Shown: piece by piece, positions 1 to 36,391 of the stretch | Position numbering within the stretch: position 1 is the stretch's first letter | Layout of the letters: each line of letters begins with the position of its first letter | Source: a virus | Lineage: Duplodnaviria > Caudoviricetes | Reading direction: 5' to 3' (one strand) | Virus record (IMG/VR): IMGVR_UViG_3300037484_000989 | Location: 1-36,391 of that record | DNA: 36,391 bases | Notes under the pieces: generated by a model | What the model was told of the DNA's origin: nothing | Databases searched by the model: none | What the model saw: the letters and a program-made list of their open reading frames with translations, nothing else | Translations under genes and position numbers: made by a program

Positions 1-2
1 AC

Positions 3-305
3 GCAAAAGAGAATAGAAATCAGGCTTTTGTATTTGTCAATCGATATGGAGAGCAACTTACCAAATCAGGTTTATGGAGAATATTTGATCGCTTAGGCCA
101 GTGGGCACATATAGAAGGTGTACGGTGTTCACCGCACACGATGAGGCACACTTTTGCTGTATTGTTCATGAAAAATGGAGGAGATATCTATATCTTGAGC
201 AAATTGATGCGTCATAGTTCTTTAAGTGTTACAGAGCAATACCTTAAAAGTTTGCAACAATCTGAGGCAAGGAAAGGGGCGAAGTCAGTTCTGGATAATT
301 TGTAG
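3..305 (+). CDS. Tyrosine recombinase/integrase, C-terminal part (5'-truncated by window edge)
   Basis: Not in ORF track. Frame 3 reads ...GVRCSPHTMRHTFAVLFMKNGGDIYILSKLMRHSSLSVTEQYLKSL..., containing HxxR, the box II His (LMRH rather than LGH) and the catalytic Tyr. Stop TAG 303-305. Confidence 0.92.
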   Translation, partial: AKENRNQAFVFVNRYGEQLTKSGLWRIFDRLGQWAHIEGVRCSPHTMRHTFAVLFMKNGGDIYILSKLMRHSSLSVTEQYLKSLQQSEARKGAKSVLDNL

Positions 306-324
306 TTTCTTGCTTGCAGACGGC

Positions 325-365
325 AAGAAACCCGCCATGCACCGACTAAATGCAGCGGGTTTCTT
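325..365. terminator. Bidirectional intrinsic terminator-like hairpin
   Basis: AAGAAACCCGC (325-335) pairs with GCGGGTTTCTT (355-365), just after the integrase stop. Confidence 0.7.
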
Positions 366-404
366 ATAAGTTTGCTTGCAGCTACAAAAGCAACTGCTAA
401 GACG

Positions 405-433
405 AGTATACCACCAGACATAAATATTGTCAA
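405..433 (-). promoter_or_regulatory. Consensus sigma70-type promoter pointing left
   Basis: Minus strand TTGACA-17 nt-TATACT with extended -10 TG. Confidence 0.7.
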
Positions 434-438
434 TCTCA

Positions 439-477
439 TAGCAACCTATTGACAAGTTGCTGTATATTTAAGATATG
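439..477 (+). promoter_or_regulatory. Putative late promoter/operator upstream of terS
   Basis: TTGACAAGTTGC at 449-460, the same 12-mer found at two other promoters. The -10 element is poor. Confidence 0.4.
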
Positions 478-546
478 GAAGATATGCAGCGTAAATCCTG
501 GGAAACGAAGTGACAGAGTAACTACCTTACATGTGAGAGTATAATT

Positions 547-978
547 ATGCAGCCATACGAAAGAAAAGAAGTAAAAAGAAAGTTCATAGAAGCTTTCAGA
601 AGAGAAGCGAATGTTCTCACTGCATGTCAAATTTCAGGTATTTCAAGGAAAACAGCATATCAATGGAAAAAAGATGATAGTAAATTTGCAGAAGAATGGG
701 ATAGCTCTGTAGAGGTTTCAAATGATGTTATTCGCAGGGCTATATTTCATAGAGCAGTAGATGGGTGGGAAGAGCCTCTTGTAAGTGCAGGAAAAATTAT
801 TCGCGATGAGCATGGCAATCCAATGGATATTCGTAAATATAGCGATCCTCTCTTGCAGTTTCTTGCAAAAAGCCGCATGAAAGAATTTAGAGAGAAGCAA
901 GAACTAGATGTAAGTGGTTCAATTAATATAAGGACGGTATGGGGCAATGATGCATTAGAGGGCAATGATGATAAATAA
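547..978 (+). CDS. terS: Terminase small subunit
   Basis: N-terminal HTH (ACQISGISRKTAYQW), YSDPLLQFL motif, overlaps terL. Confidence 0.85.
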   Translation: MQPYERKEVKRKFIEAFRREANVLTACQISGISRKTAYQWKKDDSKFAEEWDSSVEVSNDVIRRAIFHRAVDGWEEPLVSAGKIIRDEHGNPMDIRKYSDPLLQFLAKSRMKEFREKQELDVSGSINIRTVWGNDALEGNDDK

Positions 979-2215
979 TATAACTGTCCATTTGTATTCC
1001 CCTCATCCTGGTCAAGTGCCTGTACATAAGAGCAAAGCGCGTTTTCGTGTTGTCCCATGTGGGCGTCGTTTTGGGAAGACGTATCTTGGATGCAATGAGA
1101 TTATCAAATTTGCATGCGAACACAATAGTATATTAGGCGCATGGGTTTCCCCTACCTATAGACAATCTAAAATAGCGTATAGACTTATTAAAAACGCACT
1201 TTCCTCTCTCGCTTCACATAAATCAGACTCTGAATTGACGCTAGAACTCCCCAACGGTTCTCGTATGATGTTTTGCTCATCAGACAACTATGATGCATTA
1301 AGAGGCAACGGTATTCATTTCCTGGTTATCGATGAGTGTGCTGATGTGGATGAGAAGGCGTGGACTGAGGTATTGCGTCCATGCCTCTCAGACACACGAG
1401 GCATGGCTTTATTTCTTGGCACTCCGAAGGGCCGCAACTTCTTCTACATGTTGTATCACAGAGGGCTAGACGCTATGTATCCCGATTGGGAGAGCTTCAG
1501 AGCACCCTCCTCCTCTAATCCCTATATCCCCCCAGAGGAAATTGAGTCAGCGAGAAGAGAACTTCCAGAGGATGCATTTGCTCAGGAGTATCTTGCGGAA
1601 TTCCTTGAAGAGTCAGCAGGCGTATTCAGGCGAATTGACAGTATAGTTGAAGGTACGTTAGATCCTGATTATTCTCCTGAGTATATGCATGAATATGTTA
1701 TTGGTTGGGACCCCGCCAAGTATCAAGATTATAGCGTTATTACGCTTATGGACGCTACAACACGTAAAGTTGTATGGTTTGATCGATTTAATCAGATTGA
1801 TTATATGTATCAAGTAATGCAAGTAATAGCTATAGCCAAGAAGTTTAACGCTTTTGTGTTAATGGACTCCACTGGTGCAGGTGATGTGGTTTTTGAGTTG
1901 CTCAGAGAAAAATACCCGAATTGTGATGGGTACTTGTTTAATAATACATCAAAAAAGATATTAATTGAGACGTTGCAGCTTGGTATTCAAGATAAAGCTT
2001 TTACTATGCCAAATATACTAGTAGTTATCAATGAATTGAGGCAGTTTGAATATCATCTTAGTCCAAGTCGTAATATCATCTATAGCGCTCCTATTGGCTG
2101 TCACGATGATTGCGTGATTAGCCTTGCTCTTGTCTGGTTTGCAACTCAAATGCGTGAAATACAACCATTAGATGCTGATACGTCTAGTGCTTTGTCTCAG
2201 TATGTAGGATATTGA
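965..2215 (+). CDS. terL: Terminase large subunit
   Basis: Walker A GRRFGKT, Walker B LVIDE, motif III GTP, RNase H-like IGWDPA and HDDCV. Confidence 0.96.
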   Translation: MMINNITVHLYSPHPGQVPVHKSKARFRVVPCGRRFGKTYLGCNEIIKFACEHNSILGAWVSPTYRQSKIAYRLIKNALSSLASHKSDSELTLELPNGSRMMFCSSDNYDALRGNGIHFLVIDECADVDEKAWTEVLRPCLSDTRGMALFLGTPKGRNFFYMLYHRGLDAMYPDWESFRAPSSSNPYIPPEEIESARRELPEDAFAQEYLAEFLEESAGVFRRIDSIVEGTLDPDYSPEYMHEYVIGWDPAKYQDYSVITLMDATTRKVVWFDRFNQIDYMYQVMQVIAIAKKFNAFVLMDSTGAGDVVFELLREKYPNCDGYLFNNTSKKILIETLQLGIQDKAFTMPNILVVINELRQFEYHLSPSRNIIYSAPIGCHDDCVISLALVWFATQMREIQPLDADTSSALSQYVGY

Positions 2216-2216
2216 T

Positions 2217-3872
2217 ATGGGAGTAGGAAGCTTTATGTCACAAGTATGGTACGCGGGTCAAGCTGCATGGACAGCAGCAAGACGTGTTTTTGATGAGCCT
2301 GGCTCAACTCAATCACAATCATTCTACCAGCGCATGAGTGAGTACGACCTGCTGTGGTCGTACTACAATAGCTCAGCATTTGATAAAGCCGCACGCTTCC
2401 TCAATTCCTCGCATAGCGGGGCTTATGGACAGCTCTCATGGTCTGCATATAAATCCAACTACAATCTTTATCGCAACATCAGGCTCATCTATAATCCTAC
2501 TACCCGTCTTGTCAACTTTTATGCTGGCCAGATCTATCCAGGCGTGCTCAGTGAGGATGGTGACAACTTGCCTGACGGGGTGAGCTTGGCAATCCCATTT
2601 TCAAAGGACACACCGCCTGCTCTCAAGAGTGCCATTGCTCAGATATGGCAATGGAGTAACTGGCAACAAAAGAAAAGCGTCGAGGTGCGGTATGGGGCTG
2701 CACTGGGCTCTGTCCTGGTAGAGGTCCAAGATGAGCCAGATAGAGGCAAGGTCTGTCTTGAGATTGTTTGGCCAGGACATGTGTGCGCCTTAGATCTTGA
2801 CAGTGCAGGCAATGTGAAAGAATATGCATTAGAATATTATACATATAGCGAAGAGTATGGGCAACATAAATACAAGAAAGAAGTTGATCAGGATTATTTC
2901 AAGTATTTCAAGGATGACGAGCCATTTGATTATGGATATGGATCAGTGGTAGAAAACCCATATGGCTTTGTTCCTGCTGTATGGATTAAGCATTCAGATA
3001 TGGGAGGTGATCACGGCGCTCCTGTTATATCGGGCAGCATGGGCAAGATCGATGAATTAAATAATCTAGCCTCTCATGTGCATGACCAGATACATAAGGT
3101 AATAGGCGCTCCTCTTCTGATTGCATCTAGCTCTAAGATCAACAATTTATTCACAACCCAGAAGCGCAGTGCCACCTCTGATTTTGCGGAGCCTACGACT
3201 GACCAGGAAAGCGTGCTCATGCTGAGTGGGCCTGCTGATTCCACCGTACATCCACTTGCAGGAGATTTATCTCTTGCAGATGCGGCTGTGCACATGGACA
3301 GGCTTATAGGGGAAATAGAGCATGATCATCCTGAATTGACATTCTATCAGGAGTTGCGTACGATGAGTCAGGTTACTGGACCAGGCGCTAATCGTATGAT
3401 GGGAGATGTCGAGACAAAGATGATTGAGGCCCAGTCTTCCTATGATCAGGAGAATATTAAGTTATTTCAGATGGCAGTTGCAATTGCTGGTATGCGTGCA
3501 TCATCGGGCGCGTGGGGACAACTCTCCAATCAGCAGAAGAAATTCATTTCTTTTAACCTTGAAAGTTATCAGCGAGGTGATCTTGAGATATCCATCATGC
3601 CCAGGCCATTGCTCACCTCAACAAAGCTAGAGCGTGCTCAAGAGAACCTTGCGCTATGGCAGGGTGTCCAAGCTGCTAACACGGCTGGCGTACCTCTAGA
3701 GCTTGTCTTGAGAGAAGAGGGATGGACAGAGGAAGAGCTTGCAGAATTGAAGCAATTGCAAGATAAAGAGGCGCAAGCAGCACTTGACACAATGGATAAA
3801 CAACAGCAAATTATGGCGAAGAACCCGCCTGTGCAGGATAAGCAAGGGCTTATTGGGCAGAAGAAAGGATAG
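2217..3872 (+). CDS. Portal protein
   Basis: 551 aa directly after terL; NPYGFVP motif typical of SPP1 gp6-like portals; charged C-terminus. Confidence 0.85.
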   Translation: MGVGSFMSQVWYAGQAAWTAARRVFDEPGSTQSQSFYQRMSEYDLLWSYYNSSAFDKAARFLNSSHSGAYGQLSWSAYKSNYNLYRNIRLIYNPTTRLVNFYAGQIYPGVLSEDGDNLPDGVSLAIPFSKDTPPALKSAIAQIWQWSNWQQKKSVEVRYGAALGSVLVEVQDEPDRGKVCLEIVWPGHVCALDLDSAGNVKEYALEYYTYSEEYGQHKYKKEVDQDYFKYFKDDEPFDYGYGSVVENPYGFVPAVWIKHSDMGGDHGAPVISGSMGKIDELNNLASHVHDQIHKVIGAPLLIASSSKINNLFTTQKRSATSDFAEPTTDQESVLMLSGPADSTVHPLAGDLSLADAAVHMDRLIGEIEHDHPELTFYQELRTMSQVTGPGANRMMGDVETKMIEAQSSYDQENIKLFQMAVAIAGMRASSGAWGQLSNQQKKFISFNLESYQRGDLEISIMPRPLLTSTKLERAQENLALWQGVQAANTAGVPLELVLREEGWTEEELAELKQLQDKEAQAALDTMDKQQQIMAKNPPVQDKQGLIGQKKG

Positions 3873-3876
3873 ATAA

Positions 3877-4071
3877 ATGCATCCAAAAGTAGAAACTGAT
3901 GAGGACAGAGATAGGCACATTCAGCACATCAAAGATCATGCCGAAAGCTTTAAAACGATCGTAAGAATGAGATGCCTCTTGTTAAAAGAGCAAGAGGAAG
4001 CTTTACGGTTTGTAGATGATGTTGTTGCATGTGTCATTAAATCAATAGAAGATGTTCATGATTTGAGGTAA
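3877..4071 (+). CDS. Hypothetical protein
   Basis: RBS AAAGGA; tightly packed in the operon. Confidence 0.6.
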   Translation: MHPKVETDEDRDRHIQHIKDHAESFKTIVRMRCLLLKEQEEALRFVDDVVACVIKSIEDVHDLR

Positions 4072-4075
4072 GCAC

Positions 4076-4345
4076 ATGACAAAAGAAGAATTTATAGAGG
4101 AATTAGCGTATAAACACCGCGCCTCGTGGGCGTGTTGGATGCAATATTTGTTTTCCAGTTGCGAGCCTAATCCAGATGGCAGTCTCACTATTCCTTGTGG
4201 GTTAGCAGACCGCTGGCAACGGCAAATTGATACCTCGTATTCAGATCTTTCTGAGCGCGAAAAGCGAGCTGATAGGGATGAAGTAGCGCATATTCTGCCC
4301 ATTATTGAGGCGTATAAAACATTCCATTCGAAAGGCAAGATGTGA
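4076..4345 (+). CDS. Small RyR-domain-like protein
   Basis: LAYKHRASW...RW...SYSDLSEREKRADR resembles the RyR-repeat motif (Y..L.E.EK..DR). RBS GAGGT. Confidence 0.55.
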   Translation: MTKEEFIEELAYKHRASWACWMQYLFSSCEPNPDGSLTIPCGLADRWQRQIDTSYSDLSEREKRADRDEVAHILPIIEAYKTFHSKGKM

Positions 4346-4575
4346 GCAAACAGTTTGAACAAACCGTTGAGAATATATTTTCATGCATCAACTGCGATCC
4401 GCATGATAAAATTGTAATTAATGCATTTTTGGTTAGTTTTGCAGAGCATATTGTTGCAAATATTGCGTCTATTGATTTGTGCAGAAAATCCATTGAAGAG
4501 ATTGCGCAAGGTATTCCTGATATGCCCGCAATTAGTCAACCCTTGACAAAAGAAGAAAGGCGATGTACCATATGA
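4342..4575 (+). CDS. Hypothetical protein, paralogous to the C-terminal 60 aa of 26501..26842
   Basis: GTGA overlap with the previous gene; ungapped similarity to 26501..26842. Confidence 0.65.
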   Translation: MSKQFEQTVENIFSCINCDPHDKIVINAFLVSFAEHIVANIASIDLCRKSIEEIAQGIPDMPAISQPLTKEERRCTI

Positions 4576-5153
4576 CCATACCTCCAGTCGATCCATCTCA
4601 TGGAGATCCGATCGGCACATCACCGGCTCAAGGGGCCCCTATCACGTCACAAGGTGATATTCCCTCAATTGAGAATTTGCAACGGCAAATCTCTGAACTG
4701 CAAAGCAAAAATCATGAATTTCTTACAGACAATAAGAAATATCGAGATGAGCGCCGCAAGCAAGAAGAAATCAATAAAGCTGCTGAAGAAGCTAGACTCA
4801 AAGAGCAAGGCGAATTTAAGCAACTTGCAGAAAAACATCAAGCACGTGTTAATGAGCTAGAACCTGTGCAAGAACGATACACCGATCTATCAGCTCTCTT
4901 AGCAGAACAGATCAAAGCACAATCCAAAGACTGGCCCAAAGAGGTCAAAGACTTGCTTCCAAGCGACGACATACCTGTAGAAGTTCGATACGCACAAGTT
5001 CAGAAGTTGCAGTCTCTCGTGAATACCATGCAGCAAAAAGCAAATTTACCAGGCAACGGGCCTAACCCCAAACCATCCAATGGATCTGCAAAAGAAGCAG
5101 CGCAATCAGCATTTGACAAATTACGTGCCACTGGGCAATATAGCAGATTTTAA
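4572..5153 (+). CDS. Capsid scaffolding protein
   Basis: Charged coiled coil (EQGEFKQLAE), Pro-rich ends, between portal and capsid. Start 4572 (ATGA overlap) or 4563. Confidence 0.8.
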   Translation: MTIPPVDPSHGDPIGTSPAQGAPITSQGDIPSIENLQRQISELQSKNHEFLTDNKKYRDERRKQEEINKAAEEARLKEQGEFKQLAEKHQARVNELEPVQERYTDLSALLAEQIKAQSKDWPKEVKDLLPSDDIPVEVRYAQVQKLQSLVNTMQQKANLPGNGPNPKPSNGSAKEAAQSAFDKLRATGQYSRF

Positions 5154-5203
5154 ACCCTGGCACATCATCTTAAACCGCTCTTTACAAGCGGGGAAGGATT
5201 AAA

Positions 5204-5599
5204 ATGGCAGCAATAGCCAAATCAGGCACGCCTTCGATCACCACCGCCGCGCCTCCTACCAATTGCAGTCTATCAGGATTGTTTGCAGGAGAAGCAATAG
5301 CGGCTGGTGATGCGTGCTATATCAAGACATCAGACGGCAAGATCTGGAGATCAAATGGTACGGCGGCGGATGCAGCTGCGGTTGTGGATGGTTTTGCGCC
5401 GGAAGCTGCTGCTGCTGGTGATGCACTCAGTTTGTATTGGAATGTACGCTTTGCCTATGGTGCAGCGCTCTCACCTGGGTCTTTTGCCTATCTCGCTACA
5501 ACAGCAGGGGCCCTAGATACAGCAGCAACCACAGGCGGTACTGTTCCAATTGGTAGGGTCATCGACGCAACACGTATTGATTTGTTTAGAAGCTACTAA
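5204..5599 (+). CDS. Head decoration/cement protein
   Basis: Ala/Gly-rich 131 aa (AGEAIAAGDACYI) just upstream of the major capsid gene. Confidence 0.75.
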   Translation: MAAIAKSGTPSITTAAPPTNCSLSGLFAGEAIAAGDACYIKTSDGKIWRSNGTAADAAAVVDGFAPEAAAAGDALSLYWNVRFAYGAALSPGSFAYLATTAGALDTAATTGGTVPIGRVIDATRIDLFRSY

Positions 5600-5626
5600 G
5601 GCTCTTAACAGAAGAAAGGAGCCGAG

Positions 5627-6703
5627 ATGGCTTTCGGAACTTTACAAGTACTCGACACAATTGGATCTAGAAAAGCAGCGGCGTCTGACTACCTCAATAC
5701 CTACGATGAATCTGAGCTGTACATGCAGGTCCAAATGTTCTTGGACGCGCACAATAAGCTTGTCGATATGATCACCAGCGATCTCGTGGTCAAGACAACC
5801 GATCGTTTGACCACATGGGGAGGAAATGCAACTGTCGACATGATCGATGGTGACCAGTTCTCACGTCCTGACGTGCAGAAGATGCAAGTTAGTCCTACTA
5901 CGCTTGGCTTCCCCCTTTACCTCAAGCAGGTTGCATGGGGAGTAACACGGCTCTTCATGATGAATAAGACCGTCAAAGACCTTGACGAGATCCTTGTTGC
6001 TATCAGAGACGCCGACATTCGAGACATTGGCAAGGCTATCCGTGCAGCTTTGTTCAATCCCACCAATGCCTTAACCTATGTGGACAAGCGGACAGACGGC
6101 GCTACGCTTCCCCTCAGACGGCTCTTGAATGCAGACAGTGCAGTCATTCCTCCCGATCCTTATGGCAACGTGTTCACGGCCAGCACGCACACGCACTACC
6201 TTGGTACCGGATCATTCATAGCAGGCGACTTGACCACTGGGATTGACACCGTTCTTGAGCATTATCTCAGTGGGGAAATGCGCATCTATGCGGCCAAGAA
6301 CCTTGAAACAACTATTAGAGGGTTTTCTGGCTTCTATCCGTATTACGATGCCAGACTGAGGCTTGCAGCTGACACCACCGTTGCAGCATCAAAATCGCTT
6401 GATATGGAGAATAACCTGGATCGTTCAATAGGGATATTCGGGTCTGCTGAGATCTTCATACGTCCATGGGTCCCGTCGAACTACATATTCTTCTATAATG
6501 TGTCTGCACCTAAGCCTCTTAGGATGCGCATTAGGAACGATGCCAGCGCTTCTCTGCATATTGCAGCTGAAATGGAAACATTCCCATTGCGTGCGCAGTT
6601 CATTGAGCGTGAATACGGCATTAGTACTCTAGAGCGTTCAAACGGAGCGTGTCTTTTGACTACCAATGCCACATATAGCGCACCAAGTGCATGGAGTATG
6701 TAA
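5627..6703 (+). CDS. Major capsid protein
   Basis: 358 aa, strong RBS AAGGAG, position after scaffold and decoration genes. Confidence 0.8.
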   Translation: MAFGTLQVLDTIGSRKAAASDYLNTYDESELYMQVQMFLDAHNKLVDMITSDLVVKTTDRLTTWGGNATVDMIDGDQFSRPDVQKMQVSPTTLGFPLYLKQVAWGVTRLFMMNKTVKDLDEILVAIRDADIRDIGKAIRAALFNPTNALTYVDKRTDGATLPLRRLLNADSAVIPPDPYGNVFTASTHTHYLGTGSFIAGDLTTGIDTVLEHYLSGEMRIYAAKNLETTIRGFSGFYPYYDARLRLAADTTVAASKSLDMENNLDRSIGIFGSAEIFIRPWVPSNYIFFYNVSAPKPLRMRIRNDASASLHIAAEMETFPLRAQFIEREYGISTLERSNGACLLTTNATYSAPSAWSM

Positions 6704-6704
6704 C

Positions 6705-6881
6705 ATGGCAGAAAAGAAAGACACATTTATTATAGATGCAATGCCAATGCCGTTTGTCTCTCCTGTCCTCCCATCCCCCTTGCAAGGGGAAGAGAAGAAG
6801 CTTGACGAGTCCATTCCTGGCGGGCGTTACATGGTGAATGGCGTAATAGTTGATTGCAATGGCAAAGAGATCAAGGAATAG
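6705..6881 (+). CDS. Small hypothetical virion-module protein
   Basis: ATG 1 nt after capsid stop (MAEKKDTF...); abuts the next gene. Confidence 0.65.
   Translation: MAEKKDTFIIDAMPMPFVSPVLPSPLQGEEKKLDESIPGGRYMVNGVIVDCNGKEIKE
6776..6789. repeat. 14-bp palindrome CCCCTTGCAAGGGG, copy 1 (perfect)
   Basis: Read directly; encodes PLQG. Confidence 0.95.
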
Positions 6882-7319
6882 ATGAATAGAGCATCTGCCA
6901 CTTCATATTTAACTGAGAAATATAGGGAGTTAGCTGCTGAAGCTAAGTTTACGGCTCAGCAGATAACAGATGCCTATAATGGCGCATTAGATATGTCATT
7001 GCGCCAGTTGGGATATGAAGAGAGTGCGCTTGCAACGGCAGATGTTATTCAGTCTAATGTCCTTAAATACATTGCATGCCTGAATTACTACGCGTTAGAT
7101 CGTTTTGTAACGTTGTTTGCTTTACGGTTTGATGTAAAAGCTGGTAGTGGAGCTATTGATGCTCAAAGATCGCAAATATCAAATCATACAGTTGCACTTA
7201 GGAACCTTGCAGCGAAAGAATTGACGCAATACGGGATTGTAGTAGGAGGAGCCCAGTCGTTCCAAATGGGTCGTCTTACGCTTGATTTCCTTGAGCCTAG
7301 CACCGCGTGGGAGTTCTGA
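6882..7319 (+). CDS. Head-tail adaptor/connector protein
   Basis: Helical 145 aa, first neck position after the capsid gene. Confidence 0.65.
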   Translation: MNRASATSYLTEKYRELAAEAKFTAQQITDAYNGALDMSLRQLGYEESALATADVIQSNVLKYIACLNYYALDRFVTLFALRFDVKAGSGAIDAQRSQISNHTVALRNLAAKELTQYGIVVGGAQSFQMGRLTLDFLEPSTAWEF

Positions 7320-7687
7320 TGGCAATTCTTGATGATGTGGACATGCAGGATCTTGCAGATTTAGGCGCTGATCTGCTCTTAAAAGATACATGCAATATTC
7401 TTCGCAATGATCCAATTATTGACGCATTGGGAGGAAGTACAGATAATTGGGTGACAATTGCATCTGTACTATGCGCTTTGATTGATCTTGGGCAGAAGAT
7501 CCCTCAGCAGCTCGTGAACGCTCAACAGGACACCGGCATAGGCTATAAGCAGCTCTATACGCCCAAAGGAACTGATATCCGCGTAGATGACCAGATTATC
7601 ACGGGAGAGATCTCTTATAACGTCTTAGCTCCTTATGGAGAGACATCCTATCAAGTGTTCGCAAGCGCAGTTATCCTAGCAAGGTGA
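7319..7687 (+). CDS. Head closure/stopper protein
   Basis: Pattern D.CNILR...DALGG...W...GTDIRVDD.I. ATG 7319 overlaps the previous stop. Confidence 0.75.
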   Translation: MAILDDVDMQDLADLGADLLLKDTCNILRNDPIIDALGGSTDNWVTIASVLCALIDLGQKIPQQLVNAQQDTGIGYKQLYTPKGTDIRVDDQIITGEISYNVLAPYGETSYQVFASAVILAR

Positions 7688-7690
7688 AAC

Positions 7691-8029
7691 ATGGCAGATA
7701 TCACTGTAAAGATCAAAGGGCCAGACATTGCAGCGTTAATACAGAAGAGCATCGATAAGATCATTGCTCATTCAGAAGTTGCTCTGGATAGCGTAGCAGA
7801 GGCAACAAAGACAGATGCCAAAGCAGAATGCCCAGTAGATACAGGATTGCTCAGAAGCGACATTGAGGTATATAAAGTTCCTTTGCTGAGACAGATAGGC
7901 AACAATGTATTTTACGGTGTGTATGTACACAATGGTACATACAAGATGAAGGCACGTCCATACTTGTTCAATTCCTTTGAGAAGAATAGGCAAGGATTTA
8001 TCAGAGATATCCGTTCAATGAAGGTGTAA
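7691..8029 (+). CDS. HK97 gp10-like tail-component protein
   Basis: AKAECPVDTGLLRSDI...YGVYVHNGTYKMKARPYL signature. Confidence 0.9.
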   Translation: MADITVKIKGPDIAALIQKSIDKIIAHSEVALDSVAEATKTDAKAECPVDTGLLRSDIEVYKVPLLRQIGNNVFYGVYVHNGTYKMKARPYLFNSFEKNRQGFIRDIRSMKV

Positions 8030-8030
8030 A

Positions 8031-8465
8031 ATGGCAACATCTGAACTTGAGGTATGGACTGCAATATATTCTGTATTGAAGAATAATGCAGGATTGATTG
8101 CGCTATTGCCTTATTCAGATGGCAAAACAGCGGTATTTGATGATAACAATGTGCCTTTGGGGCTTAATCCTCCTTATTTGGTATTGGGAACATCAATATC
8201 AACGCCTGAGAATACATTTACAAAGAAGGGATTGCATGTAGTAGCAACCATTGATGGGTGGAGTGAATACAAGGGTAAAGAACAGGCGCTAAAGATGAGT
8301 GATGCTGTTTTTAGCGCATTAGATTACGCAAGTCTATCACTTGGCAGCAATTTTCGATGCATCTCATGCTTGTATGACTCTGGTCAATTAATACCGGATA
8401 ATTCTACAAGTATCAATAAATGGCATATGACCGATAGATACAGAATAGGAACGGAGGCAATCTAA
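8031..8465 (+). CDS. Tail terminator/completion protein (DUF3168-like)
   Basis: AIYSVL...VFD..VP...PPYLVLG...IDGWS.YKG pattern and position. Confidence 0.8.
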   Translation: MATSELEVWTAIYSVLKNNAGLIALLPYSDGKTAVFDDNNVPLGLNPPYLVLGTSISTPENTFTKKGLHVVATIDGWSEYKGKEQALKMSDAVFSALDYASLSLGSNFRCISCLYDSGQLIPDNSTSINKWHMTDRYRIGTEAI

Positions 8466-8857
8466 TGGCTGTACTTCATGGTAAAGCCGGAAATGTTAAG
8501 AATGGGGCTAATGCAGTTGCAGAGATAGATAACTGGACTCTGGATGTATCCCGCGATACGCACGAAACAACAAAGTTTGCAGCTGGCTCACTACCTTGGA
8601 AAACATTTGTTGCGGGTCTAACAGGTGCCTCTGCAAAGTTTAGCGGACGCCTCGACATGACTGATACTAACGGGCAGTTAGCGCTTTGGAATAGTCTAGT
8701 TACTGATACCGCGCTTACTATGTCGCTGTACCTTGACGCGACAAAGTATTTTGCAATATCTGCAATTGTGGAGAAGTTTAGCGGTAAGGTACCTATTGGG
8801 GATGTAGAGACAGTTGACTGGGAAGTGAAGATTACGGGCGCGGTCACCTACACCTAG
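8465..8857 (+). CDS. Tail tube (major tail) protein
   Basis: EIDNWTLDVSRDTHETT...WKTFVAGL...ITGAVT, typical tube-fold motifs. Confidence 0.85.
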   Translation: MAVLHGKAGNVKNGANAVAEIDNWTLDVSRDTHETTKFAAGSLPWKTFVAGLTGASAKFSGRLDMTDTNGQLALWNSLVTDTALTMSLYLDATKYFAISAIVEKFSGKVPIGDVETVDWEVKITGAVTYT

Positions 8858-8866
8858 GAGGCAAGT

Positions 8867-9523
8867 ATGGCAGGTCCAGTACACGGCTCTCATTCCCAAC
8901 TCCTGTTGACATCTACTCCGAATGTCGCATTTAGCAATGAGGCATTAACCAATTCAGGCGATAATGTCAAATTTAATATAACGGGAGCGCAGACTAAGAG
9001 ATATTGGGACAGAACATCTACATTGGTGTTTCAACAGTCAAGCAATGGCTCTTCATGGAATACGGTTACGCCTACATCTGTGCAACATGTAGGTGGCATT
9101 GTGGTGTTCCCCAGCGCCGCTGGTGGCACCAATCAAGCAAGGATTGCATCGGGTGGATATTTGCCTTATGCGGCGGCGGGTGAGATCAAAGATGTTGAAT
9201 TTGATCTGTCACGAGACATAGCGGAGTCGACAACCCTCACCACGTCAAGCACGCCGACACGATGGAGGACCTATAAAGGAGGCTTGCTTAGTGGATCACT
9301 CAAGATTGGGAAGTTTTTAGCGGATGGGACGTATGTCAATCTTGCAACTGTAAGCACTGCTGATACTCTTATTGCCTCTATTGTGCTAGATGTAGCTACA
9401 ACATTGCGTTTAGAGTGTTTCGGGTATTTGCAAAAGGATGGTGCAAAGGTAGCTATCGGTGATCTTGAAATGGAAGATCTAGACTTTATCATAGACGGTG
9501 CAGTTTATCTAACAAATGCGTAG
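8867..9523 (+). CDS. Second tail-tube paralog with inserted domain
   Basis: C-terminal half aligns with 8465..8857 (EI..V.FDLSRD.AESTT, WRTY.GGL, KVAIGDLE, I.GAV). Confidence 0.75.
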   Translation: MAGPVHGSHSQLLLTSTPNVAFSNEALTNSGDNVKFNITGAQTKRYWDRTSTLVFQQSSNGSSWNTVTPTSVQHVGGIVVFPSAAGGTNQARIASGGYLPYAAAGEIKDVEFDLSRDIAESTTLTTSSTPTRWRTYKGGLLSGSLKIGKFLADGTYVNLATVSTADTLIASIVLDVATTLRLECFGYLQKDGAKVAIGDLEMEDLDFIIDGAVYLTNA

Positions 9524-9537
9524 AAAGAAGCTTATTT

Positions 9538-10041
9538 ATGGATATCAGGCAAATAGCATTCGAAACACCTCTAATGCAGGAGTCGCATTATATTGAGCGT
9601 TGGAAAGTATGGATCACAGTTCGTGAGCTTTCTGGTGAGGAAAGAGCGGAACTGCTTCAAAAGTCGACTGATATGATCAAAAAAGGCAATACAACCGAAG
9701 CGAGGGTTAATCTCAAAAAGCTCTACCCAATGCTCGCAATACTGACCACGCGCTATCCAGATCCTGCATGTCCCCCACATGATAATCATCCGCATTCCAG
9801 TGAATTCCCTGGTCTCAAGAACGCGATGGGGGAATATGTCACCCAGCCAACTGAGAAGGCTGGTGAGCTGGTTTTTAGTCCCACTGATATAGGTCCGCTC
9901 AACAAAACATCGGGCGCGATCCTAGAGCAAATCTCGCAGATTGCAGCTCCGATGTCAGGTCTCAGGCCGGAGGATGTAGACGAAAAAAAAGAAGGTTTGA
10001 ACGGAACGATTGTGGAGAGCGACTCTTATACATTCGCATAG
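9538..10041 (+). CDS. Tail assembly chaperone (gpG-like)
   Basis: TVRELSGEER motif, upstream of tape measure, slippery A-run near the 3' end. Confidence 0.85.
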   Translation: MDIRQIAFETPLMQESHYIERWKVWITVRELSGEERAELLQKSTDMIKKGNTTEARVNLKKLYPMLAILTTRYPDPACPPHDNHPHSSEFPGLKNAMGEYVTQPTEKAGELVFSPTDIGPLNKTSGAILEQISQIAAPMSGLRPEDVDEKKEGLNGTIVESDSYTFA

Positions 10042-10190
10042 CACGTGAGCATCATATGCCCGTGTGGATGATGCTAAAGCTTTTCCCGAGTACTGAGATT
10101 ACTGATTTAGCAGCACTATACCGGATAGAAGATGAAAGAGCGAAGAATCAAGATAAAGATGTTATAGAATTAGACTTGAGTGAGGATTAA
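9984..10190 (+). CDS. -1 frameshift extension of tail chaperone (gpGT-like)
   Basis: A8 run at 9983-9990. The -1 frame reads RRFERNDCGERLLYIRIAREHHMPVWMML...ELDLSED and stops 1 nt before the tape-measure ATG. Confidence 0.85.
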   Translation, partial: KKRRFERNDCGERLLYIRIAREHHMPVWMMLKLFPSTEITDLAALYRIEDERAKNQDKDVIELDLSED

Positions 10191-13100
10191 ATGCTTTTAG
10201 CTCAAATGGTAGTTGAGTATGTTGCTGATATAACAAAGCTTGTATCAGGCGTGCAATCTGCCACGAAAAGCATGAATAATATGCAGAGCGCGGCTAGTGC
10301 ATCCACATCCTCACTTACATCTAGCTTTAAAGGTGCGACGGCTTCTATCCAGGCGTTGACCAAGAAAGCAGAATCCGCTGGCCTCAATGTGTCTAAGCTT
10401 GCCTCATTGCAGTTAAAGGCAGGTGAGAGCGCCTCTCGTTTATCTGTAGCACAGGCATCGGCGGCTCTTGCACTCAAAAAAGCCGATGATATGGCATTAG
10501 CGGGCACAGCAAGCGCACAGCAGATAGCAGTAGCACAGGCAAGAGCTGCTTTAGCCGCTGATCATGTCAAGGTAGCAGAAGACGCTGCTGCCAACGCCAT
10601 GGCTAAAGTCGACGCGGAAAGCAAGAAGTTGTCCGAAGCGCTGCAAGATGCAACATCTAAGTCCTCCCTCCTTGCAAGGGGGGCAGATGCGCTTAAGGGA
10701 TCGCTTGAGTCTATGGGCGAGCAAGCGAAGGCGATCACAGCAGTAGGGCTTACAATAGCAGCTGGTGGGGCTCTAGCACTTGGCGGCGCTCTAGCGTCGA
10801 CCGTTGGTCCTGCAAAAGATTTTCAGGCAACCATGCTCAAGGTAAACGCTCTGGCTGGTCTTTCGAAGAAAGAGGTAGATGCTGCAAGTGACGCTATTCT
10901 TCGCATGGCAGGACGGGTGGGCAAGGGTCCCCAGGATCTTGCCGAAGGTCTGTACTACGTTGCCTCCGCTGGCTACGATGCTAAGACCAGCATGGAGATC
11001 CTAGAAGTATCGGCAAAAGCTGCTAGCGTTGGCATGACCAGCACTCAGAATGTTGCAAATGCGTTGACAGCGGCGCTGGCAATCTTTCCTGGCATGGAAG
11101 TAGCAGAAGCTATTGACATGATGACTAAAACCGTTAGCACAGGAAAAACCGAATGGGAAGATTATGCCGTTGTTGTTGGCAAGATGGCAAAAAATGCGTC
11201 AAATGCAGGAATTGCATTTGAAGAGGTAAATGCAGCATTTGCCGTTATGACAAACACCATGCCGTCTTCTGAGCAAGCTGCTGATGCTCTTAATGCACTT
11301 CTTCAGACATCATCTCGCTTTTCATTGCTTACAGACAGGGCAGAAAAGCTAAATCTGACATTTGATATTAGCAAGTATAAAACGCTGGATTTAGCTGGTA
11401 GAGTCGCGTATTTAAGCGAAGTGACCAATGGCAATACAGAGTCAATGACCACAATGTTGGGACAGGAGAATGCAGTCATTGCAGCGACTACAATAGCAGC
11501 AGAAGGCGCTGCCGATTATACCAAAGCACTTGATGGCATAACTAATTCGTCAGGTGCAGCAAATAGCGCATTTTCCACAGTAGCAGCAGGTGCGCAAGCA
11601 TCGTGGGACAAGGCCAAGGGATCACTTGAGTCGCTTCAGATTAAGATAGGCAATGCGCTTATTCCTGCTGTTACAGCTTTTACCGATGAAGTAGCACCAT
11701 TAATTGGAAAAATGATTGAATGGGCTGAAGAAAACCATATTGTTGAAAATGCTACAAATGCAATATCGGGCGCGTTAACAAGTGCCAGCAAAGAAATGTC
11801 CAAATTTGTAGATGTTGGCACAAGGGTCGTGACCTTCTTCAGGGAGAATGAAGGTGCAATGGCCGCATTCCAGATCACAGGGGCCATGTTGGCCGCTACG
11901 TTCACGGCCATTGCCATTGCAGCTACAGCGGCGGCCATTGCAGAGGCAGCTGCTGCATGGCCTATTCTGCTTGTGGTGGCAGCTGTAGCAGGCCTCACCG
12001 CCGCGTTTGTCTACTTCTATAATAATGTAAAACCGTTCCGCGACTTTATGGATGCTCTTGGTGTTGTTTTTATGAAAGTGTGGGCCGTGGTTGTTGAGCA
12101 GTTTACGCCCGCGTGGAATGAATTAAGTATTGCATTTAAAAAAATACAACCTGCACTTGAAGTAGTTGGCAAGATATTGGGTGGTGTTCTGCTTGTTGCG
12201 ATTGGGCTTGTGTTTGCTGCTGTTGTTGCACTTGCAATGGGTCTAGCTGCTTCAATAGGCGGTATTGTCCGTGTCTTTACGGGTATGGTCGAGATTGTAT
12301 CAGGCGTACTTGATGTTCTGGGTGGCGTATTCCTACTTGTTATGGATTTGATCACATTCCGATTTGATCAGCTTGGAGGGGATTTAGCTCGTATTGGTGG
12401 CGGTTTTGTCCAGATATTTAAAGGGCTGTGGGATGTGATCGCAGGGCTGTTTTTGACCGCAGCGGGCGTAATAGGGGGCATTCTTGTAGGGTTTTGTCAG
12501 GGGATCGTAGGCTTCTTCCAAGGGTTATGGGATACGCTGGTAGGGCATTCTATCATACCTGACATGATCAATGCCATTATTGCATGGTTTGCTAAGTTGC
12601 CAGTCGAAGTAGGTGCACATATTCAATCTATGTATAATACTGCAATAGCTAAATTAAATGAATTACTAACTGCTGCACAAACCAAAGCATCTGAAATTAT
12701 AAACGGCATTATTGCATGGTTTCAGCAATTGCCGGGAACTGTAGGTGCACATATTCAATCTATGTATAATACTGCAATAGCTAAATTAAATGAATTATTA
12801 ACTGCTGCACAAACCAAAGCATCTGAAATTGTTAACGGAATTATTGCATGGTTTCAGCAATTACCAGGACGTGCCGGTGCTGCTATTAGTTCTATGTCTG
12901 CAACTGTTGTGAATGCATTGAACGGTCTTGCAGCTTCTGCGTACCAGTGTGGATTAAATATTGTAAATAATATTGCAAATGGCATAAGAGCAGGAATAGG
13001 GGCAGTGGGAAGTGCAATAAACGCAGTAACCCAATACATTGCTGACCATCTGCCTAAATCTCCTGCAAAGATGGGGCCGCTAAAAGATCTTGCAAAGCAG

Positions 13101-13784
13101 GGAAATGAGATAAGCAACCAAATTGCAGCTGGTATTCATACCGGTATACCTCAAGTGCAATCGGCTATTCAAAATATGTCCAGTGATGTTGTGTCTACAT
13201 TGAATGGGCTTGCATCTTCTGTTCCAAGTCCTGCATCAAATACTGTAAATGGCATTATGGATTGGTTAAAGCTTCTCCCAGAGCGTGCAAGAGATACCAT
13301 TCAATCTATGGTCAACACTATTGTATCTACATTGAATGGTCTTGCATCTTCTGCATCCCAATCAGGCGCAAACATTACAAATATGATTGCAGATGGCATA
13401 AGAAGCGCCATGGGATCGGTAAAAAGTGCAATTGCAGCTCTTACCCAATACATTAGCGATCATCTGCCTAAATCTCCTGCAAAAATGGGACCTCTGATGC
13501 ATCTTGCAAATCAGGGAACTGAGATAAGCAATCAAATCAGCAAGGGGATGATTGCAGGTATACCACTTGTGCGGACTGCTATCAATCACGTGGTCGAACC
13601 AGTGGGCATTAATCTCAAAGGAGTGGAATCCACTCCTATCCAATCCCTTGCCAAGTCCCCCTTGCAAGGGGCAAGCAGCAAAGAAGACATTCATGTGCAT
13701 GTTTATTGGGATGGTAGGGATATAACGGATAAAATACAAACACGGGTGCTGAAGGAGAGTAGAAGGGGGCCAATAAGAGCATGA
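10191..13784 (+). CDS. Tape measure protein
   Basis: 1197 aa Ala-rich helical protein with TP901-like core, hydrophobic segments and W/F-spaced repeats. Confidence 0.95.
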   Translation: MLLAQMVVEYVADITKLVSGVQSATKSMNNMQSAASASTSSLTSSFKGATASIQALTKKAESAGLNVSKLASLQLKAGESASRLSVAQASAALALKKADDMALAGTASAQQIAVAQARAALAADHVKVAEDAAANAMAKVDAESKKLSEALQDATSKSSLLARGADALKGSLESMGEQAKAITAVGLTIAAGGALALGGALASTVGPAKDFQATMLKVNALAGLSKKEVDAASDAILRMAGRVGKGPQDLAEGLYYVASAGYDAKTSMEILEVSAKAASVGMTSTQNVANALTAALAIFPGMEVAEAIDMMTKTVSTGKTEWEDYAVVVGKMAKNASNAGIAFEEVNAAFAVMTNTMPSSEQAADALNALLQTSSRFSLLTDRAEKLNLTFDISKYKTLDLAGRVAYLSEVTNGNTESMTTMLGQENAVIAATTIAAEGAADYTKALDGITNSSGAANSAFSTVAAGAQASWDKAKGSLESLQIKIGNALIPAVTAFTDEVAPLIGKMIEWAEENHIVENATNAISGALTSASKEMSKFVDVGTRVVTFFRENEGAMAAFQITGAMLAATFTAIAIAATAAAIAEAAAAWPILLVVAAVAGLTAAFVYFYNNVKPFRDFMDALGVVFMKVWAVVVEQFTPAWNELSIAFKKIQPALEVVGKILGGVLLVAIGLVFAAVVALAMGLAASIGGIVRVFTGMVEIVSGVLDVLGGVFLLVMDLITFRFDQLGGDLARIGGGFVQIFKGLWDVIAGLFLTAAGVIGGILVGFCQGIVGFFQGLWDTLVGHSIIPDMINAIIAWFAKLPVEVGAHIQSMYNTAIAKLNELLTAAQTKASEIINGIIAWFQQLPGTVGAHIQSMYNTAIAKLNELLTAAQTKASEIVNGIIAWFQQLPGRAGAAISSMSATVVNALNGLAASAYQCGLNIVNNIANGIRAGIGAVGSAINAVTQYIADHLPKSPAKMGPLKDLAKQGNEISNQIAAGIHTGIPQVQSAIQNMSSDVVSTLNGLASSVPSPASNTVNGIMDWLKLLPERARDTIQSMVNTIVSTLNGLASSASQSGANITNMIADGIRSAMGSVKSAIAALTQYISDHLPKSPAKMGPLMHLANQGTEISNQISKGMIAGIPLVRTAINHVVEPVGINLKGVESTPIQSLAKSPLQGASSKEDIHVHVYWDGRDITDKIQTRVLKESRRGPIRA
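10668..10681. repeat. 14-bp palindrome copy 2 (CTCCTTGCAAGGGG, 1 mismatch)
   Basis: Read directly; encodes LLARG. Confidence 0.9.
12575..12866 (+). repeat. 132-bp (44-aa) near-identical tandem duplication in tape measure
   Basis: GTAGGTGCACATATTCAATCTATG starts at 12609 and 12741. Confidence 0.92.
13658..13671. repeat. 14-bp palindrome copy 3 (perfect)
   Basis: Read directly; encodes PLQG. Confidence 0.95.
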
Positions 13785-16700
13785 CAGCATCTAATATCAC
13801 TCTTACTATTGCAGGCTCAACATATCCGATTAAAGAGAAATCTTGGAGTTTACCCGATAAGATTGAAGAGCGCTCTAAATGTTCATTCATTGTGCAGGAT
13901 GACAATGCTGCATACTCATTTAAAAAAGGGCAATTAGTTACATTAACGGACACTCTACAAGGATTGCTCTTTTCAGGTTCTATCCATACAATTAGGAGAA
14001 CAAAACAGACAGGTGCAGGCATGACAACACCTGTACTGCATAGCATTGAATGCGATGATAAAACAGCAATACTTGATGCAAAAACATCAAATAAGCAGTA
14101 CATAAGCCAGCATGCAGGTGCGATAGTTGTTGATCAAATAAAAGACTTAGGACCATTGGGTATCCTTGCCAACTATGCAATTGATGTGGATGACACACAA
14201 GCGGACTTTGCAGCTGGCACGCTCAGTGGTACAGTAGCAGCAAACAGTGTAGACAATGGTAATCTTGAATTATCTCATGCAGGAGCTAAGACAATAATTA
14301 CAGAGAATACAACATCTATATTTAGCTCAGGAACGCTTGACCGCGTTACATCCGCCTCTAATACACTAGCGCCTACTTCTACACCTGCTATCAAGATTGT
14401 TGGTACACAATCGCTTGTTTCTGACTCTAATGCATATACATACATCAAGATCTTCTCATCAGGCTCAATATCTATTATTGCTAGTAGATATCTTGCCTAT
14501 GATATCTGGATAGATGCATCCTCTCCAGATATGAGAGCAGGAGTAGATATAATTTTTACGGACGGTTCTACGCTTCGTGGCTTGACACAGACGTATCCAT
14601 TTCATGATCTCCAAAATCTTTTACCCCATCCAAGTCAAAATCTTGATGGTTTTGCCAATGACAAATGGTATCATCGCAAATTTCTACTGGATAATTTTAA
14701 TGGAAAGACTATTTCACATGTAGATGTGGCAATTGAAGGTGATAAAGCAGGAACATATGCAATATATATAAAGAACATACTTGAAGTAGATGTAAATAAT
14801 GGAGTTATTAATACATTTTTCAATGGCACATTAAATGTAAATCCGCCTAAGCAGATGCAAAACAGCGGATATAGCAATATTGCATGCACTGTAGTCGATA
14901 CTTATGATTGTTCAACTGCAAATCGTGTAAGCCCTTCTTATAACATAGATCAAACAAAAATAGCGAAAGACTCGTTTGTCTCGTGGGCAGGGATAATACC
15001 AGAAAATACAAATATTAAACTGGAATATAGTTTGAATGGCGGCAATAGTTACATTGAGTGCGTAAATAACGCACCTCTGCCCAGTTTGATTGCCGGTCTT
15101 TCGCTTGCATCCAAAACAATCACATTCAGACAATCCTTTCAGCAATTAATAGGTGCATCTCCTGAGTCAAAACCAATATTAACAAATTTTATTTGTACTC
15201 TTAATCCTTCATATAGCGCTTCAAAATCAGATGTAACTATTTCTGCGACTACTAGTGCTGAATGGAATGCATCTGGCACATCATTTACAAATACGCAAGC
15301 CCCCTCTATCTTTCTCCTTCTGCCTGGGGGCGTCCGTGAATGGAGTAAGGCAAACACGGACAATATGACAATCTATGGTGGAGGATCGTCAGGACCATCT
15401 ACCACGACCGTCAATCAACATTGCAATTACAAGAAATTTTGGATTCAGCTTGGCAATAATTTAGAAGGTCGATCACGGCTTGATTGGCTGGGACAAGGAG
15501 ATAACGCTCTTCTTGAATGCGACATATATACTGATGTTTCGTATGGGAAAGTCGGAGTTGTGTACCGTACAACTGGGTGGAGCAATTGGGATTCAAATTA
15601 TGCATATGCCGTTGAGGTTACCCCAAGTACTGTAGCACTGCAAAAAGGTTCAAATAGTAGCCAATCATCAACTGGAAGCCGTACGCAACTTGCATCTGTA
15701 TCAATATCCATTGGCTCTAATTCTTGGCATCAATTAAAAGTTATTTTTAATGGATCTAACCATCAAGTATGGTTGGATGATATAAAATATATAGATGTAA
15801 ATGATGGCACATATACGGGATCTGGATATGTCGGACTCAGAACATCCAATTCAAGTACGACAGAAGGATACCAGGGACAATTTAATAATTTTGGATTAAC
15901 GGTGCCAGGGCTTACTGGATCATGGTTGTCGGCATCCACATCGTTGGCAAGCGCCAGTACCTATGGTGGCAGTGTCGTTACGTGGATAGATGGGAGCGTT
16001 GGCAAGCAGTCCACACTTGTTCTTGTAGAGTCAACAATCAATGGTGGTTCTAGTTGGCAGGCGGTGACCAATGGTGGATCTGTCCCGAATTTGACAGCTG
16101 GCCAGTCGCTATCAGGCATAAATCTTCGATTTAGAATTACGCTTACTACTGCTAGCGCGGCATCATTGCCTCAAATTCAATACTTCGTATGTCGCGTTCT
16201 GGGTGGATTTAGCAGTTCAGGCACACGCATAAGCAAGGCTCTCCCCTTGCAAGGGGTAGGTACGTGTGGGAGTACGCTCGTATTCTGGAATGCGATCACG
16301 CCGACGAACACAACGGTTGTTGTGGCCACAAGCCTAGATGGTTCTTCTTATACTAATGTGGCAAATGGCGGCTCTATTTCAGGCCTCAATCAGCAACCAG
16401 CCCCAACAATTGACTCATTCAATCTTTTGACAAGCTCAAATTATGTTAATACATTCCGATCAGGGGGCTCTTTGGCCTCCTGGGTGTGGGACACGGCAAG
16501 CAGCCGTTTAACAGTAACAGGCGGATCCCACGGCCTCCTCATCTATAACGGTATTGCCTCCTCAGCAAATGTGAGTGTGTACGCAGACTTAGACAGATCC
16601 GATAGCGGCGGAATTGTCTTGCATTATGCCAATAGTGGAAGCAGCATGTATTATTGCGTGATTGGGGATAATCTAGCGTCGTCTAATCCAAATACAGTAT

Positions 16701-18346
16701 ATATTTACAAATATGATTCTGGTGGTCCGTATACATATGGAAATACAAGCATAAGTTTCATTCGTGGCACTTATCACCGTTTTATCTTCCAATATTCCAA
16801 TGACAGATTAATTGTCTCTATGGACGGTGTAGAGCTTATAAATGCACTTGACAGCAGTACTCCTATTACGTCAGGGCAGTCTGGAATATATAACAATACA
16901 GGCGTGTCACGGTTTTATAATCTCAGAATACAGCCATCAGGTGATAGCTTAACCAACAAGAAAGTTTACACACGCATAACACTCACATCTACAGATCCTG
17001 CTGCTACACCTCAAGTATCTGATTTCACCACTCTTGTTACTAATCCAAATATTGGCGCGGGTTCACTTATTCCAACGGCAGATTATCGCAATACATACAG
17101 AAGTGATAATATAAGCGATTTAGCCAAACAATCTAACTATTATTGGAATATCAAGCCTGATGGCTCTTTCATTTTTACAGATCGCAAAACAGTACCGGCA
17201 CCGTGGTTACTGACAGGAAATGACGCGCTTGTATCAGGGTTAGAGGTAGAGGACTCTTCTGACCTCTACAGGAATAGGCAAACCATAACAGGCGTTCTGG
17301 ATATAATTGCACTTAATGAGGCAAAGCTTGGTGATGGCACTGCAACCTCTTGGACACTAAAATACAATGTTGTTTCTATGGACTCTATGGTGCTTAATGG
17401 ACAACCTGTCACATTTGGTGTTAAAGGCATTGATACAGGAAAAGACTTCTATTATGAGGTGGGATCTAACTCAATTGCAGCTGATACAGAGGGAACGCTT
17501 TTAATCGCAACTGATGAGCTATATGTCTCTTATGTAGGCCAATTTGAGACAACTGCCACACGAGACAACACAGGGCAATTCTCAGGGACCATCTCGCAAA
17601 GAGACTACATCGCTCAGTCAGGCTTGACAGTGCCCTCTCTCACCCTTCTCAATCAAGCGTCAGCTTCACAAAATGCCAGTGGAAGCACGGATGATATCGA
17701 TGTAAGTTTGTGTCGACGTATTGCTCTTGATATTAATATTACCGCTCAGAGTGGTACATCGCCTACTGTGCAATTCTTCCTGGAGAGAAAAACTGCCACT
17801 GGCCTCTATTCAATTCTCTATCAATCATCGGTGATCAGCTCGGGATCTACTCAGATTTCGACTTCAATCGGTCCTGGATGCGTAACAAAAGAGTCTTTGG
17901 GTCTTACCGTGCGCTTACGCTGGACAATCGGTGGAAGTGCATCCCCAACTAAAACATTCTCTGCATCAATCATTGGTCACATTGACGCTAGTCTTGCAGG
18001 TATTGGAGTAATTGAGGCAGTGGAAGATGTGTCAGGACAAAATATCAATGTTGCAGGTGCCAATGCCCTGGCAGATAGCCGCTTGCAGCAATACGGTGTT
18101 ATAGGACGCATCCTCCATTTTGAGACGCAACGCACAGGGCTTGCAGCTGGTCAGTATCTTAATTGTTTCTTGCCAGAGCTGGGGCTAAATGACGTTGCAC
18201 TGCTTATAACAGGCGTAACGCGTACACAAGCGCTTGTAGTGGATAACGGTTCACCTTCTCAACTTTATAATCATAGCGTAGAAGCGATAGAAGCATCTAT
18301 CCTTCCTTCATGGCAGAAGGCAATGTCAGACGCAGGAGTATCATAA
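13781..18346 (+). CDS. Large tail-tip/hub (Tal-like) protein with inserted lectin-like beta-sandwich domains
   Basis: Follows tape measure; hub-like segment SDLAKQSNYYWNIKPDG; ConA-like segments (WHQLKVIFNG...YIDVND.TY..GYVGLR). Confidence 0.75.
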   Translation: MTASNITLTIAGSTYPIKEKSWSLPDKIEERSKCSFIVQDDNAAYSFKKGQLVTLTDTLQGLLFSGSIHTIRRTKQTGAGMTTPVLHSIECDDKTAILDAKTSNKQYISQHAGAIVVDQIKDLGPLGILANYAIDVDDTQADFAAGTLSGTVAANSVDNGNLELSHAGAKTIITENTTSIFSSGTLDRVTSASNTLAPTSTPAIKIVGTQSLVSDSNAYTYIKIFSSGSISIIASRYLAYDIWIDASSPDMRAGVDIIFTDGSTLRGLTQTYPFHDLQNLLPHPSQNLDGFANDKWYHRKFLLDNFNGKTISHVDVAIEGDKAGTYAIYIKNILEVDVNNGVINTFFNGTLNVNPPKQMQNSGYSNIACTVVDTYDCSTANRVSPSYNIDQTKIAKDSFVSWAGIIPENTNIKLEYSLNGGNSYIECVNNAPLPSLIAGLSLASKTITFRQSFQQLIGASPESKPILTNFICTLNPSYSASKSDVTISATTSAEWNASGTSFTNTQAPSIFLLLPGGVREWSKANTDNMTIYGGGSSGPSTTTVNQHCNYKKFWIQLGNNLEGRSRLDWLGQGDNALLECDIYTDVSYGKVGVVYRTTGWSNWDSNYAYAVEVTPSTVALQKGSNSSQSSTGSRTQLASVSISIGSNSWHQLKVIFNGSNHQVWLDDIKYIDVNDGTYTGSGYVGLRTSNSSTTEGYQGQFNNFGLTVPGLTGSWLSASTSLASASTYGGSVVTWIDGSVGKQSTLVLVESTINGGSSWQAVTNGGSVPNLTAGQSLSGINLRFRITLTTASAASLPQIQYFVCRVLGGFSSSGTRISKALPLQGVGTCGSTLVFWNAITPTNTTVVVATSLDGSSYTNVANGGSISGLNQQPAPTIDSFNLLTSSNYVNTFRSGGSLASWVWDTASSRLTVTGGSHGLLIYNGIASSANVSVYADLDRSDSGGIVLHYANSGSSMYYCVIGDNLASSNPNTVYIYKYDSGGPYTYGNTSISFIRGTYHRFIFQYSNDRLIVSMDGVELINALDSSTPITSGQSGIYNNTGVSRFYNLRIQPSGDSLTNKKVYTRITLTSTDPAATPQVSDFTTLVTNPNIGAGSLIPTADYRNTYRSDNISDLAKQSNYYWNIKPDGSFIFTDRKTVPAPWLLTGNDALVSGLEVEDSSDLYRNRQTITGVLDIIALNEAKLGDGTATSWTLKYNVVSMDSMVLNGQPVTFGVKGIDTGKDFYYEVGSNSIAADTEGTLLIATDELYVSYVGQFETTATRDNTGQFSGTISQRDYIAQSGLTVPSLTLLNQASASQNASGSTDDIDVSLCRRIALDINITAQSGTSPTVQFFLERKTATGLYSILYQSSVISSGSTQISTSIGPGCVTKESLGLTVRLRWTIGGSASPTKTFSASIIGHIDASLAGIGVIEAVEDVSGQNINVAGANALADSRLQQYGVIGRILHFETQRTGLAAGQYLNCFLPELGLNDVALLITGVTRTQALVVDNGSPSQLYNHSVEAIEASILPSWQKAMSDAGVS
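16243..16256. repeat. 14-bp palindrome copy 4 (perfect)
   Basis: Read directly; encodes PLQG. Confidence 0.95.
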
Positions 18347-18693
18347 TGAGTTCAAGCATACTTTACACATTACCATCGTTAGCGCGTACAGCGAGCGGTA
18401 ACAGTGAGAACATTAACACCACTTCGTCCTTTGAGCTTGCATTTGATGCAAACACGACACTTGTAAGCGGTACAAGCCCGACTCTTCAATTTGCCATTGA
18501 TCGGCTGGGATCTGATGGTGTGTGGTATAACATTTGGTTAAGCCCGGTGCGGAATACAACGGGCTTTGACTCAAAATCAATTGGTACAGGTCTTGCATTG
18601 CCTGAGTCATCAGGAAGCGCCATTCGCATTCGATGGATTATCGGTGGCACATCACCGTCGTTTACATTTAGTATATCTCTCATTGGTAAATAG
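18346..18693 (+). CDS. Small beta-sandwich virion protein, paralog of a domain in the 1521-aa protein
   Basis: TAATG overlap, RBS AGGAG; SGTSPTLQF...RIRWIIGG. Confidence 0.75.
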   Translation: MSSSILYTLPSLARTASGNSENINTTSSFELAFDANTTLVSGTSPTLQFAIDRLGSDGVWYNIWLSPVRNTTGFDSKSIGTGLALPESSGSAIRIRWIIGGTSPSFTFSISLIGK

Positions 18694-18702
18694 GAGACAA
18701 AA

Positions 18703-20619
18703 ATGACACTTACTAGTTTTGCAGTAGACACATGTTTAACAGGCGGAAGAGGAAGCGTAAATGCCATCAGTCCTGGGTCTGATGGCAATTTATGGTCACA
18801 AGTGGTTGGTAACCAGACTCCCTCTTTTGCTTCAAATCATATCATAATGACCTATCTGGACAGTAGCGCTCGTTTTGTCTATACCTATGCAAGCATGTCG
18901 GAAAGTGACACAGAAGCACTTGTTAAGGTTGTACAAGGTGGGAATACTAATGCCGTTGTGGGCGTTGCATTGAGGTGTTCAGATGCAAACCACTATTATT
19001 TTGCAAATATTCATTCAAATGTAGTAGAGATCGGTAAAAGCATAAGTGGCTCTGATACCATTTTAGGGTCTGCTGCATTTTCTACATCAATTGATACTGA
19101 GTATTACATGCGTTTTCAAGCTATTGGTTCTACCTTAAAGGTAAAAGTGTGGGATGCACTAACAACAGAGCCAACGCCATGGAACGTACTTGCTTCAGAT
19201 AATACTCTTTCCTCTGGCCTGTTTGGAATTTATGGTGCCCCTGTTGGTGGTGATCTTGTAAAATTTAGTCTTTTTAGTGCAACAAATGGAGAAGTTGTCT
19301 CAAACGTTCCTGAGCCAACAACGCTCGTTGGAACAAACATCATCGGACTTGCCGCAAGCGCTGATGAAGCGCTATTGGTACCTTCAATAGATATCAGCGC
19401 ATACGAGATGTGGACGCTTGAAGTAGACACAATAGCCACTGGAGGCGTTCTTACATTTCAAGGTTCCAATGATGGCATCAATTTTCAGTCAGTATCGGCT
19501 TATGATGCGGATGGAGGCGTGGCTGGCACAACAACTAATGCTACGGGTATATTCTATGGATATCGGGTATACCGATATCTGCAAGTAAGACAAACATCGT
19601 GGACATCTGGGTCCACAACGGGAACGCTGCTTCTCTATGCAAAATCTGTGTCCTCCTTGCAAGGGGTAAGTGCGGTGTCACAAAGCGGATCATGGACAGT
19701 TGTTGCAAATGCGGGAACTAACTTGAATACATCGCTAATTGCACTGGAGAGCGGTGGAAACCTTGCATCTGCAAAAACAGATCTTGATGCAATATCTGCA
19801 ACAACAGGCGCAACAACTGATGCAGCTATAACAACTGATGCCAACGGCAGCATTTCGGGCAAACTAAGGGGACTTGTCAAAATCCTCAATGATATCTGGG
19901 ATAGTGGGAACCATCGAATAGAAGTCGATGGGAGCGGGATAACACAACCCATATCGGCCTCTACCTTGCCACTACCTACGGGAGCGTCGACATCAGCTAA
20001 GCAACCCGCGTTGGGAACAGCTGGTACAGCTTCTAGTGATGTGATTTCCGTGCAAGGATTAGCTGGTATGACCGCTCTGAAGACTGACGGGAGCGCGACG
20101 ACCCAGCCTGTATCAGCGGCTTCATTGCCTTTGCCAACGGGAGCGTCAACATCTGCCAAACAGCCTGCTCTAGGAACAGCTGGGACAGCTTCTAGTGATG
20201 TTCTCTCTGTGCAAGGATTAGCTAGCATGACACCCCTACTGGCCAATCCTTCGACTCCCTATCCATCCGCCGCCACACCTATCACGGCGGCATCTGGCAA
20301 TGTCGCAAATAGCAGCGGAGTGGCAACACTGGTGGGAGCTGCCAGTAAAACAACCTACATTACTGGTTTTGAAATTACGGGAAGCGGGGCGACAGTAGGA
20401 CTGCCTGTGGTTGCAACCGTTGCAGGAGTAATAACCGGAACACTTTCCTACATTTATACAGCCGTTACAGGTGTCTTGGCCCCAAATACACCCTGTGTTG
20501 TTGCATTCAATCCACCGATACCATCAAGTACAACAAATACCGATATTGTGGTAACGTGCCCCGCTCTTGGAGCCGGAAACACAAATAATGCTGTAGTTGC
20601 ACATGGGTATCTATTATGA
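18703..20619 (+). CDS. Tail fibre/adhesin-like structural protein
   Basis: N-terminal lectin-like domain (RFQAIGSTLKVKVW...EP..W), Ser/Thr-rich shaft with 53-aa duplication. Confidence 0.7.
   Translation: MTLTSFAVDTCLTGGRGSVNAISPGSDGNLWSQVVGNQTPSFASNHIIMTYLDSSARFVYTYASMSESDTEALVKVVQGGNTNAVVGVALRCSDANHYYFANIHSNVVEIGKSISGSDTILGSAAFSTSIDTEYYMRFQAIGSTLKVKVWDALTTEPTPWNVLASDNTLSSGLFGIYGAPVGGDLVKFSLFSATNGEVVSNVPEPTTLVGTNIIGLAASADEALLVPSIDISAYEMWTLEVDTIATGGVLTFQGSNDGINFQSVSAYDADGGVAGTTTNATGIFYGYRVYRYLQVRQTSWTSGSTTGTLLLYAKSVSSLQGVSAVSQSGSWTVVANAGTNLNTSLIALESGGNLASAKTDLDAISATTGATTDAAITTDANGSISGKLRGLVKILNDIWDSGNHRIEVDGSGITQPISASTLPLPTGASTSAKQPALGTAGTASSDVISVQGLAGMTALKTDGSATTQPVSAASLPLPTGASTSAKQPALGTAGTASSDVLSVQGLASMTPLLANPSTPYPSAATPITAASGNVANSSGVATLVGAASKTTYITGFEITGSGATVGLPVVATVAGVITGTLSYIYTAVTGVLAPNTPCVVAFNPPIPSSTTNTDIVVTCPALGAGNTNNAVVAHGYLL
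19653..19666. repeat. 14-bp palindrome copy 5 (CTCCTTGCAAGGGG, 1 mismatch)
   Basis: Read directly; encodes SLQG. Confidence 0.9.
19945..20232 (+). repeat. 159-bp (53-aa) internal duplication
   Basis: LPLPTGASTSAKQPALGTAGTASSDV.SVQGLA.MT occurs twice. Confidence 0.9.
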
Positions 20620-23522
20620 CCTGGTTTAATACCAGTTATCTCTATAAGAAGAGCATAACGATCGATCACGTAAAAGTTGTTAATGCTGATCAGACAAATT
20701 TCCCAGTGCTGATCAGCTTGACTGATGCTGATCTCAAAACAATTGGTAATGGAGGGAAGGTCCAGAACAGCTCTGGCTTTGATATTATTTTCACGAATAG
20801 TGCGGAGGCAACAAAGCTTGATCATGAAATAGAGAAATACGTCTCAACTACCGGTGAAATTGCGATGTGGGTATGCGTACCCACTCTTGCAACGGCTACC
20901 GATACCGTCATTTATATGTATTTTGATAATACTGCTATATCATCGTCTCAAGAGAATATAACGGCTGTTTGGAATAGCAATTATGCTGCTGTATATCACA
21001 TGAAAGAAGCAGCAGGAACAAGCAATAGCATAAAGGATTCGACATCAAACGCTAATAGTGGCACTCCTTATACAACATTTAATTCAGCAATTGGAGATAT
21101 ATCAACTAGTTCTGGTAAAATTGATGGTGCGCAATCATTTAATGGATCATCACGCGCTGTTGAGGTAAATAACAGCGCTTCGCTTACCATTTCCGGTCAA
21201 AACACACTGACTATTAGTGCATGGATAAAACGAACATCAACAGGTTCAGTAGGTTCTATTGTTGTGAAGGGACAAGGCGGCGTTGGTGGGTATATGTTAG
21301 GGGTAGGAGAGTCCCCTGCCACTATTAATCAATTTAAAATGACAAAATATGGCGTTGCTGATATCGCGACAGGAACACTACCGGCAGATACAAATTGGCA
21401 TTATGTGGCAGAAGTAGCAGATAGTACCAACACGCGCGTATATGTTGATGGATCGCAATCAGGTACGGACGGAAATACATCAAATTTCCAATCATCTACT
21501 GCAAAACTGCATATTGGCAACGATGATGCTGCGTACTGGGATGGATTGATTGATGAGATCAGGATATCGAATATTGCACGTTCTGCTAATTGGATTGCAA
21601 CCGAATACAATAATCAGAATAGTCCATCGACATTTTATGCAGTTGGTTCAATTCAATCTCAATCAATCACACGTACTATAACATCTACCGCTGCATTATC
21701 AGCATCAAGCACGAATACACGTACAGTTACTAGTACAGCCACATTGCTGAGGACAAGTACGCGTATTGTTACATCTACAGCGTCATTGTTGCAAACGAAT
21801 ATACGTACTATTGCATCCACAGCTGTACTAGCAGATACAAAGACGCGTACTATCACATCCGATGCATCACTATTGACAACAAATACACGCATTATTACAT
21901 CTACTGCTGCATTGTTGATAATAAATACACGTACTATTGCATCTACAGCTACACTGTTGGCAACAAATACACGTACTATAATCTCAACAGTATCATTCAG
22001 CAAGACGCGTACTATCACATCCGATGCATCCTTATCGATAACTAATGCCCGTACTATCACATCTGATGCTGCATTATTAATAACAAAGACGCGTACTATT
22101 GCATCTACAGCTACACTGCTTGTAACTGCAAATAGAAGTATTATAACAAGTACTGCCTTGTTAACAGCTAGTACACGCACCATAACATCTAATGTTGCAT
22201 TATTAACTGTTAGCACGCGGGCTATTACAAGTACAGCTGCACTAGTGATAAACAGGCGTACTATCACATCTACCGCTTCTTTATCGAATATCAGCACTAG
22301 TGCACGCACTATCACTAGTGACGTATCGCTGGTGATAAACAGGCGTACTATCACATCTACCGCTTCTTTATCAGGCATTAGCACAAATACGCGCACTATC
22401 TCATCAACTGCTCCGTTATTGACAACAAATACACGTACTATCGCTTCAACTTCTGCATTACTAGTTGTTATTGTTAGGCCTATTGCGTCTGATACAGCAT
22501 TGTTGTCTATCAATACGCGTGTTATTACATCTACTACTGCCTTATCAATAACAAATACGCGTACAGTTACATCTGATGTTGCCTTACTTGTTACTGGCGC
22601 ACGTACTATAATCTCAACAGTATCATTTAGCAATGCCCGTACTATTGCTAATACTGCTGCTTTGTTGCAGACAAATGCCCGTACTATTGCTAATACTGCT
22701 TCATTGCTTGTAACTACAAATAAAAGTATTATAACAAGTGCTGCCTTCTTAACAGCTAATACACGTACTATAACTACTAATGCTGCATTATTAACTGTTA
22801 GTGCACGAGCTATCACAAGTAATGCTGCATTATTAACTGTTAGTGCACGAGCTATCACAAGTAATGCATCACTGGCTATAAACAGGCGTATTATTACATC
22901 AACAGTGGCGCTATCTGGTACAGCTGCGAATACACGTACTATCACAAGTACAGCATCATTGTTGCAGGAAAACACCAGGACCGTTATCAGCACTGCTGCA
23001 TTATTAACAACTAATACACGCACTATTACTAGTACGGTGTCTCTGGTAAATGTTAGGACTGTTATCAGTACTGCTGCATTATTGACAACTAATACACGCA
23101 TTATCACTAATACAGCAGCTCTACTTACGGTAAATGCGCGTAGTATCACATCTACAGTTGTCCTACTTGCTATCAATGCGCGTGTCATTGCCAGTGAAAT
23201 GGCATTGATAGCAAGCTTGAATAGAAGTATTTCAGCAAGTGCTGCACTATTAGCAATAAATACGCGTACTATCACTTCAACATCCTCATTGTTGCAGACG
23301 AATACGCGTATTATTACATCTACAGTATCGCTGGCAGATGTGAAGTCACGAGCAATTATCAGTGATGCTGCGCTATTGTCTACTAATACACGTACTGTTA
23401 CTAGTACGGCATCACTATCGGGATCATCGCCACCGCCAGCGCAAAATTGTACGCTTTATACGAGAAGTGGCTATATTGCGCTTTACGTAAGAAGTGGCGA
23501 AATCACGCTTTATACAAGATAA
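20616..23522 (+). CDS. DUF2341 + LamG-like protein with about 42 tandem 14-aa repeats
   Basis: N-terminal YKKSITID...NFPVLI...DIIFT...LDHEIE...WV..P (DUF2341-like); LTISAWIK...WHYVA...GLIDEIRISNIARS (LamG); then xRTITSTAALLxxN repeats. Confidence 0.85.
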   Translation: MTWFNTSYLYKKSITIDHVKVVNADQTNFPVLISLTDADLKTIGNGGKVQNSSGFDIIFTNSAEATKLDHEIEKYVSTTGEIAMWVCVPTLATATDTVIYMYFDNTAISSSQENITAVWNSNYAAVYHMKEAAGTSNSIKDSTSNANSGTPYTTFNSAIGDISTSSGKIDGAQSFNGSSRAVEVNNSASLTISGQNTLTISAWIKRTSTGSVGSIVVKGQGGVGGYMLGVGESPATINQFKMTKYGVADIATGTLPADTNWHYVAEVADSTNTRVYVDGSQSGTDGNTSNFQSSTAKLHIGNDDAAYWDGLIDEIRISNIARSANWIATEYNNQNSPSTFYAVGSIQSQSITRTITSTAALSASSTNTRTVTSTATLLRTSTRIVTSTASLLQTNIRTIASTAVLADTKTRTITSDASLLTTNTRIITSTAALLIINTRTIASTATLLATNTRTIISTVSFSKTRTITSDASLSITNARTITSDAALLITKTRTIASTATLLVTANRSIITSTALLTASTRTITSNVALLTVSTRAITSTAALVINRRTITSTASLSNISTSARTITSDVSLVINRRTITSTASLSGISTNTRTISSTAPLLTTNTRTIASTSALLVVIVRPIASDTALLSINTRVITSTTALSITNTRTVTSDVALLVTGARTIISTVSFSNARTIANTAALLQTNARTIANTASLLVTTNKSIITSAAFLTANTRTITTNAALLTVSARAITSNAALLTVSARAITSNASLAINRRIITSTVALSGTAANTRTITSTASLLQENTRTVISTAALLTTNTRTITSTVSLVNVRTVISTAALLTTNTRIITNTAALLTVNARSITSTVVLLAINARVIASEMALIASLNRSISASAALLAINTRTITSTSSLLQTNTRIITSTVSLADVKSRAIISDAALLSTNTRTVTSTASLSGSSPPPAQNCTLYTRSGYIALYVRSGEITLYTR
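21669..23423 (+). repeat. Array of about 42 degenerate repeats (modal 42 bp / 14 aa)
   Basis: Consensus TRTITSTAALLxxN, unit length 12-16 aa, counted by eye. Confidence 0.92.
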
Positions 23523-23533
23523 GGAGTATCAAA

Positions 23534-24055
23534 ATGGCAGCAGCGGTATGTCAGGGGCAAATAGGAACAGGAGCAACAGTTTCATGGGCAAACGTCGAAG
23601 CGGGATGCAAATATAATCTGGCCGATTCCGCCACGAGCACAACATCCATTGCAGTGCCAACTGCTACAGGGACCGTGTTCAGTTGGATAAAAAATCTCGT
23701 TCTAGCGGTCACGACCACAGGAACGACAACCATTAATAATCGAAAAATCTCAATGGGCAGTTCACCGGCAACTGGTTTGCAGCTCTTCTGGAAGCAACTT
23801 GCCGTTGCATCCTATGCACAATCAGCATCAGGTAATCGGCCAGCTTCAAGCGGATCCAATGGTGCAACGCCATCTGGCTACACGCTTATGACGACTACAG
23901 CAGCATTGTATGATAATACGAGCGTTGCAACATCTGGCAGTGGTCCAAATGGGGATATGGCAGTTTGCGTGCTGGGAGTGGACTTTTCGTATGCTGGCGG
24001 TCCTGGAAGCGCAATAGCACTGCCTAATGTGGTATTAACTTACGACGAATTTTAG
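23534..24055 (+). CDS. Small beta-rich structural protein (candidate fibre subunit)
   Basis: RBS AAGGAG before ATG 23534; Thr/Ser/Ala/Gly-rich; ends in strand-like VVLTYDEF. Confidence 0.7.
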   Translation: MAAAVCQGQIGTGATVSWANVEAGCKYNLADSATSTTSIAVPTATGTVFSWIKNLVLAVTTTGTTTINNRKISMGSSPATGLQLFWKQLAVASYAQSASGNRPASSGSNGATPSGYTLMTTTAALYDNTSVATSGSGPNGDMAVCVLGVDFSYAGGPGSAIALPNVVLTYDEF

Positions 24056-24092
24056 TGATTTGACAATAAGTTATTAAATAAAGGAGTAAAAC

Positions 24093-24431
24093 ATGACAGC
24101 AGATGCATACAAATGGTGTGCCACTTATCGCGATGGCACCCAGATCCCAGAGTACGATGCATCGCGGCCTGATGGTCGTGGCTTTGCGGAGGTGAACGCC
24201 TCTCAAGTCTCGACTCTTGAGTTGTCCAGTGCCCACAAAGTAGCTGTCCCCCATGATGCCACGCCTGTCTTTTTCAGGCGTCGGCGTATGGAGCTGAACC
24301 CAGGTGATGACAGTGTGGTGAGTAACGCTACGACGCACTGTATAGGTTGGAGGCAAGAAGAGAGCGCCTGTTACCTCTTTGTTCATGAGGACGGCTCTAC
24401 GCTTCTCACAAGCGATCTCCAAGCAGTCTAG
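24093..24431 (+). CDS. Hypothetical protein (possible assembly chaperone)
   Basis: RBS AAGGAG; charged, cytoplasmic-type composition inside a structural module. Confidence 0.7.
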   Translation: MTADAYKWCATYRDGTQIPEYDASRPDGRGFAEVNASQVSTLELSSAHKVAVPHDATPVFFRRRRMELNPGDDSVVSNATTHCIGWRQEESACYLFVHEDGSTLLTSDLQAV

Positions 24432-24440
24432 GAGGGTTTC

Positions 24441-24800
24441 ATGTCGCTAGTAGTACCCATTGATGATTTTACACCTATCTTCGTTGGGGATATTGCAAAT
24501 CCTTTTTCTATCCAAATTTTGCATGAGAATGGGTTCATGAGCATACTGGGTGCTACTATCACCATGAAGATGCAAAATGTTGATAGTCCTGCAACAATTA
24601 AGACGTGCAGTGGAAGCTGGACAATAGATGCATCAGATAATGGTAAGGCATCATATGTGTATCAAGCTGCTGATGTTGACACTATAGGTAACTGGTATAT
24701 GTGGGTTAAGATAGTGATAAATTCTAAAGTTGTGCATCCAGACGATGGCACCGGTGTTCCCAAGATTTTAGTGATAAAGCCTCTACCAACGGGAGTATAA
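24441..24800 (+). CDS. BppU-like (baseplate upper N-domain) protein
   Basis: VGD...F.IQI......I.GATITMKM...GKASYVY...DVDT.G.W...V.I pattern. Confidence 0.65.
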   Translation: MSLVVPIDDFTPIFVGDIANPFSIQILHENGFMSILGATITMKMQNVDSPATIKTCSGSWTIDASDNGKASYVYQAADVDTIGNWYMWVKIVINSKVVHPDDGTGVPKILVIKPLPTGV

Positions 24801-24801
24801 C

Positions 24802-24815
24802 CACCTTGCAAGGGG
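24802..24815. repeat. 14-bp palindrome copy 6 (CACCTTGCAAGGGG, 1 mismatch) overlapping endolysin RBS
   Basis: Intergenic; ends 5 nt before GTG 24821. Confidence 0.88.
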
Positions 24816-24820
24816 ATATT

Positions 24821-25825
24821 GTGAACATCATCAAGATACTTAACAATAATTGTTTTCCTGGTAGAAATGGCAATAAGCCTAAATGGCTCATTCTGCATGG
24901 TACAGCAGGAGGATCGTCGGCGCAAGCTATTGCTCAATATTTCCAGAATGCAGGTGTTAGTTCTCATTATGTGATTGGTACGGATGGGCAAATAGTGCAA
25001 TGCAATCTAGAAGGTGATGGGGCATGGGCTAATGGCGTGGTGACACCTGGTCACGATCCTTGGTGGTCGGAAACGAACACGCCCAATCCCAACAATGTCA
25101 CGATCTCAATTGAGCACTGCAAGCCTGACACGACCAACGCTATTGCGCTTACTCCTGCTCAACAAGCGTCAAGCTTCTGGCTCATCAATGACATTTGCCA
25201 ACGCAATAACATCCCCATGCGTATTGCAGATGCATCAGGAGGTATCACAGGGCATTATAGTCTAGATCCCGTCAACAGGGCCAGATGCCCAGGGGCCTAT
25301 CCCTGGCCAGAATTATGGCCATATCTAGCAGGAAATCAACCAGAGGAGAAACCCATCATGATTGATCTAAACAACCCAACCGTGGCATCGCATTTTGCAG
25401 CAGATGGTGATGCATGGAAATGCAAAGACAACGGAAATACGATACACGGTGAAATACTTGATAAGTACAAGAAATATGGGAATGCTGCTTTTTGCGGGTT
25501 AAGCTTCCTAGGGCTCCCAATATCAAACGAGATACCGATCACAGGTCGTACAGGTGTTGTTTTTCAACGATTTGAAAGAGGCGTGCTCTGCTTTGATCCC
25601 GTGCCCCACACGATAGATACCCCGCCTGGTCTAGAGCATTCCCGCGTCTATCCATTGCACATCGACTCTGGAATAGGCCAAGATCCTCGTGTGACCTCCT
25701 TGCAGGGTGAGAATGCAGCGCTCAAGGCTTTGCTTGCATCGTCCAATCTGGGACAAATCAACATCATTAGCAAGCGTATCCAGGCTGATGCACAATTGAT
25801 TGTAGATGCTACCCAAGTCCAGTAG
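24821..25825 (+). CDS. Endolysin, N-acetylmuramoyl-L-alanine amidase (Amidase_2) with C-terminal wall-binding domain
   Basis: LILHGTAG, SSHYVIG, ISIEH, GHYSLD...CPG Zn-amidase motifs. Start GTG 24821 or TTG 24806. Confidence 0.92.
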   Translation: MNIIKILNNNCFPGRNGNKPKWLILHGTAGGSSAQAIAQYFQNAGVSSHYVIGTDGQIVQCNLEGDGAWANGVVTPGHDPWWSETNTPNPNNVTISIEHCKPDTTNAIALTPAQQASSFWLINDICQRNNIPMRIADASGGITGHYSLDPVNRARCPGAYPWPELWPYLAGNQPEEKPIMIDLNNPTVASHFAADGDAWKCKDNGNTIHGEILDKYKKYGNAAFCGLSFLGLPISNEIPITGRTGVVFQRFERGVLCFDPVPHTIDTPPGLEHSRVYPLHIDSGIGQDPRVTSLQGENAALKALLASSNLGQINIISKRIQADAQLIVDATQVQ

Positions 25826-25833
25826 GAGGTGCC

Positions 25834-26151
25834 ATGACAACAGCTCAGTGGATTAGCATGATCTTTTTTGCAACGTGGCCTCTTACGTGGCATCTCATGG
25901 CTCCCGTTGCTCAATATATTATTCAGCGTTTCCCTACAGGTCAGTTTGCAGCGTTAAAGGATTTTGCTGAAATAGCAGTAAAACAAGTAGAGCAGCAGCA
26001 TAAGAATTTATCAGGAGAAGCCAAGAAGCAAATCGCAGTAAGCATGGTGATCAGGCTGTTCAAGGCTTTTAAAAGACCTCTTCCTCCTGAAGATATTGTG
26101 AGTGCTGCAATTGAAGCTATTGTGATAATACTCCCGAAATCAGGCAAATAA
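25834..26151 (+). CDS. Holin, LL-H family-like
   Basis: N-terminal TM, then AEIAVKQVEQ...GEAKKQIA...AAIEAIV. Confidence 0.8.
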   Translation: MTTAQWISMIFFATWPLTWHLMAPVAQYIIQRFPTGQFAALKDFAEIAVKQVEQQHKNLSGEAKKQIAVSMVIRLFKAFKRPLPPEDIVSAAIEAIVIILPKSGK

Positions 26152-26153
26152 TT

Positions 26154-26504
26154 ATGGATGTTCCAGGCTTATCAGGCTGGCCAAGCATTGCGGTTACTAT
26201 CATTGCGGTCATCATAAGCGCTTATTACACAATAAAGAGGACAAAAAGCAATTTTGATGACGCAACGGAGAAAGCTCAGAAGAATGCAATTGAGGCCATG
26301 CAGCTAGAGTCTCAATCGCTTAGGAGAAGAATAGGCGATATTGAGAAGGAGAACACAAAATTAGAGCACACAATAGAAACAATATGCTTAGCATTAAAGA
26401 CGCGCGGAATACTTATATCCATTCAAGGTGAGATGATAAGCGTCGAGAATACAAGAGATGGCAAGACAACAATAACCCGTATGCATGAGAAGGAGTCAAT
26501 ATGA
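26154..26504 (+). CDS. Membrane-anchored coiled-coil protein (lysis accessory)
   Basis: One N-terminal TM followed by a coiled coil; lies in the lysis cassette. Confidence 0.7.
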   Translation: MDVPGLSGWPSIAVTIIAVIISAYYTIKRTKSNFDDATEKAQKNAIEAMQLESQSLRRRIGDIEKENTKLEHTIETICLALKTRGILISIQGEMISVENTRDGKTTITRMHEKESI

Positions 26505-26842
26505 GTCTACAACAGGAACAACAGGATGTTATCGATGCAGAAGCGGCTCTTATTGCGCTTGGAGCGTTGTCAGCAAATAACTTTAATCAAGCTCATCAAC
26601 TACTCAAGAAGCGGAAAAATGCTCAGGACAACATTAATACGATCCAGTCAAATCAGTTTCATCTTGATGCCTTTAATCTCATTGATCAAATTCAAAACAG
26701 AGCGACTCAAACGGTGGTGATATCGCAGTTCTTGCGCACGTTTGCCGAATACATTGCAACACAGACGCAAGCACTACAAGGGACACATCCAACAATTAAG
26801 GATATTGTAGATAATATAGTGCCAATGGGAGGAGAGAACTAA
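26501..26842 (+). CDS. Hypothetical helical protein
   Basis: ATGA overlap, RBS AAGGAG. Confidence 0.7.
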   Translation: MSLQQEQQDVIDAEAALIALGALSANNFNQAHQLLKKRKNAQDNINTIQSNQFHLDAFNLIDQIQNRATQTVVISQFLRTFAEYIATQTQALQGTHPTIKDIVDNIVPMGGEN

Positions 26843-26885
26843 TTTTGCCTTAATAGCTGTGAGATAGCATTCTTTGAGGTGGCAC

Positions 26886-27143
26886 ATGAGTCAGTTCAAG
26901 AAGCCGTTTAAATTGCCATATGACGATGACTTTGGATCTTTAGATGCATTTCATAATATTGATACTGCAAAAGTAAAAGCTATCTGGCCTGTTAATAAGC
27001 CAAAGGAGAGAAAAAAGATAACGATCGTTAACTTTGCAATTATAATGTTTATATCGATGATAGGCTTGATGTGCATCTACACGTTCTTTATTATTCTTAT
27101 TGCGCTTTTAAAGATATTCATACTAATAGTGATTGGCGGGTAG
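26886..27143 (+). CDS. Hypothetical membrane protein
   Basis: RBS GAGGT before ATG 26886; long hydrophobic C-terminus. Confidence 0.6.
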   Translation: MSQFKKPFKLPYDDDFGSLDAFHNIDTAKVKAIWPVNKPKERKKITIVNFAIIMFISMIGLMCIYTFFIILIALLKIFILIVIGG

Positions 27144-27349
27144 ACAGAGTGCGCATGTCCGTACAAGTGATGCTGTTAGCTGAGTATTCATAATTGTTAG
27201 CTAGGTATCCTGAGACGTGACAGGACATCATACTCATCGTAAATAGAGGCAATTAGCGCATGGATAGCGTAAAGATGTGAACATATTTTCTAATTATTGC
27301 GACTAAGATTAATTAGTTGCAATTAGGAGCTTGAAAGAGAGGATTTAAT

Positions 27350-27415
27350 GTGGCCAGTATATGGACGGCTATCAGTGGGATTGCACTGACGATATTTGCA
27401 ATGATATTCGCATAG
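27350..27415 (+). CDS. Possible 21-aa hydrophobic peptide
   Basis: GAGGA-6 nt-GTG; MASIWTAISGIALTIFAMIFA*. Confidence 0.25.
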   Translation: MASIWTAISGIALTIFAMIFA

Positions 27416-27562
27416 CCCAAATGGCATTAGGACATAAGAGAATAAAACAACTGTAAAATATGACTTACGCGAAATTGAGGTAGGGACAACGGGCAATCTG
27501 TTCTGATCTGCCCTTTCATGCTAAAATATGTATCGACATCCATAAGAGAAAGGTAAAAAACA

Positions 27563-28111
27563 ATGCCAAGTGACTTTTTGGCAGACTTAATAGACCATAA
27601 ACGCCGTGTGGGGCTCTATCTACAGAATGTGGCAAATGCGCTATTTGGGAGGGCAGTCGTACACGACAATTCGAAGTTCCTGCCAGTGGAGTATGAGGCA
27701 TACGATAATGCCTTTCCTGAGTTCAAAAAACACGCATTTGGCTCTGAGGGCATGAAAGCGGTCTATGAAAGCATAAAACCCGCCCTCGATCACCATCTGC
27801 ACTCTAATCGACATCATCCTGAATACTTTAAAAACGGTATTGATGATATGAACCTGCTAGACGTGATAGAGATGACATGTGACTGGTTAGCAGCATCTGG
27901 CAGAAGTGAGGTTGACATCTTCAAAGGGCTTGAGATGAACAAAGAGCGCTTCAGTATCAGTGATCAACTTTACTGTATTATCAAGAATACGGTCACGGAG
28001 CTAACTGGGAAGAGTGACGTTTACCAGCCAGACCCAAACACGCTGTACCCTGACGTTCTAATGACAGGACCATTCTCTGAAAAGCCACAGAACAGCCCTG
28101 GCAATCATTGA
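27563..28111 (+). CDS. DUF5662-like HD-superfamily protein
   Basis: H...V, HDNSK, ALDHH...NRHHPEY, EMTCDWLAA motifs. Confidence 0.75.
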   Translation: MPSDFLADLIDHKRRVGLYLQNVANALFGRAVVHDNSKFLPVEYEAYDNAFPEFKKHAFGSEGMKAVYESIKPALDHHLHSNRHHPEYFKNGIDDMNLLDVIEMTCDWLAASGRSEVDIFKGLEMNKERFSISDQLYCIIKNTVTELTGKSDVYQPDPNTLYPDVLMTGPFSEKPQNSPGNH

Positions 28112-28230
28112 CAAGCGAAGCAATGTGCAATTTGCTAATGGCGCTACAATGGTCAAGAGGTGGCTTGTCGGCGCTTCAATGATAGCTGATATGGGTCAAA
28201 TCTGTGGGGGCCCTCAATGCGATTGAGCAC

Positions 28231-28267
28231 AAATTACCCCTTGCGCACACCCTGCAAGGGGTAATTT
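28231..28267. terminator. Bidirectional terminator at the convergence of late and early transcription
   Basis: Perfect 14-bp stem AAATTACCCCTTGC / GCAAGGGGTAATTT with 9-nt loop. Confidence 0.8.
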
Positions 28268-28282
28268 TGATTGGAGTGTCGA

Positions 28283-28378
28283 CTATTGGTTATTTAGCAT
28301 GTCTTTGTTCTCCCAGATGTTGCCGATGACCTCCATTTGCTCGCTATCATCGCTCAAGTTCCAATCCTCATTTCTATT
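28283..28378 (-). pseudogene. YopX-family C-terminal remnant
   Basis: Reads ...SEQMEVIGNIWENKDMLNNQ*, with an in-frame stop just upstream. Confidence 0.65.
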
Positions 28379-28778
28379 CTTGCTCTGCTATTTCCTGCAT
28401 CTCAAGCTTGAGATTGGCTATTTGCTTTTCTTTTTCATTAAGCCAATATTTCTTGTTTGCGATAAAGCGTTCACTTTGCTCGATACCCTTGCGGTATTCG
28501 TCCGCTTCACCTTCTAGGGCACGGAGCTTCTGCTGATTATCCGTGCCCTTGCGGATATACTCTTTTGTCCATCCTGCAGGATCTTCTATATATTCAGCAA
28601 CATCTTTACATATCTGCGCTTCCACGATACTCTCAGTATCGCTGCTATACCTGATGACGATCTTTTGCGCTGCATCAGGAGATGAGAATGTAACTATGCA
28701 ATCTACGCTAAGATCACCATCATACAATGTTTCATCGCGCACTACATGTATGTTGGCCTCAGTGGGGTCTTTGCTCAC
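28374..28778 (-). CDS. Hypothetical coiled-coil protein
   Basis: GTG start with RBS AAAGGA. Confidence 0.7.
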   Translation of the reverse strand: MSKDPTEANIHVVRDETLYDGDLSVDCIVTFSSPDAAQKIVIRYSSDTESIVEAQICKDVAEYIEDPAGWTKEYIRKGTDNQQKLRALEGEADEYRKGIEQSERFIANKKYWLNEKEKQIANLKLEMQEIAEQE

Positions 28779-28794
28779 TTTTGTGTCCTTTCTC

Positions 28795-28831
28795 TGCCAG
28801 CATAGGATGCACTGTGCATCCTATGCTGGCA
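28795..28831. repeat. Perfect 37-bp palindrome (18-bp arms, 1-nt centre)
   Basis: TGCCAGCATAGGATGCAC-T-GTGCATCCTATGCTGGCA. Confidence 0.95.
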
Positions 28832-28891
28832 ATTCTACACTAATTGCGCAAGCTTCAACATGCCAGGATGCTTGGCTCGCTTCCTTTCCCT

Positions 28892-28931
28892 GAAATTATT
28901 GGCTTCCCGATGTCGGGAAGCCAATAATTTC
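28892..28931. repeat. Perfect 40-bp palindrome (19-bp arms, 2-nt centre)
   Basis: GAAATTATTGGCTTCCCGA-TG-TCGGGAAGCCAATAATTTC. Confidence 0.95.
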
Positions 28932-28952
28932 GGTCTTGCCACTACTAATTAG

Positions 28953-29595
28953 CTAGTTCGACTCTTCAATAAATGGGAACTGAAGTTTAACTACAAGATC
29001 GCCATTTTGCGTGATAACTGCAAGTGGTTCTGCACTGCTTTTAAAGCCTGGTTTGTACTTCTTTGAGTGATAAAATTTTATCACTGCCTCGTAATCCCTT
29101 ACAGCGCGGTAAAACATGAGACGCATTTTACGAAGCATGAATAACCCTGATGGAGCCAGTTGTTTGTTCTCTAGTATCTCCTTTGTGGACACTGCTTCTA
29201 GCAGAAGCTTGAATATTTTCTCGACTTTCTGTATTGTGTCTAGTTGACTACTAAGCACTGAGTAAGTGCCTGTTTTGCGGATACTGGCGAAGAACTTCGC
29301 CAGTAACCCACCGACGAAAGATTTTTGCTTCCTCTTTCCGGCTGGTGAATATCAAGTGGTAGAGACCTGACTCGGTAACACAAAGCATTTGTTGTGGGCC
29401 GCCAAGGGTCTGTATAGTATACAGACCCTTTTCATCGTCGTCTAATCTACGCGCTTGCGTTGGGTCTATATCTAGCACAATAGAGACATCAGCATTGACG
29501 AATAAAATTGATCCGTCAATTTTTAAGGTTCTGACCTCTTGATCTTTAAAGTTGAAAACCGTGAGATTTGTGTTATCATTACTTTGAGTGGACAT
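28953..29595 (-). pseudogene. BRO-N antirepressor split by a +1 frameshift at 29288
   Basis: BRO-N motifs (TLGGPQQ..VTESGLY.LIF.SRK.EAK.F..WV..EVL). Removing one base restores LPSIRKTGTYS and fuses with ORF 28953..29258 to give 213 aa. Confidence 0.85.
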
Positions 29596-29599
29596 CTTT

Positions 29600-29800
29600 T
29601 TACCTTTCTGATGGGGCTGTTTCGAGCAGCTCCTTTTTTGTTTCTTGTTGCAGTAAGTAGTACTGCTCTATAATGTAATTCATTTCTGCTGACATTGACC
29701 GTCTATGCTTCTTAGCATCTTCTTCGATCTTTTCGCGTGTTGATGGTAACATGTAAAACGCTAATCGAGCGGTCTGATCATTCTTGATTAACTTTGGCAT
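29600..29800 (-). CDS. Arc-like ribbon-helix-helix DNA-binding protein
   Basis: RLAFYML...EKIEEDAKKHRRSMSAEMNYII; RBS GAAAGGAG before ATG 29800. Confidence 0.85.
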   Translation of the reverse strand: MPKLIKNDQTARLAFYMLPSTREKIEEDAKKHRRSMSAEMNYIIEQYYLLQQETKKELLETAPSER

Positions 29801-29825
29801 TCCGTAAATCTCCTTTCTTATTAAG

Positions 29826-29854
29826 AGTATACGACACTCATGGCAACTTGTCAA
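29826..29854 (-). promoter_or_regulatory. Sigma70-type promoter of the arc-BRO operon
   Basis: TTGACA-agttgccatgagtgtcg(17)-TATACT. Confidence 0.85.
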
Positions 29855-29945
29855 CGGATAGCCATAAGTTGCTATATACGGCATAAAGTTGCGCTTCAAT
29901 GAGCCCTCCCACTTCAAATCATGTGCCTCTACGATCGATCACAGC

Positions 29946-29959
29946 CCCCTTGCCAGGGG
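29946..29959. repeat. 14-bp palindrome copy 7 (CCCCTTGCCAGGGG, 1 mismatch)
   Basis: Intergenic, read directly. Confidence 0.85.
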
Positions 29960-30046
29960 AGAGACGATAGCTGATATGGGTAGCACCCAACTCTCTCAGA
30001 TTTTGACTGTGGCTCTATTTCTCATTCTTGTGTAACATTTAGGCCA

Positions 30047-30080
30047 TAAAAATAGAGCACCCAATTGAACGGGTGCTCTA
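30047..30080 (-). terminator. Intrinsic terminator of the leftward operon
   Basis: TAGAGCACCC/GGGTGCTCTA 10-bp stem followed by a T-run on the minus strand. Confidence 0.8.
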
Positions 30081-30102
30081 AATGCATCCTGTTTAGGTAT
30101 TA

Positions 30103-30297
30103 TCAGCTTATCTTAATCACTGCTGTTATTATATAGTATCCTTCATATGCATGAGTTTGCATAGAAGTGATTTCTATATCCGCAACATCTAGGTCTTGTT
30201 CTTTTCTTTCTATCCAATCTTGCATCTTTTTGGTAGCCATTGCTACTGAATTGCTCATTTCACCTTGCAAACCAACAAACGACTCAACGAATATCAT
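30103..30297 (-). CDS. Hypothetical protein
   Basis: ATGA overlap with the upstream gene, RBS GGAGGAG. Confidence 0.65.
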   Translation of the reverse strand: MIFVESFVGLQGEMSNSVAMATKKMQDWIERKEQDLDVADIEITSMQTHAYEGYYIITAVIKIS

Positions 30298-30617
30298 TTG
30301 CTTTCTCTCCTCCCAGTAATACAATCTACCCATTCATCTGTAAGATCTGCATACATCAGATCGCGCTCTACATAATTCAATCCATGACAATCCACTGCAA
30401 AGCCGTATTCCCTCATTTTGCATACTCTAGGCATTAGATCTCTGATTGGAAACAGTTCATAGGTCACTCCTGGGAATTCAATCCCAGGATACAGCTGTCC
30501 AATGACGCAATCACAACTTGAGCCTATGTCGAGTGTATCAAGGCTAATCACATTCTCCCACCCTGGCCATTTCTCATCAAGCAGTGCTGCTCCTTTTGCT
30601 ATTTGTTCTTCAAACAT
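30294..30617 (-). CDS. Hypothetical phage protein
   Basis: GAALLDEKWPGW..I.L.TLDI....CVIGQLY; coupled operon. Confidence 0.7.
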   Translation of the reverse strand: MFEEQIAKGAALLDEKWPGWENVISLDTLDIGSSCDCVIGQLYPGIEFPGVTYELFPIRDLMPRVCKMREYGFAVDCHGLNYVERDLMYADLTDEWVDCITGRRESK

Positions 30618-30790
30618 CCGCTTCCCCCTTCCAGTATTTTTGCAAGCTCTCCCTCTTCAATCCTGTATGCTTTACGTTTGCCAATACGAGGAAGCTCTAA
30701 AGCCTCCATGCACCCATTGTGTATCCAACGACGTACGGTCGTGCTATCTACACGTAATTCTTTTGCGACCTCTAATACTGTTAGTAACAT
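30599..30790 (-). CDS. HTH_17/excisionase-like DNA-binding protein
   Basis: LLTVLEVAKELRVDSTTVRRWI..G...A......YRI. Confidence 0.85.
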   Translation of the reverse strand: MLLTVLEVAKELRVDSTTVRRWIHNGCMEALELPRIGKRKAYRIEEGELAKILEGGSGCLKNK

Positions 30791-30978
30791 GGTTTTGTCC
30801 TTTCGATTTCTAACATGGTTTCATTTGGATTGAAGACTGGAGAGCGGTCCTCACCCAGTCGCTTGCAAATCGGGCAAAGAGGCCCGTACTCTGCTTTGTG
30901 GTCATGACAGATAGCTGCCCCACACAGGCATTTGCTATCTGTCATTTTAGATGGGATACAATACATGCAATAGCGCAT
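30781..30978 (-). CDS. Small Cys-rich putative zinc-finger protein
   Basis: CxxC...CxC...CxxH...CxxC. Confidence 0.65.
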   Translation of the reverse strand: MRYCMYCIPSKMTDSKCLCGAAICHDHKAEYGPLCPICKRLGEDRSPVFNPNETMLEIERTKPCY

Positions 30979-31230
30979 TTATCTCATCCAATCTTCATTA
31001 ATACTTTTGATCAATGATTGCGCTTGCCCTTCCATGTCATCCTCCTCAGTGATGGCACGCGCCTTTTTGCACGCATCTCGACTGTAAAAGCGTGCATATC
31101 TCCCCTTGCAAGGGGGATGATTGTCGTTTAACCACCTTTCGCACGATTTCATATGCATATATGCCAGAAAGCACCCGATAGCGAATATTGCAGTAAGAGA
31201 TCCAACTGCAAAGCATACAGGTCCGGTCAT
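30979..31230 (-). CDS. Hypothetical membrane protein
   Basis: N-terminal TM, ATGA overlap. Confidence 0.6.
   Translation of the reverse strand: MTGPVCFAVGSLTAIFAIGCFLAYMHMKSCERWLNDNHPPCKGRYARFYSRDACKKARAITEEDDMEGQAQSLIKSINEDWMR
31102..31115. repeat. 14-bp palindrome copy 8 (perfect)
   Basis: Read directly; encodes PCKG on the minus strand. Confidence 0.95.
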
Positions 31231-31694
31231 ACATACCCCCTTGCAAGGAGATCGTAGTCGATTGGGTACATGAAATTACGCACGAATGGAATCGGAAGAT
31301 GATCTTTGGGAAAGAAGTAGTACGTGTTAAGACGTGCCATGCGGCTTGGACATGCTACTAGCTCATCTGGGTAAGCTTTGAAGCGCTCAAAGAAGCGGTC
31401 AACAGCCAGATCTGCCAGGTCAATGGTGAGAGCCTCCAGATTAATTAGTTTGATGTATACGCGCCCGTGATCATCAACAGGACCGCACTGGATGAGCTTT
31501 TCTGTGACCCTGGGATACACAGAAGCAATGAACATCGTAGGCATGTCAGATATGTCACTCATTCTTATATCTTTCAAGCTGATAGCCTCCGTATGTTTGA
31601 TTTGTCGCTCTGTATTGCTTTTATGCAGAGCAAGGAGAAACGCCTTTGTGTCACCTCCATGCACGGAGAGCTTGTAAAGCGCATCAGGTCTCAT
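31227..31694 (-). CDS. Hypothetical protein
   Basis: Overlapping, coupled operon. Confidence 0.65.
   Translation of the reverse strand: MRPDALYKLSVHGGDTKAFLLALHKSNTERQIKHTEAISLKDIRMSDISDMPTMFIASVYPRVTEKLIQCGPVDDHGRVYIKLINLEALTIDLADLAVDRFFERFKAYPDELVACPSRMARLNTYYFFPKDHLPIPFVRNFMYPIDYDLLARGYV
31237..31250. repeat. 14-bp palindrome copy 9 (CCCCTTGCAAGGAG, 1 mismatch)
   Basis: Encodes LLARG; on the minus strand its AAGGGG also precedes ATG 31230. Confidence 0.88.
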
Positions 31695-32130
31695 TTCTTG
31701 TCAACTTCCCATTCACGATCTTCCCTATCTCTACTTTGTTCATGGATTCGCGAATGATCTCCATTTGGGCTTGATCAAGGAGGATGCGGGCGTGAGCCTG
31801 TTCCCCATCGGTGATGTCAAACATGACCGCGCCGGTATGCGTTGGAAGGATCTTCATATGCTCCCTGACGTGGCTCATGGATCCTGGGTCTAGGACATAG
31901 ACCCATCTGATGTCCCTGTCGTCGATCTCTTCCGGCAAGACAAATCCGTCCAACTCACCTGGTACGATTGGCCTGATAAATGAGCACATGTCGATCTCTT
32001 TGAATATCTGCCTATCCAGGTCAAATTGCTTCTTTGATCGTATTAGGGACTTCTGATAGGATTTATCCTTCTTTACAGGAATACCATCTAATGAATTACG
32101 GACTCTGGCTTTAAATCTTTTCTTAATCAT
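31684..32130 (-). CDS. Hypothetical protein
   Basis: TGATG coupling with the upstream gene. Confidence 0.65.
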   Translation of the reverse strand: MIKKRFKARVRNSLDGIPVKKDKSYQKSLIRSKKQFDLDRQIFKEIDMCSFIRPIVPGELDGFVLPEEIDDRDIRWVYVLDPGSMSHVREHMKILPTHTGAVMFDITDGEQAHARILLDQAQMEIIRESMNKVEIGKIVNGKLTRNET

Positions 32131-32456
32131 CAGTTATCATCTCCACACGTTGCATGCGTTAACGCTTCAAAAAGATCCCGTGCGAACTTACGCGTTTTAC
32201 AGTCGAAAGTAATTGAGCCATCTTCAAGACACGCATATCGCACCCAATGCACATCTTTGAAACTATGCATAATTACGCATTCTCCTGTATCGTGATCAAA
32301 TGAAAGATGCAAAGGGAGGTCCAATGACTCGTTAAGTGCATCTTTGAGCATTTTTAGTTTCTCTGGTTGTTCCTTTGCCCAATGTGTAAGAGTTGCCTTA
32401 TCACAATTGATGAGATTTTCAAGACAATACCCTGCATATTCTATCTCCTTATCCAT
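32130..32456 (-). CDS. Hypothetical protein
   Basis: RBS GGAGG, coupled operon. Confidence 0.65.
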   Translation of the reverse strand: MDKEIEYAGYCLENLINCDKATLTHWAKEQPEKLKMLKDALNESLDLPLHLSFDHDTGECVIMHSFKDVHWVRYACLEDGSITFDCKTRKFARDLFEALTHATCGDDN

Positions 32457-32622
32457 TCTTGTATCCTCCCATGGCGTTCACAATTGCAGCAAGCGTCTCT
32501 ACTTCTGCAATTGTGATATCAATATCCATGCATGACGCCACCTTCTGAATGTTCTCAGCATTTGGCTCTTTGTCGCACGCTTCCAAAAGCTGAATGATCG
32601 CAATTAACTGTTTGTACCTCAT
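32449..32622 (-). CDS. 57-aa helical hypothetical protein (not in ORF track)
   Basis: MRYKQLIAIIQLLEACDKEPNAENIQKVASCMDIDI...; RBS GAGGA; fills the gap in the operon. Confidence 0.7.
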   Translation of the reverse strand: MRYKQLIAIIQLLEACDKEPNAENIQKVASCMDIDITIAEVETLAAIVNAMGGYKNG

Positions 32623-32625
32623 ATC

Positions 32626-33345
32626 TTATCCTCTCTTACTAAAGCAGCATTTGCACATAATACACTTTCCCGCATTACGATCACGTTGTGAGCTGCATAC
32701 CCGCGCAGGGAGTGGCTTGTCATTTTCTGCTTTATGTAAAGCTGTTCTGAAATGATAAATCCGGTCCAAGTAGGGTTGCACCATTTCCCGATTGAACTCG
32801 ACACACCAGCATTTCAGCTCTTGTGTGTTTTTATTCTCTACCAGTATAAGCCCAAATCGCAACTCTAGCAAGTGCATATACAGATTGCACTGTTTCCATG
32901 CCGCATCAGGAGGATCACTGTCCTCATCCAGAGTGGCAAAATTCTCTTGCTTGTAGCCTTTAATCTCAACTACCATACGCTTGCCTGCGTGCTCAACAAT
33001 GGCATCGGGCGTGAAATGCAATAATCTGTCTTCATCGTAGTGACTCTTTTCTACCTCAACGACATTCCCAAATTTCTGCATTAAATCCTGGTATTTCTCG
33101 TGTAATGCCCATCCGTTGAGAAAGACTTGATTAATCTTAGTCGACCAGGGCTTGATTGGAGGCCGTTCAGCTTGCTCTGGGTACTGTGCAGCAAGCACAA
33201 GCGATCGGAGGCAGTAGGCACTCTCTGGAGCCAATATGGCTGATGCATGGGGCATTCCCGTACGCAAAGGCTTGCCTGCCTCCCACTTATCGAACATCTC
33301 TTCGATGTCCAATTTAAACAATTGGGCTACGGTGCGTGTGTTCAT
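32626..33345 (-). CDS. Cas4-like PD-(D/E)XK exonuclease
   Basis: N-terminal Cys (YCLR), G.ALHE, TPD...VEIK, QCNLY, C-terminal Cys cluster. RBS AAGGAG before ATG 33345. Confidence 0.85.
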   Translation of the reverse strand: MNTRTVAQLFKLDIEEMFDKWEAGKPLRTGMPHASAILAPESAYCLRSLVLAAQYPEQAERPPIKPWSTKINQVFLNGWALHEKYQDLMQKFGNVVEVEKSHYDEDRLLHFTPDAIVEHAGKRMVVEIKGYKQENFATLDEDSDPPDAAWKQCNLYMHLLELRFGLILVENKNTQELKCWCVEFNREMVQPYLDRIYHFRTALHKAENDKPLPARVCSSQRDRNAGKCIMCKCCFSKRG

Positions 33346-33360
33346 CCTTCTCCTTATGCG

Positions 33361-33387
33361 AAAAAGAGGCACCCGAAGATGCCTCTT
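33361..33387 (-). terminator. Intrinsic terminator/attenuator after SSB
   Basis: AAGAGGCA/TGCCTCTT stem with a T-run on the minus strand. Confidence 0.7.
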
Positions 33388-33402
33388 AACTAATCTACAA
33401 AT

Positions 33403-34191
33403 TTAGAAATCGCCAATTGTGTCATCTGCAATCTGTGCATTTTTCACACCTTGTACAACTGCGTCAATTGCAGGATCAGATGTCCCCCTTGCACGGTAAT
33501 TCTCAGCAACTACTTGGGGAGGATAATTGTTAATACAGGATTGCTTTACCCACTCCTCAGTAACATCAAAATCTGTTTTTACAGAGAAGGCAGAAGGGTT
33601 TCGTTTCGATGGTTCATAGGAGGTATCTGTACCGCTCCCATGCCTCTCAATTAAGAAGTCACGATCTGCAATACTGTTACCAGCCTTGTACATGGCTTTG
33701 AATGTGTCCGCAATCTTTGCGAAACTTGACTCTTTGAACATTAGCTGTAAGACACGTACGCCAGAAACAAGCTTTTTCTCGCCTGTTTCCTTATTAGTGT
33801 ACATTAGGTCCTCAAAGACAGGATTGTCATTTTCATCAAGGACAGCCATGCCATCCTCAATTTTCTTGGTTTTGATGTTATACAACCACACTGGAAGCAT
33901 GAACATCTGCTTTGCAGATATGTCCTTTTTTGCTTTTCTGTCCGCCGCACGCATCGCATCCTCGCACAATTGGCACTTTTTACCAATCACACGAGCACAT
34001 GTAGACTCCACATAGAATTTTCCTTGGGGATTGTAGATCTTGTGGAACCAAACCTCACAAGCACCGTCAAGATTGAGGAGAGGCCGAATTGATGCTCTCT
34101 GAGTATCTCCCAGCCTGAAAAAGAAAGGGACTGTAGATCTTGCGCCTTCTACGCTCTGTTGGTCCATTAAATCAATTACGTTAAATGCCAT
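33403..34191 (-). CDS. gp32-like single-stranded DNA-binding protein
   Basis: FFRL...IRPL, H...C......C.LC zinc motif, DFLIER.GSG.DTSY, acidic tail ending DF. Start 34191 or 34215. Confidence 0.78.
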   Translation of the reverse strand: MAFNVIDLMDQQSVEGARSTVPFFFRLGDTQRASIRPLLNLDGACEVWFHKIYNPQGKFYVESTCARVIGKKCQLCEDAMRAADRKAKKDISAKQMFMLPVWLYNIKTKKIEDGMAVLDENDNPVFEDLMYTNKETGEKKLVSGVRVLQLMFKESSFAKIADTFKAMYKAGNSIADRDFLIERHGSGTDTSYEPSKRNPSAFSVKTDFDVTEEWVKQSCINNYPPQVVAENYRARGTSDPAIDAVVQGVKNAQIADDTIGDF

Positions 34192-34297
34192 TGTGTAAAA
34201 CCTTCTTTCATTCATGCCTACTCTTTGGTAGGACTTCTAAAATCATTGGGTGCGTACCGTCTCAGGAAATTTGCGTTACGCACTCTCAACTACAGAA

Positions 34298-34326
34298 AGA
34301 ATACCACACTTGTAGCAACTTGTCAA
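34298..34326 (-). promoter_or_regulatory. Leftward early promoter
   Basis: TTGACA-agttgctacaagtgtgg(17)-TATTCT with extended -10 TG. Confidence 0.8.
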
Positions 34327-34382
34327 CACTTAAATCAATGAGTTTTCAAGTTGCCATAAAACTGGTCATTTTGTATGAGGTG

Positions 34383-34411
34383 TTGCAATGTTGCCATATG
34401 TGTGCTATACT
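34383..34411 (+). promoter_or_regulatory. Rightward early promoter
   Basis: TTGCAA-tgttgccatatgtgtgc(17)-TATACT with extended -10 TG. Confidence 0.75.
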
Positions 34412-34456
34412 TGCTGTATCAGTAAGCTCAAATGAGCAAAGAAAGAGGAAAAAATA

Positions 34457-34660
34457 ATGGCATCACAGATCAAAGAAGTTGACGGGGTGAGATACCTCAA
34501 TATGGAAGCGTGCGCTGAGCGCTACAAGATCAGCGCACAGGGTTGGAGAAATCGATGTCGAATACACCACATTCAGAAATGGAAATTTGGGTCTAGTGGA
34601 CGGTCGGTCTTCGTGAAGGAGTCTGATTTGTCAATAATTGACAACCCAGTAGAGAAATAA
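34457..34660 (+). CDS. Small winged-HTH (Xis/MerR-like) DNA-binding protein
   Basis: YLNMEACAERYKIS...WRN.....I.KWK.G......VKESDL; first gene after the divergent promoters. Confidence 0.7.
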   Translation: MASQIKEVDGVRYLNMEACAERYKISAQGWRNRCRIHHIQKWKFGSSGRSVFVKESDLSIIDNPVEK

Positions 34661-34677
34661 GGAAAGGAGAAAGATAG

Positions 34678-36321
34678 ATGCTAGAATTGAGGCCGTATCA
34701 GGAAGAATGCGTCAATTGTGTTGTTAATGCATATAAAGAAGGAGTAAGTAAGTATGAAGTAGTGGTGCTTCCAACCGGTGCAGGCAAAACATGCATCGCC
34801 TCTGTCCTCATCCATGAACTTCAAAAAGAGCATGGAATTAATGTGCTCTTTATAGCGCATAGAGACGAGTTGCTCATGCAAGCAATCGATAAGTTTCGCA
34901 TGGTAAGGCCTGACATGATCATCGGAAAGGTGGGAGCGGGTTCATGTGAGTATGGTGGTGAGGTCACAGTTGCCAGTATTCAGACAATATGTAGAGATAA
35001 ACATATCGAAAAGATGCAAAACATCGGATATGGCCTCATCATAGTTGATGAGGCGCATCATATTCAATCGCCATCGTACAAGAAAGTACTAGAGGCTCTT
35101 CCAGATGCATTTGTCCTGGGTGTCACAGCTACGCCTGAACGACTGGACAAAAAAGACATACTAAGGGGGCGCAAGCCTCTTTATGAGATTGACATTAGAA
35201 CAATGGCCAAAGACGGCTACCTCTGCAACTTCCGTGCAATAGCTATCCAGACACACATTAATATTGATAATGTGCGTAAATCCATGGGCGACTTTAACGA
35301 AGTCGAGCTTGATCGCGCTGTAAACGTACCAGAACGTAACCAGTTGATCGTATCTAAATATAAGGAATATGCCAATGAGAAGCGAGCAGCATGCTTCTGC
35401 GTGTCTGTAGAGCATGCCGAGATGATGTCCAGTGCATTCAGTGAAGCGGACATCGCTTCTGCTGTGATCAAAGGTTCGACTCCTTTAGAGGAGCGAGCCA
35501 GGATCTATGCAGCTTTTAAGTTAGGTGAAGTAAAAGTCCTCTGCTCTGTTATGGTGTTAACTGAAGGCTGGGACTCGCCAGAGTGCGAATGTATCATTAT
35601 GGCCCGTCCTACCCAATCACGTGGTTTATATATCCAGATGTGTGGTAGAGGACTTCGCTTATCTCCTGGGAAGCAGGAGTGTTTGATGCTCGATATAACG
35701 GACAACTGCACGAAACATAAAATGTATCCTCAGAACCTAAAACGCGCAATTGGCATGGAAAATATGCGCAATGGGGAAGATATGCTGTCCCTCCTTGAGC
35801 GTGAAGAGAAGGAGGAAAAGGAAATACAGGTCAGAATTCTTAAAGAAAAGAGATTAAAGGATAAACCTGTAGATCTGTTTAGTAGGTTCAATTGGAGTAC
35901 TAACGATAGCGGAGTGCACATTATGGAGGTAGGTCGAGAAAAGCACAAAATCGCTCTTATGCCGTCTAAGAGCGATCCCAATAACTTTTATGTGTGCGCC
36001 AAACTTGCGCATGAAAATGGCGCAAGGCAGATATGGACTGACGAGCCTCTTCCTCTTCCCCTTGCAAGGGGGGAAGCAGAGCGGCTCGCTGCTATCGTAC
36101 TGGATGACCCAAATGAGAGTACCTATCTCGTAGATCTGAATGCTGAATGGAGGAAACGACCAGCATCAGAGGCTCAATTGCAACTGATGTACTGGCAAGC
36201 CATTCCTGCTTCTAGAGGCATAACGGCAGGGCAAGCGTCAAAGCTAATTGACGCCCACAAGCAGAGCAACAAGCTTGCCAAGCAAGCCCGCAAAGAAGCC
36301 AGGCAAGCAGTTGGAGCTTAA
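34678..36321 (+). CDS. SF2 DEAH helicase (IRC3/UvsW-like)
   Basis: LRPYQ, PTGAGKT, DEAHH, TATP, LTEGWD.P, RPT.S..LY.QM.GRGLR. Confidence 0.95.
   Translation: MLELRPYQEECVNCVVNAYKEGVSKYEVVVLPTGAGKTCIASVLIHELQKEHGINVLFIAHRDELLMQAIDKFRMVRPDMIIGKVGAGSCEYGGEVTVASIQTICRDKHIEKMQNIGYGLIIVDEAHHIQSPSYKKVLEALPDAFVLGVTATPERLDKKDILRGRKPLYEIDIRTMAKDGYLCNFRAIAIQTHINIDNVRKSMGDFNEVELDRAVNVPERNQLIVSKYKEYANEKRAACFCVSVEHAEMMSSAFSEADIASAVIKGSTPLEERARIYAAFKLGEVKVLCSVMVLTEGWDSPECECIIMARPTQSRGLYIQMCGRGLRLSPGKQECLMLDITDNCTKHKMYPQNLKRAIGMENMRNGEDMLSLLEREEKEEKEIQVRILKEKRLKDKPVDLFSRFNWSTNDSGVHIMEVGREKHKIALMPSKSDPNNFYVCAKLAHENGARQIWTDEPLPLPLARGEAERLAAIVLDDPNESTYLVDLNAEWRKRPASEAQLQLMYWQAIPASRGITAGQASKLIDAHKQSNKLAKQARKEARQAVGA
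36058..36071. repeat. 14-bp palindrome copy 10 (perfect)
   Basis: Read directly; encodes PLARG. Confidence 0.95.
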
Positions 36322-36391
36322 GGCAATGAAACGCGTAGAATGTGGGGACGCCCGTATTGACAAACGGCATATTCACATTCTACACTTAAAG

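Follow-up and report, generated by a model that had tools for sequence, protein, structure and literature searches.

The locus analysed here raises the question of what a protein built on 42 repeats of about 14 residues does among the putative fibre genes of a long-tailed phage. The window, i.e. the whole stretch of DNA, is a linear IMG/VR virus record taken in full (IMGVR_UViG_3300037484_000989, 36,391 nucleotides, completeness estimate 60%). The original prediction was that each repeat gives a beta-strand to one copy of a small neighbouring protein, the repeat protein acting as a second tape measure for a pilus-like fibre. Our analysis shows that this module is real and recurrent, and makes it probable that it encodes a rope-templated bead fibre made of the repeat protein (hereafter the rope protein) and of the small protein S.

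Family searches identified in the window the structural module of a long-tailed phage, i.e. terminase, portal, capsid, neck, tail tube and tape measure protein (10191-13784), followed by a protein of 1521 aa (13781-18346), four putative fibre genes, then an amidase and a holin. The 1521-aa protein is called the tail-tip protein from its position alone. Two other genes lie ahead of the rope gene. One (18346-18693) encodes a beta-rich protein of 115 aa without family match; a segment similar to it was seen by eye inside the C-terminal part of the tail-tip protein. The other (18703-20619) encodes a 638-aa protein, also without family match, which contains two copies of a repeat of about 50 residues; it is translationally coupled to the rope gene and missing from most related loci. 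The four fibre genes, all on the + strand, are open reading frames at the positions first proposed: the rope protein (968 aa, 20616..23522), S (173 aa, 23534..24055), C (112 aa, 24093..24431) and B (119 aa, 24441..24800). Shine-Dalgarno-like motifs (AAGGAG, AAAGGAG and AGGAGG) precede S, C and B respectively, as expected from the ribosome-binding sites reported for these three genes, and S starts at an ATG downstream of its AAGGAG. The rope gene has no such site and its start overlaps the stop of the upstream gene, a pattern compatible with unequal output of the rope and of S, C and B.

The open reading frame, Pfam matches and repeat analysis divide the rope protein into a head, a repeat array and a C-terminal tail. 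Pfam confirmed the DUF2341/LamG composition of the head: a DUF2341 domain covers aa 55-117 (20778..20966; PF10102, E 4.1e-5, above the cut-off) and a LamG/concanavalin-A-like domain aa 177-328 (21144..21599; PF13385, Laminin_G_3, E 6.7e-23). The LamG domain probably binds sugars, and it is exchangeable among relatives. The repeats (21672..23432, R-T-I-T-S-T-A-A-L-L-x-T-N-T), which are the predicted docking strands for S, begin at aa 353. The count of 42 units of 14 aa with a nearly invariant Arg was borne out: spacings are of 14 residues in 31 cases, 16 in 4, 13 in 3 and 12 in 3, and position 1 is Arg in 41 of the 42 units and Lys in the remaining one. Position 3 is Ile or Val, and position 9 Leu or Phe, in all 42. 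Identity at lag 14 reaches 0.43, compared to 0.136 +/- 0.014 in 2000 shuffles (maximum 0.176). The 587-aa repeat region contains only 4 Gly and 3 Pro; the scarcity of Pro holds for the window copy but not as a general trait, since among 255 units taken from 15 relatives 113 have Pro at position 4 and 25 have it at position 8. A super-period of 28 residues, which would indicate beads made of dimers, was rejected (identity 5.08/10 at lag 1 vs 5.15/10 at lag 2); this absence of odd/even alternation between repeats favours equivalent docking sites. The protein ends with three 9-residue units of TLYxRSG type (23448..23519), overlooked at first. A rope profile had no match among PDB sequences, and the rope-protein sequence used as a query recovered a single locus.

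For S, the single sequence gave 368 matches and a profile at least 661 proteins among 8000 scored candidates; the family was also found as 131 clusters at 50% identity. S had no significant match in Pfam or PHROGs, none among PDB sequences with three profiles, and none among 50,697 deposited phage records; in the Atlas it matched solely unnamed viral clusters (0.95-0.96). Searches of deposited phages, Pfam, PHROGs and PDB sequences with the window C and B proteins likewise gave nothing significant, and neither S nor C occurs in any cultured phage searched. The S family appears wider than the core sampled here, as judged from a distant subfamily (48 matches) found at locus L027 (9956-13200) together with C and a Lys-started 14-residue rope that fronts a tail-tip-like protein. 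S domains were also observed within longer proteins of 250-1051 aa (P0157, P0167, P0186, P0224 and P0228), some of them with two matching stretches.

Modelled from 122 sequences, S is an all-beta sandwich (pLDDT 96.7, pTM 0.90) that opens with strands 5-12 and 17-20, contains no helix of four or more residues and ends with VVLTYDEF. Residues 21-46 and 151-165, which line the groove described below, have no regular secondary structure in this monomer model. Among the best 50 of 48,161 chains the highest-ranking folds are those of self-polymerising pilins, of TasA and of cannulae, and each of these matches is weak; no fold in the PDB is clearly matched by the model, and a weak resemblance to strand-complemented pilin folds supports the idea of a strand-complemented subunit. 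Chaperone-usher pilins and TasA-type fibres (CooA 4HJI, CfaB 3F83/3F84, FimA, EcpA) are among the closest known systems, and a scan of 31 window proteins found no chaperone or usher family. These matches also suggest that S could polymerise by itself head to tail, as pilins or the gp81 trimers of cyanophage A-1(L) do, the repeat protein nucleating or capping the chain or running alongside it; the A-1(L) bead chain is presented in the accessible text of its report with no rope (PMC10966104). However, residues 1-20 of S are confidently folded into the domain and leave no free N-terminal donor extension, the predicted complex has the rope filling the groove, and many equivalent repeats would then be needless. 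We consider self-polymerisation of S very improbable.

The modelling of repeats with copies of S, suggested as a check of the original prediction, was carried out as a single job with four copies of S and rope aa 366-425 (four repeats), and it placed a repeat as a strand in a groove of S. Scores were 0.69, 0.75 and 0.75, compared to 0.00, 0.29 and 0.00 for the controls; in a benchmark 116 of 157 solved pairs and 2 of 215 mismatched pairs reached the score mark, counts which apply only roughly to this job. The runs share at least 83% of their contacts, and the rope pLDDT is at least 53 in the complex. In the best run two of the four S copies make confident contacts, on the first and third repeats, 28 residues apart; no such contacts are made by the two remaining copies or by rope residues 16-24, so that full occupancy, with one S per repeat, goes beyond the model. 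Both docked copies use the same surface (residues 21-29, 35-41, 50, 82, 147, 149 and 156-173). Repeat position 7 contacts I39, S50, L82, L147, V149 and L163, and position 9 contacts I39, V41 and V149; rope positions 5-8 are in register with S residues 25-29, and the rope also lies beside residues 156-173. Extending this register would bring the repeat Arg opposite S residues 21-22. The Arg would meet a conserved acid, either Glu22 by register or the C-terminal Asp171/Glu172. Position 22 is occupied by an acidic residue in 105 homologues out of 114; Glu172 is kept in 119 out of 120 and Asp171 in 101 out of 121. Glu22 suits the modelled register better than the YDE end, which had been proposed as the partner of the Arg, and the C-terminal residues are also part of the interface. 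In models of this kind any open groove may accept a hydrophobic beta-strand peptide. The prediction supports binding of S to the rope.

To examine the distribution of the module, S loci were drawn from collections of viruses (7, then 23), of genomes (3) and of metagenomes (52). Merging of duplicates left 64 distinct S genes, from which 36 with less than 4 kb on a side were removed; among the 28 kept, one contig supplies two, and the window and its 97% relative count as a single locus. A same-strand repeat array was found at 26 of the 28 loci with a loose pattern and at 27 by eye; of the two loci missed by the pattern, L027 has a divergent 14-residue array and L039 has none. The loose pattern also yields opposite-strand arrays at 3 of the 28 loci; a stricter matrix placed every array on the same strand as S and counted 3 to 68 units per array. 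A C gene is present at 27 of the 28 loci and a narrow B profile matches at 11. The reverse search, with a DNA motif of the rope, gave ten contigs, nine of which carry S, the tenth ending 1.4 kb upstream of C. Seven of these contigs were already known from the S searches; three were fresh, two of them with S. Co-occurrence with variable repeat number, as originally proposed, is thus observed for S, rope and C, with 3-68 repeats, B not being a constant partner.

Alternatively, the repeats could fold autonomously into a shaft, as a homotrimeric beta-spiral or a beta-solenoid, S being a low-copy anchor or cap. The arrangement of head, shaft and anchor is common in phage fibres, the repeats have a strict period with an alternating residue pattern, and at locus L039 (5311-6196) S and C occur with no rope in the 5.3 kb upstream or the 10 kb downstream. 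This locus, like L071 with its array of about 3 short repeat units, speaks against a rope threaded by S. On the other hand the rope sequences have no conserved Gly/Pro turn, tolerate Pro inside the strand and vary in unit length from 12 to 16 residues, which speaks against such a shaft. The predicted interface with S is found on two separate repeats, and the rope pLDDT falls to 25 with an unrelated partner, a value obtained on one 60-aa chain only. Furthermore ropes of 3-4 units are still accompanied by S. On the predicted interface, these sequence features and this one control, an autonomous shaft is judged unlikely, and threading of S on the rope is retained as the preferred reading.

C has no usable match in family databases, the PDB or the Atlas, and its co-occurrence with S suggests that it may be an assembly factor or chaperone. 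Two C-like genes, one of them strongly divergent, are present at each of two loci (L034, 4356-5177, and L091). The same role could be attributed to S, as a transient chaperone which keeps the hydrophobic strands soluble until assembly and is absent from the virion. Pilus chaperones likewise act by strand complementation, and such a chaperone would give the same interface and the same co-occurrence. Still, conservation of S is high (70-75% for most of the 120 matches listed), and C is available as a third conserved gene for this function. In the accessible descriptions of the solved analogues the protein that receives the strand is a structural bead (PMC12609058, PMC13730344). A purely transient role of S thus appears distinctly unlikely, and a structural bead is the reading followed below.

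How the rope would be attached was approached through its tail and the B gene. Ropes of the relatives were sorted by hand into free-standing ropes, which carry the 9-residue tail, and ropes fused to the front of a tail-tip protein. The 9-residue tail co-occurs with a B gene, and a broader B profile matches 15 of 17 free-rope loci vs 2 of 14 fused-rope loci, both of the latter being located away from the module. Of the 15 free-rope loci matched, 14 were seeds of the profile, and only 8 of these 14 were recovered strongly when left out; as the loci are related to one another, the counts are not independent. This distribution suggests that B mounts a free rope on the virion, probably by binding its 9-residue tail, and is unneeded for a fused rope. 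An obligate set of four genes was accordingly discarded, B being mostly absent from loci with a fused rope. The label "BppU-like" given to B is weak: BppU_N (PF10651) matches 2 of 14 other candidate B genes, with E 2.6e-4 and 0.031, neither of which passes the curated cut-off, and the window protein has no Pfam match. The Gp77 family (PF23148) has no match among 15 B candidates.

The module varies extensively among relatives. LamG is present in three other ropes, a GH5 domain in L019, a tail-collar domain in L068 and unnamed domains in most of the others. Two S paralogues and two ropes coexist in the phage of L019 (3902-7357 and 9795-12932): the first rope has only 3-4 units, arranged around the GH5 domain (of the cellulase family), and the second consists of 25 units that carry Pro at position 8. 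Repeat runs alternate with globular domains in L014 (2152-8808), L020 (11104-14664), L058 (5992-10287) and L023 (5191-7119), an arrangement in which several heads may be strung together by coated tethers. In L023, L058, L070 and L103 the module lies, by eye, beside portal or capsid genes outside the tail region, a position that hints at mounting on the head or neck. In L002 (8151-9730) a frame change breaks the rope gene after about 9 units; no B gene follows, and at the end of the second piece the 9-residue tail is replaced by a domain resembling the 115-aa protein of the window. Extra genes, endonuclease-like by eye, occur beside S or between S and C in L007 (10536-11705), L017 (6159-6767), L018 (9024-9920) and L076. 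Repeats of 15 residues were found only outside the well-supported core clade, in which 21 of 21 are of the 14-residue type. Co-evolution of repeat length with the S tree was not supported: the 15-aa type does not form one clade, and its 4 changes were equalled or undercut in 95 of 500 shuffles.

The original prediction held that no phage system of this form had been described. The accessible texts on three phages indicate the contrary, fibres of this form having been solved in GP4, Bas63 and A1002 (PMC13730344, PMC12609058), so that the mechanism is already known in kind. In the Pseudomonas podophage A1002 a chain-like fibre consists of the nozzle-rope gp39 and of gp40/gp41 dimers: 11 dimers, each forming an augmented beta-sheet with the rope, cover about 226 residues (about 20 per dimer) over 300 A (PMC13730344). 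As in the window, the rope bears repeated docking sites and is terminated by a globular domain (PMC13730344); its fusion to a tail protein has a counterpart in about half of the window relatives. A1002 is a podophage whose beads resemble gp80 of GP4 (PMC13730344), whereas the window derives from a siphophage with 42 (3-68) units of 14 aa, no Gp80 match and the additional conserved gene C. Applied to the 42 repeats, the A1002 packing gives a fibre of about 78 nm, compared to 194-205 nm for a fully extended rope, an upper bound; the length of about 200 nm first proposed is thus to be read as this bound, about 80 nm being expected at A1002 packing.

In fibre I of the Ralstonia podophage GP4, five gp80 dimers are carried by a separate rope interlocked with the Ig-like adaptor gp77 (PDB 8JOU; PMC13730344, PMC12609058). 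This layout, i.e. separate rope, adjoining small bead gene and Ig-like adaptor, matches rope, S and B, with only five dimers vs the 42 repeats of the window (PMC12609058). The 325-aa GP4 protein that we take as the rope has a Gly-rich period of 10/20 residues vs 14 in the window. In the collar-whisker of Bas63/Sf14 (Felixounavirus) the rope runs through grooves and completes incomplete beta-sandwiches, as beads on a string; in the available text there are two dimers per rope, dimerised by N-terminal helices, and no distal lectin head (PMC12609058). The S model has no such helix. The neck fibre of A-1(L) (gp82-gp81-gp80), modelled as 14 gp81 trimers head to tail, shares a bead chain of about 100 nm made of small subunits with a distal carbohydrate-binding module (PMC10966104).

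Kinship of S with these beads was also examined. The Gp80 family (PF23140), to which gp80 of GP4, the Bas63 whisker and gp40/gp41 of A1002 belong, matched none of 122 S members at E <= 1 (gp80 itself, 6.5e-41), and hhalign of S with a single gp80 sequence gave a probability of 0.1%. Gp80 and whisker beads are absent from the best 50 of 48,161 chains and from the Foldseek matches listed, an absence that is compatible with kinship. No description of the 14-residue rope family, and no paper on phage fibres built by donor-strand or beta-strand complementation, was found in the literature searched, a set largely outside subscription journals. The rope-templated design is therefore known, and what appears new from the sequences is the bead family, the 14-residue period, the far longer ropes and the modular mounting.

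The repeat array, the head, the gene order, the co-occurrence and the variation of repeat number and head are directly observed. From these and from the predicted complex, the following assembly can be proposed. Each 14-residue repeat would lie as a beta-strand in the groove of one S, and many S copies, probably tens per rope, would thread along it to give a beads-on-a-string fibre of the virion whose length would follow the repeat count. The LamG head would likely stand at the fibre tip, the other end being held through the 9-residue tail and B or, in relatives, by direct fusion to the tail-tip protein, with C assisting assembly. Such a fibre could serve for loose, long-range attachment to sugars of the host surface. 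A broader reading, which we advance tentatively and rate at slightly less than an even chance, is that S evolved independently as a pilin-like bead, without kinship to Gp80, each copy taking one 14-residue strand, and that together with C it makes up a portable three-gene kit able to coat any run of repeats. The length of the resulting tether would be encoded, with 3 to 68 beads and at most about 300 nm when extended. This tether would be mounted by an adaptor or fused to the tail-tip protein, and the lectin or hydrolase domains that it carries, whether terminal or interposed among the repeats, would be exchangeable. It would represent a second, convergent class of length-encoded phage fibre.

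These results propose a testable role for three unnamed gene families which are recurrent in environmental phages (at least 661 S proteins). Rope-templated fibres, of 2-11 beads in podo- and myophages, would be extended to siphophages, where ropes offer as many as 68 sites and the bead appears to be a different one. If the number of beads tracks the number of repeats, a single gene would encode the length of the fibre, much as the tape measure protein sets that of the tail. Control of appendage length could then be tested directly, and protein nanofibres of set length, their tip being swappable, could be obtained by a simple route.
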